Assembly (NCBI GenBank): GCA_965215155.1
Contig: CBDCCY010000001.1
Location: 455,416 to 519,415 of the forward strand
Reading direction: 5' to 3'
Source: Vicinamibacterales bacterium
GTDB taxonomy: Bacteria; Acidobacteriota; Vicinamibacteria; Vicinamibacterales; UBA8438
Length of the DNA: 64,000 nt
Below, piece after piece: positions 1-64,000 of the stretch. Each line of letters begins with the position of its first letter. Positions within the stretch are counted from its first letter, which is position 1. Under the pieces are notes generated by a model. It was not told where the DNA came from, ran no database searches, and saw only the letters and a program-made list of their open reading frames with translations. The position numbers were made by a program, and so were the translations under genes.

Positions 1-548
1 CGGCCGGGGTGGCCGCGATGATGGAGGCGCTGCGCATCCTGCGGGCGGTGGGGGCTGCGCCTCGGCGCACCATCCGCATCGCGCTGTGGGGCGGGGAGGA
101 GCAGGGGCTCCTCGGCTCGCGCGCCTACGTGCGCGCCCACTACGGCGACCGCGAGACCCGGCGCCGGCTGGCGCGCCACGAAGAGCTCTCGGCCTACTAC
201 AACCTCGACAACGGCGCCGGCCGCATCCGCGGCATCTGGCTGCAGGGGAACCGCCGCATCGAGCCGATCTTCGAGGCGTGGCTCGCGGAGCTCGCCGACC
301 TCGGGGCAACGACGATCGGGCGCCGATCGACCCGGGGCACCGATCACGTCCCCTTCGACGAGATCGGCCTGCCGGCGTTCCAGTTCATGCAGGACCGCCT
401 GGAGTACAACGCCCGCACCCACCACTCGAACATGGACTTCTACGACCGCGTCCCCGCCGCCGACGTCATGCAGATGGCGGTCGTCGCAGCCGTCTTCGCC
501 TACAACACGGCGATGCTCGACGAGCGGCTGCCGCGCAAGCGGCGATAG
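1..548 (+). CDS. M28-family Zn aminopeptidase, C-terminal fragment (5' end lies outside the window)
   Basis: ORF 9..548 is open to the window edge. [18 protein letters not shown] and GTDHVPF motifs are typical of M28 peptidases. Confidence 0.8.
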
Positions 549-668
549 GCCGGGGGATTCCGGCTCCGGGGACCGATCATCGCAGCGCCTGCCGGCGGGC
601 CGGATCGGCTTGGCGTGCCGCGGGAGAGGGACTACGATGCAGGAATCTGGAGACCAAGAGGTATGCAC

Positions 669-2831
669 ATGAAGTCCCGCGCCGGCTTTCTCCGACATGC
701 GGCGGTGGCCGCCGGCCTGCTCATTCCTGCGGGGGCGTTCGCCCAGGCCGGGAGCGAAGCGGACGGGCCGGCGCCCGCCACGCTCACCGTCTCGCCCGAG
801 GAGATCACGGTGACGGCCGGCGAGTCCGCTCGCATCCGGGCCACCGTGCTCGACGGGGACGGCAACGAGATGGAGGCCGAGGTCCTCTATCTGCCGCTCT
901 ACGGGCAGTACTGGAACCTGGAGGAACGCACCTGGGGGTTCAACATCTTCACGGTGTCGCCCGACGGTCGCGTCTCGACCGTCCGCCCGGGCGAATACGC
1001 CGTGCTGGTGCGGGTGGTAGGCAGGGCGAGCGATGCGTCGGTGGGGGACTCGGACGCGGCCGGCTACCTGCAGCAGCGGGTGCCGCTCACCATCCTTCCG
1101 CGGCCGCCGGCGTCGATCGTGCTGAACGCGCCGGGGCCCTTCTATACAGGCACGGAGGTGACGCTCGAGGCCACCCCGCTCGATGACGACGGAGCGTTCG
1201 CGGACGACGTCGAGGTCGAGTGGCGCACGTCGGACGCCTCGATCGCGATGCCGATCGGGCAACCGCCGGCCAACCAGCGAACCACCCGCCGGGGCGTGCT
1301 GGCCCTCGGCGCGCCGGGCCGGGTCGCGATCACGGCGGAGGCCGGCGCGGTGACGTCCGAGATGACGCTCCGCGTGGAGCCGAACCCGGCCGCCCGCATC
1401 ACGCTGACGCCCGACCGGAGCGGCGTCCGGACCGGGGACGTGACGCGCCTGACCGCCACGGTGAGCGACGCCGAAGGGCGGTCGCTCGACGACGTGCCGG
1501 TCGCCTTCAGCGTGTCGGCGATCACCGACGCGATGGCCAGCGGCGGCCCGTCGTCGGGCCTGATCACGCAGGACGGGCGCTTCGTCGCCGATCTGCCGGG
1601 TGCCTACACCATCGTGGCCCGCACGGGCGCGGTGACGGCCTCCACCCTGATCCGGGTGGTCGAGCGCGGGGCGCGGCGGCCCATCGAGCTGGTCGGTCAC
1701 GGCCGCGTGCAGGACCGCGCCACCACCGATCTCTGGGTGTGGGAAGCACCCAACGGGCGCGACTACGCGATGACCGGGACGCACAGCGCCGGCGGCCACG
1801 CCTACGTCTGGGACGTGACCGACCCGGCGAACCTCGAGGTCGTCGACGTCGTGCGGGCGGACGCGCGCTCGGTGAACGACGTCAAGGTCTCCGAGGACGG
1901 GGCGACGGCGGTCATCTCCCGCGAGGGCGCCTCCAACCGCCGGAACGGGCTGGTCATCCTCGACGTGTCCGATCCGGCGATCGGCGTGCGGAAGCTCGCC
2001 GAGTACGACGACCGGCTCACGGGCGGCGTCCACAACACCTTCATTCACGACGGTCACGTGTATGCGCTCTCCGCCGCCCGGCGCTACGACATCATCAGCA
2101 TCGAGGAGCCGGCCGCCCCGCGGCGGGTCGGGAGCTTCGCGCTCGACAACCCGGCGCGCTCGATCCACGACGTCGTGGTGCGGGACGGTATCGCCTATTC
2201 CGCAAACTGGACGGACGGGGTGGCGGTGGTCGACGTCGGCGGGGCCGGCAAGGGCGGGAGCCCGCAGGAACCGAGGCTCATCGGGCAGTTCCCGTTCCCG
2301 ACCGGCTGGAACCACTCCGTCTACCCCTACCGGAGCGTGTCGACCGGCAAGTTCTACATCTTCGCCGGCGACGAAGCGGCGCGGAGCGGTCCCAACTACA
2401 GTCCGGAGGCGGCCATCGGGACCGGAACGCCCGGCTACGAGAACGAGCCGCATCGCTGGCGCGGCTGGGTCCACATCCTGGAGTGGGACGAGAACTTCGA
2501 GTCGCTGCCGCGGCTGGTCGCCCGCTACGAGGTTCCGGAGGCGGGCAGCCACAACATCTGGGTCGAGGACGACGTGATGTACGTGGCTTTCTACAACGGC
2601 GGTCTGCGGGTGGTGGACGTCTCGGGCGAGCTGCTCGGCAACCTCTACCGCCAGGGCCGGGAGATCGCGCGCTTCCTGCCGCTCGATCCGGAGGGTTTCG
2701 TGCCCAACGCGGCGCAGGTCTTCGGCGCGCAGCCGCACAAGGGGACGATCTTCTTCTCGGACATGAACTCCGGCCTGTGGGCCGTGCGCCTGGGAGAGCC
2801 TCCGGACGAGGAGACCACGGACCAGCCGTAG
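669..2831 (+). CDS. Exported protein with N-terminal bacterial Ig-like (Big_2-type) repeats and a C-terminal LVIVD-repeat beta-propeller
   Basis: ORF 615..2831. The ATG at 669 lies 7-8 nt after AAGAGG. Signal/Tat-like N-terminus is MKSRAGFLRHAAVAAGLLIPAGAFAQ. Repeated hydrophobic-VxDVSDP units (YVWDVTDPANLEVV, LVILDVSDPA, VAVVDVGG, LRVVDVSGE) match LVIVD repeats. Confidence 0.75.
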   Translation: MKSRAGFLRHAAVAAGLLIPAGAFAQAGSEADGPAPATLTVSPEEITVTAGESARIRATVLDGDGNEMEAEVLYLPLYGQYWNLEERTWGFNIFTVSPDGRVSTVRPGEYAVLVRVVGRASDASVGDSDAAGYLQQRVPLTILPRPPASIVLNAPGPFYTGTEVTLEATPLDDDGAFADDVEVEWRTSDASIAMPIGQPPANQRTTRRGVLALGAPGRVAITAEAGAVTSEMTLRVEPNPAARITLTPDRSGVRTGDVTRLTATVSDAEGRSLDDVPVAFSVSAITDAMASGGPSSGLITQDGRFVADLPGAYTIVARTGAVTASTLIRVVERGARRPIELVGHGRVQDRATTDLWVWEAPNGRDYAMTGTHSAGGHAYVWDVTDPANLEVVDVVRADARSVNDVKVSEDGATAVISREGASNRRNGLVILDVSDPAIGVRKLAEYDDRLTGGVHNTFIHDGHVYALSAARRYDIISIEEPAAPRRVGSFALDNPARSIHDVVVRDGIAYSANWTDGVAVVDVGGAGKGGSPQEPRLIGQFPFPTGWNHSVYPYRSVSTGKFYIFAGDEAARSGPNYSPEAAIGTGTPGYENEPHRWRGWVHILEWDENFESLPRLVARYEVPEAGSHNIWVEDDVMYVAFYNGGLRVVDVSGELLGNLYRQGREIARFLPLDPEGFVPNAAQVFGAQPHKGTIFFSDMNSGLWAVRLGEPPDEETTDQP

Positions 2832-2978
2832 GAGCTTGCGCCGCGGAACGCCAACGGAGTGGCGCAGCCTGCTGGCGGCGTGTGGCCGCGGGCGGGCGGG
2901 CCGGAGCGGAGGTCCCACCGATTCTGAAGGCTCATCCTGTGGAGCTGGCGGCCCCGAGGCGCTTTCCTTCCTGAGCTC

Positions 2979-4211
2979 ATGCGCCGCCCCTTCTTCTACG
3001 GCTGGATCGTGCTGGGGGCCGGCGCCGCCTGCTACGGATTCGGCATCTCGCCCGCGTACTACGGCTGGGGCGTCCTCGCTCCGGCCGTTGCCGGCGACCT
3101 GGGGCTGGACCGCGGCGCGGTTGGCGGGGTCTTCGGGCTCTTCAACGTCCTGAACCAGTGCGTCGGCTTCCTCGTCGGCATCGCCATCGCCCGGTTCGGG
3201 CTGCGGCCGGTCATGGCCGCGGGCTTCGTGCTGACTGCGCTCGGGATGCTCTACCTCGCCGGCGCGCAGTCCGTCCTCGACTGCTACGTCGGGTTCTCCC
3301 TGCTCGCCGGGCTCGGTGTCGGAGGCTCGACCCTGGTTCCGTGTCAGACGCTGGCCCAGAACTGGTTCCTGCGGCGGCGCGCGCTGGCGATTGGATTGAC
3401 GTTCACGGCGGGTGCCATCGTCGGCGCCGGTGTGCCGCCGGTGGCGGTTGCCATCGGCGACTGGCGGGAGGTGTGGCGCGTCGCGGCGGGTGTCGCGACG
3501 GTGATGGCCCTGGTTGCCCTCCTCTTCGTGCGGGACACCCCGGAGCAGGTCGGGCAGGTTCGGGACGGGGCTGCGCCGGCGTGGCCGTCCACGGCAGCGG
3601 CGCTGCGCGCCGGCGCCGGCGACTGGGGCGCGGCCCACGCGGTACGGACGCCGCAGTTCGCGCTGCTGCTCGGATGCGGCCTCGCCTACGCGACGCCGTG
3701 GAGCGCCCTGGTGACGCATCTCCCGCTTCACCTCGGTGACGCCGGCTACGCCGCGGCGGCGGTCGCGGGGCTCGCCTCCGCGATGGTCCTGTGCAGCAGC
3801 GGCGGCCGACTGCTGGGCGCCGCCGGCGACTGGCTTCCGCCGCAGTACGTCCTGGCGGGGGCGCTCGCGGTCGAAGGCCTGGGGGCGGGGCTGGTGCTGG
3901 CCGCGGAGCAGCCCGCCGTCGCCGGGGCAGCGGTGACGCTGGTCGGGCTCGGCTTCGGCGTCGCGTACACGAGCGTCCCGGTCGTCTTCTCGCACTTCTT
4001 CGGCCGGCGGTCCTTCTCCGTCACGGCCGGGCTGCGGCTCACCGTGACCGGCGCCCTCGCCAGCCTCGCGCCGTGGCTGAGCGGCGAGGCGTTCGACGCC
4101 ACCGGCTCCTACACGGCGCCGTTCCTCGGGCTGACGGCGGTCGGTCTGGCCGGTGCGGCGTGCGCGGCGGCGCTCCGCCATCCCGGCGCTCCGCCCGTGC
4201 CGGCGGCTTGA
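2979..4211 (+). CDS. MFS transporter
   Basis: 410-aa ORF, highly hydrophobic, about 12 predicted TM segments. Gly/Ala/Leu-rich helices are typical of MFS. Confidence 0.75.
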   Translation: MRRPFFYGWIVLGAGAACYGFGISPAYYGWGVLAPAVAGDLGLDRGAVGGVFGLFNVLNQCVGFLVGIAIARFGLRPVMAAGFVLTALGMLYLAGAQSVLDCYVGFSLLAGLGVGGSTLVPCQTLAQNWFLRRRALAIGLTFTAGAIVGAGVPPVAVAIGDWREVWRVAAGVATVMALVALLFVRDTPEQVGQVRDGAAPAWPSTAAALRAGAGDWGAAHAVRTPQFALLLGCGLAYATPWSALVTHLPLHLGDAGYAAAAVAGLASAMVLCSSGGRLLGAAGDWLPPQYVLAGALAVEGLGAGLVLAAEQPAVAGAAVTLVGLGFGVAYTSVPVVFSHFFGRRSFSVTAGLRLTVTGALASLAPWLSGEAFDATGSYTAPFLGLTAVGLAGAACAAALRHPGAPPVPAA

Positions 4212-4336
4212 AATCCGACCGTGCCGCGCAGTACGGTGCGCGTGGGCGTTCGCCCCGCACCGTGGCGACCGCGCGCCGCGCAGCGGCGAGCGGATCGGCG
4301 ACGAGCGGATCGGCGCGGCCCACCAAGGAGGTCCTC

Positions 4337-4936
4337 ATGACTCGGGATGGCGTACTGCTGGTCACGCTGGTGGCTTTCACGCTCGCAGGGTGCGGTGGCG
4401 GCGGCGCGGGCGACGAGGCCCCGGCCGCGGGGGCGGCCGAGACGCAGGCGGCCGGCGACGGCGAGATCATGCCGCTCGACGACGTCAAGGCGTCGCAGAG
4501 CGGGTCGGTGTGGCAGGAGATCGCCAACACGTCGGTCACCGTGACCTACGACCGCCCGGTGGCGCGCGGCCGTGAGCTGTTCGGGGGCATCGTGCCGTTC
4601 GGGGAGATCTGGAACCCGGGCGCCAACGACGCCACCGCCATCGCGCTCAGCCGGGACGTGACCATCAACGGCAACGAGCTGCCGGCCGGCAAGTACAGCC
4701 TGTGGGCGATCCCGGACCCGAACCGCTGGACGATGATCCTCAGTCGCGAGGCCGACGTCTACCACACTCCCTATCCCGGCGAGGAGCACGACGCCCTGCG
4801 CTTCATGGTGTCGCCGCGCCTCGGCGAGCACATGGAGACGCTGGCGTTCTACTTCGCGGAGGTCGAGAAGAAGGATGCCGAGCTCCGCCTCCACTGGGGC
4901 GACACCTACATCCCGATGAGCATCACCGTGCCCTGA
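4337..4936 (+). CDS. DUF2911-family lipoprotein
   Basis: Internal ATG at 4337 preceded by AAGGAGG. Lipobox LAGC. Motif block FGGIVPFGEIWNPGANDATAI...NGNELPAGKYSLWAIP...WTMILS is characteristic of DUF2911. Confidence 0.75.
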   Translation: MTRDGVLLVTLVAFTLAGCGGGGAGDEAPAAGAAETQAAGDGEIMPLDDVKASQSGSVWQEIANTSVTVTYDRPVARGRELFGGIVPFGEIWNPGANDATAIALSRDVTINGNELPAGKYSLWAIPDPNRWTMILSREADVYHTPYPGEEHDALRFMVSPRLGEHMETLAFYFAEVEKKDAELRLHWGDTYIPMSITVP

Positions 4937-4952
4937 GCGGACGGGCGCGACG

Positions 4953-6584
4953 ATGGCCACGGAGATCGGTCGCCGCGACTTCCTGCGCTACGGCGCGCTG
5001 GCCGCGGTCGGGCCCGGCGCGGTCGCACAGCCGGTGCGCCCGCCGACGGCGGCCGCCGTCGAGGAGGTCTCCGTCGACTCCCTGCGGCAGGCGGTGCGGG
5101 ACGGCCGCGTGACCGCGCGCGCGCTCACCGATGCCTGCCTGGCCCGCATCGCCGCCCTCGACCGGCAGGGTCCGACCCTGCGCTCGGTGATCGAGGTGAA
5201 CCCGGAGGCGCGCGCCCTGGCCGACGCGCTGGACCGCGCGCGCGCGAACGCCCTCGACGACGCGCGTGACGCCCCGAGCTCCGGCGGATCGCTGCACGGG
5301 ATCCCCATCCTTCTCAAGGACAACATCGGCACCGCGGATCGGATGACGACCACGGCGGGGTCGCTCGCGCTCCGGGGGTCGATTCCCGCCGAGGACGCCT
5401 TCGTGGCCCGGCGCCTGCGCGAGGCGGGCGCCGTGCTCATCGGCAAGGCGAACCTGAGCGAATGGGCCAACTTCCGCTCGACCCGCTCGTCGAGCGGCTG
5501 GAGCGCGCGCGGCGGCCAGTGCCGCAATCCCTACGCCCTCGACCGGAACCCCTGCGGATCGAGCTCGGGGTCGGCGGTCGCGGTGGCTGCCAGCCTCGTT
5601 CCGGCGGCGATTGGCACGGAGACCGACGGGTCGATCGTCTGCCCGGGGTCGGCCAACGGCATCGTCGGCATCAAGCCGACGGTCGGCCTCGTCAGCCGCG
5701 CCGGCATCATCCCGATCGCGCACAGCCAGGACACCGCGGGACCGATGGCGCGCACCGTGCGCGACGCCGCGATCGTGCTGGGGGTGCTGGCCGGTCCCGA
5801 CCCGCGGGATCCTGCCACCGCGGACGCCGAGACGCACGGGTTGCGCGACTACACGCCGTATCTCGACGCCGACGGACTGTCGGGGGCGCGCATCGGCATC
5901 GCGCGCGGCTTCGCCGGATTCCACGAGCAGGTCGACCTCCTGCTGGCGCGCGCGATCGACGCCATGCGAGCGCGCGGCGCCGAGATCGTCGATCCCGTTG
6001 CGCTGGCGCAGACCCGCGGCGCCCTGGCGAGGGCCGAGACCGAGGTGCTGTTGTACGAGTTCAAGGCCGACCTGAACGCCTACCTGGCCGCCCTAGGCGC
6101 CGACGCGCCTGTCGGCTCGCTGGCCGAGATCATCGAGTTCAACCGCCGGCACGCGCGGGAGGAGATGCCGTACTTTCGGCAGGAGCGGCTCGAGGCGGCG
6201 CAGGCGCGGGGGCCGCTCTCGGAGCCGGCCTACCTCGAGGCGCGGCGGGCGGCGCGGCGGTTGTCCCGCGAGGACGGAATCGACCGCGTGATGGATGCGC
6301 ACCGCTTGGACGCCATCGTCGCCCCGACCGGCGGTCCGGCCTGGGTCACCGATCTGGTCAACGGCGACCACTTCGGAGGTTCGAGCTCGGCGTACGCGGC
6401 CGCCGCCGGCTACCCGAACATCACCGTCCCCGCGGGCCACGTATTCGGCCTGCCGGTCGGCGTCTCGTTCTTCGGCCGGGCGTGGAGCGAACCGACGCTG
6501 ATCCGCATCGCCTACGCATTCGAGCAGGCGACGCGCCACCGGCGCCCCCCGCGTTACCTGGCGACCGCCGACCTGGGCGCGTGA
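4953..6584 (+). CDS. Amidase-signature family amidase with Tat signal
   Basis: N-terminal [20 protein letters not shown]. Amidase signature region [28 protein letters not shown]. Confidence 0.9.
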
Positions 6585-6764
6585 CGCGCGAAACGGTCAC
6601 CGATGCCGACCGCGGCACATCGCTCGGGAGCGCTCGCCGGCGGGACGGGGAGGGTGGGCACGCCGGGGTTGCCGCCGGGGCGCGCGGTTCCTTCCGGGAG
6701 GCGCGGGTCCGCTCGACGATCGGGTATTCTCAGGGCTTCGTATCCCCTGTCGCCAGGAGTAGCC

Positions 6765-7778
6765 GTGACCCTCCGCCAGAGTCTGCTTCTCGCATGCGCC
6801 GCGGTGCTGGCGTGGCCGCCGGCCGCCGCGGCCCAGGACCACCCGGGCGCAGCCGCCTACCGGCAGGTTTGCCTGCTCTGCCACGGGACGGCGGGCAGGG
6901 GCGACATCGCGCCTCCGCTCGTGCCCCTCGGGTTCGACGCCGACTACGTCCTGGCGGTGGTGCGCGAGGGCTTCGGCCAGATGCCGCCCATCTCGACGCG
7001 TGAGCTGAGCGACGACGACGTCCGCCAGGCCGTCGGCTATCTCGCGTCTCTGGGGGCAGCGCCGTCCGCGCAGACCGCGGCGTCCGCCTACGACGGCCCG
7101 CGCACGCCGGAGGGACAGCCCGACCTGAACGGCATCTGGCAGGTGGTCAACGCCGCGGCCTGGGACATCCGGCCGCACAACGCGCAGGACGGCGTGCCGG
7201 CCGGGCTCGGCGTGGTCGAGGGCGGCGAGATTCCCTACCAGCCGTGGGCGGCCGAGCGGCAGGAAGCCAACTACGCCAACCGCTTGGAGGACGATCCGGT
7301 GCGGCAGTGCTTCCTTCCCGGGGTGCCGCGCATCACCTACATGCCGTTCCCGTTCCGCATCCTCCAGACGCCGGACCACGTGGTGATCACGTACGAGTTT
7401 GCGCACGCGACGCGCATCATCTATACGGACGGCAGCCCGCATCCGCTCCCCAACGACTTCTGGATGGGCGACTCGCGCGGCCACTGGGAGGGCGACATCC
7501 TGGTCGTCGACACCACCCACTTCAACGGGCGCACCTGGTTCGATGCCGCGGGCAACTTCCACAGCGACGCGCTGCACGTCGTGGAACGCTACACGCCGGT
7601 CACTCCGTATCATCTCGACTACCACGTGACGATAGAGGATCCGAACGTGTTCACGAGGCCGTGGACGATGCGGATGCCGATCTACCGCCGGGTGGAGGAC
7701 GGGCTCCGACTACTCGACTACGACTGCGTCGACTTCATTCTGCAAACGCTGACCGCCCCGGAAGGAGAGGCACGATGA
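6765..7778 (+). CDS. Secreted fusion of a mono-haem cytochrome c domain to a conserved domain of unknown function (paralog 1 of 3)
   Basis: GTG at 6765 after AGGAGT. Signal peptide present. CLLCH haem motif plus downstream Met (GQMPP). C-terminal domain shares the GDSRGxWEGDxLVV and IEDPNVFTxPWT blocks with 7775..8752 and 44743..45783. Confidence 0.7.
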   Translation: MTLRQSLLLACAAVLAWPPAAAAQDHPGAAAYRQVCLLCHGTAGRGDIAPPLVPLGFDADYVLAVVREGFGQMPPISTRELSDDDVRQAVGYLASLGAAPSAQTAASAYDGPRTPEGQPDLNGIWQVVNAAAWDIRPHNAQDGVPAGLGVVEGGEIPYQPWAAERQEANYANRLEDDPVRQCFLPGVPRITYMPFPFRILQTPDHVVITYEFAHATRIIYTDGSPHPLPNDFWMGDSRGHWEGDILVVDTTHFNGRTWFDAAGNFHSDALHVVERYTPVTPYHLDYHVTIEDPNVFTRPWTMRMPIYRRVEDGLRLLDYDCVDFILQTLTAPEGEAR

Positions 7779-8752
7779 CCCATCGTGGTGTCGGTCCCGT
7801 CCTCGTTGCTGCCATCGCGCTGCTCGGTGCGGCGGCGGCATTGCCGCCGGCCGCCCAGGCCCAGGAGGAAGCGAAGGGAGCCTTCGAGCCTCCGCGCACG
7901 CCGTGGGGCGACCCCGACTTTCGCGGATACTTCCTGCCCGGCCCCTACCAGCCGCTGGAGGCGCCGGCCGGCGATCCCTGGGTCCCGCCCGAAGGATCCA
8001 ACCGCGGGCAGGGCGCGGCCTTCTCCCGCTTCTTCGAGCCCGACCCCGACGACACAGGCCCCGACTTTCTTTCTTCGCCGATGATCGTCGACCCGCCGGA
8101 CGGCAAGGTGCCGCTGCAACCCTGGGCGGCGGAGCGGCGCGGCGAGGTCATGGCGCGGCAGGACGAGCTCGCTCTGCTCGACCCGCGCGTCAAGTGCCTG
8201 CCGTCCGCGCTGCCGCGCGCGCACCTGCCGGTCGGCTACAACACCTACCAGGTGCTCCAGGTCCCCGGCTACGTCGTCATGCTGTATGAATGGAACCACC
8301 TGTCGCGCTACATCTCGCTGAGTAACGATGAGCGGCCGCCGCTCCCGCCCGAGATCCGCCTCGGCATGGGCGATTCGCGGGGCCGCTGGGAAGGAGACAC
8401 GCTCGTCGTCGAGACGAGCCACTTCACGGCCAACACCTGGCCGGTCGGCCACGGCGCACCGCCGGAGGGCGCCCCGGCCAGCGCCCTGACGACGGGGCAC
8501 GGGGTGTTCCACAGCGGAGACCTTCGCGTCACGGAACGCTTCACGATGACCGATGCCGACACGATTCGCTACCGGGCGACGATCGAGGATCCGAACGTGT
8601 TCACGCAGCCGTGGACGATCGAGATCGACGCGCTCCGGCGCGCGCCCGAGGGGCACATGCTGTTCGAGTATGCCTGCCACGAGGGCAACGGCCGCAACCT
8701 CGAGCTGATGACGGGGTCCGACGTGAGCACGGCCCGGGTAGGTGTGCGCTAG
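7775..8752 (+). CDS. Secreted protein of unknown function (paralog 2 of 3)
   Basis: ATG at 7775 overlaps the upstream TGA (ATGA) and follows GAAGGAGAGG. Signal peptide ends AAQAQ. Shares PRTPWGDPDFRGYF, GDSRGRWEGDTLVVE and IEDPNVFTQPWT with its paralogs. Confidence 0.7.
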   Translation: MTHRGVGPVLVAAIALLGAAAALPPAAQAQEEAKGAFEPPRTPWGDPDFRGYFLPGPYQPLEAPAGDPWVPPEGSNRGQGAAFSRFFEPDPDDTGPDFLSSPMIVDPPDGKVPLQPWAAERRGEVMARQDELALLDPRVKCLPSALPRAHLPVGYNTYQVLQVPGYVVMLYEWNHLSRYISLSNDERPPLPPEIRLGMGDSRGRWEGDTLVVETSHFTANTWPVGHGAPPEGAPASALTTGHGVFHSGDLRVTERFTMTDADTIRYRATIEDPNVFTQPWTIEIDALRRAPEGHMLFEYACHEGNGRNLELMTGSDVSTARVGVR

Positions 8753-8914
8753 GAGTCTGCGCCGTAGAACGGCGACGACTCCGGGAGGGTTGGTTGGGCA
8801 CCGGGCGGAGCCGTCAGGCGACGCACGGTGGGCTAGCGCGCCCTCGCGGGCGCGTTGGGAGTCTGCGCTGGCACGAACCGCTCCATGGCACGTTTCTGCG
8901 GCGCAGACTCCTAA
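8749..8914. repeat. Composite CTAG-bounded palindromic MITE/REP-like element: unit B 8749-8836 plus unit A 8833-8914
   Basis: Near-identical in reverse complement to 26025-26191. Unit A is near-identical to 42023-42102. Inverted repeats GGAGTCTGCGC / GCGCAGACTCC and hairpin GCGCGCCC-TCGC-GGGCGCG. CTAG at 8749 and 8833, CTAA at the far end. Confidence 0.85.
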
Positions 8915-8991
8915 CTGACGGCGACGACTCCGGCGGGCTTGCTGCCAGCGCGTGCGCAGGGGCTGGGTGAGAGACGAGTCGAGGGATTCCG

Positions 8992-9432
8992 ATGGGACGA
9001 ATGACTACACGCTCCGCGTTGTGGAGACTCGCGCCGGGACTCGCCGCCGCTTCGCTCGGCCTGCTGGCGGCTGCGGTTCCCGCCGGGGCGCACCACGCCT
9101 TCTCGGCCGAGTTCGACGCCGACCGGCCGTTGCGGCTGGAGGGGACGGTCTCGAAGACCGAGTGGATCAATCCGCACTCGTGGATCCACATCGACGTCGT
9201 CGGCGAGAACGGTCGGGTGGAGACCTGGGCCATAGAGTGTGGTGCGCCGAACGCGCTGATGCGCCGCGGCCTCAACAAGAACTCCGTCCCGGTCGGCACC
9301 GAGCTGGTCATCGAGGGCTTCGGGGCGAAGAACGGATCGAACACCGCCAACGCCCGAGACATAACCTTCCCCGACGGATCGACCTTCTTCGTCGGCTCGT
9401 CCGGTACCGGGGCGCCCTACGAGCGAAGGTAG
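8992..9432 (+). CDS. DUF6152-like small secreted protein
   Basis: 146-aa ORF. Signal peptide ends AGAHHAFSAEFD (mature N-terminal HH..F motif). WINPHSWIHIDV block. Confidence 0.6.
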   Translation: MGRMTTRSALWRLAPGLAAASLGLLAAAVPAGAHHAFSAEFDADRPLRLEGTVSKTEWINPHSWIHIDVVGENGRVETWAIECGAPNALMRRGLNKNSVPVGTELVIEGFGAKNGSNTANARDITFPDGSTFFVGSSGTGAPYERR

Positions 9433-9452
9433 CGCTCCCTGACGGGCGCGCG
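9430..9452. repeat. Solo hairpin module of the CTAG-element family
   Basis: TAGCGCTCCCTGACGGGCGCGCGG matches the first 24 nt of unit A (CTAGCGCGCCCTGACGGGCGCGTT) at most positions. Its TAG is the stop codon of 8992..9432. Confidence 0.5.
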
Positions 9453-9459
9453 GCCGGCG

Positions 9460-10014
9460 TCAGGCCAGGGTGAACGTGACCAGCATGTTGCTGGCGACCG
9501 GCGCTTCGAGCTCCGGTGCATAGCTGGCCAACCGGTTGCCCACGCCGCCTACCGGGACCGTGACGTACTGCCGCCCGTCGACGGCATACGTCACCGGGTA
9601 GCCGGTGATCCCGCTGCCCGGAATCGTCTCCCACAGCACCTCGCCGGTTTCGGCGTCGAACGCCCGCAGACGGCGGTTGAGGTCCCCGAAGAAGACGAAG
9701 CTGCCCGCGGTGGCCAGTGTCGAGCGGGCGTTCGGGGCGCGCTGGCTGTCGCGCCAGACTTCCCGGCCGGTCGACATGTCGATGGCGCGCACCTCGGTCA
9801 GATCCCCATCCTCCTCCAGGCCGGGCTCCGGGATGGTGAACCGCGGGCTGGCGCCGGAAACCATGCGGTCGTTCGCCGCCTGGTCGAGGCAGGAGCGGTT
9901 GAAGGGGATGCAGAGCATCCCGGTCATGGGGCCGTACGACCAGGACCACCAGCCCTTGACGTTGTGGCCGCAGATGACGAAGCGCTGGCCGACCTCGCGC
10001 GCCACGAGGTGCAT
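9460..10014 (-). pseudogene. Remnant (C-terminal about 180 aa) of a PQQ-dependent alcohol/methanol-type dehydrogenase
   Basis: The 184-aa ORF covers only the last propeller blades (ICGHNVKGWWSWSYGPMTGMLCIPFNRSCLD, LRAFDAETGEVLWE, YAVDGRQYVTV). Full-length relatives are about 570-600 aa. The upstream sequence 10015-10238 is in another frame. Confidence 0.7.
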
Positions 10015-10280
10015 GCTGATGTGACGGCGCGGGTTTCGACGTCGACGTCGCTCATCACGAACCGCTCCTGCTGGTGTAGGGAAGCGGCGACGCCCATCTG
10101 GCCAGCACCGGCCGCGGTGGCGAAGGTGCCCACCAGAGCCCGACCAGACCGGCTATCGTTCCCGCGCCGACGACTCCGGAGCTTCGCTTGCGCAGGATTG
10201 GCCCTCTCTGTGTTCGTGCGTCGGGAAAGCATGTGCATGGCCCCGGCGCGGCGGCCCGCGCTCAGGGGTGCGGCGTCGGA

Positions 10281-10547
10281 TCAGTCGTCGTCCGTGACGA
10301 TTCCGCGGGTCAGACCGGCGGTGACGAGCAAGTCGCGACAGCGATCGGCGGCGGAGGCGGCAACGTAGAATACGGCGCCGTGATGGGGGCGAGACAGCAG
10401 GCCGGCGCGGAACAACTCAACGCTCACGACGTAGTCGGCGCCATTTTCCGTGAGCACGGTCTCCACACGTTGCGCTTCGGCCAACCGCGCCGCGATGTAG
10501 ACACGCAGGGCATCATCGGCGAGGGCTTCGGCATGGACTCGAGCCAC
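10281..10547 (-). CDS. Hypothetical small protein (88 aa)
   Basis: ORF with non-artefactual composition, downstream of and co-oriented with 10640..11035. No family recognised. Confidence 0.4.
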   Translation of the reverse strand: MARVHAEALADDALRVYIAARLAEAQRVETVLTENGADYVVSVELFRAGLLSRPHHGAVFYVAASAADRCRDLLVTAGLTRGIVTDDD

Positions 10548-10639
10548 GGACCTGCGGTAGTGCAGTCTGCGGCGGCAGGATCCGGGCCCGCGTGGCCGAG
10601 TGCCCGGTCGTTGCCTCGCGCGTCGAGCACTGAAACCTG

Positions 10640-11035
10640 TCAGCCCTTGGCGGCCTTCTCTTCGCGCTTCCTCTGCCAGTAGGCAGTCATGCGCTTCGAG
10701 ATCGCCTCCCGTTCCTCGGGCGTCTTCTCGCGGCGCTTGCGCTTGGCCGGGGCGCGGCTGGACGCCGCCTGTGCCGCCACCGGGGCCGGGGCGGGGGCCG
10801 GGGCCGGGGCCGGGGCCGGACTGGTCCTCCTCCGCCGGCGCGGCTTCGGAGCGGCCGCCGCCGCGCGCCCACGCCGCGGGCCGGCCTGCGGCGCACTCCC
10901 GGGGAACCCGCTCACGGCCTGCTGGAGGGCATCGATGTCCGCCCGCAGCTGATCGAGCAACCCGCCTATCTCAGCTTGCTTGCTGGCCATCGTTTCCGCG
11001 ACGATCTCGCTGATCTTCTGGGATATGTCGTTCAT
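10640..11035 (-). CDS. Small basic protein: N-terminal coiled coil, (PA)n repeat, Lys/Arg-rich C-terminus
   Basis: Internal ATG at 11035 (MNDISQKISEIV...). APAPAPAPAPAP tract. C-terminal KRKRREKTPEEREAISKRMTAYWQRKREEKAAKG. Confidence 0.55.
   Translation of the reverse strand: MNDISQKISEIVAETMASKQAEIGGLLDQLRADIDALQQAVSGFPGSAPQAGPRRGRAAAAAPKPRRRRRTSPAPAPAPAPAPAPVAAQAASSRAPAKRKRREKTPEEREAISKRMTAYWQRKREEKAAKG
10782..10817. repeat. (GGGGCC)6 hexanucleotide microsatellite (one unit is GGGGCG)
   Basis: Read directly: ggggcc ggggcg ggggcc ggggcc ggggcc ggggcc. It encodes the (PA)n tract of the minus-strand gene. Confidence 0.95.
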
Positions 11036-11042
11036 ACGGAGG

Positions 11043-11071
11043 AGCGTAGCGTCCGTAAGACGCAGTGTCAA
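11043..11071 (-). promoter_or_regulatory. Candidate sigma70-type promoter giving a leaderless or near-leaderless mRNA for 10640..11035
   Basis: The minus strand reads TTGACA-17 nt-TACGCT, with the -10 hexamer ending 7 nt before the ATG. No Shine-Dalgarno is present. Local GC dip. Confidence 0.35.
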
Positions 11072-11262
11072 ACCTCCTTGCCCATAGCATACGCTCTCAA
11101 TGACACGGAGCACACACAAGGCGGCGCTTCGTGAGGACTGGGTGAGACCATGCCAAAGATGGCAACCTGCGGTCACTTCTCGGGCGCGGGCCGTTTGTCG
11201 GCAGGCCTCGGGAACCCGGTCCGTGCCGCGCGCGTCCAAGGCGGGTGACGGAGGAAGTGCCG

Positions 11263-12234
11263 ATGACCGAGAAGGCCGTCCGGAGCAGAAACAGGATCGT
11301 CTGGTTCATCGTCGCTGTTGCTCTCGCGGTTCCCGCTGCGCTCGCGACTGCCGCCGCGGTCGCCCTGGTCTGGGCGTCGTCCACCGTCGAGCGGCTCGGC
11401 GAGCCGACCCTTCAACCGATCGCGAAGACGGTCAGCCTCCCGAGCCGCGACCGGACGGGCGGTGCCGGCGACGCCGCCGGTCCGACGACGCACCTCGACA
11501 TCGACCTCGAGGACGGCGTCTTCGAGGTGCGTTCCGGTCCGCCGGGGAGCGACGTTCGTGTGGAGGGAACCTACTCCGGCAAGTACTACGACCTCATCCA
11601 CGATCACACGCCGTCCGGCAGTCCACCGGAGCGCACCGTCACCGTTCGTCTCGAGCGCGCGCGTTCCCTCCTCGTGCAGCTCATGGCGCACGCGATGGAC
11701 CGGACTCCATCGACGCCGAACGAGCTGACCGTCCACATCCCGAGGGACACGCCCCTCTCCGTAGACCTGACCATCCGCGCGGGGGAGTCGCGGGTCGATC
11801 TCGGTGGACTGTCGCTGACCGCTCTGAGCGTGGACCTGTCCATGGGAGAGCATCGGCTCGACTTCAGCGAGCCGCTGGCCGTCGCTCCGCGCCGGGTGCG
11901 GCTGGATGGCGGGATGGGGGAGATACGCTTCGAGCGTCTCGGCAACGCCCGCGCGGGTGAGCTCGAGGCATCCGGCCACATGGGCAGCGTGACGGTCGAC
12001 CTCGGCGGATCGTGGCCGCCGGATACCGTTGCGAACGTCACCCTTCATAACCTGATGGGGGAGATGCGGCTCCGAGCGCCGGCCGGGTTGCGCCTCGTCG
12101 GTGACGCGGAGGGTTCGCCGGTCCCGGTCGCCGAAGGCTCCGCCTCCGGTCCCGGCGATGGGGAGTTCGGTGGGCCGGCGCTCCGCCTGCGCACATCCAC
12201 CACGATGGGAGAGACGCTGCTCACCCGCTACTGA
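11263..12234 (+). CDS. Membrane-anchored protein with LiaF/DUF2154-like (toast-rack) beta-repeat domain
   Basis: ATG at 11263 lies 8 nt after GGAGGA. One N-terminal TM (IVWFIVAVALAVPAALATAAAVALVW). Repeated xVDLxxGxxxL units (SVDLTIRAGESRVDLGG, SVDLSMGEHRLDF, VRLDGGMGEIRF, VTVDLGGS). Confidence 0.5.
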   Translation: MTEKAVRSRNRIVWFIVAVALAVPAALATAAAVALVWASSTVERLGEPTLQPIAKTVSLPSRDRTGGAGDAAGPTTHLDIDLEDGVFEVRSGPPGSDVRVEGTYSGKYYDLIHDHTPSGSPPERTVTVRLERARSLLVQLMAHAMDRTPSTPNELTVHIPRDTPLSVDLTIRAGESRVDLGGLSLTALSVDLSMGEHRLDFSEPLAVAPRRVRLDGGMGEIRFERLGNARAGELEASGHMGSVTVDLGGSWPPDTVANVTLHNLMGEMRLRAPAGLRLVGDAEGSPVPVAEGSASGPGDGEFGGPALRLRTSTTMGETLLTRY

Positions 12235-12265
12235 GCTGGCCCGGCGCCGGCGGGTGGCGCCCCGG

Positions 12266-14161
12266 TCAGACGTCGAAGCCCACCTCTCTCATCAGCGCCA
12301 GCGCGTTGCCCCTGGTTACGACACCCGGCCGCAGGGTGTAGTCGAAGCGCAGGCGCCCCGCGATCAGTCGATCGCGGAAGTGGACGTTGGCGGCGCGCCG
12401 GCCGAGAGGCTCGGCGATGCGCGTCAGCGCGAGATCGTGCGTGGTGACGACGCCGATCGCCCCGCGCTCGACCAACCCCGTGACGATGGCACGGGCGCCG
12501 ACGAGCCGGTCGTGCGAGTTCGTGCCGTGCAGGCATTCGTCGATCAGGAACAGGACCGGGAGGGTGCTCCCGTCCCACAGCGCGCCGGCCGCCACGGTCG
12601 GCTCCGCGTGCGACGGGCGCACCGCGGACGACCGCTCCAGGATCGCGTGCAGCCGGGTGATCTCCGCGTGAAAGCGGGAGCTGCCCCCCTGGAGGGAGTC
12701 GAGGATCCGAATCGACGCGCCGACCGCCAATGGAGACATGCGTAGGCGACGCGCGCGTACGGGCGCTCCGGCCTGGGCCAGAGCCGCGGTGGCACCGATC
12801 GCGCGGAGCAGCGTGCTCTTGCCCGACATGTTCGAGCCGCTCAGCACCAGCACCTGCGGGCCGTCGCCCAACCGGACGTCGTTCGCCACGGCCTCCGCGG
12901 GAAGCAGCGGGTGGCCAAGGGCATCGGCCACGAAGCGCGCCGGGCCTTCGGCGAACTCGGGCCACACGTGTCCCGGGCACTCGAAGCGGTAGGCGGCCAA
13001 CGACGCGAGCGCCTCCATCTCCCCGGCGGTGTCGAGCCAGGCGCCGAGGGCCGGGCCGCAGGTGAGCCGCCACCGTTCCACGGCGCGCGCCAGGTGCAGG
13101 TCCCAGAGGAGGAAGAAGCCGAAGAGGGAAGCGAAGGCGTTGCGGCGCGAGTCCACGTAGTCGATCAGACGGGTAAGGCGCTGCACCTGGCGCGACGGCG
13201 CCTCGCCGCCCGTCTCGAGCGCCGCGCGCAGCGCCACCAGGTGGCGCGCCCGAAAGCGCTCGGGCTCGAGCCTCGCCAGCAGCGCTCCGAGGAGCGTGAC
13301 GTCGCGCGCCGCCGCGCCGACCCCGGCCAACACGCGCTTGCAGACCGGGGCCGCCCGGCGGGTGACGATGGCGATGGCAACGATCGCCCCGATGAAGTAC
13401 CAGCCGAGCCCCGACTGCATGGTGGGTCCGAGCGCGAGGGACCGCCCCGCCGCGAGGGCGTAGGCGACGCCCGCCGCGAGGGCAAGCGCGCCGCCGCAGG
13501 AGGCGATCCACGCCAACCGCCATGGCGCCGCGGCCGGGAACGCGGGGGGCGCCGCCGCCCAGGTGCGCAGCGCCTCCGCGTCGACCGCGGCCCGGGTCTC
13601 GTCGCCGACGACGGCGAGATCCTCCCGGAGGTCCAGGTTGGAGGCGAGCTCGGCGACCGCCTCCTGTCGCCGGGCCACGACCTCCGGCGGCGCCGGGTGC
13701 AGCAACCAGGCCGCCAGCGTGGCCCGCCCGCGGTGCGTCCGCGCGACGGAGACGCGCTCGAACAGGGAGCCGGCACCGAAGACGTCGAGGTCCGCGGCAT
13801 ACAGGTGCGCCGGGTCTGCGAAGTCGGCCCCGGGGTCGCCGGTTCCCACCCAGGCGTCCCGGAGCCGAGTCTGGCCGCGATCGTAGAAGGCGATCGCGCG
13901 CGCGAGGCGGGAGCGCTCGTCCTCGATGCGGTCGAGCCGGACGCCGAGCCAGAACAGCACCGGCAGCGGGGACGCGATCCACCATGCCGAGTAGGCCGCG
14001 CCGCCGATCGCTCCCGCGGCGAGCGCGCCGGTGGCAGCGAGGCAGGCCAGGCGCCACAGCCCGACCGCGCGATGCCGGCGGTCGACGGCGGCGTGCTCCG
14101 CCTCGCGGGCGGCGCGGCGCTCGCCGTAGGTGCGTTGGGGATCGAGCGGGTCGCCGCTCAC
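12266..14161 (-). CDS. Membrane-associated MutS-related ATPase (MutS domain V only)
   Basis: GTG at 14161 overlaps the upstream TGA (GTGA). N-terminal hydrophobic helices. C-terminal LVLSGSNMSGKSTLLRAIG (Walker A), LFLIDECLHGTNSHDR (Walker B) and TTHD. Confidence 0.8.
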   Translation of the reverse strand: MSGDPLDPQRTYGERRAAREAEHAAVDRRHRAVGLWRLACLAATGALAAGAIGGAAYSAWWIASPLPVLFWLGVRLDRIEDERSRLARAIAFYDRGQTRLRDAWVGTGDPGADFADPAHLYAADLDVFGAGSLFERVSVARTHRGRATLAAWLLHPAPPEVVARRQEAVAELASNLDLREDLAVVGDETRAAVDAEALRTWAAAPPAFPAAAPWRLAWIASCGGALALAAGVAYALAAGRSLALGPTMQSGLGWYFIGAIVAIAIVTRRAAPVCKRVLAGVGAAARDVTLLGALLARLEPERFRARHLVALRAALETGGEAPSRQVQRLTRLIDYVDSRRNAFASLFGFFLLWDLHLARAVERWRLTCGPALGAWLDTAGEMEALASLAAYRFECPGHVWPEFAEGPARFVADALGHPLLPAEAVANDVRLGDGPQVLVLSGSNMSGKSTLLRAIGATAALAQAGAPVRARRLRMSPLAVGASIRILDSLQGGSSRFHAEITRLHAILERSSAVRPSHAEPTVAAGALWDGSTLPVLFLIDECLHGTNSHDRLVGARAIVTGLVERGAIGVVTTHDLALTRIAEPLGRRAANVHFRDRLIAGRLRFDYTLRPGVVTRGNALALMREVGFDV

Positions 14162-15912
14162 GACGCGCCGGCGTGCTCCACCCGGACCGTCACCACGTCC
14201 GTGTCGTGATACTGCTGGTGGCGCACGGACGAGGCGTAGTGCTGCAGCAGCCGCAGCGAAACCTCCTCCTCGACCGGGACGCCCGAGACGCGTTCGCCGA
14301 GCAGCGCGATCCGATCTTCGATGTTGGTCTCGTCGGTGGCCGCCACGAACTCGAGCTCGACCGCCGCGCCGACGCGGTGGGCCACGAGCAGCAGACGGCG
14401 CCCCTCGCTGGCCCGGCCCTCCTGCTCCTGGCGGATCAGCGTGAGCAGCGCCTCCTCGCCGACCGCGCGGAGCCGCTGGGTCATCACCTTGCCCAGGCCC
14501 CGGTCCGCCGCGAACTTCGACAGGAACTCGTCGATCTTCGGGTAGGCGGCGGCATTGAGCTCCGTGCGGGTACGCAGCCGCCGAGGCTGCGCAAGCTCCA
14601 TGAACAGCATGATCAGGATCACGGTGAGACCGCCCGTAGTCATGCCGTTCTCGAGCAGGCCGGCCCAGAACTCGTTGAAATAGTCGGCGAAGATCAACTG
14701 GTTCTGGAACCCCACGCCCAGCCAGAACGCCACGCCCACCGCGACCCCCTTGCGGTAGTCGACGCCTTCCTGGATGACGACCCGCATGCCGAGCACGAAG
14801 AGGATGGCCAGAAGCACGACCAGGTAGGCGGCAACCACCGGGCCGGGGATGGCGAGGATGAGCGCCATGAACTTCGGCACGAAGGCCAGCGCGACGAACA
14901 CGAGCCCGATGTAGATGCCGACCGTGCGCGCCGCCACCCCCGTGATCTCCGTGATCGATACGCTCGACGAGTAGGTCGTATTCGGCACCGTGGCGGCGAG
15001 CCCCGAGAGAAGATTGCCGAGTCCATCGGCGGCGACGGCTCCCTGGACGGCACGGAAGTCCGTTGCCCGCGGCTGGCGCCACGACACGCGCTGGATGGCG
15101 ACGCTGTCGCCGAGCGTCTCGATGGCGCCGATCAGCGTGACGAACACGAACGCCGGCAGCAGGGACCAGAACGCCGTGCCGAAGCTGAGGTCGAACCCCG
15201 GCCACCCGCCCGCCGGCAGGCCGATCCAGGCGGCGTCGAGGACCCTCTGCGTGTCGTAGAGGCCGAACGCGCCGGAAACGAGGCAGCCCGCCACGGTGCC
15301 GATCGCAAGGGCCCAGAGGCGCCAGACCCCGGACGCCAGCACCGTGACCACGATGATCACGGCGAGGGTGGCGGCGGCACTCACGGGCGCTGCCGCCCGC
15401 GCCGCGTCCGCCGGGACGTCGGTCAGCATGTCGAACATGATCGGCACCACCGTGACCGGGATCAGCATGATCACGGTGCCCGATACGACCGGGGTGAAGA
15501 TGCGGCGCAGCAGCGACAGCCGCGCCGACAGCAGAAACTGGAACAGGGCCGAGGCCGCGACCAGCGTCGCGAGCAGTGCCGGCCCGCCCCGGGCGAGCGC
15601 GGTGACGCAGACCGCGATGAAGGCGCCCGACGTGCCCATCAGCAGGATGTAGCCCGCCCCGATGCGCCAGACGCGGACAGCCTGCAGGATGGTAGTGAGG
15701 CCGCTGATGAAGAGCGCGGCGAAGGTGGCCCAGGCCAGGAAGGCGTCGCCGCCGCCGCCGGCCCGGACCACGATGGCCGGGGTGATGACGATGCCGGACA
15801 CCGCGAGCAGGGCGTACTGCACGCCGAGCCCGAACGCCACGCTGTGCGGTGGCTTCTCGTCGGCCTCGTAGCGGATGTCGAGCGTTCGTGCCGCGGTCGA
15901 TTGCGCTGCCAT
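14158..15912 (-). CDS. NCS2 (xanthine/uracil/vitamin C) family permease with an extra C-terminal cytoplasmic domain of about 130 aa
   Basis: ATG at 15912 (MAAQSTAARTL...). About 12-14 TM segments typical of NCS2/SLC23. Soluble tail from about LRTRTELNAAAYPKIDEFL to the end. Confidence 0.75.
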   Translation of the reverse strand: MAAQSTAARTLDIRYEADEKPPHSVAFGLGVQYALLAVSGIVITPAIVVRAGGGGDAFLAWATFAALFISGLTTILQAVRVWRIGAGYILLMGTSGAFIAVCVTALARGGPALLATLVAASALFQFLLSARLSLLRRIFTPVVSGTVIMLIPVTVVPIMFDMLTDVPADAARAAAPVSAAATLAVIIVVTVLASGVWRLWALAIGTVAGCLVSGAFGLYDTQRVLDAAWIGLPAGGWPGFDLSFGTAFWSLLPAFVFVTLIGAIETLGDSVAIQRVSWRQPRATDFRAVQGAVAADGLGNLLSGLAATVPNTTYSSSVSITEITGVAARTVGIYIGLVFVALAFVPKFMALILAIPGPVVAAYLVVLLAILFVLGMRVVIQEGVDYRKGVAVGVAFWLGVGFQNQLIFADYFNEFWAGLLENGMTTGGLTVILIMLFMELAQPRRLRTRTELNAAAYPKIDEFLSKFAADRGLGKVMTQRLRAVGEEALLTLIRQEQEGRASEGRRLLLVAHRVGAAVELEFVAATDETNIEDRIALLGERVSGVPVEEEVSLRLLQHYASSVRHQQYHDTDVVTVRVEHAGAS

Positions 15913-16074
15913 GTCCTGTCGGTTTCCGCCCGGTTCGCGGGCGATTCTATCGCGTCCGGGGTCCGACCCGGGCTCTTCTCCCCGCGTTATGCTAGAAAGT
16001 CCCGCGTCCGATCCGGCGCCTTGCTGCGCGCGCCGGCCGTCGGTCCGGAGTCGCTCTCCAACGACGAACCGCAC

Positions 16075-17340
16075 ATGACCGCCACTTCCGCGCCCGGCTC
16101 CGTCCGTCCCCCGTCCCCGGCCTGGCAGACGCCGGCTGTCGTCCTGGCGGCGGCATGCCTGCTCGCGATGGTGGGGTTCGGCGCGCGCTCGATCTTCGGG
16201 CTCTTCCTGGAGCCGATGACGGGCGCGAAGGGCTGGGGGCGCGAGACGTTCGCGCTGGCCCTGGCGATCCAGAACCTGCTGTGGGGCGTCGCGTTGCCGT
16301 TCGCCGGGGCGCTGAGCGACCGCTTCGGGCCGCCGCGCGTGCTGGCGGCGGGAGCCGTCCTCTACGCGGGCGGCATCTGGGGCATGGCGTACGCCGACAG
16401 CGCTGCCGCGCTGCAGATGACGGCCGGGGTGCTGGTGGGCGTAGGGGTGGCGTTCACGGCCTTCACCATCGCGCTCGCCGCGATGGTGAAGCTGGTGGGC
16501 CCGGAGCGGCGGTCGCTGGCCCTCGGCCTCGGTACGGCGGCCGGCTCGTTCGGTCAGGTCGTCTTCTCGCCGCTCGGGCAGGCGTTCATCGCCGGCTACG
16601 GCTGGCAGCCGGCCCTGCTGGCCCTCGGGGCGTCGACCCTGGCGATAGCGCCGCTGGCGTTCCTGCTGCCGTCCTCGCCGGCCGTGCGGGGTGAGCAGGG
16701 CGGCGGACAGACGCTGGCCGCCGCCCTGCGCGAGGCGGCGGGGCACGGCGGGTACATCCTGCTGGCCGTGGGTTTCTTCGTCTGCGGGTTCCACGTCGCG
16801 TTCATCACCGTGCACTTCCCGGCCTACGTGCGCGACCTCGGACTGCCTGCCTCGGTGGGGGCGGGCGCCATCGCCGTGATCGGGTTCTTCAACATCCTCG
16901 GGTCGTTCGCCTCCGGAGCGGCCGGGCAGCGCTGGAGCAAGAAGTCGGGGCTGAGCGCCATCTACGCCTCCCGGGCGGCGGCGATCGCACTGCTGATGCT
17001 GGCGCCCAAGACCCCGGCGGTCATCTACCTCTTCGCGGCGGTCATGGGTCTGCTGTGGCTCTCGACGGTGCCGCTGACCACCGGAATCGTGGGGCAGGTC
17101 TTCGGAGTCCGGTACCTCGCCACGCTGTTCGGTGTCGTCTTCCTGAGCCACCAGCTCGGCAGCTTCCTCGGCGTGTGGCTCGGAGGCCGGCTCCACGACG
17201 CCACCGGGTCCTACGACGGAATCTGGTGGGCGGGCGTCGCCCTCGGACTCCTGGCTGCGCTGATCCATCTGCCGATCGACGAACGCCCGCTCGTCCGGGA
17301 GGCATCACCCGTGCCGGCCGGCGCGCGCAGCGGCCCGTAG
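16075..17340 (+). CDS. MFS transporter
   Basis: ATG at 16075. 421 aa, 12 hydrophobic segments, GALSDRFGPPRVL loop motif (MFS D-R-x-G-R-like). Confidence 0.8.
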   Translation: MTATSAPGSVRPPSPAWQTPAVVLAAACLLAMVGFGARSIFGLFLEPMTGAKGWGRETFALALAIQNLLWGVALPFAGALSDRFGPPRVLAAGAVLYAGGIWGMAYADSAAALQMTAGVLVGVGVAFTAFTIALAAMVKLVGPERRSLALGLGTAAGSFGQVVFSPLGQAFIAGYGWQPALLALGASTLAIAPLAFLLPSSPAVRGEQGGGQTLAAALREAAGHGGYILLAVGFFVCGFHVAFITVHFPAYVRDLGLPASVGAGAIAVIGFFNILGSFASGAAGQRWSKKSGLSAIYASRAAAIALLMLAPKTPAVIYLFAAVMGLLWLSTVPLTTGIVGQVFGVRYLATLFGVVFLSHQLGSFLGVWLGGRLHDATGSYDGIWWAGVALGLLAALIHLPIDERPLVREASPVPAGARSGP

Positions 17341-17349
17341 GGAGCCCGC

Positions 17350-19545
17350 GTGGAGGTCTGGCCCGGCCGGCCCTACCCCCTCGGGGCGACCTGGGACGGG
17401 CGGGGCGTCAACTTCTCTCTGTTCTCGGAGCACGCGGCCCACGTCGAGCTCTGCTTCTTCGACGGGCCGGACGCGCGGTGCGAGTCCGCCCGCGTCGTGC
17501 TTCCGGAGCGGACGGACTTCGCGTGGCACGGTTACCTGCCCGGGGTGCGTCCCGGGCAGGTGTACGGCTACCGGGTCGGCGGGCCGTACGACCCTCGCTC
17601 CGGGCACCGCTTCAATCCGGCGAAGGTCGTGCTCGACCCCTACGCCAGGCAGATCGCCCGCCCGCTGCGCTGGGACGACGCGGTCCTCGGCTTCCCGGCC
17701 GGCGGCGCCGCGGGCGATCTGGAGGCGGACCCGCGCGACAGTGCGCCGTTCGCGCCGCTGGGGGCGGTGCCGGACCCCGCGTTCGCGTGGGGAGCCGACC
17801 GCCCGCCGCGGACCCCGTGGCACGAGACCGTGATCTACGAGGTGCACGTCAAGGGCTTCACAGCGCGCCACCCCGAGGTTCCCGAGCCCGTCCGAGGCAC
17901 CTACCTGGGCCTCGCCTCCGACGCCGCGATCCGTCACCTCACGGGGCTGGGAGTGACGGCGGTCGAGCTGTTGCCGGTCCACCAGGGTGCGAGCGAGCGG
18001 CGGCTGGCCGACCGGGGCCAGACCAACTACTGGGGCTACAGCACGCTGGCGTACCTGGCGCCCGACGTGCGGTTTGCGACGTCGCCCGACCGCTCCGTCG
18101 CGGAGTTCAAGACCATGGTCCGGCGGCTGCACGAGGCGGGGCTGGAAGTGATTCTCGACGTCGTCTACAACCACACCGCCGAGGGCGGGAGGTCGGGGCC
18201 CACCCTTTCGCTGCGCGGCATCGACAACCGCTCCTACTACCGCCTTGCGCCCGACGATCCCGGCGCGTACGTCGATTTCACCGGGTGCGGCAACACCCTC
18301 GACGTCAGCCACCCCCGCGTCCTGCAACTGATCATGGACAGCCTGCGGCACTGGACGCTGGAGATGCACGTCGACGGATTCCGCTTCGACCTCGCGAGCG
18401 CGCTGGCCCGCGAGCGGCAGGAGGTCGACCCGTCCAGCGCCTTCTTCGACATCCTCCGCCAGGACCCCGTGCTCTCGCAGGTCAAGCTGATCGCCGAGCC
18501 CTGGGACCTCGGCCCCGGCGGCTACCAGGTCGGGAGCTTCCCGGCGCCCTGGACGGAGTGGAACGGCCCGTTCCGCGACACGGTGCGCCGCTTCTGGCGG
18601 GGCGACGCCGGGCAGGTGCCGGAGCTCGCCACCCGTCTGGCCGGCAGCAGCGACCTCTATGCGAGGAGCGGGCGGCGGCCGACGGCAAGCATCAACTTCG
18701 TGACCGCGCACGACGGCTTCACGCTCGCCGACCTCGTCAGCTACGAAGCCCGGCACAACGAGGCGAACGGAGAGGCGAACCGTGACGGGGCCGCCGACGA
18801 ACTGAGCTGGAACTGCGGTGTCGAGGGCCCGACGTCCGACCCGGCCGTCCGGACCCTGCGCGAGCGGCAGAAGCGGAATCTCATCGCGACGCTGCTCCTG
18901 TCGCAGGGGGTGCCGATGATCTGCGGCGGCGACGAGATGGGCCGCACGCAGGGGGGCAACAACAACCCCTACTGCCAGGACAACGAGACGAGCTGGTTCG
19001 ACTGGGACCTGAGCGCGGCGGACCGCGAGATGCTGGCGTTCGTGCAGCGGCTGGTCCGCTTCCGCCTGCGCCATCCCGTGCTGCGCCGGCGCCGCTTCCT
19101 CCAGGGGCGGCGGGCGGGCGGCGAGGCGCAGGACGTGAGCTGGTTCGATCCGCGGGGCCGAGAGATGACCGCCGCTGCGTGGCGGAGCCGGGAGGCCCGC
19201 TGCCTGGGCGTGCGGCTCGCCGGCGACGCGATGGACGAGACGAACGAGCGCGGGGGACGCATCGTGGACGACGCGCTCCTGATCCTCCTGAACGCGCACG
19301 AACGCGCGGTGTCGTTCGCCCTCCCGCCCCCGGGCCGGCGCGGGTCGTGGATGCCGACGCTCGACACGACCGGGCCGCGGGCGCGGCCGGGCCTGGTCCA
19401 CGGCGGCGACGCATACTCGCTCGGCCCGCGATCGCTCGCCGTGCTGCGCTCGCCTCGGGGCCGGACCACGCGGACGGGCGGCGAGCCGGCGCAGCAGACG
19501 CCGCGTGCGGAGTCCGGCCGGTCGGACGCCGCGCCGGCTCCCTGA
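17350..19545 (+). CDS. glgX: Glycogen debranching enzyme
   Basis: N-terminus [29 protein letters not shown]13 motifs DVVYNHT, GFRFDLA, AEPWD and NFVTAHDGF. Confidence 0.92.
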
Positions 19546-19554
19546 GCGTGCCGA

Positions 19555-21708
19555 GTGCGACGCATGGCGGAACGGAATCCGTCCCGGCCCACGCTCGCGC
19601 GGCTGGCCCGGCTCTACGGCCTCCAGACGTCGTACGCCGACGGCCGCGGGGTCCGTCGCCACGCCTCGCCGCAGTCGGTCCGCGCGCTGCTGGAAGCCCT
19701 CGGCGCGCCGCTCGCGACGACGCGCCCCCGCGACATCGCCGCCGTGTCGGACGCACGCCGGCGCGCCGCCTGGGCGCGGCCGGTCGAGCCCGTGCTCGTC
19801 GCCTGGCGCGGTCGCCGGGTCGAGTTCCTCGTCCGCGGGATCGAGACGAGCGGCCCCGTGCCGGCGCGGTGTCGACTCCGGCTCGCCGACGGACGGACGC
19901 GAACGTGGACGGTGCGGGCCGACGAGCCGGCGGTCGCGGCGGCCACGGTGGATGGTGTCGCGTACCGTGCGCGCCGGGCCCGGCTCCCGGCGCGCCTCCC
20001 CGACGGCTACCACGACCTCGACGTCGAGATCGGCAGGCGGTCCTGCCGCAGCCTGGTCGTCGTGGCGCCGCCGCGGGCGTACGACGACGGCGGGCGGACG
20101 TGGGGGGTCTTCCTCCCGCTCCACACGCTGCAGTCGGCCGGGAGCTGGGGGGTCGGCGACTTCACCGATCTGGAGGCTCTCGCCGCGTGGGTCGCCTCGG
20201 AGGGCGGGACGTCGGTGGCCCTGCTGCCGCTGCTGGCCGCCTTCCTCGGCGAGCGGCCCTTCGAGCCGAGTCCCTACCTGCCGGTGAGCCGCCTGTTCTG
20301 GAACGAGCTGTACGTCGATCCGCGCCGGCTGCCGGAGTTCGCGCACTCGGAGCCCGCGCGGCGCCTCGTCGCTTCCGCGGAGTTCCGGGGCCGCGTCGAA
20401 GGCCTGCGGGCCGCGCGTCTCGTCGACTACCGCGGGGCCATGGCCCTGCGGCGCCGCGTCCTCGAGCTGCTCGCCCGTGCTCTCGACGACCGGGCCGACC
20501 GACGCCGCGCGGCCTTCGAGGACTGGATCGAGCGCTGCCCGCCGGCGCGCGACTACGCCGCGTTCCGCGCGACCCGCGAACTGCTGGCGCGGTCGCGCGC
20601 GGCCGTCCCGCCGCCGATGCCGCCGGCGCCGCCGCGGCGGGGGCCGCTGCCCGCGCCGCCGGGAGAGCGCCACGCGGTCCGCTACCACCTCTACGCGCAG
20701 TGGGCGGCCGCCGAGCAGATCGGGCAGCTCGCGCGCACCGCGGCCGCCCGCGGCGGCGGGCTCCATCTCGACATTCCCGTCGGCGTGCATCCCGACGGAT
20801 TCGACGTCTGGCGCCACCCGACGTTGTTCGCCCGCGGCGCGGCGCTCGGCGCGCCGCCCGACCCGCTGTTCGCCGAAGGCCAGGACTGGAGCGCACCGCC
20901 GCCGCACCCGGAGATGGTGCGCGAGGATGCCTACGCCTACTTCCGCGCCAGCCTCGCTCACCAGATGGGGCCGGCGACCGCCGTGCGCCTCGATCACGTC
21001 ATGGGGCTCCACCGCCTGTTCTGGATCCCCCGCGGGGGAGAGCCCGCCGACGGCGCCTACGTTCGCTACCGCTCCGAGGAGCTCTACGCCATCGTCTGCC
21101 TGGAATCGCACCGCCACCGGACGCGCGTGGTCGGCGAGAACCTCGGCACCGTGCCGCGCTACGTCGATGCGGCGCTGTCCCGGTACGGCCTCGCGAGGAT
21201 GCACGTCGCACAGTTCGCCGTGGATCCCGGCGCCGCCGAACCGCTGGGACGCGTTCCCCGGCGCGCCTTCGCCTGCGTGAACACGCACGACACGCCGACG
21301 TTCGCGGGCTTCCTCGACGGGCGAGACATCGACGCCCGCGTCGCGGGCGGCCGTCTCGATGCGGACGGAGCCGAGCGCGAGCGCCGCCGGCGGCGGGCCG
21401 AGGCGGCGGCCCTGCGCGCGGCGGCGGGGGAGGGCGCCGGGGCGGGTGGACAGGAGCATGCGCGGGCGGCCGCGGACCTCCGCACCCTGTGGGCGTGTCT
21501 CGACCGGCTTGCCCGCAGCGCCGCGAGCGTAGTGACCGTCAACCTGGAGGATCTGTGGCGGGAGCCGCGCCCGCAGAACGTGCCCGGCACGGGAGCGGAG
21601 AAGCCCAACTGGCGGCGCAGGGCGCGCTACGGCCTCGAGGTGCTGCGGGATCTGCCGGGCGTGACGGCCGCGCTCCGCGACCTTGCGCGGCGCCGCCCGC
21701 GAGGATGA
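19555..21708 (+). CDS. malQ: 4-alpha-glucanotransferase (amylomaltase, GH77) with N-terminal extension
   Basis: GH77 blocks: [62 protein letters not shown]. Confidence 0.88.
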
Positions 21709-21719
21709 TGCCGCACCGC

Positions 21720-21894
21720 CCACCCTCCGAGTCCGCGCCGTCACACGGCGGACTCCCGGCCCGCCGATCGTCGCCTGACGGCTCCGCGCGCTGCCCCGCA
21801 GGCCCACTGTCCCCAGGAGTCTGCGCCGCAGAACGTGCCATGGAGCGGTTCGTGCCGGCGCAGCCTCCCAACGCGCCCGTGAGGGCGCCGCTAG
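21720..21894. repeat. CTAG-element family copy (rearranged unit-B-like part plus unit A in reverse, 21813-21894)
   Basis: AGGAGTCTGCGCCGCAGAACGTGCCATGGAGCGGTTCGTGCC...CCCAACGCGCCCGTGAGGGCGCCGCTAG. The terminal CTAG (21891-21894) contains the glgP stop codon. Confidence 0.75.
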
Positions 21895-24494
21895 CCGCGC
21901 CCCATGTCGCTCGAGAGGCCACCGGCCGCCGGCAGGTAACAGTGCCGCACGTAGTCCATCACCATGCGGTCGGCGTTGAAGCGCCAGCCCAGCGTATGGA
22001 TTGCCCGCTTCATGCGGGCCGCCCAGCCGCGCGGCACGCCGTCCGGGTCCCGATCGTAGTAGAGCGGGACCACCTCGTCGGCGAGCACGCGCAGCATCTC
22101 GTCCGCATCGCGCCCGTCCTGCGCCTCGGGGGACGTGTGGGCCTCGCCCGCACCGATGGCGAAGCCGTTCGTGCCGTCAAAGGCTTCCGCCCACCAGCCG
22201 TCGAGGACCGACAGGTTCAGCCCGCCGTTCAGCAGCACCTTCTGACCGCTCGTCCCCGATGCCTCCTGGGGCCTCCGGGGGTTGTTCAGCCAGACGTCGA
22301 CCCCCTGGACGAGCTGGCGTCCGAGGCTGATGTCGTAGTCCTCGAGGAAGACGAGCTTCCCGAGGAAGCGGGCGTCCCGGCTCAGCTCGTGAATCCGCTG
22401 GAGCACGCCTTTCGCGGGCTCGTCGCGCGGGTGCGCCTTGCCTGCGATCACGAACTGGATCGGGCGCTGCGGGTCGTTGACGAGGCTCGCGAGCCGCTCC
22501 GGGTTCTGGAGGAACAGGGCGGCGCGCTTATAGGTGGCCACGCGGCGCGCGAATCCGATGGTCAGGGCGTCCTGGCTGAGCGCATGGGAGAGCTGCTCGA
22601 GCACGACCGCCGGCTCGCCCCGCCGCGCCGCTTCGCGCAGGACCCGTCGCCGGACCGAGTCCAGGAGGCGGATCTTGAGAGCGACGTGGGTCTCCCAGAG
22701 CGCCCCGTCGCTGACCCTCTCGATTCCCGCCGCGATGTCGGGCAGCCCGTCCTCGCGCGACGCGTCCTCGGAGCGGAGGTGCCGGTCGTGGAGCTGCTGC
22801 ATCTGCGGCGCCAGCCAGCTCGGCACGTGAATGCCGTTGGTGATGTGGCCGATCGGCACGTCCTCCTCCGGGCGGCCGCTCCACAGGCCGTGCCACATGT
22901 GGCGGGTGACGTCCCCATGCACGGACGAGACCGCGTTGGCGCGGCGGGAGGCGCGCAACCCCAGCACCGTCATGCAGAAGGGCTCGCCCGCGTCGTCCGG
23001 ATTCACGCGCCCGAGACCCATGAGACGCTCGTGCGGGATGCCCAGGGCATCGCGGAGCGGCCCGAGATGCTCGTCGAGCAGGTCGGCCGGGAAGGCGTCG
23101 TGGCCAGCGGGCACGGGCGTGTGGGTCGTGAAGACCGTTCGCCGGGCCACCCGCCGGACGGCGGTCTCGAAGTCGACGCCCTCCCGCTCGATGCAGCGCC
23201 GCATCGCTTCCAGCACCGCGAAGGCGCTGTGCCCCTCGTTGAGGTGGAAGACGCCCGGCACGAGCCCCAGCGCGTGGAGCGCCTTCAGCCCGCCGATTCC
23301 GAGCAGCAGCTCCTGGCGAATGCGCACTCGAACGTCGCCGCCGTAGAGGCGCGCCGTCAGCGCCCGGTCCTCGGGCGTGTTGCCGTCGACGTCGGAGTCG
23401 AGCAGCAGGAGCGTCCGCCGTCCGATCGCGGCCTGCCACACGCGCGCGCGCAGGCAGCCGTCGCGCGTCGCGATCTCCGGCACGATCGGCTCGCCGTCCG
23501 CCCCCACGGCCGGTTCCAGCGGCAGTCTCGCGAGGTCGACCTCCGCGTAGTCCTCCTGCTGCCAGCCGCCGGCGTCGAGCCGTTGCCGGAAGTAGCCCTG
23601 GCCGTAGAACAGGCCGACGCCGACGAGCGGCACGCCCAGGTCGGAGGCGCTCTTGATGTGGTCCCCGGCCAGCACGCCGAGCCCTCCGGAGTAGATCGGC
23701 AGCGATTCGTGGATGCCGAACTCGGCCGAGAAGTAGGCCACCGGCTGGCGGCGGAGGATGCCGGCGTGCGTGTCGCCCCACGTCGCGGATCGCTCGCGGT
23801 ACTCCTGGAGCCGCCGGAACGTGTGGTTGATCCGGTGCCCCAGCGCGAGATCGCCGATGCGCTCGTCGAGCGCGTCGAGCGACATCTCCGACAGCAGCGC
23901 CACCGGGTTCCGGCCCAGTTCCTCCCAGCGCGTCGGGTCGAGGTCCTGGAACAGGCTCATCGCGCTCGCGTCCCAGCTCCACCACATGTTCCGGGCCAGC
24001 GCCCAGAGCCGGTGCTGGAGCGGTCCAATCGACTGATCCCGCTCCCGCACCTGGGCGACGATCGGGCTGATCTCTCCCGCCGCCAGCAGCAGCGACGCGA
24101 TCTCGTCGTCGGAGAAGCTCCGCTCCTCGATCGTCTGCACGATGAGCACGCCCTGGAGCAGCTCGCGGTCGATGAGCGGGACGCCCAGGAAGGCGTAGTA
24201 GGGATCCTCGCCGGCCTCCGCGAAGTGCTTAAAGCGGGGATGCCGCTTGACGTTGGGCACCTCGATGGGCCGCAGCTGCTCCGCGACGAGGCCCGCGAGG
24301 CCCTCGTGCAGCTCCATGCGGACCTTGCCGACGCTCTCCGGACGCAGGCCGACGGTGGCCGCGAGCACGAGGTGGCTCCGGTCGGCTTCGAGGAGGTAGA
24401 TGGAGCAGACGTCGACGCCCATCCGGGCCTGGAGCTGCCGGACGCCGGCGGTCAGGGTCTCGGTGGAGTCGGCGTGTCGGGTGGTCAGGTGCAT
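21891..24494 (-). CDS. glgP: Alpha-glucan phosphorylase (GT35, TIGR02094-type) with an N-terminal GAF domain
   Basis: The first about 150 aa are GAF-like ([21 protein letters not shown]...[20 protein letters not shown]). The remainder is a GT35 phosphorylase ([52 protein letters not shown]). Confidence 0.88.
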
Positions 24495-24607
24495 ACCTCG
24501 CGCGTACGAGGATCCTCAACACGAGCCCGCCCCGTCAACCTGCGAGCCGGTCTCGCCGGCCCGGCGGACGGCATCGCGGTGCGGACTTTCCCGGCGCGCG
24601 GGTCGGC

Positions 24608-25618
24608 TCAGGCCGCTTCCGGTGCCGCCCCGGCGGTGGCCGCGCCGGGGCGGCAGACGCTGCGCACGGGCTTCGGTGCGGGCTGCGGCTCCAGGAGGCG
24701 CAGGCTGAAGGCAGGCTGCCTGCCGATCGCCAGCAGCGACTCGACGATGCGGGCGGGCTGCCCCCAGTCGCTCCACATGAGGCTCTCGAGGGGCAGCATC
24801 GCGATGCGATCGTGGGCTCTCTCGAGCAGCCCCGACGAGAAGTTGACCCGCGGCATCGTCTCGTAGACCTCTTCGAGGACCGCGGCTTCGCGTGTCCCCC
24901 CGAGGGCCTCCCGCAGCACCGTGAAGAAGGGCGCCAGCGTGGGGAGCCGCTCGCACGAGAGGTCCCACAGGGTGCGGGCGCGGGCCACGAGGACCAGCGT
25001 GTTCCACACGCCGCCGCGATGGTGCAGGCGAACCGCTTCGGCCGCCGGCGGCTTCTCCACGAACGACTCCACCGCGTACACCCGGTGCGTCGGCCGGCGC
25101 TCGAGCTCCCCGGACGGAACGATCCAGCCGTAGTCGTCCTCGACGTTGGCAGGGGGCGCGCCCAGAAGGAGCACCCGGTCGTCGAGCCGTTCGGCGGCCC
25201 GCACCGCCACCTGCACCTGCGCCACGAACCGCGGCTCCGGATACACGAAGTGGTCCGACGGCAGGATGACCACCGTGGCGTCCGGATCGCGGTGCAGGGC
25301 ATGGGCGAGCCCGAGGAGCACGCCCGGCGCCGTATCGAGATTGGCCGGCTGCTCGATGAAGGTTCCGTCCGACGCGCGGGGCGCGCGCTCGCGGCGCACC
25401 GCGCGGTGGGCGCGCCCGACCACCGTGAGTATCCGACTCGGGTCGCACAGGGCGGCGGCCCGGTCGAGGGTGTGATCGAGCATCGACCGAGTGCCGGAGA
25501 ACGCGCAGTACTGCTTGGGAACGTGGCGGCCGAGCCACCGCTCGGTGAGCGGGCGAAGCCGCATGCCGTCGCCGCCCGCGAGCACGATCGCCAGCGGTTG
25601 CTGCCTTGGAGTCATCAT
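24608..25618 (-). CDS. Sugar-phosphate nucleotidyltransferase (mannose-1-phosphate guanylyltransferase-like NTP_transferase domain)
   Basis: ATG-ATG at 25618. [17 protein letters not shown] nucleotide-binding loop. VVILPSDHF. Confidence 0.7.
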
Positions 25619-25694
25619 TGCCTCGTTCCGGACAATCGTGTGCCGGGTACCAGGACCCTCCACATCGTTGTCGTATGCCGGCGCCACACTCCCC

Positions 25695-25982
25695 TCATCG
25701 GGATGCGAAGCCGTTCCGCAACTCGCGTTCCGCTTCCAGCCAGTCGTCGAGCGGGCCGCCCGAGCGGTTCGGATCGAGCGAGAGGAAGTAGGCCCGCTCG
25801 GCAATCTGGGTCTCGGTCGGCTCGACGGCCGGTGCGGCCGCGACCGGCGCAGGCGCCGCGGAGGGCTTCCGCGTCGCGGTCGCGGTGCGCCGGGGCGGCT
25901 TGCTGCGCGGCTCGGTCTCGCGCGCACGCTTGGCCGCGGTTCGAGGTTGTGTCGCTCGCTTCGCCGTACGCGTCTCCTTCAT
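25695..25982 (-). CDS. DUF2934-like small basic protein
   Basis: ATG at 25982 after GGAGG. C-terminal IAERAYFLS...DDWLEAERELR motif is characteristic of DUF2934. Confidence 0.6.
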   Translation of the reverse strand: MKETRTAKRATQPRTAAKRARETEPRSKPPRRTATATRKPSAAPAPVAAAPAVEPTETQIAERAYFLSLDPNRSGGPLDDWLEAERELRNGFASR

Positions 25983-26024
25983 GGTTCCTCCAACGCGTCC
26001 CTGACCGAAGGTCCGCAGCCAACC

Positions 26025-26191
26025 CTGGGAGTCTGCGCTGCAGAACGTGCGATTGCGGCTACCTCGTGCCCGCGCAGACTCCCAACGCGCCCGCAAGGGC
26101 GCGCTAGCCCACCATTCGTCGCCTGACGGCTCCGCCTGGTGCCCAACCAACCCTCCAGGAGTCCGCGCCGTTCTACGGCGCAGACTCCTAG
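26025..26191. repeat. Composite CTAG-bounded element (unit A reverse 26025-26107, unit B reverse 26104-26191)
   Basis: Reverse complement of 8749-8914 with few mismatches. CTAG at 26104 and 26188. Short hairpin GGAGTCCGCGCCG-TTCTA-CGGCGCAGACTCC. Confidence 0.85.
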
Positions 26192-26518
26192 CGCCGAGAT
26201 GTGTTCGAGCGGTGTCGAGCCTGTTCCGTCGTAACTCGATGCCCTCGCCCGACAAGGACAAACTGCAAAGATCGCGCCGGGCACCGTTCCACGGACGGGT
26301 GCCGCTCCCGTGGCCGCAACACCCTCCCCATCAAGTAGTTGCCGGAGACGGTCGGCCTGCGGCCAGGCCGGCGCGCCGTGCCCGCGAGACTACGAAACCG
26401 TCAGCGGTTGGAGCTGACGCGACGTTCCTGTGGTTCGGGTGAGTCCGAGCCGAGGACGCTGCCGAAGAGACCGACGAGAAACCGGACGCTTGCGGGGACG
26501 GACGCAGGCGGGCCGCCT

Positions 26519-28447
26519 TCAGTCAGGGAGCAAGAATAGCACGCCGAGCGGGGGCAGGGTGAGGCGCAGCGAGTGGGGACGCCCGTGAGCCGGCACGTCA
26601 TCGGCCGCGCGGCGTCCGAGGTTGCCGCTTCCGCCGCCGCCGTAGCACGTCGCGTCGCTGTTGAGGCGCTCGCGCCACGCGCCGCCGCGCGGGACGCCGA
26701 TGCGGTAGTCGAACCGCGCCACGGGAGTGCAGTTGCAGGCCACGACCAGCGGCCGCCCGCGGCGGTCGCGCCGGAGGAAGCTCAGGACGCTGCTCGCCCG
26801 GTCGTCGCACGCGATCCACTCGAAGCCCGCGGGCTCGGAGTCCAGCTCGTACAGGGCCGGCTCGCTCCGGTAGCAGCGGTTGAGGTCGCGCACCCACCTC
26901 CGCAGCCCCCCCTTGAGCGGGTCGTCCAGCAGATGCCAGTCGAGGCTCTCGGCCGGCGTCCACTCGCGCGCCTGCCCGAACTCGTTGCCCATGAAGAGGA
27001 GCTGCTTGCCGGGGTGGCCGACCATGAATCCGAACAGCAGCCGCAGGCTGGCGTGCCGTTGCGCCTCGTCGCCCGGCATCCGCGCCAGCAGCGAGCCCTT
27101 GCCGTGGACCACCTCGTCGTGGGAAAGGGGCAGGACGTAGTTCTCGCTGAAGGCGTAGACGAGGCTGAACGTGAGCTCGTCCTGGTGGTGGCGGCGGTGG
27201 ACCGGGTCGCGCGCGAAGTAGCGCAACGTGTCGTTCATCCAGCCGAGGTTCCACTTGAAGCCGAAGCCGAGCCCGCCGGCATCCACCGGGGCGGTAACGA
27301 GCGGCCACGCGGTCGATTCCTCGGCCACCATCATGATGCCGGGATGCGCCGCGGGGACCCGCTCGTTCAGGCGCCGCAGGAAATCGACCGCGTCGAGGTT
27401 CTCCCGGCCCCCGTCCCGGTTCGGCACCCACTCGCCGTCGGCCCGCCCGTAGTCCAGGTAGAGCATCGAGGCGACCGCATCTACGCGCAGCCCGTCGACG
27501 TGGTACGCGTCGCACCAGAAGAGCGCGCTGGCGATCAGAAAGTTGCGGACCTCGCGCCGGCCGTAGTTGAAGATCAGCGAACCCCAGTGCGGGTGGTCGC
27601 GCTGGCGCGGGTCGGCGTGCTCGTAGAGATGCGTGCCGTCGAAGCGCGCGAGCCCGTGTTCGTCCTTCGGGAAGTGGGCGGCCGACCAGTCGACGAGGAC
27701 TCCGATTCCGCGCCGGTGGAGGGTGTCGACGAGCGCCATGAACTCCTGCGGCGTGCCGAAGCGGCTCGTCGGCGCGAAGTAGCCGAGCGTTCCGTAGCCC
27801 CAGGACTCGTCGAGCGGGTGCTCCGCGACCGGCAGCAGCTCGACGTGCGTGAAGCCCATCTCGGCCGCATAGTCGGCCAGCCGCGGGGCGAGGTCGGCGT
27901 AGGTGAGCCAGCCTCCGGACCCGGGCACCCGCATCCAGGAGCCGAGGTGCACCTCGTAGACCGAGATCGGCGCATCGTGCGCCTGTCGGGCGGCGCGCTC
28001 CGCCATCCAGCCCCGGTCGCCCCACGCGTAGCCGGACAGGTCCCAGACGCGCGAGGCGGTGCGCGGGCGCGGCTCGCTGGCGAACGCATGGGGGTCGGCC
28101 TTCTGCACGGCTTCGCCGCCCCGCGGCCGGACCTCGTACTTGTAGAGGGCGCCGTGGCCGGCGTCCGGGACGAAGGCCTCCCAGACTCCCGCTTCGGCGC
28201 GCAGGCGCATGGGGTGCGCCGCGCCGTCCCAGCCGTTGAAGTCGCCGACGACCGCGACGCGGCGCGCGTTCGGCGCCCAGACCGCGAAGTGCGTCCCCTC
28301 CGACCCGCGGTGCCGCGTGACGTGGGCGCCGAGCTTGTCGTAGCTGCGCTCGTGCGTCCCTTCCGCGAGGAGGTGCAGATCGAACTCGGTCAGGAAGGGG
28401 GAGCCGGAGCCGCCCGCCCGGGCACGTGACGACACGCCAGTAGGCAC
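26519..28447 (-). CDS. glgB: 1,4-alpha-glucan branching enzyme
   Basis: [25 protein letters not shown]-terminus. GH13 motifs [41 protein letters not shown]. Confidence 0.92.
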
Positions 28448-28564
28448 GCGGCCCGCCGTGCTACGCGGGCGCAGGCGGTTCCACCCGCACCGTCAGCACG
28501 TCGGTGTCCTCGGGATCGTAGCGCAGGTCCCGCACGCCGCCGGCGGACGTCGAGGTCATGGTGG

Positions 28565-28639
28565 CGGTGGCGCGCCCCTTCGGGCGCACCGATCCTATTA
28601 CACGGCCGGCCGCTAGCGGTCTGCGCCGCAGACTCCTAG
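28565..28639. repeat. Degenerate or internally deleted CTAG-element remnant
   Basis: Hairpin GCGCCC-CTTC-GGGCGC at about 28571-28586, then CTAG-CGGTCTGCGCCGCAGACTC-CTAG (CTAG at 28613 and 28636). Confidence 0.5.
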
Positions 28640-28661
28640 ACTGCGCAGGACGGGAGGCGTC

Positions 28662-30113
28662 ATGGCTCCGCGCGTCGCGATCGTCAGCTCCGAGGCGACG
28701 CCCTTCGCGAAGACCGGCGGTCTCGCCGACATGGTCGGCGCGCTGGCCGCGTCCCTTACGCGCCAGGGCGTCGACGCCAGCCTCGTCCTGCCCGCCTACC
28801 GCAGCGTCCTGCGCCGCCAGGACATCGTGCCGACCGGGATGAGCTTCGCGGTGCCGGTCGCGGACGGATTCGAGCGCGCGGACGTGCTCGAGTGGGCAGC
28901 CGGTGCCGGCACGCCGGCCTTCTTCGTGCGGGCGGATCGGTTCTTCGACCGCGAGGGTCTGTACGGGCCGCCGGGATCGGAGTACGCCGACAACGCCGAC
29001 CGGTTCGCGTTCTTCGGGCGCGCGGTGCTGGAGCTGCTCGCGCGCAGGGGGCCGCCGGACGTGCTGCACGGCCACGACTGGCAGTCGGCCTTCGCCGTCG
29101 CCGTCCACAAGCTCCAGCGGGAGCGGCAACCGGGGCTCGGCACGGTGCGCTCGATGCTGACGGTGCACAATGTCGGCTACCAGGGGCTCTTCGACGCGGA
29201 GGCGTTCCCGCGGCTGCTCGTACATTCCGCTGCCTACTGGCCCCACTTCGAGTTCTACGGCCGGATCAGCTTCCTGAAGGCGGGCCTGACCCTGGCCGAC
29301 CGGCTGACGACGGTCAGTCCCACCTACGCGCGCGAGGTTCTGACCGCCGAGCAGGGCCGCGGCCTCGACGGCGTCTTCCGGGAGCGGTCCGCCGACCTGA
29401 CGGGGGTGCTGAACGGCGCGGACTACGAGGTGTGGGACCCGTCCGTCGACCCCTGCCTCGCCCGCCGCTACTCGGTGGATGACGTGACGGGCAAGCGGGA
29501 CTGCAAGGTCGACCTCCGGCGACGCCTCGAGCTGCCGGACGCCGGCGGCCCCCTGCTCGGAATGGTCGCCCGCCTGGTCGACCAGAAGGGGGTCGACATC
29601 GTCGCGGGCGCCGCCGCCGCCCTGCTGGACCGCGAGCTGCAGCTCGTGATTCTCGGCACCGGCGACCCCCGCTACGAGGAACTCCTGCGCGAGATCGCCG
29701 GCCGCGCTCCGGCGAGGGTCGCGGTGCGCATAGGCTTCGACGACGAGCTGGCCCACGTCATCGAGGCAGGGAGCGACATCTTCCTCATGCCGTCCCGCTA
29801 CGAGCCGAGCGGCCTGAATCAGCTCTACAGCCTGCGCTACGGCACCATCCCGATCGTGCGCGCCACCGGCGGCCTCCGGGACTCGGTAACGGCCTTCGAT
29901 GCGGCGACGGGGGAGGGCACGGGCTTCGTGTTCGAGGACTACTCCTCCGAGGCGCTCGTGGAGGCTGTCGACGAGGCGCTCGACTGCTACCGCCGGCCCG
30001 AAGCGTGGGCCGCCCTGATGCGGAACGCGATGCGCCAGGACTTCTCCGTGGACCGCGCCGCCGCGCGCTACGCCGAGCTCTACGAGGAGCTCGCACCCTC
30101 CGGCCGGGCATGA
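28662..30113 (+). CDS. glgA: Glycogen synthase (GT5)
   Basis: ATG after GGGAGG. VSSEATPFAKTGGLADMVGAL N-terminal motif. PSRYEPSGLNQLYSLRYGTIPIVRATGGLRDSV C-terminal motif. Confidence 0.92.
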   Translation: MAPRVAIVSSEATPFAKTGGLADMVGALAASLTRQGVDASLVLPAYRSVLRRQDIVPTGMSFAVPVADGFERADVLEWAAGAGTPAFFVRADRFFDREGLYGPPGSEYADNADRFAFFGRAVLELLARRGPPDVLHGHDWQSAFAVAVHKLQRERQPGLGTVRSMLTVHNVGYQGLFDAEAFPRLLVHSAAYWPHFEFYGRISFLKAGLTLADRLTTVSPTYAREVLTAEQGRGLDGVFRERSADLTGVLNGADYEVWDPSVDPCLARRYSVDDVTGKRDCKVDLRRRLELPDAGGPLLGMVARLVDQKGVDIVAGAAAALLDRELQLVILGTGDPRYEELLREIAGRAPARVAVRIGFDDELAHVIEAGSDIFLMPSRYEPSGLNQLYSLRYGTIPIVRATGGLRDSVTAFDAATGEGTGFVFEDYSSEALVEAVDEALDCYRRPEAWAALMRNAMRQDFSVDRAAARYAELYEELAPSGRA

Positions 30114-30186
30114 CCCGCCCCGGACCCGGCGCCCTGGCCGCTCCCCGGCCGGCGGCACCGCGAGTCTCCCCGCGCCCGGGCGGCGG

Positions 30187-30657
30187 CTACTCGAGCGATG
30201 CCAGGTACGCGGCGAACTGCTCGTTGTAGAGCGCGCCGGGACGGCGGGCGCGGATCTGCGCCACGACCTGCGGCCCGGGCAGGCCCAGCTTGTGGAGGAT
30301 CAGTCCCGCCACGAGGGCCGAGCGGTTGAAGCCCATGCCGCAGTGCGACAGCACCCGGTGGCCCTGTCCGACGAGCAGGGCGCCGAGCGAGGCGACGGCG
30401 TCGGTCTTCGTCGGCTCGGGAAGCGCCTCGTCGAGGATCGGGTAGTAGATGTATAGGATCTCGTGCGGCTTGGTGGGGACGCCGACGTCGAGCCCGCCCT
30501 CGAGGTCGATGACGGTGTCGATGCGCCGCTCCGCCACCACCTTCCAGTCGTGGATGACGGGGGAGATGTAGAGCAGGCCTGCGTCGTCCACCTGCGCGAT
30601 CTCCATCAGCCCCTGGGGGAGCTCGACCGCCGGCGCCTGCGAGGTCGTGTCCGCCAT
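30187..30657 (-). CDS. Dual-specificity (Cys-based, CX5R) protein/phosphoester phosphatase
   Basis: ATG at 30657. Active-site loop VLSHCGMGFNRSALV (HCxxGxxRS). 156 aa. Starts 5 nt downstream of the PQQ-dehydrogenase stop. Confidence 0.7.
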   Translation of the reverse strand: MADTTSQAPAVELPQGLMEIAQVDDAGLLYISPVIHDWKVVAERRIDTVIDLEGGLDVGVPTKPHEILYIYYPILDEALPEPTKTDAVASLGALLVGQGHRVLSHCGMGFNRSALVAGLILHKLGLPGPQVVAQIRARRPGALYNEQFAAYLASLE

Positions 30658-30662
30658 CCGAA

Positions 30663-32369
30663 TCAGTCGCCGTACATCACGAACGCGAAGAGCCGCTCGC
30701 CCACCGCGACGAGGACGTGCTGCCGCCCGTCCACGAGGTAGGTCTGCGGCGCGTTCGAGATGTTCCCGATGCGTGTGTGCCACAGCAGGTCGCCGCTCGC
30801 CGCGTCGAACGCGACGAAGTTGCCGCTGCCGTCGCCGGTGAAGACCACGCCGCCCGCCGTGGTCAGGACGCCCGACCCGCCGCCGCCGCCCGGCGGCCAG
30901 GGGTGGCGCCAGACCGTCTTGCCGGTCCGGTAGTCGATGGCCGAGAAGGCGTTGCCGCCGGAGCCGACGACCACCCGGTCCTTGCCCCCCAGGCCCATCG
31001 AGCCGCGCGGGTCGGGGTCGGTCAGGTAGAGGAGGTTGAAGCCGTTGTTCTCCTGCGTGTAGAAGAGCCCGGTTTCCGGATTGAAGGCCGGCGGCTGCCA
31101 GTTCGTGACGCCCCCCTCCACCGGGGAGACGAGCGCGCCCGGGATGATCGCCTCCTTCCGCGGATCGGGGTTCGGCGAGCCGCTCTCCCGGACGTGGCTG
31201 GCCCAGTTCGCGGTGGCCCCGTAGCGGCTGGTCGCAATGTGCTCGCCGGTCACCCGGTCGACGGTGAAGAAGTAGCCGTTGCGCGCCGCCGTCGAGACCA
31301 GCCTCCGCGGCTCCCCGTCGATGACGCCGTCGATCAGGACGGGCGTCTGCGCCGAGTCCCAGTCGTGCGTGTCGTGCGGCGAGGTCTGGAAGTACCACGC
31401 CATCTCGCCGGTGTCGACGTCCACGGCGATGAGCGTGCAGGTGAACAGGTTGTCGCCCGGCCGGGCCACGCCGGTGTAGCCGGGCGTCGGGTTGCCCGTG
31501 CCGAAGATGTAGTAGTTCGTCTCCGGGTCGTAGACCCCCGGCACCCAGACCTGCCCGCCGCCGTGCGACGCCGCGTCGAGGTTCGGCCAGGTGTCGAGCC
31601 CCGGATCGCCCGGCTTCATCGGCACGGTGTAGAAGATCCACTGGCGCTCGCCCGTTTCGGGATCGAACGACTGCAGGAAGCCGGGCGCGTCGAGGTCGTT
31701 GCCGGTCCCGGCCAGCACGTGATCGCCGGCGACGATCGGCGCCATGGTCGAGAAGTACTGGTCCTCGAACGTGGCGATCTCGACGTGCCAGCGCTCCTCG
31801 CCGGTCCGCGCGTCGAGCGAGACCAGGTAGTTGTCGGGGGTCTCGAAGAACAGCGCGTTCCGCCAGAGCGCCACGCCGCGGTTGCCGATGTGGATGCTGC
31901 CGCGCGTCTTCCAGAAGTAGTGCCAGATCTCGCTCCCGTCGCGGGCGTCGAGGGCCCAGACGTGATCGGGGGCGGTGACGTAGAGCACGTCGTCCACCTG
32001 CAGGATGGCGCCCTTGATGCGCTGCCGTCCGATGACGAAGTCGCCGGTCCCCTCGCCGCCCGTGAACGTCGGCGCGCCGGGCCCGTCGAGCGGCGGCATG
32101 CCTGTGTCCAGCTCCCGCGTCCACGCCAGCGTCAGGTTCTGCACCGTCTCCGTCCTCACCTGCCGCAGGAGGCTGTAGCGCCGGCCGGTGTAGTCGCCCG
32201 AGTAGGTCGGCCACCATGCTTCGAGCGGCCGTGTCAGCGTCGCGGGGTCCAGGCCGTCCGGCGCCTGCGCGGCAAGCGGGGCGGGCGCGGCCGCCAGCGC
32301 CGCGGTCAGCGCCGCCGCGAGCGGCGCGGCGCGCACGCGAGAGCGAGGTGGGCGTCCCGGAGGAGTCAT
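30663..32369 (-). CDS. PQQ-dependent dehydrogenase (quinoprotein, eight-bladed propeller)
   Basis: ATG at 32369 overlaps the upstream TGA (ATGA). Signal peptide ends PLAAQAP. Repeated W-motif blades (LVSLDARTGEERWH, LIAVDVDTGEMAWY, FSAIDYRTGKTVWR, FVAFDAASGDLLWH). Confidence 0.85.
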   Translation of the reverse strand: MTPPGRPPRSRVRAAPLAAALTAALAAAPAPLAAQAPDGLDPATLTRPLEAWWPTYSGDYTGRRYSLLRQVRTETVQNLTLAWTRELDTGMPPLDGPGAPTFTGGEGTGDFVIGRQRIKGAILQVDDVLYVTAPDHVWALDARDGSEIWHYFWKTRGSIHIGNRGVALWRNALFFETPDNYLVSLDARTGEERWHVEIATFEDQYFSTMAPIVAGDHVLAGTGNDLDAPGFLQSFDPETGERQWIFYTVPMKPGDPGLDTWPNLDAASHGGGQVWVPGVYDPETNYYIFGTGNPTPGYTGVARPGDNLFTCTLIAVDVDTGEMAWYFQTSPHDTHDWDSAQTPVLIDGVIDGEPRRLVSTAARNGYFFTVDRVTGEHIATSRYGATANWASHVRESGSPNPDPRKEAIIPGALVSPVEGGVTNWQPPAFNPETGLFYTQENNGFNLLYLTDPDPRGSMGLGGKDRVVVGSGGNAFSAIDYRTGKTVWRHPWPPGGGGGSGVLTTAGGVVFTGDGSGNFVAFDAASGDLLWHTRIGNISNAPQTYLVDGRQHVLVAVGERLFAFVMYGD

Positions 32370-33271
32370 TGCAGGGTGACCAGGTACGCGGTGACGTTGT
32401 GGATGTCGGGGTCGGAGTACACGCGGAGCAGCTCGGTGTGGCGCGCCGTCGGATCGTCGATCTCCACCCGCGGCGTGCCGCCCCGGCGGCGGAACGATCG
32501 GCGCCGCCCGTCGTCCGTCGTCAGCGCCACGAGGAAGTCGTCGAGCCGTTCGAGGCGCCCCTCCGTGCGCGCGCCCGCCGCCTCCGTCACGGCGACGCGG
32601 ACGGGGGGGCGCGGCGCACCGCGCTGCCGGCCCCGCACCCAGGTGTTCTGGAGGGTCTTCGGATCGGGGATCCGCGTCGCAATCCCGGCCAGGTCGCCGT
32701 CGGCGGCGTGGCACGACGCACAGGTCGCCTCGAAGTACGCGCGCCCTGCCTTCGCATCGCCCACCACGATGTCGAGCTCCAATTCCGGGCCCGGGGGCGG
32801 GCCGCCCTGCCGTGACGACGTGGCGAGGATGCTGTGGATGAACTCGGCGACCGCGCCCGCGTCGTCCTCGGCGAGCGACTGCGCCGGCATCGACGACACG
32901 CCGGGCGTCGACTGCCCGTCGCGGAGCACGGGCCAGATCAGCTCTCCCTGCCGGTCGCGCAGCACGAGCTGCGAGCGGAGCAGGTTGGGGCCCCCGAGGT
33001 CTCCGCCCCGGAGATCGATGCCGTGGCAGCCGCGGCAGTGGATGCCGTAGAGGGCCTGCCCGCGCGCGATCCGCGCGGGATCGCCGGGGGGACGCTGCTG
33101 CGCGTCGTACGGCGCCTGACGCCGCTCGCTCCGCGCCGCCTGCCCGGCCTCCCCGGGAGCGCCGCCGGCCAGCCTCGCCGCCGTCGAAGCGCTGCCGCCG
33201 CCGCCGACACCGGCCGCCGCCAGCAGGAGCACGGCTCCGAGCCCCGCCCCCGTCCGCACCGCCCGCTGCAT
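32366..33271 (-). CDS. Dihaem c-type cytochrome
   Basis: ATG at 33271. Signal peptide present. Two CxxCH motifs (CRGCH, CASCH). Confidence 0.8.
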   Translation of the reverse strand: MQRAVRTGAGLGAVLLLAAAGVGGGGSASTAARLAGGAPGEAGQAARSERRQAPYDAQQRPPGDPARIARGQALYGIHCRGCHGIDLRGGDLGGPNLLRSQLVLRDRQGELIWPVLRDGQSTPGVSSMPAQSLAEDDAGAVAEFIHSILATSSRQGGPPPGPELELDIVVGDAKAGRAYFEATCASCHAADGDLAGIATRIPDPKTLQNTWVRGRQRGAPRPPVRVAVTEAAGARTEGRLERLDDFLVALTTDDGRRRSFRRRGGTPRVEIDDPTARHTELLRVYSDPDIHNVTAYLVTLQ

Positions 33272-33403
33272 CCCCGCGATTATGGCCCCGCGACGGCCGC
33301 TGTCAAGCGCTGCCCTGCAGCGCCGTCGAGGCTCCGGCGCCCGGCTGGGCCGGGCGAACGCCGCCGGCTTGACCGGATCCGGGCACGGTGGCACACTGCC
33401 TGC

Positions 33404-33913
33404 ATGGGGGCGGTCACCGACTCGACGCGGAATGCCGTCTGGCAGGAAATGCTGGACGCGGCCCGCCTCGCACGGTACTACGATTCGATGTGCAGCAGAC
33501 AGCAGCGCTGGAACCGGGGCGTTCGGCTCTTGCTCCTGGCTTCCGCAACTGCCGGCATCGCAGCGGGCATGAACGCCTTGCCAGAGTCGTTTCGAGTAGT
33601 TTCCGGAGCCGTCATCGGCATTCTGGTCGCATGGGATTTCCTCGCCGACCACGCGAACAAGGCGGCTGTGTTGGGGTCCATCAGGCGGGAGTGCAATGAG
33701 GCGGAGGTAGAGCTCGCGGCACTCTGGGGAGAGATGCAAGCCGATTCAGTCGACGACAGTGACGCGCGGCGAATGCTCGCGGATTTGGCTCGCCGCGTGA
33801 CGCGCGCCACGGACCGCGCGGGAAGTGCACACATACCAACCAACGATCGACTGAACGTCAGATGCGAGGAGGCGGCATTCAAGGCTCTGGCTGACCGATA
33901 TGCAGAAGGCTGA
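33404..33913 (+). CDS. Orphan 169-aa protein with helix / 2-TM hairpin / long helix (SLATT-like architecture)
   Basis: ATG at 33404. Two hydrophobic segments (LLLLASATAGIAAGMNAL and VVSGAVIGILVAWDFLA) separated by PESFR. Amphipathic helices flank them. Visibly more A/T-ending codons than its neighbours. Confidence 0.5.
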   Translation: MGAVTDSTRNAVWQEMLDAARLARYYDSMCSRQQRWNRGVRLLLLASATAGIAAGMNALPESFRVVSGAVIGILVAWDFLADHANKAAVLGSIRRECNEAEVELAALWGEMQADSVDDSDARRMLADLARRVTRATDRAGSAHIPTNDRLNVRCEEAAFKALADRYAEG

Positions 33914-34218
33914 GCCTCAGCGGCCGAGGGGCGCCCAGCCAGATCCGGCTCCGTCCCGGCGGGTGCGGGCGGTGCCGGACGGCGGCAACCACCGGCAAGG
34001 GTCCGGCGCTCCACCGCGTCCGGGTCGCGCCACTCCGCCGCCGCCGCCCCCGAAGCCACCCAAGCCGCGAGACCGAAGCTGATCCTCCGCCCACGGTTCA
34101 GTCCCACTGCGTTGCGCAAGCCGCGCCCGTTCCGCCGGGGCCTGGGCGGGTAGAATCGACGCACTGTGGTGACTGTCGGCGCCGGCCGCCCGCGGCGGCG
34201 CCGGGGCAAGGAGGGGAC

Positions 34219-35070
34219 GTGCCTCGAACGGTCGGTCGGATCCGGAGGTGGTGCCGGTCCGTTCGCGGCGGCCGGAGGCGGGCGGTGCGGCGTGCGGCCG
34301 TCGTCACCGCCGCCCTCGCACTGGCCGGGGCGCTGGCCGGCGTCACGGTCGTCTCGGCCCAGTCGCTGTTCCGCGGCCTCGGCAACTGGGGCCGGATCGC
34401 GCAGCCCTACGACGCCGAGGTCACGTTCGTGCGCCTGCGCTGGACCAAGGGGACGTTGGCCGCCCGCACGTACGGGCGCGGCTTCAACATGTGGCTGCAC
34501 GAGTTCCCGCGGGCCGAGCAGTACCTCATGGGGCTGCTGCGCGACTTCACCACGGTCGACGCGAAGGTCGACGGCAGCCTGATCCTGACGCTCGACGATC
34601 CGGCCCTCTTCCAGCACCCGATCGCCCTGATGCAGGAGCCGGGCTTCTGGACCATGACGGACGAGGAGGCGGCGCGGCTGCGCGAGTACCTGCTGAAGGG
34701 CGGCTTCGTCATCTTCAACGACTTCGAGGGGCGGCAGTGGGAGAACTTCGAGGCCCAGATGCGCCGCGTGCTGCCCGACGGACGCTGGCTGCGGCTCGAC
34801 CCGACGCACCCCATCTTCGACTCGTTCTTCCTCGTCGAGCAGATCGACCTCCCGAACCCCTACAACCACCATCTGGCCGGCCTGACGCCCGAGTTCTTCG
34901 GGCTCTTCGAGGACAACGATCCGACCGGCCGCCTGATGTCGATCGCCAACTACAACACCAACCTCGCCGAGTACTGGCAGTCCGGCGGGACCGGGTTCTT
35001 CCCGATCGAGCCGATGAACAACGGCTTCGAGCTCGGCATCAACTACTGGATGTACGGCCTGACGCACTGA
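34219..35070 (+). CDS. DUF4159 domain protein
   Basis: GTG after AAGGAGGGG. Blocks HPIALMQEPGFWTMTDEEAARLREYLLKGGFVIFNDF and LAEYWQ match DUF4159. Confidence 0.7.
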   Translation: MPRTVGRIRRWCRSVRGGRRRAVRRAAVVTAALALAGALAGVTVVSAQSLFRGLGNWGRIAQPYDAEVTFVRLRWTKGTLAARTYGRGFNMWLHEFPRAEQYLMGLLRDFTTVDAKVDGSLILTLDDPALFQHPIALMQEPGFWTMTDEEAARLREYLLKGGFVIFNDFEGRQWENFEAQMRRVLPDGRWLRLDPTHPIFDSFFLVEQIDLPNPYNHHLAGLTPEFFGLFEDNDPTGRLMSIANYNTNLAEYWQSGGTGFFPIEPMNNGFELGINYWMYGLTH

Positions 35071-35093
35071 CCGGCCCGCGCCGCCGGACAGCC

Positions 35094-36320
35094 ATGGAAG
35101 CGCGCGGACCGCTCGACGGCGTGCGGGTGATCGAGCTGGCCGGGCTGGGGCCGTGTCCGATGTGCGGCATGCTGCTCGCCGAGCTGGGCGCCGCCGTGTT
35201 GCGCATCGACCGCGTGACGCCATCGGGCCTCGGCTTCGACCTGGATGCCGAGGACGACCTGCTGCACCGCAGCCGGCCGGCGGTGGCGGTCGACCTCCGG
35301 CGGCCGGAGGGCGTCGAGCTCGTACTCGCGCTGGCCGGGCGGGCGGACGTGCTCATCGAAGGCTTCCGCCCGGGGGTGATGGAGCGCCTGGGTCTTGGAC
35401 CGGACGCGTGCGCGCACCGCAACCCGCGCCTCGTCTTCGGCCGCATCACCGGCTGGGGCCAGACCGGCCCGCTCGCCGAGTCGGCGGGACACGACCTGGA
35501 CTACATCGCCCTGACCGGCGCCCTGCACGCCATCGGCCGTGCGGGGCAGCCGCCGACGCCGCCGCTGAACCTCGTGGGGGACTTCGGCGGCGGCGCGCTG
35601 TACCTGGCCGTGGGCGTCCTGGCCGCGCTCGTCGAGGCGCGGCAGTCGGGCCGGGGGCAGGTGGTCGACGCCGCGATGGTCGACGGCGCCGCGTCGCTGC
35701 TGACCGCGGCCTACGCCCTGCGCGCGGCCGGGCTCGCGAACGACCGGCGCGGAACGAACGTCCTCGACGGCGGCGCCCACTACTACGACGTCTACGAGAC
35801 TCGGGACGGCCGCTACCTCGCCGTCGCCGCCATCGAGCCGAAGTTCTACGCGGAGCTCCTGCGGCGGCTCGATCTCGACCCCGGCGCGCTGCCCCAGGCG
35901 CCGCGGGAGGGCTGGCCCGCGCGCAAGGCGGCGCTCGCCGCCGTGTTTCGCACCCGCACGCGCGACGAATGGATGGCCGTGTTCGAGGGCAGCGACGCGT
36001 GCGTGGCCCCCGTCCTCGACATGGACGAAGCGCCGCGCCATCCCCACAACCGGGCGCGCGACACGTTCGTGCGGCGCGCCGGCCGCTGGCAGCCGAACGC
36101 CGCTCCGCGGTTCAGCCGCACGCCGAGCCGAGTCCGCGGCGACCCCGCGCCGGCCGGTTCCGGCGCGCGCGAGGCGCTGCGGGCGTGGGGCGTCGGCGCC
36201 GGCGAGATCGACGCCCTGATCGCTGCCGAGGTGGTCGGGGCACGGAAGCCGCGCCCATCGGGCGGTTTCCCGATGCCCGCCGGGCAGGTGCGCAAGCGGA
36301 AGCCCGACACCGACGGCTGA
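35094..36320 (+). CDS. Family III CoA-transferase (CaiB/BaiF / alpha-methylacyl-CoA racemase-like)
   Basis: ATG at 35094. PLDGVRVIELAGLGPCPMCGMLLAELGAAVLRID, ADVLIEGFRPGVMERLGLG and GHDLDYIALTG are typical motifs. Confidence 0.85.
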   Translation: MEARGPLDGVRVIELAGLGPCPMCGMLLAELGAAVLRIDRVTPSGLGFDLDAEDDLLHRSRPAVAVDLRRPEGVELVLALAGRADVLIEGFRPGVMERLGLGPDACAHRNPRLVFGRITGWGQTGPLAESAGHDLDYIALTGALHAIGRAGQPPTPPLNLVGDFGGGALYLAVGVLAALVEARQSGRGQVVDAAMVDGAASLLTAAYALRAAGLANDRRGTNVLDGGAHYYDVYETRDGRYLAVAAIEPKFYAELLRRLDLDPGALPQAPREGWPARKAALAAVFRTRTRDEWMAVFEGSDACVAPVLDMDEAPRHPHNRARDTFVRRAGRWQPNAAPRFSRTPSRVRGDPAPAGSGAREALRAWGVGAGEIDALIAAEVVGARKPRPSGGFPMPAGQVRKRKPDTDG

Positions 36321-36348
36321 GTCGCCGCCGCCGGAGGACCGTTCCCCC

Positions 36349-38679
36349 TCAGAAGCGGAAGAGGCGATTGAACTTGACGACGAAGGCCCGGTTCCGGAGG
36401 CCCGGGAAGCGGCGCGCCGTCGTGTCGCGGTCCTCGTTGTAGACGACGAACAGCTCGCTTCCCGGCTGGTATTCCCAGCGGAAGCGGACGTTGGCCGACA
36501 CCCCGTCGAGGCTCGAGTTGTACTGCAGGAGGGCGCTCGTGAACATCAGCGGCGTCATCGTGTAGGTCACGCGGGTGCCGACGAGATTGGTGGTGAACGC
36601 TCCTTCCGCGAGGTCGATCCAGTTGATCGACCACATCGGCTCCACGGAGAGCTGATTGGTGACGCTGGCCCGGCCCCGGGTGATCGTCAGCCCTGTCTTG
36701 TGCCCGCTGTAGAACGTCCCGTGCTCGGCGAGGACGTTCGCCGACCAGGGCCGTTGCTGCCCGAAGTCGTAGCTGGCGTTGACCGTGGCGAAGTCGTAGC
36801 CGCCGACCGGCAGCGTCACCTCCCGCGAGATTGGGAACGCCCGGGGCAGGAACTCGTACGACCGCAGGCCGCCGACCGTGAACACGTCGCTGTTGTCGAG
36901 CTCGATGGCGAACGACGCGAGCGTCTCGCGCGTCTCGACCTGCCCGGCCAGGTTCTCGACGTAGGCGAACGAGCCGGTCCCGACGAAGCGGCGCACCCAG
37001 TCGATCGCCCGGGGCCGCGGGCTGAACCGGAACTCCGCGAAGCTGCGGCGCATGTCGCGGCGCCGAACGAAACCGACCTCGGGGTTGAAGGCGTCGCCCA
37101 CGAGCAGGTGCTCGAGCTGCACGCCGTAGCGGTCGCCCGCGTAGTCGAGGTGCCCCCGGTAGCTCGTCTCGTTGCCGGTCCGCCCCTCGCTGCGTGTCTG
37201 CGCCCAGTGCGTGTTGATGGTCAGGTCGTCGAAGAAGCCGAAGGCGCCGTCGACGCCGTAGGCCGTGTTCTGGCCGCGGCCGTCGATGCTGACCGAGCGC
37301 CCCGTGAACATGGCGCCGACGCTGCTGCGCCGCAGGAGGTCGCGCCGCGCGCGCAGCACGGTGAAGCTGGTGGCGCGGGCGCCCGCGTCCCCGCCCGGTC
37401 CGTCCAGGGCCTGCGGAGCGTCGCCGGCCCGGATGTTCAGCGCGCCGAACGTGAACGCGCCGGCGCGCCCGGTCACCCGGCCGCCGGCCCGCAGCGGCAC
37501 CGACCGGAAGTCCTGGGTCAGGCCGATGCGGCGGCTGTAGAACAGGACCGGCGTGTCGCTGATGCCGGCGAAGCGCCCGGCGGTGGCGACGCCGCCGAAG
37601 CCGAAGATGCCCTGGTTCTCGAGGAAGAACTCGCGCTTCTCGGGGAAGAACAGGTTGAAGCGCGTCAGGTTGATCTGCTGCTCGTCCACCTCCACCTGCG
37701 CGAAGTCGGGGTTGACGGTGAAGTCGGCGATCACGCCCTGCGTCACGCCGAGCTTGACGTCGAGCCCGCCCGCGGCCCCGAGCTCGTTCGCGAACGGCTC
37801 CGCGGTCACGGTGCTGGTCGTCAGGTCGCCGATGACGTAGGGCTTGGCCTCGAAGAGCCGCGATGCGGGCGGCGCGTCGATCCCGACCAGCGTCGCGGCG
37901 AGCGACGCCCGGAAGTGGCCGCGCAGGCCCTGGGCCGCCGTCAGCGGCGTCAGGTAGGACGACTCGTTCCGCCAGCGGTTGACCCGCCGGGCCTGCACGC
38001 CCCACACCTGCGGGCCGGCGCCGCGGTACCGCAGCGACTTGAAGGGCAGGGCCGCCTCCACCGTCCAGCCGCCCTCGAAGCGGCCGACCGCGACGTCCCA
38101 CACGGGGTTCCAGTCGATGCTGATCTGCTGCTCGTTCGTCACCTGCGCGTCGATCCGTCCGCCGACCGCCGACACCTCGAACAGGACGGCGTTGCGCCGG
38201 TCGTAGAAGGTGTCGAACGACCAGGCGAAGTTGTCGTCGCGGACGATGCGCGTGTTGTCGCGCCGCATCTCGCTGGCCATGACGAGGTCGGGCCGGCTTT
38301 CCCAGCACCGGGCGACCACGTAGACGTTGTCGCGGTCGAAGAGAATCCAGAGCTCGGTCTTCTCCGAGGCGGGCGCGCCCTCCACCGGGTCGTTCTGGAC
38401 GAAGTCGGACATCGCCGGCACCCGCGCGAACACCGGCTCGTCGAGCCGTCCGTCGATGCGCAGCGGCTCGTCGACGCGCACGGCGCGGGCGGTGACGCCG
38501 CCATCGGCGCCGCGGTTGATTACCGCGGGTGGGACGGGCGGCGGCGGGCCGAGGATGCGCGCCGGCGGATCCTGCGCCGCGCCCCGGCCTCCCGCGGCAC
38601 CGGGCGCCGCCACTACGGCCAGCAGGGCCAGCGCCACCAGCGCGCGGGAGGCGCTCGGTGCGGCGCGCCGCGCCGTCAC
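36349..38679 (-). CDS. DUF5916 / CBM9-like outer-membrane protein
   Basis: N-terminal carbohydrate-binding-family-9-like region (RIDGRLDEPVFA...LWILFDRDNVYVVARC...WTVEAALPFKSLRY). C-terminal beta-barrel ends in F. Start placed at GTG 38679 (normal-length signal peptide). The alternative GTG at 38751 overlaps the upstream stop. Confidence 0.7.
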   Translation of the reverse strand: MTARRAAPSASRALVALALLAVVAAPGAAGGRGAAQDPPARILGPPPPVPPAVINRGADGGVTARAVRVDEPLRIDGRLDEPVFARVPAMSDFVQNDPVEGAPASEKTELWILFDRDNVYVVARCWESRPDLVMASEMRRDNTRIVRDDNFAWSFDTFYDRRNAVLFEVSAVGGRIDAQVTNEQQISIDWNPVWDVAVGRFEGGWTVEAALPFKSLRYRGAGPQVWGVQARRVNRWRNESSYLTPLTAAQGLRGHFRASLAATLVGIDAPPASRLFEAKPYVIGDLTTSTVTAEPFANELGAAGGLDVKLGVTQGVIADFTVNPDFAQVEVDEQQINLTRFNLFFPEKREFFLENQGIFGFGGVATAGRFAGISDTPVLFYSRRIGLTQDFRSVPLRAGGRVTGRAGAFTFGALNIRAGDAPQALDGPGGDAGARATSFTVLRARRDLLRRSSVGAMFTGRSVSIDGRGQNTAYGVDGAFGFFDDLTINTHWAQTRSEGRTGNETSYRGHLDYAGDRYGVQLEHLLVGDAFNPEVGFVRRRDMRRSFAEFRFSPRPRAIDWVRRFVGTGSFAYVENLAGQVETRETLASFAIELDNSDVFTVGGLRSYEFLPRAFPISREVTLPVGGYDFATVNASYDFGQQRPWSANVLAEHGTFYSGHKTGLTITRGRASVTNQLSVEPMWSINWIDLAEGAFTTNLVGTRVTYTMTPLMFTSALLQYNSSLDGVSANVRFRWEYQPGSELFVVYNEDRDTTARRFPGLRNRAFVVKFNRLFRF

Positions 38680-38747
38680 TCGGAGGCGGCTGCCACGGTC
38701 CGGGGCGGCGGCCTCCAAGCCCGCACTTCGCGCCGCACGGCGCGCCG

Positions 38748-40154
38748 TCACCGGGAGGGCTCCTGGCGGCGTTGCAGGCTGGCCAGGCTCAGGGCGGCGA
38801 TCTCCCCGAACTCGTCACCGAAGAAGCCTTCGGGCGCATCGCGGATGTTCCCGAAACGGTCGAGCTCGAGTTGCGTCAGGGTGGAGTGGCCGTCGGTCGC
38901 CGTGCAATGAAACAGCGCTACGTCGTCCTCCGCCACCGTCTTGTCGGCCAGCCGGCGCTGGAGACGGCGCAGCAGCCGCTGGCTGTGGCTCTCCAGCAGG
39001 ATCTGCACGCCGCGTTTCTCGCAGGCATCGACCAGCACGTCCGCCAGCCCGGACCGCGCCATCGGATGCAGTCCCAGCTCCGGCTGCTCGAGGATGACCG
39101 TCGAGCCGGCGGGCGCCCGGAAGCACAGGGCGAGGAGGGGGAGCACCTGGGCCAGCCCGGCCCCGGCGTCCGTGGCGAGCACCTCGGGCGAGTCCGCGGA
39201 CTTGGCCACGCGCACCTCGAACACCTGGCTGTCCTCGGGCAGCGACGCGAGCCGGAAGTGGTAGGCGAGCTCCAGGTCCCGCAGCCACTGCGCGACGTAC
39301 TCCTCCAGCGTCAGGCGCCGGCCGGTCCGGCCGCGCCCGACCGTCTCGCCCCGCTCCCGCGACGCCAGCAGCGCGTCCACCGCCGCCTCGCCCGCCCGCC
39401 CCACGTCGGCCGGCTGCTCTCCGGCCCACTGGTAGCGACGCCGCAGCGCGGCCCGCCAGGGGCCGAGGTAGTGGAGGTGCTGCAGCCGCTCCTCGAAGGC
39501 CGACTCGAGCCCGGTCAGGAACCCGGCGTTCTGGTAGTGCAGCCGGGCGTGTCCCGGGAACCCGTAGCACTTGTTGGGCGCCGGCAGCGGCCACTTGCTG
39601 CGCCCCATGCGGCTGACGAACTGGAACTCCGAGCCCTCGACGAGCAGGTCGTACTCGCCGCGGGCGTTCCGGCGCCGCATGCCGAACGAGGTGCGGCCCA
39701 CCCGGTGGCTCATCTCCTGCAGGATTGTCCGCCGCACGGCGGCCCGGCGCCCCCCCGCCTCGCTCCGGAAGCCGGAGGCCGGCGACTGGCGGGCCACCAC
39801 CGTGAACCCGAGATGCCTGTCCTCGGCGAGGGGCCGGCCGCCGTCGTCCGGGTTGGCGAGCCGGAGCGGCGTCGGCACGTGCCAGTCGAGGGCGATCGAC
39901 AGGCGGGAGTCCTCCCGGTGCCGGTGGACGACGCTGCGGAAATCGCCCAGGTCGGCCGCCGTCCCGCCGTCCCCGAAGTCGAACACGATCCCCCGGTTGG
40001 GCGATTCTGCGGTCTGCTTCAGCAGCAACGGTGCCTGGAGCAGGTTCGTCTTCCCGGCGCCGTGCGGTCCGAAGAAGGCGGTCAGCGGCTTGAGGGCGAC
40101 GTCGCCGGTGTCGGCCCAGGTCTTGAACGCCTTGAGTCGCAGACGAGTCAGCAT
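38748..40154 (-). CDS. ABC/SMC-type (AAA_21-like) ATPase with DUF3696-like C-terminal tail
   Basis: Walker A FFGPHGAGKTN, signature-like DAGAGLAQVLP, Walker B TVILEQPELGLHP, LLESHS. Tail: LFHCTATDGHSTLTQLELDRFGNI...GFFGDEF. Confidence 0.75.
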   Translation of the reverse strand: MLTRLRLKAFKTWADTGDVALKPLTAFFGPHGAGKTNLLQAPLLLKQTAESPNRGIVFDFGDGGTAADLGDFRSVVHRHREDSRLSIALDWHVPTPLRLANPDDGGRPLAEDRHLGFTVVARQSPASGFRSEAGGRRAAVRRTILQEMSHRVGRTSFGMRRRNARGEYDLLVEGSEFQFVSRMGRSKWPLPAPNKCYGFPGHARLHYQNAGFLTGLESAFEERLQHLHYLGPWRAALRRRYQWAGEQPADVGRAGEAAVDALLASRERGETVGRGRTGRRLTLEEYVAQWLRDLELAYHFRLASLPEDSQVFEVRVAKSADSPEVLATDAGAGLAQVLPLLALCFRAPAGSTVILEQPELGLHPMARSGLADVLVDACEKRGVQILLESHSQRLLRRLQRRLADKTVAEDDVALFHCTATDGHSTLTQLELDRFGNIRDAPEGFFGDEFGEIAALSLASLQRRQEPSR

Positions 40155-40265
40155 CGGGGATTCGGCTCGCGCGCGGAGCGCCGGCCTGCCTGCACGGTCC
40201 GCCGGGGCGGCGACAGGGGACGCGGCGCTGCGCCGTTCGCATTGTAGGTGACCGCGCGGCCGCGA

Positions 40266-41831
40266 TCACTGCACGTGCTTCCGCCAGGTGCCGATCGCGT
40301 CCTCGAGCGCGGTGCGGAAGACCATGAGGTCGCGGCGTCCGCCGTGGGCCTCCAGCTTGCCGACGACGCGCGCCACCTGCTGCTCGGTGCGGTTGAGCTC
40401 GTCGGCGACGGCGGCGAGCGCGGCCCTCGAGCCGGGGCGCTGCCGCGGAGCGCCGTCGAGCAGGTCCTCGAGGTTGCGCATCAGGGCCCGCAATTCGTCC
40501 GCGGCGAGCCCGAAGGCGCTGGCGTAGGAGGGCGTGTCTCGCGAGAGCATCTGCCACACCCAGACCTCGGGCGGCCCGTCGCCCGGCAGGAACAGGGGGC
40601 GGATGCGGCGCCCGAACTCCTCCGCGACGCCGGCGAGGCGCGGCTCCACGTCGCGGGAGCTCCCGTCGAGCACGAACACGAACTCGCTCAGCTTGCCGCA
40701 CTGCCCGAGCGTGCGAACCTGGGCGGGCAGGTCGCCGGGGCCTGCGTTGCGGCCGATGTCGAAGTCGTCGGGGCGCAGCCCCAGCCGGGCGCCCAGGGCG
40801 TCGAGCACGCCCAGGATCAGCCCCTCGGCGACGTCGTCCTGGCACAGGATGGACAGGCGGTCGATCGACTGCCCGTAGAGCGACCGCTGCACGACGTCGC
40901 GATAGGCGGGCAGGCGGCGGACGTCGCCGGGCCAGCGCTCGCGGTCGAGCACGATGCGGGCGTCCGGCGGCACGCTGTTCAGCACGACGGCGCTGTGCGA
41001 CGCCACGATGACCTGCAGGCGCCGGCGGAGCGCGAGACGCTGCAGCTCCAGCATCACCTGCTGCTGGGTGTGCGGATGGAGGCCGGTCTCCACCTCGTCG
41101 ATGAGGACGAGCGCGTCCTCGAGCTCCGAGAGGTCCTTCGACATGCGGAGGATCGTGCGCTCTCCGGACGACATGTGGAACTCGGAGTAGCTGACGTCGC
41201 CCGGCCCGTCGACGGCCGCGAACAGCAGGTCGCGGGTGCGCATGCGGAAGAGCGACAACCGCCGGTAGCGGAGCGGCAGGATGCGGTGGGCGAAGATGAG
41301 GAGCTCCGGAGAAAGGTCGGTCACCTCCGCCGCTGTCCCGGCAGGGTTGGCCCGCCGTTCGGCCCTCGGGTAGGCATGACCCGAGAAGCGCCGGAGGTAG
41401 AGAGGCCGCTGCGGCTGCCGGCCGCCCCGCCTTCCCATGAAGCTGCGCGTCCAGGACTTGTTGCGGCGCCACAGCATGGACAGGCGCTCGGCGTCGTGCA
41501 GGTAGTAGAACTCGAGCTCCGTGGGGTCGACCGCGTCGGCGAGGGCCGTCGATTCCCCGCCGGCGAAGTGCGGGAAGAGCGTCGCCGGCGCGAATTCCCA
41601 CGGTCCCCGGCCCGGGACCCGGTAGGCGCAGGCGCACGCGAAGAGGACGGTCGACTTGCCGCACCCGTTCGGACCCGCGAGCACGGAAACCGGGTAGTCG
41701 AAGGTGATGCGGAGGTCGCGGATGCCGCGCAGGTTCCGAATCCGAACGTCGTACAGCCCGAATCGGCGCTCCACGCCGCTCGCCCGCAGCGATCGCCAGA
41801 CGTCCCGCAGCTCCCGGTTGACGAGCGACAT
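40266..41831 (-). CDS. ABC/SMC-type ATPase with C-terminal Toprim/DUF4435-like domain (OLD / fused-PARIS-like)
   Basis: ATG at 41831 lies 8 nt after GAGGA (alternative GTG at 41873). Walker A LAGPNGCGKST, MSSGERTIL, Walker B ALVLIDEVETGLHP, IVASHS. C-terminal acidic motifs SILCQDDVAEG, FVFVLDGSSRD and LPGDGPPEVWVW. Confidence 0.65.
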   Translation of the reverse strand: MSLVNRELRDVWRSLRASGVERRFGLYDVRIRNLRGIRDLRITFDYPVSVLAGPNGCGKSTVLFACACAYRVPGRGPWEFAPATLFPHFAGGESTALADAVDPTELEFYYLHDAERLSMLWRRNKSWTRSFMGRRGGRQPQRPLYLRRFSGHAYPRAERRANPAGTAAEVTDLSPELLIFAHRILPLRYRRLSLFRMRTRDLLFAAVDGPGDVSYSEFHMSSGERTILRMSKDLSELEDALVLIDEVETGLHPHTQQQVMLELQRLALRRRLQVIVASHSAVVLNSVPPDARIVLDRERWPGDVRRLPAYRDVVQRSLYGQSIDRLSILCQDDVAEGLILGVLDALGARLGLRPDDFDIGRNAGPGDLPAQVRTLGQCGKLSEFVFVLDGSSRDVEPRLAGVAEEFGRRIRPLFLPGDGPPEVWVWQMLSRDTPSYASAFGLAADELRALMRNLEDLLDGAPRQRPGSRAALAAVADELNRTEQQVARVVGKLEAHGGRRDLMVFRTALEDAIGTWRKHVQ

Positions 41832-41954
41832 GCCGATCGTCCTCGCACGGCGCGACCGTGCAAACCGTATCACGGCGCAACGCGCCCCATGCGTGCTGTA
41901 GCACGTCTCGTACCACTTGCCGGTGAGGGTCGGGAGCCGGGGAGGCGGGCGAGG

Positions 41955-41992
41955 AGAAAGCGCCCCGGGGCGGGCCGGCTACCCCGGGGCGC
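41955..41992 (-). terminator. Candidate intrinsic terminator downstream of the MBL-hydrolase gene
   Basis: Perfect 11-bp GC stem GCGCCCCGGGG / CCCCGGGGCGC (41960-41970 and 41982-41992), followed on the minus strand by TTTCTCC. Confidence 0.45.
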
Positions 41993-42022
41993 GACAAGCC
42001 GCTGGCGCCCGGCGGACGCGTG

Positions 42023-42102
42023 CTAGCGCGCCCTGACGGGCGCGTTGGGAGTCTGCGCTGGCACGAACCGCTCCATGGCACGTTCTGCGCGCAGACTCCT
42101 AG
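42023..42102. repeat. CTAG-bounded palindromic element, unit A (80 bp), cleanest copy
   Basis: CTAGCGCGCCCTGACGGGCGCGTTGGGAGTCTGCGCTGGCACGAACCGCTCCATGGCACGTTCTGCGCGCAGACTCCTAG, with CTAG at both ends. The right-hand CTAG contains the stop codon of 42099..43007. Confidence 0.85.
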
Positions 42103-43007
42103 CCGTCGCTCAGCTCGTCGTAGGCCACGCCGAGCACGCCGGAGAGGCTGAGCAGCGCGAACGGCGAGATGTAATCGTCGAAGCCGTCGAGCGACTCGGT
42201 GGCCGTGATCTCGTCGCGGGAGCGGCCGGCCTGCATCTCGCGGCGCGTCAGCTCGAGGGCGGCGCTGAAGTAGTCGGCGAGGTGGGTGAGGTCCGCCTGT
42301 GTCCCGGTCACCCCGGCGGCGGGGCTCCCGTGCCCGAAGACGTAGATGGTGTCGGCATCGTGCGCGGCCACGACCTGCTGCAACGTGGTGATCCAGTTCG
42401 CAATCCGGGCTCCCGAGGACCGGTCCACGAAGGGATGCAGCCGGTTGAACATCAGGTCGCCCATGTGGACGACGTTGGCCTGCTCGAACGTCAACACCGC
42501 GTCGCCGCTGGTGTGTCCGGCGCCGTGGTGGCGCGCCACGATCGTCTCGTCCCCGACGGTCGTCTCCCATGTGTCGCTGAAGGTCACGTCCGGGAAGGGG
42601 TCGGCGCTCCCGGTCTGCTGCGTCGTCTGCCGCTGCCAGTCGGCGCTGTTCTCGTGGGCCACGATCGAGCCGACGACCGGCCGGAAGGTCCCGTTGCCGC
42701 CGGTGTGGTCGCCGTGGTGATGCGAGTTGATCAGCAGGTCGATGGCGCGGTCCGAGCGCTCGCCGATGCCGTCGATGCAGGCCTGCGCCGCCGCCGCGTT
42801 CTGGCTGTCGATGACGACGATGCCGTCGCCGTTGATCAGCCATCCGATCGTCCCGCCCTGGCCGTTGAAGATGCCCACGCCGCGCCGCAGGTCCTCGAAC
42901 GAGGTGACCAGCTCGCCCTGCTGAGCCCACCCGGGCGGGGGCCGGAGCGCGGCCGCCAGGGCCGTCATTGCCGAGGTGCCGAGAAACGTCCGCCTGTCGA
43001 TGATCAT
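42099..43007 (-). CDS. MBL-fold metallo-hydrolase with Tat signal
   Basis: MIIDRRTFLGTSAMTALAAALRPPPGWAQ. HHHGDH metal motif. RBS GAGGAG. Confidence 0.85.
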   Translation of the reverse strand: MIIDRRTFLGTSAMTALAAALRPPPGWAQQGELVTSFEDLRRGVGIFNGQGGTIGWLINGDGIVVIDSQNAAAAQACIDGIGERSDRAIDLLINSHHHGDHTGGNGTFRPVVGSIVAHENSADWQRQTTQQTGSADPFPDVTFSDTWETTVGDETIVARHHGAGHTSGDAVLTFEQANVVHMGDLMFNRLHPFVDRSSGARIANWITTLQQVVAAHDADTIYVFGHGSPAAGVTGTQADLTHLADYFSAALELTRREMQAGRSRDEITATESLDGFDDYISPFALLSLSGVLGVAYDELSDG

Positions 43008-43111
43008 GATTCCGTTCTCCTCAACGCGCTTCCCTCAGGGCGGGGGCCGGTTCGGACAGGCCGGACCACCCGCAGCTCGCGCCGCTCGCGCACGCCGCCG
43101 CACGCCGGGCG

Positions 43112-44416
43112 TCAGTCGACGATGGCCTCGTGGACGAGCTGCCGCACCCGGGCCTGGTCGTCGATGTCGCCCGCTGGTATCAACTGCGTCAGGTGGACGA
43201 CGAGGAGCTCCTCCTCGGGGTCCACCCAGTAGGCCGAGTGATAGGCGCCGTACCAGCCGTACTCGCCGGTGGACGCCGGCAGCCCGCCCGCAGCCGGATC
43301 CTGCACCACGAAGAAGCCGAGACCGAAACCCTGCCCGACGCCGAACGGAAACGGCAGGCGCCCGAGATGGTCGGTCGTCATCAGCTCCACGGTCTCGGGG
43401 CTCAGTATTCGCGCGCCGTCGAGCTCGCCGCCGTTGGCCATCGCCTGCAGGAACCGCGAGTAGTCGGCGGCGGTCGAGACGAAGCCGGCTCCGCCGGAGA
43501 AGCTCGCCCGCGGGCCCTCGACGTACGCGCCCTGGCCGATCGCCGCCCCGAACGGGTCGCGATCGGTCTCGTGCCCCGCGTCCGGCGCACGCTCGATGCC
43601 GCCGGCCGTCGCCGAGTAGACGGTCGCGAGCCGCCCCGCCTTGGCGGGCGGAAGGTAGAAATGCGTGTCGACCATGCCGAGCGGGTCCAGGATGCGCTCG
43701 CGCATGAAGACGTCGAGCGGCTGCCCGCTGACCCGCTCGATCAGCGCGCCCAGGATGTCGGTGTTGTAGCCGTAGACGAACGCCGTTCCCGGCTGCGCGT
43801 CGAACGGCAGGTCGGCCAGGCGCTTCATCGTCTCGCCGATCGGCTCGTCGCGGTCGCCGAAGTACCAGCCGACGATGCCGGCGTCCTGCCAGGCCTTGCC
43901 AGCCGGTCCCCCGCCATAGCCGATGCCGGCCGTGTGGGTCAGCAGGTCGCGGATGGTGATGGCGCGCTCCGCCGGAACGACGCGGTAACCGCCGTTGCCG
44001 TCCGGCTCGGCGACCGTGGTCTCGAGGTACTCGGGAAGAAACCGGCCGACCGGGTCGCCGATCTCGAGGCGGCCCTCCTCCTGCAGCATCAGGATGCCCA
44101 CGCTGATCGGCGCCTTGGTCTGCGACGCGATGCGGAAGATGACGTCGTCGGTCATCGGAGCTCCCGCCTCGCGGTCCTGGTAGCCGACCCCCTCCGAGTA
44201 GACCACCTTGCCGCGGCGCGCCACCAGCGTGACCGCGCCCGCCAGCCGGCCGTCGTCCACGTAGCCCTGGAGCGCTTCCGTGAGCCGCTCGAGGCGCTCT
44301 CCCGACATGCCCACCGATTCCGGGGAAGCCTGCGGCAGGCCCTGCGCGAGCGAGGTCGGGACCGCCACCGCCAGCAGGAGGCCGGCGAAGGCGAGTCGAC
44401 GGATCCAGAAGTTCAT
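43112..44416 (-). CDS. Serine hydrolase, beta-lactamase/PBP4*-like (class C fold)
   Basis: Signal peptide present. SxxK motif FRIASQTKAP. Beta-lactamase-family length and blocks. Confidence 0.8.
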   Translation of the reverse strand: MNFWIRRLAFAGLLLAVAVPTSLAQGLPQASPESVGMSGERLERLTEALQGYVDDGRLAGAVTLVARRGKVVYSEGVGYQDREAGAPMTDDVIFRIASQTKAPISVGILMLQEEGRLEIGDPVGRFLPEYLETTVAEPDGNGGYRVVPAERAITIRDLLTHTAGIGYGGGPAGKAWQDAGIVGWYFGDRDEPIGETMKRLADLPFDAQPGTAFVYGYNTDILGALIERVSGQPLDVFMRERILDPLGMVDTHFYLPPAKAGRLATVYSATAGGIERAPDAGHETDRDPFGAAIGQGAYVEGPRASFSGGAGFVSTAADYSRFLQAMANGGELDGARILSPETVELMTTDHLGRLPFPFGVGQGFGLGFFVVQDPAAGGLPASTGEYGWYGAYHSAYWVDPEEELLVVHLTQLIPAGDIDDQARVRQLVHEAIVD

Positions 44417-44742
44417 GGGGTCACCTGTCCGTTTCCGTGCGTTGAAGCCGTGGCCGGCCCCGCCGGGCCGGCTTCGTTCGCGGATACCGGCCGATTATAG
44501 CCACGGCGACCCTGGCGACCACGTGCGCCGCTCGGCGCGGGCCGTCCGCCGCGACCGGCGGAAGGCGGAGTGCCCAGGCACTCCGCCGCCATACCCGGAG
44601 GTGATAATCTGGTGCGGAAGCGTGGGCGCCCGACCCGGCCGCTCGGGCCGCGGCGCGAGGCGCCCGGTGTGGGGCAGCACGGCTGCCCGATGACCGCCCG
44701 CCCAGCCGCTCCGGCTGCGGGCACAAGTATGGAGAGGTCAGG

Positions 44743-45783
44743 ATGCAGCATCGATTCCTCGTTGCCGTGTTGGCGCTCGCGGCCGCGACGGCGCTGGCCC
44801 CCGGTCTCGCGGTTGCGCAGTCGCAGTCCGCCGCCCCACCGCCGGCGCCCGGCTTCGACACCGCGCTGACCGAGGCCGACGCCTCGGGCGCGGACTGGAC
44901 GCTGGGTCGCACGGCGTGGGGCGACCCGGACCTCCAGGGAATCTGGAACAACGTGACGGCGACGCGGCTCGAGCGGCCCGCGGACTTCGCCGACCGCGCC
45001 GAGCTGACGGCCGAGGAATCGGCCCAGTTCTCGGCCGAGCTCGCGGAGCAGCGCGCGGAGCGCGAGGCGCAGCCGCACACCGGATACGCGGCGAGCATCT
45101 GGTTCGAGTCGAGCGACCTGCTCGCCGGCAACCGCACCTCGCTGCTCGTCGATCCGCCGGACGGCCGGTTGCCGCAGTTGACGTCGGTAGCCGCGCGGAT
45201 GGCGGAGGTGGTGGCGGAGGCGCGCCGCGTCAGCCCCGCCGACACCTGGTGGGACCGCGGGCCCTACGAGCGGTGCGTGTCGCGCGGGCTGCCCGGGGCG
45301 ATGATGCCCGGCTTCTACAACCACAACTACCAGATCCTGCAGACACCGGACCACGTCGTCATCCTCGTCGAGATGATCCACGACGCGCGGATCGTCCCGC
45401 TGGACGGGCGCGACCACGTGGACGGCAACATCAGGCAGTGGCTGGGCGACTCGCGCGGCCGCTGGGAGGGCGACACGCTCGTGGTCGAGACCACCAACCT
45501 GCCGCACGTCGACCAGCGCGGCGTCGCGGTCTTCGGAACCAGCGAGCAGGGCCGCGTGATCGAGCGCTTCACCCGGATCGACGAGAACACGATGGACTAC
45601 CGGGTAACGGTCGACGACCCGGCTACCTTCACCGCCGAGTGGACGGCGTCGATCCCGATGCGGCGCATCGAGGGGCCGATCTTCGAGTACGCCTGCCACG
45701 AGGGGAACTACGGCCTGACGAACATCCTCGCCGGCCATCGCCGGGAGGAAGCCGAGGCTGCGGCCGCTCTCGCCGCTCGGTAG
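44743..45783 (+). CDS. Secreted protein of unknown function (paralog 3 of 3)
   Basis: ATG after GGAGAGG. Signal peptide ends LAVAQSQ. WGDPDLQGIWNN, ILQTPDHVVILVE, GDSRGRWEGDTLVVETTN and VDDPATFTAEWT are shared with 6765..7778 and 7775..8752. Confidence 0.7.
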   Translation: MQHRFLVAVLALAAATALAPGLAVAQSQSAAPPPAPGFDTALTEADASGADWTLGRTAWGDPDLQGIWNNVTATRLERPADFADRAELTAEESAQFSAELAEQRAEREAQPHTGYAASIWFESSDLLAGNRTSLLVDPPDGRLPQLTSVAARMAEVVAEARRVSPADTWWDRGPYERCVSRGLPGAMMPGFYNHNYQILQTPDHVVILVEMIHDARIVPLDGRDHVDGNIRQWLGDSRGRWEGDTLVVETTNLPHVDQRGVAVFGTSEQGRVIERFTRIDENTMDYRVTVDDPATFTAEWTASIPMRRIEGPIFEYACHEGNYGLTNILAGHRREEAEAAAALAAR

Positions 45784-45796
45784 AAGTAGCTGCCGC

Positions 45797-45826
45797 GGGG
45801 CGGGCGGCCCGCTCGGCCGCCCGTCC
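45797..45826 (+). terminator. Candidate terminator hairpin in a convergent spacer
   Basis: GGGGCGGGCGGCC-CGCTC-GGCCGCCCGTCC (one mismatch), followed within 20 nt by GGTGTTTG. Confidence 0.35.
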
Positions 45827-46020
45827 GCCGGTACCGGTTCGGTGTTTGCGCCGCAGCCTGCGACGGAGGTCGGTCGGCGCGGGGCACGCAACGAGGTCGG
45901 CTTCCCCGGGTAGGAGCACGCTGCTGCAGGACCCGTCCCGCCGGAGGCTCGCGCCGGCCAGCGAGGCCCCTGGCGCCCCCGTCAGGGCTCGCGCCCAGCG
46001 GCCAAGGCGGCGCTCCCGCC

Positions 46021-47961
46021 TTACGGCAGGACCTCCACCGCGCCGGTATAGAGGCTGAGGGGGAGCTGGGCGTCCGATTCGGGCCAGAACGCGAACGCCT
46101 CCATCGTGTAGCCGCCGGGCTTGTCGGCGGGGAAGGCCACGTCGATCTCGAAGCGATCCACGTTGAGCTCGTCGCACACGTAGATGCGCTCGTCGGTGGG
46201 CGCACCGTAGCGGCGCAGCCGCAGGCAGGCCGCGTAGTAGTCGGTCCGGTCGGTGAGCGTGACGCGACCCGACACCGAGACGGTGGTCCCGGCCTGCAGG
46301 CAGCCTCCGAACTCGGCGTCCAGCTCGACCCCGACCAGGGCGTCCCTGCCCACCCGGGCGCAGCGCCCGCTGGGACCCGTGACGTAGGCCCCGCCGGTCG
46401 TCCGGATGCTGGTCGTCATGTACGCGCGGCCGCCGGTCGCTTCCGCGAAGCTCGGATAGCGGTGCCAGCTCGTGACCCCCGACGACTCGCCCAGCCGCTG
46501 GGCGAGGTAGTTCACCAGGTCCATCTCGGACTGCGGCGCGAGCCCGTTCCGGGAGACGTAGACGACGGCGCGGCGGACATGCGTGGCGGCGGGGCCGCTC
46601 CGCACGCCGTCGGCCGCCAGCAGGTCGTTGACCGTCACCTCGACCGTCCCGCCGGAGACCTCGGTGCCCGGCGCCGGGGCGCTGCTCGTCGCCGCGTCGA
46701 ACTGTCCCTGGTCGAGGAAGACGCTGACCGACGGCACGGCGGCGGCGGACAGGAGCCCCATGCGGTAGAGCGTCAGGGGGTGGTAGGTCACCAGCGGCTG
46801 GGTGGCCTCGATCTGGAATCCGCCGGCCGCGGCGTCCGCTCCGCCCTGTCCGACCCGCACGTGTCCCCTGAGCACGGCGCCGTAGGTGACCGCGCCCGGG
46901 GTGAGCAGCGGCGTGTGGCCGTCGGGATCGTGACCCACACGGTCGATGCTCCAGGCGTCCGTGTACTCGCCGTACTGGTGCCCCTGCTCGTGGAGGACCG
47001 TCTCCCAGCTCGCCCAGCCGCCCGGCGGGTACGCCTCGACACCCCGCAGTACGCCCGCGCTGCCGTAGGTGGCGGAGTCGTCGAAGAGGCCGAGGCCGAT
47101 CCCGCCGACGTCGTTGCGGACCACCTGGTGAAACCCGTCGTAGTCCGCGAGCTGCGCCGTCTGGCTGACGACGGCAATGACGTCGTACGCATCGGCGAAG
47201 TACTGGTAGAAGACGCGGGTGATCTCCGGGAGGTTGAGCGCGGTATCGCCGCCCAGGAGGCGCGAGTCGCCGAAGTCGGCATCCGAGATGTTCACCACGT
47301 GGCTGGCGTACTGCACGCGGTCGTTGATCCGGATCACCGTGGAGGCGGGGACGTTCGGCGGCGTCATGGCGAGGTGGACCTTCACGTGCGCGCCGCTGCC
47401 CGGCACGACCAGCCGCCCCCAGTAGAGCCGCGGCGTGTCGACGCCCCACGCGTAGCGCCGCAACGTCTCGCGGAGCATGGCGGCGTCCCAGGTCGGATTG
47501 AACACGCTCACGAGGTGCCCGGCCACGGCCGTGGTACCGGTGCGCGTCCACGTCTCGGCGGTGTGCTGGTCCGCGGCGTCCGCGTCGACGCGCTCGAACG
47601 TCACCGTCGCGTGGTCGCCGAGCACGAGGAAGTTCGTGAAGCCGAACGACCCCACGTGGGTCGGAAGCAGGAACCGGGGGAACTGATCCGCGCGCAGCGG
47701 CCGCCCGTCGGCCAGGGGCTCCATGTCCCCGGCGACGTTCGCCCGCGCGGGATCGCCCGCGAAGGGCGCCGCGGCCAGCGGCATCGGTATGGGGGGCGTC
47801 GCGCACCGCGCGCCGAGCGCCGGGGGGGGCTCCGGGAGGAGCGCCAGAGGCGCCAGGCGCTCCGCGAGGGACTGCGCCGGCGCAGACGTGGGGACCAGCA
47901 GCAGGCACGCCGCCAGAGCCGCCCGCGCGACGCACAGCACCCACCGTCCCCGTGTGGTCAC
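46021..47961 (-). CDS. Secreted putative Zn-metallopeptidase (HExxH), family not recognised
   Basis: GTG at 47961 (or 47940). Signal peptide LLLVPTSAPAQS. Single HEQGH motif (TVLHEQGHQYGEY). 646 aa. Confidence 0.55.
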   Translation of the reverse strand: MTTRGRWVLCVARAALAACLLLVPTSAPAQSLAERLAPLALLPEPPPALGARCATPPIPMPLAAAPFAGDPARANVAGDMEPLADGRPLRADQFPRFLLPTHVGSFGFTNFLVLGDHATVTFERVDADAADQHTAETWTRTGTTAVAGHLVSVFNPTWDAAMLRETLRRYAWGVDTPRLYWGRLVVPGSGAHVKVHLAMTPPNVPASTVIRINDRVQYASHVVNISDADFGDSRLLGGDTALNLPEITRVFYQYFADAYDVIAVVSQTAQLADYDGFHQVVRNDVGGIGLGLFDDSATYGSAGVLRGVEAYPPGGWASWETVLHEQGHQYGEYTDAWSIDRVGHDPDGHTPLLTPGAVTYGAVLRGHVRVGQGGADAAAGGFQIEATQPLVTYHPLTLYRMGLLSAAAVPSVSVFLDQGQFDAATSSAPAPGTEVSGGTVEVTVNDLLAADGVRSGPAATHVRRAVVYVSRNGLAPQSEMDLVNYLAQRLGESSGVTSWHRYPSFAEATGGRAYMTTSIRTTGGAYVTGPSGRCARVGRDALVGVELDAEFGGCLQAGTTVSVSGRVTLTDRTDYYAACLRLRRYGAPTDERIYVCDELNVDRFEIDVAFPADKPGGYTMEAFAFWPESDAQLPLSLYTGAVEVLP

Positions 47962-47990
47962 TTGAGTCCCTCGGGCGTCCCGTGCGCGGA

Positions 47991-49175
47991 TCACGCGCAC
48001 GCCGCACCCGGCGCCGCAGCCTCGAACCGCTGGGCGACCTGCAGACCGCCGCGCGTAGCGCGGGCCGCGTACATGGACATCGTAGCGTATCCGTCCGATC
48101 CGAGCGAGATCGGCCCGGTCGCCGCCTCCATGCGGAGGCCGTCGAGGGCGGCGCGCACGGCGCCTGCGGCCGTCGTACCCGCCGCGTCCATTGCCTGGGC
48201 GAGGGCGCGGATGGCCGTATGGTGCGAGAACGCGACGTGGGTGACCAGATCGTCGCCGGTGTGCCGGCGCGCGCGCGCGACGAACTCGCGGACGCCGGCG
48301 CGGTCCTCGCTCGCGACGAAGGGCACCGACGTCCAGGCCTCGACGCCGTCCGGAAGCTGCGAAGCCTGCCACTCGCTGAACTCCAGGAAGTGGTAGGCGA
48401 ACTCCGACGCGATCCCCAGCGAGGCGGCCTGCGTGACGACGTTCACGGCGTAGGGCCGGGGGATGGAGATCCAGAAGTTCTCGGCCTCGAGGTCGTGCGC
48501 CCACCGCACGAGGCTCGTGTACTCGCCGGGGTGGTTGCCGCGGATGGGCGTCGTGACCAGCGCCGCCCCCGCGGCGCCCCCCTGCACGCGGCGATAGAAC
48601 TGGTTCGAGACGGTCCGCTGGGAGGGGCTCCAGTCGGAGACCTGAAAGGTGCGCCGCCGCGACTCGGGGCCGCGATGCTCGACCAGCGTCGCAATCGCCT
48701 GGAGCGTCGTCGATCCGAAGTGGGCGACCCGGCCGCAGTAGGTGCCCGGCGTCTGGACGGCGTGCACGACCGGCACGTCCAGCCCCTCGCGCTCGAGGGC
48801 CCGGTCCAGGTACGGGGGCATCGCCATGACGAAGCCGCCCACGAGCGCCTCGACACCCTCGTTGCGAATCAGGTCCGTGGCCGCCCGGGCACCCGGCGCG
48901 GGGCTGCCCTGGTCGTCGGCGACGAGCAGCTCGACCTGCCGCCCGAGGACGCCTCCGCTCGCGTTGAGCTCGGCGATCGCCAGCTCGAGCCCGAGCCGCA
49001 TCTGATCGTCGTAGGGCTGTATCAGCTCGTCCTGTCCCTGCGCGTCCCGATGCGAGATGAGCGCGCCGATGCGCAACGGCCGGGACTGGAGAATCGCGGG
49101 GAAGGCGGGCGCGGCGGCCGTGGCCCCCACGCCGACCCCGATCGCGGCCAGGGCCTCTCGACGGCTGATCCTCAT
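47991..49175 (-). CDS. Periplasmic solute-binding protein (Leu/Ile/Val/amide-type, Peripla_BP_6-like) with Tat-like signal
   Basis: MRISRREALAAIGVGVGATAAAPA. LRIGALIS...GLELAIAELNASGGVLGRQVELLVADDQGSP is typical of type-I SBPs. Confidence 0.75.
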   Translation of the reverse strand: MRISRREALAAIGVGVGATAAAPAFPAILQSRPLRIGALISHRDAQGQDELIQPYDDQMRLGLELAIAELNASGGVLGRQVELLVADDQGSPAPGARAATDLIRNEGVEALVGGFVMAMPPYLDRALEREGLDVPVVHAVQTPGTYCGRVAHFGSTTLQAIATLVEHRGPESRRRTFQVSDWSPSQRTVSNQFYRRVQGGAAGAALVTTPIRGNHPGEYTSLVRWAHDLEAENFWISIPRPYAVNVVTQAASLGIASEFAYHFLEFSEWQASQLPDGVEAWTSVPFVASEDRAGVREFVARARRHTGDDLVTHVAFSHHTAIRALAQAMDAAGTTAAGAVRAALDGLRMEAATGPISLGSDGYATMSMYAARATRGGLQVAQRFEAAAPGAACA

Positions 49176-49268
49176 CGTGGTCTCCTTCGCGGTCTGCTCT
49201 TCCCTTTTCGGCCGTCCCGCGCGCCGACCATATACCGGCGCCGGCGACGTGCCCGTGTGCGACCCTCG

Positions 49269-50549
49269 TCACAGCCGCCGCAGCGCGCCGCTCGCCGCCG
49301 CGGACGCCGCCACGAGCACGACCAGCGCCCCGGAGCCGACGAACATCGCGGTGACGTGGGCCTCGGCCACGAGGCCGGCCACGGCGTAGGAGAGCGGGGT
49401 CAGGCCGACGGCGGCGAACATGACGACGCTCATCACCCGGCCCAGAAGCGACGGCTCGGTCCGTGCCTGCAGCCACGTCATCAGCATGACGTTGACCACG
49501 GCGCCGCTCGCGCCCATGACGCCGGCCAGAGCGGCGGCCTGCGCCACGTTCTCCGCGAAACCGAGGCCGGCGATGACGAGCCCGGTGACGCTCCACGCGA
49601 CGACGAGCGCCACGCGCCGGTTCAGCCGGGTGCCGATCAACCCGCCGGCGAGCGACCCGGCCACGGCGCCGGCTCCGGCGGCGGAGATCATCGCTCCGAA
49701 CGACGTGGGTCCGGCGAAGCGCTCGTCCGCCAGCGTCGTGAGCCCGACGACGAGGGGTCCCTGCGAGGCGAAGCCGATCACCGCCGCGGTCACGATCAGC
49801 GCGCGGAGGCCGCGGTCTCGCCAGACGTAGCCGAGGCCTTCGCGGATCGCGGTCCCCACGCGGGCCCGCTCCGCCCCCGGCCCCACCCCCGGCGCGCCGG
49901 TGCGCGGGACGAGCCGGATCAGCCAGAGCATCAGCGCGGAGAAGGCGAACGTCGTCACGTCGAAGCCGAGGGCGGCGGCCGTCCCCAGCGTGGCGACCAC
50001 CACGCCGCCCGCGGCCGGGCCGACCAGCGTCGTCGTGTTCGCCGAGGTCTGCAGCAACCCGTTCGCCGGCGCCAGCTTCGCCGTCTCGACGACCACCCGC
50101 GGCACGATCGCCGTGAACGCCGGGAAGAAGAACGCGTCCGCCGTCCCGAACGCGAGCGCGACGACGTACAGGTGCCACACGGCCACGGTGTCCGTCACGA
50201 TCAGCGTCGCGAGCAGCGCCACCAGCAACCCGCGGCAGACGTTCGACGCGAGCATGACGTCGCGCGGCGTGTAGCGGTCGGTGATCGCCCCGCCGACCAG
50301 CATCAGGATCGCCCGCGGGAAGGCCGCCGTCATCAGCACCGTGCCCACCGCGAGGTCCGACCCGGTCAGCTCCAGGATGAGGAACGGCAGCGCCACGAAG
50401 TAGAAGTGGTCCCCGGCCAGCGAGATCGTCTCGCCGAGCCACAAGAGGCGGAAGTTCCGTTCGCGCAGCGGAGCGAAGAGGCTCACGGTGATCAGGGGAA
50501 GGGAAGAGCCTGCGGGGTAGAGCCCGCGGGGCGCGCCTCCGAGCATCAT
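49269..50549 (-). CDS. MFS transporter (MFS_3 / EntS-like)
   Basis: ATG-ATG at 50549. FRLLWLGETISLAGDHFYFVALPFLIL N-terminal motif. 12 TM segments. Confidence 0.8.
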   Translation of the reverse strand: MMLGGAPRGLYPAGSSLPLITVSLFAPLRERNFRLLWLGETISLAGDHFYFVALPFLILELTGSDLAVGTVLMTAAFPRAILMLVGGAITDRYTPRDVMLASNVCRGLLVALLATLIVTDTVAVWHLYVVALAFGTADAFFFPAFTAIVPRVVVETAKLAPANGLLQTSANTTTLVGPAAGGVVVATLGTAAALGFDVTTFAFSALMLWLIRLVPRTGAPGVGPGAERARVGTAIREGLGYVWRDRGLRALIVTAAVIGFASQGPLVVGLTTLADERFAGPTSFGAMISAAGAGAVAGSLAGGLIGTRLNRRVALVVAWSVTGLVIAGLGFAENVAQAAALAGVMGASGAVVNVMLMTWLQARTEPSLLGRVMSVVMFAAVGLTPLSYAVAGLVAEAHVTAMFVGSGALVVLVAASAAASGALRRL

Positions 50550-50778
50550 AGCGCATGCGAGGCTCGCCCTCGCGGCCGTCACCGATCGAGGCGCCGTCGT
50601 CGGACGCCGACACTCGCGCCGGGTGCGCAGGCCTGAGAAAGGTACGCAGGACAGGCATCGGATCGATGCGGGCGGCGGGGGCAGGACAGGGACTCGGAGC
50701 GGTGCGGGCGGCGGGGCGCGTGCCTCGCGGGACGAGGCGCACGGCCGGCGCAACGCTACCGCCAGCGCCGCGCCGGCC

Positions 50779-50915
50779 GGCGCGCCGGGGCGTCAGGTCA
50801 GCGTCCCGATCCGCCCCGTGCTGTCGCCGAAGCTGTCGACGTGCCTTCCGGCGCGCCGGGGCGTCAGGTCAGCGTCCCGATCCGCCCCGTGCTGTCGCCG
50901 AAGCTGTCGACGTGC
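50779..50915. repeat. Perfect 66-bp direct duplication (period 71 bp) that includes the 3' end of the DUF1552 gene
   Basis: 50779-50844 is identical to 50850-50915 (ggcgcgccggggcgtcaggtcagcgtcccgatccgccccgtgctgtcgccgaagctgtcgacgtgc). Confidence 0.95.
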
Positions 50916-52213
50916 ACGCCGAGCCGGTCGAGCAGCGACACGTAGAGGTTCGCGATCGGCGTGCCCTGCGCGTGCCGGACGTAGCGGCCGCCCCGGATGC
51001 CGGCCGCCTGCCCCCCGACGACCGCGACGGGCAGGTCGTCGTGGAAGTGCGTGTTGCTGTCGCTGATGCCGGTGCCGTACAGGAAGACCGTGTGGTCCAG
51101 CATCGTCCCGTCCCCTTCCGGCATCGCCTCCATGCGCTTGACCAGGTGCGCGAACTGCTGGAAGTGGTACTCGTTGATCTTGTGCAGCCGCTCCAGCTTC
51201 CCGGCCTCGTCCTGGTGGTGGGACAGCGGGTGATGCGAGTCGGAGACCCCGATCTCGGGATAGGCCCGGCCGCTCACCTCCTTCGCCAGCATGAACGTGC
51301 TGACGCGGGTCAGATCGGTCTGGTAGGCGAGCGCCAGCAGGTCCATCTGCAGCCTGGCGTGGGTGGCGTAGTCGTCCGGGATGCCCACCGGCTCGTCCAC
51401 CAGCGGCAACTCGCGCGAGCTCTGCCGCTCGGCGGTCCGGATGCGCCGCTCGACGTCCCGCACGGAGTCGACGTACTCGGACACCTTGACCCGGTCGCCC
51501 GCCCCGAGGATGCGTTCCAGGCGCTTCAGCTCGGACGAGACGGCGTCGATGATGGTCCGGTCGCGCTCGAGCCGGGCCAGCCGCGCGGCCGGATCCGTGC
51601 TGCCGCTGGTGCCGAAGAGGCGCTCGAAGACGGCGCGCGGATCGCGCTCGACGGGCAGCGGCGTCGTCGGCGTCCGCCAGGCGACGGTGTTCGTGTAGGC
51701 GCAGCTCGATCCGCCGTCGCACGTCCCCACCATCGCGTTCGACTCGATGCCGAGCTCGAGCGACGTGAGCTGCGTCTCCTTGCCGAGCTCGCGCGCGGCC
51801 ACCTGGTCCATGGACACCGACGCGTACACGTCGGCGCCCGTCGTCAGCCGGAACGTGGTCGCGGTAAGGAAGGTGCCCGCCGAGCGCGCGTGATCGCCGC
51901 CCCCTTCCATGAGGTCGGCCGGCTTGTCGGCCAGGCCGCCCAGCAGCAGGACGCGGTCCTCGAGCCCCGCGAGCGACTGCAGCGTCGGGGGCATCGCCTG
52001 CACGGGTCCTTCCGCCCTCGGCCACCAGTAGCCCATGGACATGCCGTTGGGCACGTAGAACACCCCCAACCGGCGCAGCCGCGCGGGGGCCGCCGCGGTC
52101 CGGCTCAGGGCGGTCAGGGCCGGCACCATGCAATCGAGCAGCGGGAGGGCGAGGGTGGCTCCGGCGCCGCGCAACACCGCGCGCCGGGACAGGTGCTTCC
52201 TGGTGACGAACAT
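50864..52213 (-). CDS. DUF1552 domain protein (Tat signal)
   Basis: SRRAVLRGAGATLALPLL. FYVPNGM... and the HHxLSHH-like block SDSHHPLSHHQ are characteristic of DUF1552. Confidence 0.8.
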   Translation of the reverse strand: MFVTRKHLSRRAVLRGAGATLALPLLDCMVPALTALSRTAAAPARLRRLGVFYVPNGMSMGYWWPRAEGPVQAMPPTLQSLAGLEDRVLLLGGLADKPADLMEGGGDHARSAGTFLTATTFRLTTGADVYASVSMDQVAARELGKETQLTSLELGIESNAMVGTCDGGSSCAYTNTVAWRTPTTPLPVERDPRAVFERLFGTSGSTDPAARLARLERDRTIIDAVSSELKRLERILGAGDRVKVSEYVDSVRDVERRIRTAERQSSRELPLVDEPVGIPDDYATHARLQMDLLALAYQTDLTRVSTFMLAKEVSGRAYPEIGVSDSHHPLSHHQDEAGKLERLHKINEYHFQQFAHLVKRMEAMPEGDGTMLDHTVFLYGTGISDSNTHFHDDLPVAVVGGQAAGIRGGRYVRHAQGTPIANLYVSLLDRLGVHVDSFGDSTGRIGTLT

Positions 52214-52324
52214 GGGCTTCTCTCCCGCGTCCCCGGGGACGCGCCGCTCTCGGTTCCGGGCTGCCTCTGGCGACGCGCCGCCCTCTTGGCGGAAGCGCCG
52301 TCCGTCCGCGACTCGCGCCTCCGA

Positions 52325-54859
52325 CTATCGTTCGTGCCCGACGTTGGCGGCCACGCGTTCTTCCGGCTCCGCGTCCCGCACGATCCGCTGCTGGAAAGGA
52401 GCGCTCCGGACGATGCCGAGCAGGAGCGACGACCAGCGGTAGTCGTCGCGCGCCGCATCCCGCACCAGTTGCCGCACGGTCGGCGCGTCCAGGTAGTTGA
52501 CGCCGCGCCCGAGCGCGTAGGTCAGCAGCTTCTCCGTGATCGTCCGCACGAGCTCGTCCTCGCCCTGCCGCAGCAACGCCTCGCGGAAGGCCCCGGGGCT
52601 GTCGACGTCCGTGCCCCGCCAGGTGATCGAGGAGTCGATGGGCGCGCCGTCGTCCTCCTCGCGCCACCTCCCGATGGCGTCGAAGTTCTCGAGCGCGAAG
52701 CCGAGCGGATCCATCGTGGCGTGGCAGGTCGCGCACACCGGGCTCTCGCGATGCTGCTCCATCCGCTCGCGCAGCGAGGCGGGCTCGCTCCGCCCGTCGT
52801 TCTCCGGCAGCGGCGGCACGTTCGCGGGCGGCGGCGGGGGCGGCGAGCCGAGCAGCGTCTCGAGCACCCACTTGCCCCGCAGCACCACCGACGTCCGGTC
52901 CGCGTACGAGGTCGCCGTCAGCACGCTCCCGTGCCCCAGCAGGCCGCCCCGGGCCGGATCGGCGAGCGGCATGCGCCGGAAGTGGCTGCCGTAGACGTCC
53001 GGCACGCCGTAGTGCTCGGCGAGCCGGGCGTTGAGGAAGGTGTAGTCGGCGCTCAGCAGGTCCAGGATGCTCCGATCCTCGCGCACCTGGCTCTCGAAGA
53101 ACAGCTCCGTTTCCGTGAGCAGGGCGTCGCGCAGAGTGCTGTCGTAGCCGGGGAACCGCAGCGGATCCGGCACGATGGTCTGCAGGTTGCGCACCTGCAG
53201 CCACTGCCCGACGAAGTCGCTCATCCAGCGCGCGGCGCGCCGGTCCGCGAGCATCCGGCGCGTCTGCCGCTCGAGCACCGCCGGGTCGCGCAACCCGCCG
53301 CGCTCGGCTACGGCCAGCAGCTCGTCGTCCGGAATGCTGCGCCACAGGAAGAAGGCCAGGCGCGACGCCAGCTCCACGTCGCTGATCGCGTAGATGGTCC
53401 CGGCCGGGGCGTCGACCGGATCGACCTCCGCGCGCAGCAGAAACGCCGGCATGCTGAGCAGCGCCTCCAGGCCCCGCGCCACCCCGGTCTCGAAGTCGCC
53501 GGCGGCGCGCCCGATGTGGAAGATGTTCATCAGGGGCTCGAGGTCCGCGTCCGTGACGGGGCGGCGGTACGCGCGGCGGGCCAGGGTGCCGAGGATCTCC
53601 CGGGCGCACGGTTCCTCGTCGTCGGCCCCGCTCGGCCGGCAGACGAAGATGCGCTGGCGGCTCGGGGTGTCCGCGGGGACCTCGCCGCGGTACGGGCCGT
53701 GGATCTCGAGGGACTCGACGCCGGCCACCAGGTTGTCGCCGACGCCCGCCGACGCGGAGGGGGCCATGTCGGTGAAGGCGGCCGACACGAGCCGCGTGCC
53801 GGCCCGGACCGGCAGGCGCACCTCCATGTCCTGGTCGGCGGTCTGGTTGTAGAGCGCGATCCGCTGGTGCACGAGGTCGTCGTCCGGCGGTGCGATGCCG
53901 CCTCCCGACAGCGTGTAGCGGACCTGCCCCTCGAAGTCGCCGCCCACCGTGAGGCGGCTGACGAGCGCGTGATCGATGCGCAGCTCGATGTGGTATTCGC
54001 GCTCCGCGATGTTGCCCCGGATGGTCCCGCCCACGTCGCTCCGCTGCAGCCGGATGCGGAAGACGTAGTCGCCGTCGAGCGAGAAGGCGTGGCGCGCCGC
54101 GAGGCCGCCGTGCGTCGCGAAGGGCAGGTCCTCGCCCATCCGGGCTTCCTGGCGCGCGGCGTTCGGCAGCCGGTAGGTCTGGATCGCGGGCCGGTTCTCG
54201 AGCGTGCCGACCGCGAGGCGGCTGACCTTGGTGGCCGCGGTGATGTAGCGGTCCATCAACGCCGGGGTCATCGCGAGCACCTCGGCGTTGTTGTCGAAGC
54301 CGAAGCCGGCCATGTCGCTCGGGAGCAGCGCCTCGCCGTCGACCTCCAGATCCAGCAGGTCGCGAATCGCGTTGACGTACTCGGTCCGGTTCAGGCGGTG
54401 CGCCGCCACGCGGCCCGGGTCGGGAGCCGCGGCGCCCACCCGGTCGAGCTCCGCCTCGAGCCCCGTCACGAATGCGTCGATCTCCGCCGGCGCGGGACGC
54501 GGGCGGCCCGGCGGCGGCATCAGCCCGCTGCGGAGCTTCCCGGTGACCTTCTCGAAGAGCTCGCGGTGCACGTCCGCCCGGCCGATGTCGACCCGGTCGA
54601 ACATCACGCCGGCCGTCTGCAGCCGCTCGTTGTGGCAGGTCACGCAGTACCGATCGAGGAGCGCGCGCGACGGCGCCTCCGTCCGGCCCGCGGCCGGAGG
54701 CCGCGCGGTCGACGCCTGCCGCGCGGCCTCCGTGGGCCGCGCGGCTCCCTCCCCGGGTGCCGCGACCGCCGCCGGTTGGGGCGCCGCGACCGCCGCCTGC
54801 GGGCTCGCCGCCGTCGTCCCGGCGAGGCAAATCGCGCCAAGCACTCTCAGCGTGGACAT
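52325..54859 (-). CDS. DUF1592/DUF1595/DUF1587/DUF1588/DUF1585 multidomain protein with two cytochrome-c-like CxxCH motifs
   Basis: CVTCHN near the N-terminus and CATCHATMDPLGFALENFDAIGRWR near the C-terminus. It is the classic partner of DUF1552. Confidence 0.8.
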   Translation of the reverse strand: MSTLRVLGAICLAGTTAASPQAAVAAPQPAAVAAPGEGAARPTEAARQASTARPPAAGRTEAPSRALLDRYCVTCHNERLQTAGVMFDRVDIGRADVHRELFEKVTGKLRSGLMPPPGRPRPAPAEIDAFVTGLEAELDRVGAAAPDPGRVAAHRLNRTEYVNAIRDLLDLEVDGEALLPSDMAGFGFDNNAEVLAMTPALMDRYITAATKVSRLAVGTLENRPAIQTYRLPNAARQEARMGEDLPFATHGGLAARHAFSLDGDYVFRIRLQRSDVGGTIRGNIAEREYHIELRIDHALVSRLTVGGDFEGQVRYTLSGGGIAPPDDDLVHQRIALYNQTADQDMEVRLPVRAGTRLVSAAFTDMAPSASAGVGDNLVAGVESLEIHGPYRGEVPADTPSRQRIFVCRPSGADDEEPCAREILGTLARRAYRRPVTDADLEPLMNIFHIGRAAGDFETGVARGLEALLSMPAFLLRAEVDPVDAPAGTIYAISDVELASRLAFFLWRSIPDDELLAVAERGGLRDPAVLERQTRRMLADRRAARWMSDFVGQWLQVRNLQTIVPDPLRFPGYDSTLRDALLTETELFFESQVREDRSILDLLSADYTFLNARLAEHYGVPDVYGSHFRRMPLADPARGGLLGHGSVLTATSYADRTSVVLRGKWVLETLLGSPPPPPPANVPPLPENDGRSEPASLRERMEQHRESPVCATCHATMDPLGFALENFDAIGRWREEDDGAPIDSSITWRGTDVDSPGAFREALLRQGEDELVRTITEKLLTYALGRGVNYLDAPTVRQLVRDAARDDYRWSSLLLGIVRSAPFQQRIVRDAEPEERVAANVGHER

Positions 54860-55040
54860 TTGCAGAAGCCTCTCGGCGGGCGCCCCTGATGGGCACCGCG
54901 CCTCTACTTACCACCTTTGCCGCGGACACGCAAGGGAGCATAGGATCGGGGCGACGATGCGCGCGCGGAAGCGCCCCGGGCGCCGCGCGGGAAATGGCCG
55001 CGCGCGCTCTGCGCCCGGCAACGAAAAGCGGGAGGAGCCC

Positions 55041-56675
55041 ATGCGGGTCCTGACGAACCTTCTCGCCGGTCTTTCTCTCGTCCTGCTTCCGGCGGCCGAC
55101 GCCGGCGCCGCGGGTCCGAGGACCGCGAGCGCGCGCGCGGCCGGCGGCGCGGGCGGCAGTGCCGTGGCCCCCGCGGCGGATCTGCGGCTCGTGGAGGCGA
55201 TGGCGGAGCGCGACACGGCCCGCGTGCGGGCGTTGCTCGCCCGCGGCGGCCTCGACGTGAACGTGGCGCGGGCCGACGGGGCGACGGCGCTGCTCTGGGC
55301 GGCCCACTGGGACGACGGCGAGGCGGCCGAGCTGCTCCTCGACGCCGGAGCCGACGTCAACGCGGCGGACGATCACGGCGTGACGCCGCTCGCCCGCGCG
55401 TGCGAGAACGCGAGCGCGCCGATGGTCGAACGGCTCCTGGCGGCCGGGGCGAATCCGAACGCGGCCCAGGCCAACGGGCTGACGCCGCTGATGACGGCCG
55501 CGCGCACGGGCAGCCTCGACGTCGTGCGGGCGTTGCTCGCGCGGGGCGCCGACGTCGACGCGGTCACTGCCGCCACCCACGAGACGGCACTGATGTGGGC
55601 GGTCGCCGGGCGGCACCGGGAGGTCGTCCGCGCGCTGCTCGAGCGGGGCGCCGACGTCCATCCCCAGCCGCGGCAGGCGTTCTCGCCCCTCGTCGCGGCC
55701 GCGCGCACCGGCGACATCGAGACGGCCGAGCTGTTGCTCGCCGCGGGGGCCGGCGTGGATGAGACCGGTTCGGACGGGGCGCATCCGCTGGCCTACGCGG
55801 TCATCGTCGGGCAGAGCGCGTTCGCCCACTTCCTGCTCGAGCGGGGTGCCGACCCGAACGGGGCCGTCGACGGGGTCACGGCGCTGCACGCCGCCGCCGG
55901 ACCCGTCCGCACGTGGCTGAAGGCGTGGAACCGCAAGCACGGCGGTGCGGGCGCGCGGGCCGGCCGGCTCGGGCTCCGGGAGCGGCTGCCGCTGGTCGAC
56001 GCCCTGCTGGACCGCGGCGCCGACCCCAACGCGCGCATGACCGCCTCCGACGTGACGGAGCAGGGGTTCGTCCGGAACGGCGCCTACGACACGTTCGCGA
56101 CCGGCACGGGAGACGTGGCCGGGGCGACGCCGCTGTGGGTCGCCGCGTTCGCGACCAACCCCGGCCCGGGCCGGATGCGCAACGGGTGGAGCACGCACCG
56201 CTCCACCGGCGAGGTCCTGCGCCGCCTGCTCGCGGCGGGCGCCCGGCCCGAGATCACGTCGAACGACGGCACCACGCCGATGATGGCCGCGGCCGGCTGC
56301 GGGCGGTGGGGGCACTGGACGAACACGCCGCGCGCCTCCCGCCAGCCGATGGCGGAGGAGGCCATCGGGATTCTCATCGCCGCCGGCATGGACGTGAACG
56401 CCACCAACGAGGGCGACTTCACGGCGTTGCACTGCGCGGCCTTCAGCGGCCTCAACGAGGTGGTTCGCCTGCTCGTGGACCACGGCGCCGACATCGACGC
56501 GCGCGACTGGCGGGGGCGGACGGCGTTCCGCCTCGCGGAGGGCGCCAAGCAGTCGTTCCACTACCAGGCGTGGCCGGAGACGGCGGCGCTGCTCGCGGAG
56601 CTCGGCGCCGACACCCGCCTGGGGATCCCGGGGACCATCCACGAGCGCCTGCGGGGGCTGGTGGCGACGCCGTAA
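55041..56675 (+). CDS. Secreted ankyrin-repeat protein (copy 1)
   Basis: ATG after GGAGGAG. Signal peptide present. Multiple ANK units (GATALLWAAHWDDGEAAELLLDAGADVNAADDHGVTPL...). Confidence 0.8.
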   Translation: MRVLTNLLAGLSLVLLPAADAGAAGPRTASARAAGGAGGSAVAPAADLRLVEAMAERDTARVRALLARGGLDVNVARADGATALLWAAHWDDGEAAELLLDAGADVNAADDHGVTPLARACENASAPMVERLLAAGANPNAAQANGLTPLMTAARTGSLDVVRALLARGADVDAVTAATHETALMWAVAGRHREVVRALLERGADVHPQPRQAFSPLVAAARTGDIETAELLLAAGAGVDETGSDGAHPLAYAVIVGQSAFAHFLLERGADPNGAVDGVTALHAAAGPVRTWLKAWNRKHGGAGARAGRLGLRERLPLVDALLDRGADPNARMTASDVTEQGFVRNGAYDTFATGTGDVAGATPLWVAAFATNPGPGRMRNGWSTHRSTGEVLRRLLAAGARPEITSNDGTTPMMAAAGCGRWGHWTNTPRASRQPMAEEAIGILIAAGMDVNATNEGDFTALHCAAFSGLNEVVRLLVDHGADIDARDWRGRTAFRLAEGAKQSFHYQAWPETAALLAELGADTRLGIPGTIHERLRGLVATP

Positions 56676-56742
56676 GGACTCGCAGCGAGCCCCGGCGGAG
56701 AGATATCCGACCGGCCAGGCAGACCCGATGAGGAGGCCACCC

Positions 56743-58380
56743 ATGCGCGTTCCGAAGAAGCGTCTCGCCGGCCTGTGCCTCGTCCTGCTCCCGGTGGCGG
56801 GCGGGAGCGCGCCTGTCGCGGGAGCGGCGGGCGGCAGTGCGGCGGGGCAGAGCGCAGCCGGACGCGGTGTCGCGGCCGCCGCCCCGGACCTGCGCCTCGT
56901 GGAGGCGATGGCGGAGCGGGACACCGCGCGGGTGCGGACGCTGCTCGCCGGTGAGGGGTTCGACGTGAACGCGGCGCGGGCCGACGGCGCGACGGCGCTG
57001 CTGTGGGCGGCCCATTGGGACGACCGCGAGGCGGCGGAGCTGCTGCTGGGGGCGGGCGCCGACGTGAACGCGGCGGACGACCACGGCGTGACGCCGCTCG
57101 CCCGGGCCAGCGAGAACGCGAGCGCGGCGATGGTCGAGCGGCTGCTCGCCGCCGGCGCGAACCCGAACGCGGCCCAGGCCAACGGACTGACGCCCTTGAT
57201 GACGGGCGCGCGCACGGGCAGCCTCGCGGTGGTGCGAGCCCTGCTCGCCCGCGGCGCCGACGTCGACGCCGCCACCGCCGCCACCCACGAAACCGCGCTG
57301 ATGTGGGCGGTCGCCGGGCGCCACCGGGACGTCGTCCGGGCGCTGGTGGAGCGGGGGGGCGACGTGCATCCGCAGCCGCGGCAGGCGTTCTCGCCGCTGA
57401 TCGCCGCGGCCCGGAACGGCGACCTCGAGACGGCCGAGGTGCTCCTCGAAGCGGGTGCGCGCGTCGACGACCGCGGGTCCGACGGGGCGCATCCGCTCGC
57501 CTACGCGGTCATCGCCGGACAGAGCGCGTTCGCGCACTTCCTGCTCGAGCGGGGCGCCGACCCCGATGGGGCGGTGGACGGCGTCACGGCGCTGCACGCC
57601 GCCGCCGGCTCCGTCCGCCCCTGGCTGAAGGCGTGGAGCCGCAAGCACGGCACACGGGCGGGCCGGCTCGCCCTGGACGAGCGCCTGGCGCTGGTGAAGG
57701 CCCTGCTGGCCCGCGGCGCCGACCCCAACGCGCGCATGACCGCATCCGACGTGACCGGGCAGGGCTTCGTCCGGAACGGGGCCTACGACACTTTCGCCAC
57801 CGGCACGGGCGACGTGGCCGGCGCGACGCCGCTGTGGGTGGCCGCCTACGCGACGAACCCCGGCCCGGGCAGCTCCTCCTTCCGGGGGCGCCGGCCCACG
57901 CCGAGCTCGAACGGCGCGATTCTGCGCAGCCTGCTCGCGGCGGGCGCCCGTCCCGGCAGCACGCCGCGCGACGGCACGACGGCGCTCATGGCCGCGGCCG
58001 GCTGCGGGCGCGCGGCGCACCTGACCAACGTGCCGCGGGCGCCGCGCGTGCCGACGGCGGAAGAGGCCGTCGACATCCTGGTCGAGGCCGGCCTGGACGT
58101 GAACGCCGCCAACGAGGGCGACTTCACGGCGCTGCACTGCGCGGCCTTCAGCGGCCTGAACGAGGTGGTGCGGCAGCTCGTCGAGCACGGCGCGGACATC
58201 GACGCGCGCGACTGGCGGGGCCGGACGGCGTTCCGTCTTGCCGAGGGCGCCAAGCAGTCGTTCCACTACCAGGAGTGGCCGGGGGTGGCGGCCCTGCTCG
58301 CGGAGCTCGGGGCCGACACCAGCCTCGGCATTCCGGGCATCATCCACGAGCGCCTGCGCGGGCTTCTGGCGGCCCGGTAG
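56743..58380 (+). CDS. Secreted ankyrin-repeat protein (copy 2, tandem paralog)
   Basis: ATG after GAGGAGG. Collinear with copy 1 over its whole length with high amino-acid identity. Confidence 0.8.
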   Translation: MRVPKKRLAGLCLVLLPVAGGSAPVAGAAGGSAAGQSAAGRGVAAAAPDLRLVEAMAERDTARVRTLLAGEGFDVNAARADGATALLWAAHWDDREAAELLLGAGADVNAADDHGVTPLARASENASAAMVERLLAAGANPNAAQANGLTPLMTGARTGSLAVVRALLARGADVDAATAATHETALMWAVAGRHRDVVRALVERGGDVHPQPRQAFSPLIAAARNGDLETAEVLLEAGARVDDRGSDGAHPLAYAVIAGQSAFAHFLLERGADPDGAVDGVTALHAAAGSVRPWLKAWSRKHGTRAGRLALDERLALVKALLARGADPNARMTASDVTGQGFVRNGAYDTFATGTGDVAGATPLWVAAYATNPGPGSSSFRGRRPTPSSNGAILRSLLAAGARPGSTPRDGTTALMAAAGCGRAAHLTNVPRAPRVPTAEEAVDILVEAGLDVNAANEGDFTALHCAAFSGLNEVVRQLVEHGADIDARDWRGRTAFRLAEGAKQSFHYQEWPGVAALLAELGADTSLGIPGIIHERLRGLLAAR

Positions 58381-58424
58381 CCGGCCGCGGCGGATGTGCG
58401 AGCGCTCCATTCCGGAGGAGTCGA

Positions 58425-58862
58425 ATGACAGGTCGTCCGGCAGCGTGGGTGGCCGCGTTCGTGGTCGCCACGGGATCCGCCGCGATCGCGCAGAAGGTGA
58501 TTGGCCCCGAGGAATTCGACCGCGCGATGAAGACCATCGGCGCCGCCCTCGAAGCGACGGAAGAGGCGCTGGGGTCGGCGTCCTACGTGGATGCCAAGAC
58601 GCCCCTGGCGCTCTCGCGGCAGGTGCTGGCCTCCACCCGGCCGGAGTGGCAGGCCCTCGGGGAGCCCGACGCCGTGCGGATGAACCGCGAGGCCGTGGCC
58701 GCGCTGGACGCGCTCGACAGGGTCCTGTCGGCGGCCACCGTCGATGCGGCCGCCGTGGCTGCCGCCTTCGGCGACGTCAACCGCGGCTGCGACGCGTGCC
58801 ACGCCGCGTATCGCGAGGGCGACGCGGACAGCGGCTATCGCATCCGCTCGGCGCGGCGCTGA
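58425..58862 (+). CDS. Cytochrome c-prime / c-556-like four-helix-bundle cytochrome
   Basis: ATG after GGAGGAG. Signal peptide present. Single CxxCH (CDACH) close to the C-terminus. About 145 aa. Confidence 0.7.
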   Translation: MTGRPAAWVAAFVVATGSAAIAQKVIGPEEFDRAMKTIGAALEATEEALGSASYVDAKTPLALSRQVLASTRPEWQALGEPDAVRMNREAVAALDALDRVLSAATVDAAAVAAAFGDVNRGCDACHAAYREGDADSGYRIRSARR

Positions 58863-58923
58863 GCGGGGCGCCCGTGCCGCGCCGCCGAAGCACGGTACCG
58901 CAGCGCCGATCTCGGCCCGCCCG

Positions 58924-60408
58924 TCAGGGGCGCGCCAGCGCAGCGAACGCCGCCTCCAGCGCCGTCTCGGCCTCCCGTAGCGCGCCCCGCGCCCCGTCCA
59001 GCCAGCGCCGGCCGGCGGCCAGCCGTTCGCGGCCCTCTCGCACCATCCGCCGCGTCTCCGCCGGCTGCGGCCCGCCCAGACCCTGCCGCGACGCCACCAT
59101 CCGCTCGGGATCGAGCGCCTCGCGAATCCGGTCGACGCCGACCGGGAGGGGCTCGCCGTAGGTCTCCTCGTAGATGTGCAGCAGCTCTTCCGCCGTGAGC
59201 TCCTTGGGGCGCTTGCCGTGCGCCCGGCCGTACTCGGTGAGCTCCGACGCGTAGTGGTGGCCGACCCGGAACGGCACCTCCGCGTGCCGCAGCAGGGTAT
59301 CGGCCACCTCGGTCATGGTGGCGTAGTCGGCGTCCACCTCGGCCAGCGACCGCGCCGGGTCGACCACGAGTCCGCCCACGACGTCGGCGTAGAGCGCGTA
59401 CATCCGCCGCGCCTTCTCGGTGGTCTCCAGCACCTGGTCCGCGCCGCGGTAGTCGATCATGCCGGTCGACGTGTTGTGCGCGGTGAGGAAGACGGTCTGG
59501 GCGTCGCCGAGCACGGTGCTGGCGACCTGGCGCAGCCGCTCCAGGGCGATCGGGTTCCGCTTCTGCGGCATGATGCTGCTGATGCCGGTCAGCGAGCGGT
59601 CGAGCAGGAGCCACGGCGCGGGGTCGTGGTACTGCACCTGCACGTCCTCGCTGAACTGCCCGACGCCGATGGCGGAGATGGCCAGGGCCGAGACCAGCTC
59701 GGTCTTGGAATCGACGGACGACACGTGGTTGGCGTCGTAGGAGTTCTCGAGGACGCCGCCGAACCCGAGGAGCGCGGCGAGCCGCTCCCGATCGATGGGG
59801 AAGCCCGACGTGCCGAGCGCCGCCGCCCCCAGCGGACTGCGGTTCAGCCGTGCGTACGCTTCCTCCAGGCGCTCGGCATCGCGTTCGAGGGCCGCCGCGA
59901 AGGCCAGCAGGTAGTGGGCCAACGAGGTCGGCTGCGCCTGCACGCCGTGCGTGTAGCCGGGTATGACCGTCGCGGTGTGCCGCTCGGCCAGCGCCAGCAG
60001 CGCGTCGCGGGGCGCGAGCAGCGATTCGTAGGTGGCGAGGAGCGCCGCCCGCAGCGCGAGTCGCCGCGACGTCGAGCCGATGTCCTGCCGGCTGCGCCCG
60101 GTGTGCAGCCGGGACGCGCCGCGCCCGGCCACCGCCACTAGGTGCTCCTCGAAGACCAGGTAGTCGGACGAGCGCCGGGAGCCCGGCTCGCCCTGCTCCG
60201 CGATGACCTGCGCGATGCCCGCGGCGATCGTCCCCGCGAGCGGCGGCGGAACGAGCCCGGCTTCGGCGAGCATCACGATCGACGCCTTGTTGATCTTTCC
60301 CAGCCGGTCGAAGTCGTCGCGCTCGCCCTGCGCCCCGGCGACGGCGGGCAGTAGCGCGAGGGCGAGGGCGAGGCCGAACGCGACGAGAAGGCGGAAGGGT
60401 CGTGACAT
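58924..60408 (-). CDS. Argininosuccinate-lyase-like fumarate-lyase-superfamily enzyme carrying an N-terminal signal peptide
   Basis: LHTGRSRQD, GYTHGVQAQPT and SSIMPQKRNP signature blocks. N-terminus MSRPFRLLVAFGLALALALLPAVAGAQG. Confidence 0.75.
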   Translation of the reverse strand: MSRPFRLLVAFGLALALALLPAVAGAQGERDDFDRLGKINKASIVMLAEAGLVPPPLAGTIAAGIAQVIAEQGEPGSRRSSDYLVFEEHLVAVAGRGASRLHTGRSRQDIGSTSRRLALRAALLATYESLLAPRDALLALAERHTATVIPGYTHGVQAQPTSLAHYLLAFAAALERDAERLEEAYARLNRSPLGAAALGTSGFPIDRERLAALLGFGGVLENSYDANHVSSVDSKTELVSALAISAIGVGQFSEDVQVQYHDPAPWLLLDRSLTGISSIMPQKRNPIALERLRQVASTVLGDAQTVFLTAHNTSTGMIDYRGADQVLETTEKARRMYALYADVVGGLVVDPARSLAEVDADYATMTEVADTLLRHAEVPFRVGHHYASELTEYGRAHGKRPKELTAEELLHIYEETYGEPLPVGVDRIREALDPERMVASRQGLGGPQPAETRRMVREGRERLAAGRRWLDGARGALREAETALEAAFAALARP

Positions 60409-60417
60409 GGCGTCCTC

Positions 60418-60921
60418 TCAGGTGCGGGGGGGGCGGGTGGTGAGCACGTAGAACGCGGTGCCGTCGTCCGTCGTCCGCGCGAGCCGGAAGCCGAGTCGCG
60501 CGAGCACCGCTCCGGACGCGGTGTTGGGCACGTCGATGGCGGCCCGGACCTCGGTCCAGCCCAGGGTCTCGAAGGCGAACCGGCAGGCGGCGGTCGCGGC
60601 CTCCGTGGCCAGACCCTGCCCCCAGTACGCGGGAAGCAACCCGTACAGCAGTTGCGCCTCGGGCGGCTCGAAGAACTCGCGGAAGCCGGCGAATCCGATG
60701 ACTGACGGGTCGCCGCGTCGCCGAACGGCCCACAGACCCCCGCCGCCGCTGCCGAAGCGCCGCTCGCTCGCCCGGATCTCCGTGGTCACCCAGTCGGCGG
60801 ACACCAACTTGCCGTCGAGCAGGAAGCGGCGCACGTCGGCGTCGCGAAAGACCTGCAGCAACGACGCGGCGTCGGTCATCCCGATCGGCGCCAGGTCCAG
60901 TCGCGCCGTGCTCCACTCCAT
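60418..60921 (-). CDS. GNAT N-acetyltransferase (RimJ/RimL-like)
   Basis: YGLLPAYWGQGLATEAATAACRFAFETLG acetyl-CoA-binding block. Start uncertain (60921 or 61002). Confidence 0.75.
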   Translation of the reverse strand: MEWSTARLDLAPIGMTDAASLLQVFRDADVRRFLLDGKLVSADWVTTEIRASERRFGSGGGGLWAVRRRGDPSVIGFAGFREFFEPPEAQLLYGLLPAYWGQGLATEAATAACRFAFETLGWTEVRAAIDVPNTASGAVLARLGFRLARTTDDGTAFYVLTTRPPRT

Positions 60922-61076
60922 CCGCGTCCCCGAAACCAGCCGCATTGTAGTCCGTCCCGCCCAGGGCCCCGGGTCGATGCGCCGGGGGTGCAGGCGCCGC
61001 ACCCGGAGCGGCGGAATCGAATCCGCTGGGCGACGACTTCGACTACAGGGAGGCGTTCGAGAGCGTCGACCTCGAG

Positions 61077-63101
61077 GTGCTCAAGGACGAGCTCGCGCAG
61101 CTGATGACCACCTCCCAGGACTGGTGGCCCGCGGACTATGGCCACTACGGGCCGTTCTTCATTCGCATGGCGTGGCACAGCGCGGGCACCTACCGGACCG
61201 TCGACGGCCGCGGGGGCGCGGACGGCGGCCTGCAACGCCTGCCGCCGCTCAACAGTTGGCCCGACAACGCCAACCTGGACAAGGCGACGCGGCTGCTCTG
61301 GCCGCTCAAGCAGAAGTACGGCCGCAACGTCTCCTGGGCCGACCTGATGATCCTGGCCGGCACCGTCGCCATGGAGTCGATGGGCTTCGAGACGCTGGGC
61401 TTCGCCGGCGGCCGCATCGACGCCTGGCAACCCGAGGACGTGAACTGGGGGCCCGAGGGCGAGTGGCTCGGCTTCGACCGCCGCGACGAGGACGGCGCGC
61501 TGAAGAAGCCGTTCGGCGCCACGCAGATGGGCCTGATCTACGTGAACCCGCAGGGCCCCGGCGGCAACTCGGATCCGCAGGCCGCCGCGCACGCCGTCCG
61601 CGCGGCGTTCGGCCGCATGGCGATGAACGACGAGGAGACCGCGGCGCTGATCGCCGGCGGCCATACCTTCGGCAAGGCCCACGGCGTCGCGGATTCGTCG
61701 CAGTACGTCGGCGTCGAGCCGGAAGGCGGCGACATCGAAGCCCAGGGGTTCGGCTGGGAGAACAGCTTCGGCAGCGGCCACGGCGCGGACACGATCACCA
61801 GCGGCCTCGAAGGCGCGTGGACGAGCGACCCCGCCGCCTGGACCCACGACTTCCTCGAGCACCTGTACGGCTACGAGTGGGAGCAGACCCGCAGCCCCGG
61901 CGGCGCCGTCCAGTGGCGGCCGGCCGGTGGCGTCGCGGCGGACCTGGTGCCCGACGCCCACGATCCGACCGTGCGGCACGCGCCGATGATGCTCACCACC
62001 GACCTCGCGCTGAGGGTCGATCCGGCCTACCGCGAGATCACCTCGCGCTGGCTCGACGACCCGGACGCGTTCGCCGACGCGTTCGCCCGGGCGTGGTTCA
62101 AGCTGACGCACCGCGACCTGGGCCCCACCTCGCGCTACCTGGGCGACCTGGTGCCGGACCGCGAGTTCGTGTGGCAGGACCCGGTGCCGGAAGTCGACCA
62201 CGCCCCGATCGACGACCGGGACGCGGCCGTGCTGAAAGCCCGGATCCTGGACGCGGGCCTGTCCACCGCCGAGCTGGTCCGGACCGCCTGGGCCTCGGCG
62301 TCCACCTTCCGCGGCACCGACATGCGGGGCGGCGCCAACGGCGCGCGCATTCGTCTCGAGCCGCAGCGGGAATGGCTCGCCAACGACCCGGGGGAGCTGG
62401 CCGGTGTGCTGGAAGCCCTGGCCGGCATCCGGAGCCGATTCAACGATGCGCAGGTGGGTGACAAGCGGGTGTCGCTGGCGGACGTCATCGTGCTCGGCGG
62501 CGCCGCGGCCATCGAGCGCGCGGCGGCGCGAGCCGGGCGCGCCGTCGACGTTCCCTTCGCACCGGGCCGCACGGACGCGTCGGCGGAGCAGACCGACGCG
62601 GAGTCGTTCGCCCTGCTCGAGCCGACCGCGGACGGCTTCCGCAACTACTTCGCCGCCGGCAACAGCCGTTCCCCGGCCGAGATGCTGGTGGAGAAGGCCG
62701 CCATGCTGAACCTGACCATCCCCGAGATGACGGCGCTGGTCGGCGGCATGCGCACCCTCGACGCCAATGCCGGAGGCTCTGCGCACGGTGTGTTCACGGA
62801 CCGCCCCGGCACGCTGAGCAACGACTTCTTCGTCAACCTCACCGACGTGTCCACGCCGTGGACCCGCTCGTCCACCGAGGGCATCTACGAGGGTCGCGAC
62901 CGCGCCACCGGCGACCTCAAGTGGACGGCGACGCCGGTCGACCTGATCTTCGGCTCCAGCTCCGAGTTGCGCGCCGTGGCGGAGTTCTACGCCGCCGATG
63001 ACGCAGAGGCGGACTTCGTGCACGACTTCGTGGCGGCGTGGACCAAGGTGATGACCCTGGACCGCTTCGACCTGGAGTCGGCGGCGGCGTGTTGCCGGTA
63101 A
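61077..63101 (+). CDS. katG: Catalase-peroxidase lacking the conserved N-terminal about 55 residues (possibly a pseudogene)
   Basis: [37 protein letters not shown] and the C-terminal domain are present. KatG-like sequence starts only at NPLGDDFDY (61020). The frame opens after TAG 60948-60950. The first start codon is GTG at 61077. Confidence 0.85.
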
Positions 63102-63115
63102 GGCTGTAACTCCCC

Positions 63116-63607
63116 TCAGCCCGGGCGCCGGGGCGCGGCCTGCGGAGGCCGGGCCGGGGCGGCCTTCGTGAACCGGATCTGTTCGAGTCCGGTGTCCGGG
63201 TCCGTGGTCCGAGCCGCGGCCTGCCAACCGCGCGCCTCGTAGAACCGGTTGGCGGACGTGTTGGCGGCGAAGCTCTCCAACCGAATGACCGGGTGTGTCT
63301 GGATGAGGCGCGCCTCCGCGTCCGCCACCAGTGCGGCCCCGATGCCGCGGCCCTGCCGGGCGGGATGCACCATCAGCAGCTCGAGCAGGTCGCCGTCGGT
63401 GAAGCAGCAGCCAACCACCTCGCCGGCCTCTTCGGCCACGCGACACTCCTCCCAGTGCGACGCCACGTACTTCCCGACGGCATCGTCCGCAAGCCATCGT
63501 TCGAGGGTGTCGGCAGGGACGAACGTCGGGAAGCTCCCGCGGATCGCCGCGAGCACGATCGTCGCGAGCACCTCCCGGTCGGTCGAACGCGCCGGGCGGA
63601 TCTTCAT
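63116..63607 (-). CDS. GNAT family N-acetyltransferase
   Basis: LMVHPARQGRGIGAALV (Q/RxxGxG/A motif). NTSANRFYEARGW. Confidence 0.8.
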   Translation of the reverse strand: MKIRPARSTDREVLATIVLAAIRGSFPTFVPADTLERWLADDAVGKYVASHWEECRVAEEAGEVVGCCFTDGDLLELLMVHPARQGRGIGAALVADAEARLIQTHPVIRLESFAANTSANRFYEARGWQAAARTTDPDTGLEQIRFTKAAPARPPQAAPRRPG

Positions 63608-63649
63608 CGTACGGATGCAGGCGGATCGAGTTCCGGAGCGACCGTCCCG

Positions 63650-64000
63650 TCAGCCGGCGTCCGCGGCGTCCAGCCGCACCAGGTGGCGAGGCGGAAAGCC
63701 CGTCAGGAGCAGGAACGCGAGGGGGCGTGGATGCTCGCCGTCGACCCGCGCGTACTCCTCGGCAGTCACCGGAACGGCCCTGTAGTTCCGCGTCTCCCCG
63801 TCGCGCGTCACCTGCACCCGCGGATTCGCCAGGACGCGACGGTGCCAGGCGCGGGGCCAGTGATTGACCGCTACGTAGAGCTGCCCGTCGCTATGCAGCC
63901 CCTGGAGCACGCGGTCGACGGCGCCGCCGTCCTCGCCCACCGTGGTCAACACCAGCGTGTCGGGCGCCTCGGGCTGAAAGAAGCCGATCAGCGACTCGAA
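63650..64000 (-). CDS. DUF385 / deazaflavin-dependent nitroreductase-like protein, partial (5' end outside the window)
   Basis: The frame is open to the window edge. LVLTTVGEDGG...LYVAV...VLANPRVQVTRDGE...AVPVTAEEYARV pattern resembles the DUF385 family. Confidence 0.5.
   Translation of the reverse strand, partial: FESLIGFFQPEAPDTLVLTTVGEDGGAVDRVLQGLHSDGQLYVAVNHWPRAWHRRVLANPRVQVTRDGETRNYRAVPVTAEEYARVDGEHPRPLAFLLLTGFPPRHLVRLDAADAG

Follow-up and report, generated by a model that had tools for sequence, protein, structure and literature searches.

Miniature TA-bounded elements with the ends of an IS1182-family insertion sequence in the intergenic spacers of a Vicinamibacterales genome

The 64,000-nucleotide stretch of a Vicinamibacterales genome analysed here (the window) carries in its intergenic spacers a family of short palindromic repeats that are very probably non-autonomous, MITE-like transposable elements, moved in trans by an IS1182-family transposase at the TA of CTAG. 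The repeats are mobile, with defined ends, a defined target and a duplicated TA, and a 160-bp unit composed of two parts, termed B and A, is what is present or absent between strains. Judged by sequence comparison, the ends of these elements are identical to those of an insertion sequence (IS) whose transposase belongs to the IS1182 family, and we infer that this transposase is the mobilising enzyme. An initial annotation of the window had already proposed non-autonomous mobile elements inserting at CTAG, and the three checks that it set in advance all came out in favour of that proposal: the repeats are not confined to this region, their ends are conserved and flanked by TA or CTAG, and empty as well as filled sites are found in relatives (at the strain level for copy 1 and at the species level for copies 2-4).

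The G+C content of the window is 72%. When the segment 8749-8940 was compared with the whole window by blastn, matches were obtained at 26191-26028 (89% over 166 nt, E 8e-48), 42010-42108 (E 2e-25) and 21896-21815 (E 4e-24). Repeat finding within the window returned the same copy pairs (three inverted, one direct), a MAFFT alignment agreed, and by these three approaches the recurring units A and B, and the positions first assigned to them, proved essentially right. The window holds four clear copies (8752-8911, 26028-26188, 42026-42099 and 21728-21891) and two remnants, far above chance. The core GGAGTCTGCGC, with one mismatch allowed, occurs 13 times against 5.3 expected, a count reached in none of 100 shuffles; the hairpin with its TA, TAGCGCGCCC-N4-GGGCGCG, with two mismatches allowed, has 8 matches against 0.45 expected, one of them solo (9430-9450) and another degenerate (28568-28588). 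CTAG itself is seen 12 times where about 74 would be expected, and nine of the twelve lie at or inside elements. The units are 74-160 bp long and non-coding, with no open reading frame except spurious high-GC frames.

Copy 1, the complete 160-bp element, occupies 8752..8911 on the plus strand and consists of unit B (8752-8833), a central TA (8834-8835) and unit A (8836-8911); the duplicated TA flanks it at 8750-8751 and 8912-8913. Unit B opens with a foldback, hp3 (8752..8782, plus strand), in which the full left repeat GGAGTCTGCGCCGTAGAA is followed by an inverted 13-nt partial repeat; the initial 18 nt are the terminal repeat of the IS, and the helix of 13 bp is paired in 95% of cells across 41 distinct B copies. 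A G-rich linker separates this foldback from a tail hairpin (8799..8830, plus strand), which has a variable outer stem (CACCG/CGGTG), covarying stem positions and a conserved core, CGGAGCC-loop-GGCGACG, with tandem G.A; the tail ends in GGGC. Unit A begins with a hairpin of 19 nt, hp1 (8836..8854, plus strand; GCGCGCCC-TCGC-GGGCGCG), which abuts the central TA, is followed by TTG and is present in every A copy, and which in other genomes has the compensatory variant GCGCGACC/GGTCGCG, a switch from C-G to A-T between subfamilies. The remainder of unit A is a second foldback (8858..8911, plus strand) made of an 11-nt partial left repeat, a 24-nt interior loop and the full 19-nt right repeat TTTCTGCGGCGCAGACTCC, which is identical to the right end of the IS. 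Between the two 11-nt core arms lie 32 nt, and the loop, first estimated at about 38 nt, measures 32-33 nt. Units B and A are thus, as read from their sequences, half-elements: each pairs a full repeat with a partial inverted copy of it at one end and has a GC-rich hairpin at the other. In the B+A arrangement the hairpin ends meet across one TA and the full 18/19-nt repeats face outward at both ends, so that the 160-bp whole has terminal inverted repeats; a solo B or a solo A has one full repeat and a hairpin end, and no second full inverted repeat.

The remaining copies are variations on this plan. Copy 2 (26028..26188, minus strand) is B+A reversed, with A at 26028-26104, TA at 26105-26106 and B at 26107-26188; it is 89-94% identical to copy 1, lies 45 nt before the start codon (ATG) of a small DUF2934-like ORF preceding glgC, and is flanked by TA at 26189-26190, the opposite flank having decayed to TG. 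Copy 3 (42026..42099, plus strand) is a solo unit A of 74 bp between TA at 42024-42025 and TA at 42100-42101, the right TA plus the terminal base forming the TAG stop of an MBL-fold gene (42099-43007, minus strand). Copy 4 (21728..21891, minus strand) is reversed and comprises unit A (21816-21891), the linker and tail hairpin (21759-21813) and a small degenerate foldback (21728-21757), and its base 21891 together with TA 21892-21893 forms the TAG stop of glgP (minus strand). The initial annotation had placed this copy at 21720-21894 and had correctly seen a reversed unit A there; what it called a rearranged B (21728-21813) resolves into the tail hairpin and then the small foldback, and the last 20 nt or so before malQ are original spacer, not element. 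Copy 5 (28570..28637, plus strand) is a remnant, as had been proposed for the region near 28565-28639, in which a hairpin resembling a decayed hp1 (28570-28588) accompanies a foldback that has no loop and is bounded by two CTAG sites (TA 28614-28615 and 28637-28638), in the divergent glgB/glgA spacer; it is weak alone and is read via the family. A solo first hairpin had also been recognised near 9430: this hp1 hairpin (9432..9450, plus strand) matches TAGCGCGCCCTGACGGGCGCG at 20 of 21 positions and lies directly 3' of the TAG stop (9430-9432) of a DUF6152 gene. Two general statements about the copies needed correction. Perfect CTAG ends hold on both sides of copy 3, but the right end of copy 1 reads CTAA (8911-8914) and the far end of copy 2 reads CTGG (26025-26028). 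The copies do lie between genes, but three of them touch a coding sequence: the TA at 8750, 42100 or 21892, with the terminal G of the element, makes up the TAG stop of the neighbouring gene.

Mobility is seen most directly at copy 1. The DUF6152 protein beside it is encoded identically on four other contigs; copy 1 is carried by L002-L004, and L001, a 156-kb contig from another sample, is 99% identical to the window on both sides and lacks exactly 8752-8911. The empty site in L001 reads ...GTGCGC-TA-ACTGACGG..., and the filled site reads ...GTGCGC-TA-[GGAGTC...GACTCC]-TA-ACTGACGG...; the empty allele has one TA where the filled allele has two, and TA was hence duplicated on insertion. The stop codon of the upstream gene, TAA in the empty allele, becomes TAG in the filled one, formed by the left TA and the first G of copy 1. 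The other copies tell the same story at a greater distance: copy 3 is missing in L128 and L129 (MBL proteins 89-90% identical), where the TAG is uninterrupted and the spacer is 78 nt shorter; copy 4 is missing in L132 (GlgB 91% identical), where the glgP-malQ gap is only TAG, 17 nt and TCA, against a spacer with about 165 nt of element in the window; and copy 2 is missing in the same L132, where the leader of the small DUF2934-like ORF is otherwise conserved.

One empty/filled pair alone fits a TA duplication and an element-borne terminal TA equally. A 2-bp duplication of TA is favoured because flanks away from the preferred target (GTA, TTA, CTAA) keep G and C as the element termini. Duplication of the whole of CTAG, as first supposed, is disfavoured by the flanks of copy 1 (CTAG/CTAA), L097 (GTAG/CTAG) and L049 (TTAG/CTAG); CTAG is the preferred target, and the duplicated part is the TA inside it. 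For one copy of the IS, in L092, a 4-bp CTAT duplication fits better than a TA duplication.

The partner IS was found through the ends of the elements. An exact scan with the 20-nt end pattern TAGGAGTCTGCGCCGYAGAA, in one genome per species, returned at least 119 stretches across many genomes; among the matches listed, most are in Vicinamibacterales metagenome-assembled genomes (MAGs) and the remainder in other Acidobacteriota classes, Longimicrobiales (Gemmatimonadota), several Gammaproteobacteria, Chloroflexota and Latescibacterota. On a Longimicrobiales chromosome, five inverted pairs of hits lie 1588 bp apart, each bounding a 1604-bp element with a single ORF of about 440 aa. The element ends, GGAGTCTGCGCCGYAGAA, are the 18-19-bp inverted repeat of this IS of about 1.6 kb, of which some 30 full copies occur in Vicinamibacterales, Longimicrobiales and Gammaproteobacteria MAGs (genomes other than that of the window). 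In 31 IS copies with both ends defined, the length is 1567-1734 bp and both ends are GGAGTCTGCGCCGYAG(G/A)A; the left flank is C-TA in 30 of the 31 and the right flank TA-G likewise in 30, from which the target is CTAG. The autonomous counterpart that a MITE calls for, alike in ends and target, is therefore supplied by these roughly 30 copies in related genomes.

The protein of the IS has the Pfam domains DUF772, DDE_Tnp_1 and DDE_Tnp_1_6. It scores 370-374 bits against the NCBIfam model NF033551 (IS1182), whose cut-off is 270, and falls below the cut-offs of all four IS5 models (62-65 against 140, 22.8-31.8 against 275, and 24-30 against 110 bits). Homologs 60-100% identical to it adjoin the repeat in about 40 loci (tblastn). 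The 64-kb window itself, searched by tblastn with the IS1182-type protein, has no homolog, in agreement with the initial annotation, which had noted no transposase there; its suggestion of a cognate IS5 or IS1182 transposase with matching repeats holds for IS1182, in other genomes, and fails for the IS5 models. This DDE transposase would act in trans on the shared 18-19-bp repeat and would insert the element at the TA of a preferred CTAG, duplicating the TA. Every tested feature of an IS1182-derived MITE is thus present, save the second repeat of solo units, and the partner occurs only in related genomes. Two further candidates were rejected: derivation from an IS630/Tc1-mariner element, which would also duplicate TA, in view of the IS1182-type protein encoded by the element that shares the repeat; and a resemblance of the unit A loop to the subterminal region of the IS, which is weak, with p about 0.02 for the left side and no similarity for the right.

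The distribution of copies can be understood from the scarcity of the target. CTAG is strongly depleted in a genome of 72% GC, and the usable sites would mostly be C|TAG stop codons or the CTAGs of earlier insertions. Insertion at C-TA-G regenerates CTAG on both sides, which explains both the tandem arrays and the pile-up on TAG stops: the next insertion would be likely to land beside an earlier one, and the stop would be preserved as TA plus the terminal G of the element. B-B dimers, B-A pairs, and B-IS and IS-A junctions all share one TA, and among the loci examined 50 of 246 array ends fall on the TAG of a long high-GC3 ORF. We attribute the element-borne CTAGs, the shared-TA junctions and the placement on stop codons to this recreation of CTAG in a CTAG-poor genome, stop codons being the other natural source of (C)TA(G/A).

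The complete 160-bp element is accompanied by abundant half-elements. Across 1 Mb of loci, drawn from over 20 genomes, nhmmer found 78 matches to B at E up to 1e-3, about 50 of them nearly full-length, and most are solo or in tandem. Solo B copies at sites with unrelated flanks are 97-100% identical, both within one genome and between species, and shared genes have only about 66-72% nucleotide identity. Such identity at unrelated sites means that B moves, or recently moved, as a unit with precise TA-bounded ends; each solo unit has one full repeat, so that a standard two-end DDE reaction fails to explain this evident mobility. One preferred guess is that solo units may hitch-hike as [half-element]-TA-[IS] composites, an idea that the adjacencies fit but do not prove: the IS abuts a half-element on its hairpin side in four loci (L038, L118, L086, L067), probably also in three more (L036, L072, L083), and on its repeat side in one or two. 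The other preferred guess is that the hairpin may serve as a surrogate end. As a tentative proposal, which we regard as possible and as less likely to be right than wrong, the solo units could be a distinct transposon substrate, in which a single foldback repeat is joined to a covarying hairpin abutting TA that acts as the second end for an IS1182-family DDE transposase, and/or RNA structures of the sense-strand 3'-UTR co-opted on stop codons. The design is not peculiar to B and A. Half-elements with unrelated hairpins recur as a C type (L005, L069, L087, L057, L052, L083) and an A' type (L067, L101, L047, L116, L016, L103), and four or more unrelated subfamilies share the architecture. Small symmetric elements, which bear both repeats around unrelated interiors, were seen in five phyla among the loci examined.

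The elements fold strongly, as initially predicted. Copy 1 as RNA folds at -102.8 kcal/mol (z -6.2), and its DNA fold and its opposite strand are likewise well beyond shuffles. Pairing holds in 94.7% of cells over the 41 distinct B copies and drops to 33-42% with partners slid, and the covariation score was matched by none of 500 shuffles. Compensatory changes occur at three positions of the tail stem, with CG/GC and AU/CG/GC/GU exchanges around the invariant CGGAGCC...GGCGACG core, and nearly every one-sided change in hp3 gives a G.U pair on the given (sense) strand. B also has a preferred setting: in 38 of 46 cases the gene 5' of it points the same way, and about 20 of 50 copies start exactly on the stop of that gene, compared with 4 such coincidences at the opposite end, counts that come from loci chosen with a pattern fixing TA at one end and may carry an ascertainment bias. 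B loci outside this selection show the same trend (7 against 2), and B lies between divergent genes in one case only. Hairpin covariation, one-strand G.T wobbles and the sense-orientation bias exceed what a passive MITE needs; these features could reflect transposition requirements, subfamily history, ascertainment or an RNA-level role.

The last of these leads to the strongest rival explanation, that the repeats are 3'-UTR or leader RNA elements derived from transposon ends and kept by the host for their structure (end protection, attenuation or protein binding). Such a role, which can coexist with mobility, seems to us rather improbable as the explanation of the family. It would account for the co-orientation and the stop-codon placement of B, for the three covarying tail-stem positions and the invariant core with its tandem G.A, for the sense-strand G.U changes in hp3, and for a B much better conserved between genomes than the genes are; but recent transposition explains the high identity equally well, the covariation may mark only a few subfamilies, and the stop-codon count is open to the bias just described. 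Unit A, moreover, is not tied to one direction: copies 3 and 4 are oppositely oriented with respect to transcription. A scan for terminators and promoters found neither a promoter nor a terminator-like site (hairpin plus U tract) in 8500-9600, only TT following hp1, and the alternative first offered, that the hairpins act as canonical terminators, is accordingly unsupported. No Rfam family matched the window at gathering score, the best sub-threshold match in 8700-8960 reaching 14 bits against 70. Three related ideas were set aside: L021 and L045 as orthologous B-B dimers, which would show constraint, had unrelated flanks in alignment; a sigma-54 promoter in the unit A loop (TGGCACG...TGCG) has a spacing one or two bases off; and CsrA-type regulation of glycogen genes would suit the three copies in that cluster, but other copies and genomes are without such a link.

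Much the same features could be claimed for repeats of the REP/REPIN kind or derived from IS200/IS605 (PATE-like), which would move as single-stranded DNA hairpins under a Y1 (HUH) transposase and insert 3' of CTA without duplication, the second TA being element-borne. Every module here is a hairpin with covarying stems, wobble pairs fall on one strand only, orientation is biased, each unit of the tandem arrays ends with the target sequence, and solo units are without a second inverted repeat; the empty/filled comparison, on its own, is compatible with an element ending in TA. We nevertheless consider this origin quite unlikely, as B starts with 18 nt and A finishes with 19 nt that are identical to the two ends of a DDE IS known from about 30 copies with the same flanks, and symmetric small elements with both repeats exist. 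A loose tblastn gave no Y1 match in the approximately 1.06 Mb of window and loci, a weak result given the probes used and the divergence of RAYTs. Local segmental duplication, or chance GC-rich palindromes without mobility, for which nothing speaks except that high GC makes short palindromes common, is refuted almost beyond doubt by the E-values of 1e-24 to 1e-48, the hundreds of related copies in other genomes and the precise indel between strains.

The preferred reading, of miniature elements moved by an IS1182-family transposase, describes a new pairing of MITE and IS: a previously undescribed miniature family and an IS1182-type IS, with a clean rule of insertion at TA within CTAG. Vicinamibacterales are reported among the sponge-associated lineages (PMC8941161), and our literature search found no description of these repeats, of IS1182-derived MITEs or of MITEs in sponge symbionts. 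The scarcity of CTAG in high-GC genomes channels transposition into stop codons and earlier insertions. Copies mark strain-level differences and apparently also break metagenome assemblies, two contigs ending at copy 1. The units with one repeat plus a hairpin pose a testable question, namely how such ends are handled by a DDE transposase or by the host, and repeats common to five bacterial phyla point to a widely distributed clade of elements.

Bacterial MITEs derived from DDE insertion sequences include the Correia elements of Neisseria and RUP of Streptococcus pneumoniae. Like these, the elements of the window are about 50-160 bp long, non-coding, intergenic and multi-copy, duplicate TA and, as B+A, have terminal inverted repeats; their transcripts fold into long hairpins, and their presence varies between strains. 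Unlike these, they have an IS1182-family partner, a CTAG target and abundant half-elements of one full repeat and a structured hairpin. REP/BIME of enterobacteria and BOX of pneumococci, tied to Y1 RAYT enzymes or without a known partner, are similar in being modular hairpin arrays at gene 3' ends, co-transcribed and in variable combinations, whereas the modules of the window bear the ends of a DDE IS and are bounded by TA. IS5 elements are known for targets of the YTAR/CTAG type, and they share the DDE_Tnp_1 superfamily with the partner transposase, which nonetheless lies below every IS5 model cut-off. Within the IS1182 family, ISPsy36 is reported to have a palindromic GGCC target (PMC8027508). 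The partner elements resemble that family in passing its model and in their 1.6-kb length, single transposase gene, inverted repeats and 4-bp palindromic target; they differ from ISPsy36 and IS1182 in that the target is CTAG with TA duplicated, and the window holds only non-coding derivatives. Seen against these systems, the repeats are ordinary in kind and unusual in being built of half-elements.

The tetranucleotide CTAG, at whose TA the MITE-like units A and B insert, occurs 12 times in the window (1-64000), against about 74 occurrences expected from trinucleotide counts; this is an under-representation of about six-fold, and the elements themselves are the source of three quarters of the sites that are present.

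Within the loop of unit A (window 8869-8899), TGGCACG is present twice. A sigma-54 -24/-12 site in this loop was considered and rejected: TGGCACG-N4-TGCG is similar, but it falls one or two bases short of the spacing of such a site. At two loci from other genomes (L116, 4383-4520 and 5543-5654; L009, 3171-3280), a unit of the type of hp1, the first hairpin of unit A, lies within the loop of the GC-rich tail hairpin of unit B, and small hairpin modules can therefore nest in one another.

Three paralogous genes (window 6603-8752 and 44743-45783) share stretches that are 78-88% identical (repeat families D7 and D14), and two of the three stand in tandem immediately upstream of copy 1 (units B and A, 8752-8911). 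Two independent assemblies that carry copy 1 stop about 50 nt to its left (L003 1-50 and L004 1-51), an unrelated flank of lower GC replacing the upstream gene; the repeat has probably caused the contig to break, or to be mis-joined, at this point. In the sister strain whose site is empty, a gene for a group II intron reverse transcriptase lies upstream (L001 1-22), in a region that is not alignable to the window.

Copies 2 and 5 lie among the glg genes. On the minus strand (window 25805-26519; also L130 and L132 of related species), the glgB stop is followed by a conserved leader some 310 nt long and then, just upstream of glgC, by a DUF2934-like ORF of 95 aa with its ATG at 25981; the insertion point of copy 2 is 45 nt before this ATG. 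Between glgA and glgB, related species have a xanthine/uracil permease gene (L131-L133); in the window these two genes are separated by no more than a spacer of 215 nt (28447-28662) with the degenerate copy 5, an arrangement of sequence that suggests gene loss or relocation at the element site.

Other repeats include a direct tandem duplication of a 71-bp unit (50766-50907, 94% identical) and two tandem paralogous units of ~1.7 kb each (55100-58400, 80-87% identical) with internal periodic repeats of ~100-200 nt; the latter look like ankyrin-type repeat genes, which are frequent in host-associated bacteria.

Outside this lineage, a gammaproteobacterial MAG (Pseudomonadales; L025 4644-4756, L033 951-1159) carries a symmetric 160-bp element with the same repeats, adjoined by an hp1 hairpin whose stem arms are those of the window (GCGCGCCC-N4-GGGCGCG) and whose loop, in L025, is also that of copy 3 (GCGCGCCCTGACGGGCGCG).

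Follow-up and report, generated by a model that had tools for sequence, protein, structure and literature searches.

The locus described here lies within a 64,000-nt stretch of Vicinamibacterales DNA (the window) and consists of two co-oriented minus-strand genes, A and B, whose features are collected in Table 1. We take the ATG at 41831, rather than the GTG at 41873, to be the correct start of gene A because the same Met begins its homologues. The spacer between the genes, 111 nt here, is 36–38 nt in three sister genomes, with a full range of 36 to 115 nt. Terminator and promoter scans of positions 38400–42400 found none; since the spacer has no detected promoter-like or terminator-like site, A and B are probably co-transcribed. 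A Lactamase_B gene flanks the pair upstream, and the Pfam domains of the neighbours (Lactamase_B, Beta-lactamase, DUF5916 and CoA_transf_3) describe a metabolic-gene setting with no defence island or mobile element. The G+C content of the locus (0.72–0.76) is the same as that of its flanks. The spacing and orientation of the genes, their Lactamase_B and DUF5916 neighbours and the native composition had all been recorded in a first-pass annotation of the sequence, and our ORF, Pfam and composition data agree with it.

Table 1. Coordinates of the features at the A–B locus, in positions of the window.
Feature	Coordinates	Strand	Basis or remark
Gene A	40266..41831	-	ORF, 521 aa from ATG
A, ABC ATPase head, residues 1-300	40932..41831	-	Walker A GPNGCGKST, signature MSSGER, Walker B LVLIDE, H-loop ASHS
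A, Toprim-fold domain, residues 301-420	40572..40931	-	Fold and homologue alignment; predicted metal-binding triad incomplete
A, C-terminal helical region, residues 421-521	40269..40571	-	All-helical in both structure models
A–B spacer	40155..40265	-	111 nt between co-oriented genes
Gene B	38748..40154	-	ORF, 468 aa
B, DUF3696 tail, residues 408-455	38790..38933	-	Pfam PF12476, 35.5 bits against a cut-off of 22
G+C-rich hairpin	41960..41992	-	Perfect 12-bp G+C stem, 3′ of the upstream Lactamase_B gene
80-nt repeat	42022-42101		Repeat copies elsewhere in the window

Every motif quoted earlier for gene A (GPNGCGKST, MSSGERTIL, LVLIDEVETGLHP, IVASHS, SILCQDDVAEG, FVFVLDGSSRD and LPGDGPPEVWVW) and for gene B (GPHGAGKTN, DAGAGLAQVLP, VILEQPELGLHP and LLESHS) is present, and Pfam detects AAA_21/AAA_15 in both genes alike. 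The best PADLOC match of gene A is HEC-04 (E 9.7e-33, 111 bits), split into two stretches, whereas its canonical family relatives cover positions 18–461 of the 494-position HEC-04 profile at 124–142 bits and also match the PADLOC retron I-B ATPase-Toprim model almost end to end. Given these modest profile scores, A would represent a distant subfamily of HEC-04. The C-terminal 234 aa on their own gave no match to PADLOC or Pfam profiles, and we therefore took the Toprim assignment from family-level profiles and structure prediction. In fold searches, the top matches of full-length A are the Thermus OLD structure 6P74, GajA and the retron Eco8 effector, and the best match of the C-terminal model is the Xanthomonas OLD C-terminal region 6NJV, over 229 columns spanning the Toprim and helical regions. 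The Toprim domain is predicted with a pLDDT of 76–91, and its Foldseek match in isolation is weak (E 4e-3, TM about 0.4). A sequence search against solved structures matched PtuA, retron ATPases, OLD and AriA over the ATPase motifs only. No DUF4435 match was found in the whole protein or in its last 234 aa. Thus, of the suggestion in the first-pass annotation that A ends in a Toprim/DUF4435 nuclease domain, the Toprim-type fold stands, by virtue of the OLD fold matches, while DUF4435 and an intact catalytic set do not. From profiles and structure models, we assign gene A as an OLD-type ABC ATPase of HEC-04-like character, fused to a predicted Toprim-fold domain and a helical tail. A plasmid collection held only A-family relatives of 24–28% identity and a phage collection none, so that these collections offer no evidence for carriage of the A subfamily on a known mobile element.

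In the A protein of the window, two of the three metal-binding positions of the Toprim domain carry replacements: Gln331 (codon 40839–40841) stands in place of the Toprim Glu, giving SILCQDD, and Ser391 (codon 40659–40661) in place of the second Asp of the DxD, so that VLDGSS reads D-G-S; Asp389, the first Asp, is retained. Among the 120 best A homologues, E-D occurs in 112 and D-G-D in 110. All eight A proteins of the window clade have Q at the Glu position and S, A, T or I at position 391, substitutions seen in none of the 112 non-clade homologues in that set. The relevant comparison is HEC-04, a single-gene ABC ATPase-TOPRIM defence protein whose E319A/D375A/D377A triple mutant loses defence (bioRxiv 10.1101/2024.01.29.577857). 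The spacing from Glu to the two Asp residues is 58 and 2 in the A family against 56 and 2 in HEC-04, and where HEC-04 has its metal-binding Glu and DxD, window A has Q331, D389 and S391. As judged from this alignment, window A lacks an intact Toprim catalytic set. The Glu-to-Gln and Asp-to-Ser changes nevertheless fall short of proving inactivity, and a modified nuclease is possible, as D332, E336 and D389 are kept and selection constrains the domain strongly.

The divergence of the clade extends beyond the active site. A segment at about residues 149–225 of A, conserved in the family, is scrambled in the clade (LYLRRFSGHAYPRAERR... against the consensus LYLRTLANLTNPSEVRG...) and is modelled with a pLDDT below 50. 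Of the 157 alignment columns with at least 97% conservation among the other family members, clade A proteins depart at 13–17, against a mean of 1.1 (maximum 4) for those members. Gene B behaves similarly: its clade representatives depart at 20–24 of 131 near-invariant (at least 97%) columns, against a mean of 1.0 (maximum 6) for others, and the near-invariant N-W-P motif of its tail reads D-A-P here (N439D, W440A).

Residues 1–463 of gene B align with positions 1–452 of the 458-position PADLOC HEC-03B profile (E 6.7e-117, 389 bits), and the protein is 51–58% identical to relatives in Hma systems with a PIN partner. HEC-03 (Hma-embedded candidate 3) comprises an ABC ATPase and a PIN-domain protein, and defence needs both genes (bioRxiv 10.1101/2024.01.29.577857); its ATPase is labelled B in PADLOC-DB, from whose version 2 we took the HEC-03A and HEC-03B models, and A in the source paper. 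At 78 of 80 species-level B-family loci, a PIN gene lies 0–260 nt downstream of B, and this partner matches the PADLOC HEC-03A (PIN) model (also in L085). The two loci without it both belong to the window clade, and a tblastn search of the 64-kb window with two PIN partners gave nothing below E 0.4. On the strength of these matches, gene B can be assigned as a full-length HEC-03 family ABC ATPase of the OLD-ABC type, without an adjacent PIN gene; the earlier description, which made it an ABC ATPase distinct from that of A and tailed by DUF3696, is confirmed.

The association of the two genes is equally restricted. Among 80 A-family and 80 B-family loci, pairing of A and B, with A upstream of B, was seen only in one small Vicinamibacterales clade of metagenome-derived genomes; 76 of the 80 A loci have no nearby B, and the neighbours of A vary between genomes. 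Naive ORF clustering of the neighbours at the 80 A-family loci was dominated by spurious G+C-rich ORFs, and re-examination of the clusters revealed Hma genes: 35 of the 80 A loci (about 40%) and 14 of the 80 B loci lie beside DUF1156 or DUF499, while no Hma genes were found near the pair in the window. Within the clade, the locus and its flanks are collinear at 88–90% nucleotide identity in four species-level genomes. About 30 next-closest Vicinamibacterales genomes have an orthologue of the Lactamase_B gene (72–78% identity) with no A or B within 8 kb; since DUF5916 synteny is absent in these genomes, no clean insertion site is definable. The pair is one evolutionary event in one lineage, and the expectation that A and B homologues would be syntenic in other genomes did not hold outside the window clade. 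As the adjacency was inherited together with the flanks, conservation of the neighbourhood says little on functional coupling. The composition and collinearity support a native locus that has been stably inherited.

Both genes are under purifying selection despite the nuclease-related losses. By a simple Nei-Gojobori count on 4–5 G+C-rich sequences, A has a within-clade dN/dS of 0.13 and B one of 0.12, compared with 0.16–0.18 for the flanking enzyme genes, at dS of 0.2–0.35; no stop codon interrupts A or B in five genomes. The Toprim domain of A stands at 0.10; the scrambled segment is at 0.28, against 0.04–0.10 in the lobes, and the C-terminal helical region is also at 0.28. Within B, the DUF3696 tail has the highest value, 0.26.

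Comparison with described systems places each gene near a known family and the pair in none of them; indeed, PADLOC has no model for it. B is like the HEC-03 ATPase in its full-length profile match, ATPase motifs and DUF3696 tail, and departs from it in having no PIN gene beside it or in the window, no Hma genes nearby, an ATPase-Toprim gene upstream instead, and 20–24 altered near-invariant positions, including the tail NWP. The A family shares the architecture of HEC-04 and of retron type I-B, and is likewise Hma-embedded in about 40% of loci; unlike HEC-04, window A matches the profile in two pieces, with the Glu and second Asp substituted and the conserved insert segment scrambled. Its ABC head, C-terminal Toprim and helical region recall the OLD family (P2 Old, the class 1 Thermus OLD 6P74, class 2 Xanthomonas and Burkholderia OLD, GajA and retron Eco8), but sequence identity is only 10–17%, and the catalytic Glu and second DxD Asp are not conserved in A; nor is there a UvrD or GajB helicase neighbour, unlike in OLD class 2 and Gabija. 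PARIS (AriA with the DUF4435 Toprim AriB) and Septu (PtuA with the HNH protein PtuB) also use an ABC ATPase scaffold to control a nuclease. However, the AriA and PtuA models match A and B (E 1e-17 to 1e-19) over ATPase motifs only, there is no DUF4435 or HNH partner, and at this locus one ATPase carries the Toprim within the same polypeptide while the second protein is another ATPase and not a nuclease. In Menshen (NsnA/NsnB/NsnC), the DUF3696 domains are predicted to clamp around a PIN-like effector domain that has no catalytic activity (PMC12065111), so that there is precedent for docking on a dead nuclease fold. B is similar to NsnB, whose OLD-ABC ATPase likewise ends in DUF3696 (PADLOC NsnB E 3e-44), but the HEC-03 model fits it far better, and neither the ParB-DUF262 protein NsnA nor NsnC (inPIN plus effector) is adjacent; B lies between A and the DUF5916 gene, and there is no DUF262 domain. 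We rejected membership in PARIS, Septu, Gabija and Menshen because the locus lacks their partner genes.

Modularity is the prevailing view of ABC-ATPase defence systems (OLD, Gabija, PARIS, Septu, Menshen and HEC-01 to HEC-04), in which a sensor ATPase is combined with exchangeable nucleases. A and B come from two catalogued families of defence ATPases and do not make up a widespread new defence type. The first-pass proposal that the pair may be a new class of OLD or a new type of defence has to be withdrawn, the families being already in PADLOC-DB and in bioRxiv 10.1101/2024.01.29.577857, with B a HEC-03 ATPase and A HEC-04-like. The interpretation we tentatively favour, at a little short of an even chance, is that this lineage alone has co-opted two defence ATPases as a pair, their canonical nuclease outputs having been lost or altered. 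A HEC-03-type sensor ATPase gene and a HEC-04-like gene, separate elsewhere and often Hma-embedded, came to be juxtaposed on the chromosome, among metabolic genes, in the ancestor of the small Vicinamibacterales clade. The loss of the PIN gene, the replacement of two of the three Toprim residues and the many invariant-site changes, all confined to this one sampled lineage, would then be linked, with the two ATPases co-opted as a pair and held under purifying selection since. The DUF3696 tail of B was probably freed from PIN docking, or else retargeted onto A, possibly onto its altered Toprim-fold domain. Together, A and B would form an ATP-driven complex for sensing or binding, with an output other than canonical PIN or Toprim cleavage. 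In a more specific form, which we consider unlikely, two unrelated sensor ATPases would make up a nuclease-free two-ATPase module in which the B tail, built for clamping a PIN-fold effector, clamps the inactivated Toprim fold of A, exapted away from abortive nucleic-acid cleavage and serving, for example, in a non-destructive block of invading DNA or in a host function in a symbiont.

The principal competitor, to which we accord an appreciable but clearly smaller probability than to co-option, is that a HEC-04-like A and an orphaned HEC-03 ATPase B are independent neighbours, co-inherited without cooperating, each of them retained or decaying for separate reasons. Clustering of defence genes is common, the two families are otherwise unlinked and often Hma-embedded, spacer length is variable (36–115 nt), and it is the whole region, not the pair alone, that is collinear in the sister genomes. 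Mere proximity, however, does not readily account for the coincidence of juxtaposition, PIN loss and loss of the Toprim triad in a single lineage, and in none of the other 76–78 sampled, nor for the burst of invariant-site change in both proteins; moreover, an orphan HEC-03 ATPase should be useless when both genes are required, yet B has a dN/dS of 0.12. The intact ATPase motifs of both proteins, the combination of an ATPase-Toprim protein with a second ATPase, and the constraint on a Toprim domain that keeps D332, E336 and D389 could also be read as an active new two-gene OLD-like defence system, in which B senses infection and A cuts nucleic acid through a non-canonical active site. We regard this as improbable: two of the three residues of the HEC-04 defence triad are replaced, position 391 varies among S, A, T and I within the clade as expected at a disused site, the pairing is absent from every other sampled lineage, the setting is metabolic with no defence island or mobile element, and no PADLOC model describes such a pair. 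Least probable by far, and in our view rejected by dN/dS and the intact reading frames, is that A and B are relics turning into pseudogenes after effector loss. The missing PIN gene and catalytic residues and the scrambled, fast-evolving and poorly modelled residues 149–225 of A would fit such decay, but the frames are intact in five genomes, all ATPase motifs are retained, and dN/dS of 0.12–0.13 lies below that of the neighbouring enzyme genes at dS of 0.2–0.35.

The locus shows the aftermath of nuclease loss, with the ATPases and a dead-looking Toprim fold staying under purifying selection through the divergence of several species. Should A and B cooperate, as the favoured co-option reading has it, the locus would offer a natural test case of how a DUF3696 docking tail changes partners and how an inactivated nuclease fold is put to new use, and if the nuclease-free module were true, a natural case of immune sensors rewired after effector loss; if the two do not cooperate, the locus amounts to no more than a pair of known defence genes in an unusual condition.

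Two further elements lie upstream of gene A. The hairpin, previously described as strong and followed by a T-tract, does have a perfect stem, but its folding energy (-32 kcal/mol, z = -1.0) is ordinary for such composition, only UUUCUCCUC follows the stem as a weak U tract, and it went uncalled in the terminator scan; it may be a terminator separating the cassette from the upstream Lactamase_B gene. The adjacent 80-nt element, noted before as a MITE copy, is a genuine repeat, with copies at 8832–8913 and 21815–21888 (95% identity) and a partial copy at 26064–26108.

The locus is built from two known kinds of genes and is confined to one uncultured lineage. The first-pass annotation had suggested that it may be a new defence type or a new OLD class, a proposal that is not supported, as both genes belong to or resemble families in PADLOC-DB, a profile collection of defence systems, namely the Hma-embedded candidate systems HEC-03 and HEC-04. 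The appeal of the locus lies in its nuclease-stripped yet retained state rather than in a new system type. The domain reading made at that stage was largely right: every motif string given for gene A (an ABC ATPase–Toprim protein) and gene B (an ABC ATPase with a DUF3696 tail) is found in the translations, Pfam detects AAA_21/AAA_15 in both and DUF3696 at B residues 408–455, and the predicted fold of A is of the OLD-type Toprim kind. The genes are co-oriented with a spacer of 111 nt in the window, and the homologues of A in the family alignment begin at the same methionine, which marks the ATG as its true start.

Features of the A–B locus and of related loci (window coordinates unless another locus is named)
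Feature	Position	Strand	Remark
Gene A	40266..41831	-	ORF, 521 aa counted from ATG
Gene B	38748..40154	-	ORF, 468 aa
Overlap of B stop codon with called GTG start of DUF5916 ORF	38748-38751		GTGA; ORF of 800 aa
Later GTG in DUF5916 ORF	~38679		~24 codons past called GTG
~80-nt repeat	42022-42101		directly after stop codon of Lactamase_B gene
~80-nt repeat, further copies	8832-8913; 21815-21888		95% identity
~80-nt repeat, partial copy	26064-26108
PIN partner of B homologue, L085	6374-6853		missing from gene calls on record
Hma system with A homologue, L032	4260-13989
B-like ATPase fragment, L045 (Binatia)	13240-13596	opposite to A homologue	~4 kb downstream of A homologue

The best PADLOC-DB model for B is HEC-03B (E 6.7e-117), which aligns residues 1–463 with profile positions 1–452 of 458; the runners-up are PDC-M55A (1.6e-50) and Menshen NsnB (3e-44). 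HEC-03 combines an ABC ATPase with a PIN-domain protein, is embedded in Hma systems and is anti-phage in E. coli, for which it needs both genes (bioRxiv 10.1101/2024.01.29.577857). The component names are swapped between sources: in PADLOC-DB HEC-03B is the ATPase and HEC-03A the PIN protein (models PDLC04147, PDLC04148), as against HEC-03A for the ATPase and HEC-03B for the PIN protein in bioRxiv 10.1101/2024.01.29.577857. More than 1000 homologues of B share its length at 51–58% identity; in called-gene contexts they are directly followed by a protein of ~165–175 aa that matches PADLOC HEC-03A (E 1e-32 to 1e-39), the two sometimes lying inside an Hma system (DUF1156, DUF499, SNF2 helicase). 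A PIN gene is found 0–260 nt downstream of the B relative in 78 of 80 species-level loci, and the two loci lacking it are sister genomes of the window, with gene A upstream instead. Beside the B of the window's clade, a small Vicinamibacterales group of metagenome genomes, the PIN gene has been lost, no homologue being detectable across the 64-kb window. In a further B locus (L085) the DNA encodes the PIN partner (53% identity to other partners, E 6e-54) without a gene call on record; surveys based on gene calls would undercount complete HEC-03 systems.

The best PADLOC match of A is HEC-04 (E 9.7e-33), split into two pieces. The homologues of A number more than 1600, at ~520 aa, and canonical members match positions 18–461 of 494 of the HEC-04 model with 124–142 bits, as well as the retron type I-B ATPase-Toprim model. 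The HEC-04 system consists of one ABC ATPase-TOPRIM protein, and its defence is lost in a Walker A mutant and in the triple Toprim mutant E319A/D375A/D377A (bioRxiv 10.1101/2024.01.29.577857). An AlphaFold model of A (mean pLDDT 72.8; 76–91 over residues 290–520) aligns over its full length with its best structural matches, namely the OLD nuclease 6P74 of Thermus, GajA of Gabija and the effector of retron Eco8. When residues 290–521 were modelled separately (pLDDT 81), the top match was the Xanthomonas OLD C-terminal region (6NJV) over 229 columns, a weak one (E 4e-3, TM ~0.4), and the C-terminal part gave no matches when it was used on its own in profile searches. Hence, the OLD-type ATPase-Toprim architecture predicted for A is supported mainly by the family profile and full-length fold matches; of the proposed Toprim/DUF4435 tail, the former element is supported on these grounds, but no DUF4435 match was found in the gene. 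B is thus shown to be of the HEC-03 ATPase family and A of an HEC-04-like family.

Elsewhere the two families occur apart. Among 80 species-level A-family loci from many phyla, mostly metagenome-assembled genomes, a B gene lies beside A only in the window's four sister genomes; three called-gene contexts of A homologues have unrelated housekeeping neighbours. The notion that A and B are syntenic across genomes thus fails: in 80 A-family and 80 B-family loci the pair occurs only in the window's clade, and the pairing is restricted to one lineage among those sampled. DUF1156 and/or DUF499 lie within 6–8 kb in 35/80 A and 14/80 B loci; thus, both families behave as Hma-embedded defence genes, matching bioRxiv 10.1101/2024.01.29.577857. 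No Hma genes were found in the window. In locus L032 a canonical A homologue stands in the order Peptidase_M78 (IrrE-like), DUF1156 methylase, A, AbiV-like HEPN protein and HEPN_Swt1-DUF499 ATPase, giving two different embedded genes within one Hma system. The B-like fragment in locus L045 is a weak match (35% identity over 121 aa). From phylum to phylum both families vary unusually little (loci L005-L080 for A; L092-L169 for B): over the best 112–114 homologues, pairwise identity averages 67% in the A family and 64% in the B family; hosts by record include Gammaproteobacteria, Binatia, Latescibacterota, Spirochaetia, Dehalococcoidia, Longimicrobiales, Rhodothermales, Acidobacteriota and others. 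Many record names (Entotheonella, Palauibacter, COS/RHO bins) presumably indicate sponge-associated communities, which, together with this uniformity, points to recent exchange of both families between phyla within one habitat.

The A-family alignment has the consensus SILCED...VLDGDS, and among the best 120 homologues those outside the clade show E-D in 112/112 and D-G-D in 110/112. In the clade, Q replaces the Toprim Glu in 8/8 proteins and S, A, T or I the second Asp in 8/8, the triad spacing (58 and 2 residues) corresponding to E319/D375/D377 of HEC-04; judged by this alignment, two of the three triad residues are replaced. The family-conserved segment LYLRTLANLTNPSEVRG... of A gives way to variable sequence in the clade and is modelled there at pLDDT <50. 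At columns that each family conserves to 97% or more outside the clade, clade A proteins depart at 13–17 of 157 (other members: mean 1.1, maximum 4) and clade B proteins at 20–24 of 131 (mean 1.0, maximum 6). The B changes adjoin Walker A, Walker B and the H-loop and also fall within the signature-like motif, and NWP becomes DAP in the DUF3696 tail; catalytic ATPase residues are retained in both proteins.

The locus and its flanks are collinear in four species-level genomes at 88–90% nucleotide identity, and neither gene lies near the Lactamase_B orthologue in the ~30 next-closest Vicinamibacterales genomes having one. Pairwise Nei-Gojobori dN/dS within the clade (dS 0.2–0.35) is 0.13 for A, 0.12 for B and 0.16–0.18 for two flanking enzyme genes. 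Within A it is 0.04–0.10 for the ATPase lobes, 0.10 for the Toprim domain and 0.28 for both the scrambled segment and the helical tail; within B, 0.26 for the DUF3696 tail and 0.09–0.15 for the remaining segments. As reading frames are intact throughout the clade and dN/dS is low at this dS, both genes are maintained by purifying selection, the Toprim fold included. The replaced residues might bring decaying relics to mind, a view rendered very improbable by these intact frames and by values below those of the flanking enzyme genes.

Four changes coincide in one lineage, and each occurs in 0 of the other 76–78 sampled lineages: the juxtaposition of the genes, the loss of PIN, the loss of the triad and, in both proteins, a burst of substitutions at invariant sites. 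We infer that the four changes are linked to one another, although the A–B pairing is a single evolutionary event. The best reading, which we hold tentatively, is a co-opted ATPase pair whose output would no longer be canonical PIN or Toprim cleavage, the tail of B having perhaps been released from its PIN partner or retargeted away from one. In Menshen, the effector has a PIN-like domain that is catalytically inactive and is predicted to be clamped by the DUF3696 domains of the NsnB dimer (PMC12065111); by analogy, a role as docking module is plausible for the B tail, and Menshen offers an earlier example of a dead nuclease fold in the part of an adaptor. That A and B are independent neighbours is somewhat less likely, given the coincidence of these changes. 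Less likely still is an active new nuclease system with a non-canonical Toprim site, since the replaced positions correspond to two of those mutated in HEC-04; yet the Gln and Ser substitutions alone do not establish inactivity, and the domain is under selection.

With respect to known systems, B matches the HEC-03 ATPase model full length, but the locus has no PIN gene and is therefore not a complete HEC-03. Likewise, A has the architecture of HEC-04 and the OLD nucleases, but with an incomplete triad, so that the locus is neither a canonical HEC-04 nor a canonical OLD nuclease. Membership in Gabija, class 2 OLD, PARIS, Septu and Menshen was rejected, as their partner genes are absent at the locus.

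The surroundings are not a defence island, the flanking genes coding for a Lactamase_B protein, a Beta-lactamase-family protein, a DUF5916 protein and a family III CoA-transferase; the G+C content of the A–B region equals that of the flanks, in agreement with the native composition claimed in the first-pass annotation. Of the strong hairpin and T-tract described upstream, a perfect 12-bp stem is present, but the U tract is weak and the energy unexceptional for the composition. The reported MITE copy was recovered as an ~80-nt repeat, of which the window has further copies in both orientations. The element is possibly MITE-like, or else a small repeat found between the genes of this genome. The A–B spacer is 111–115 nt in the window and sister genome L001 against 36–38 nt in the sisters L002-L004, pointing to a ~75-nt indel between the genes within the clade. 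The called start of the DUF5916 ORF is probably too far upstream, since a signal-peptide-like sequence begins only at the later GTG and conservation with the sister genomes also sets in after the called start.
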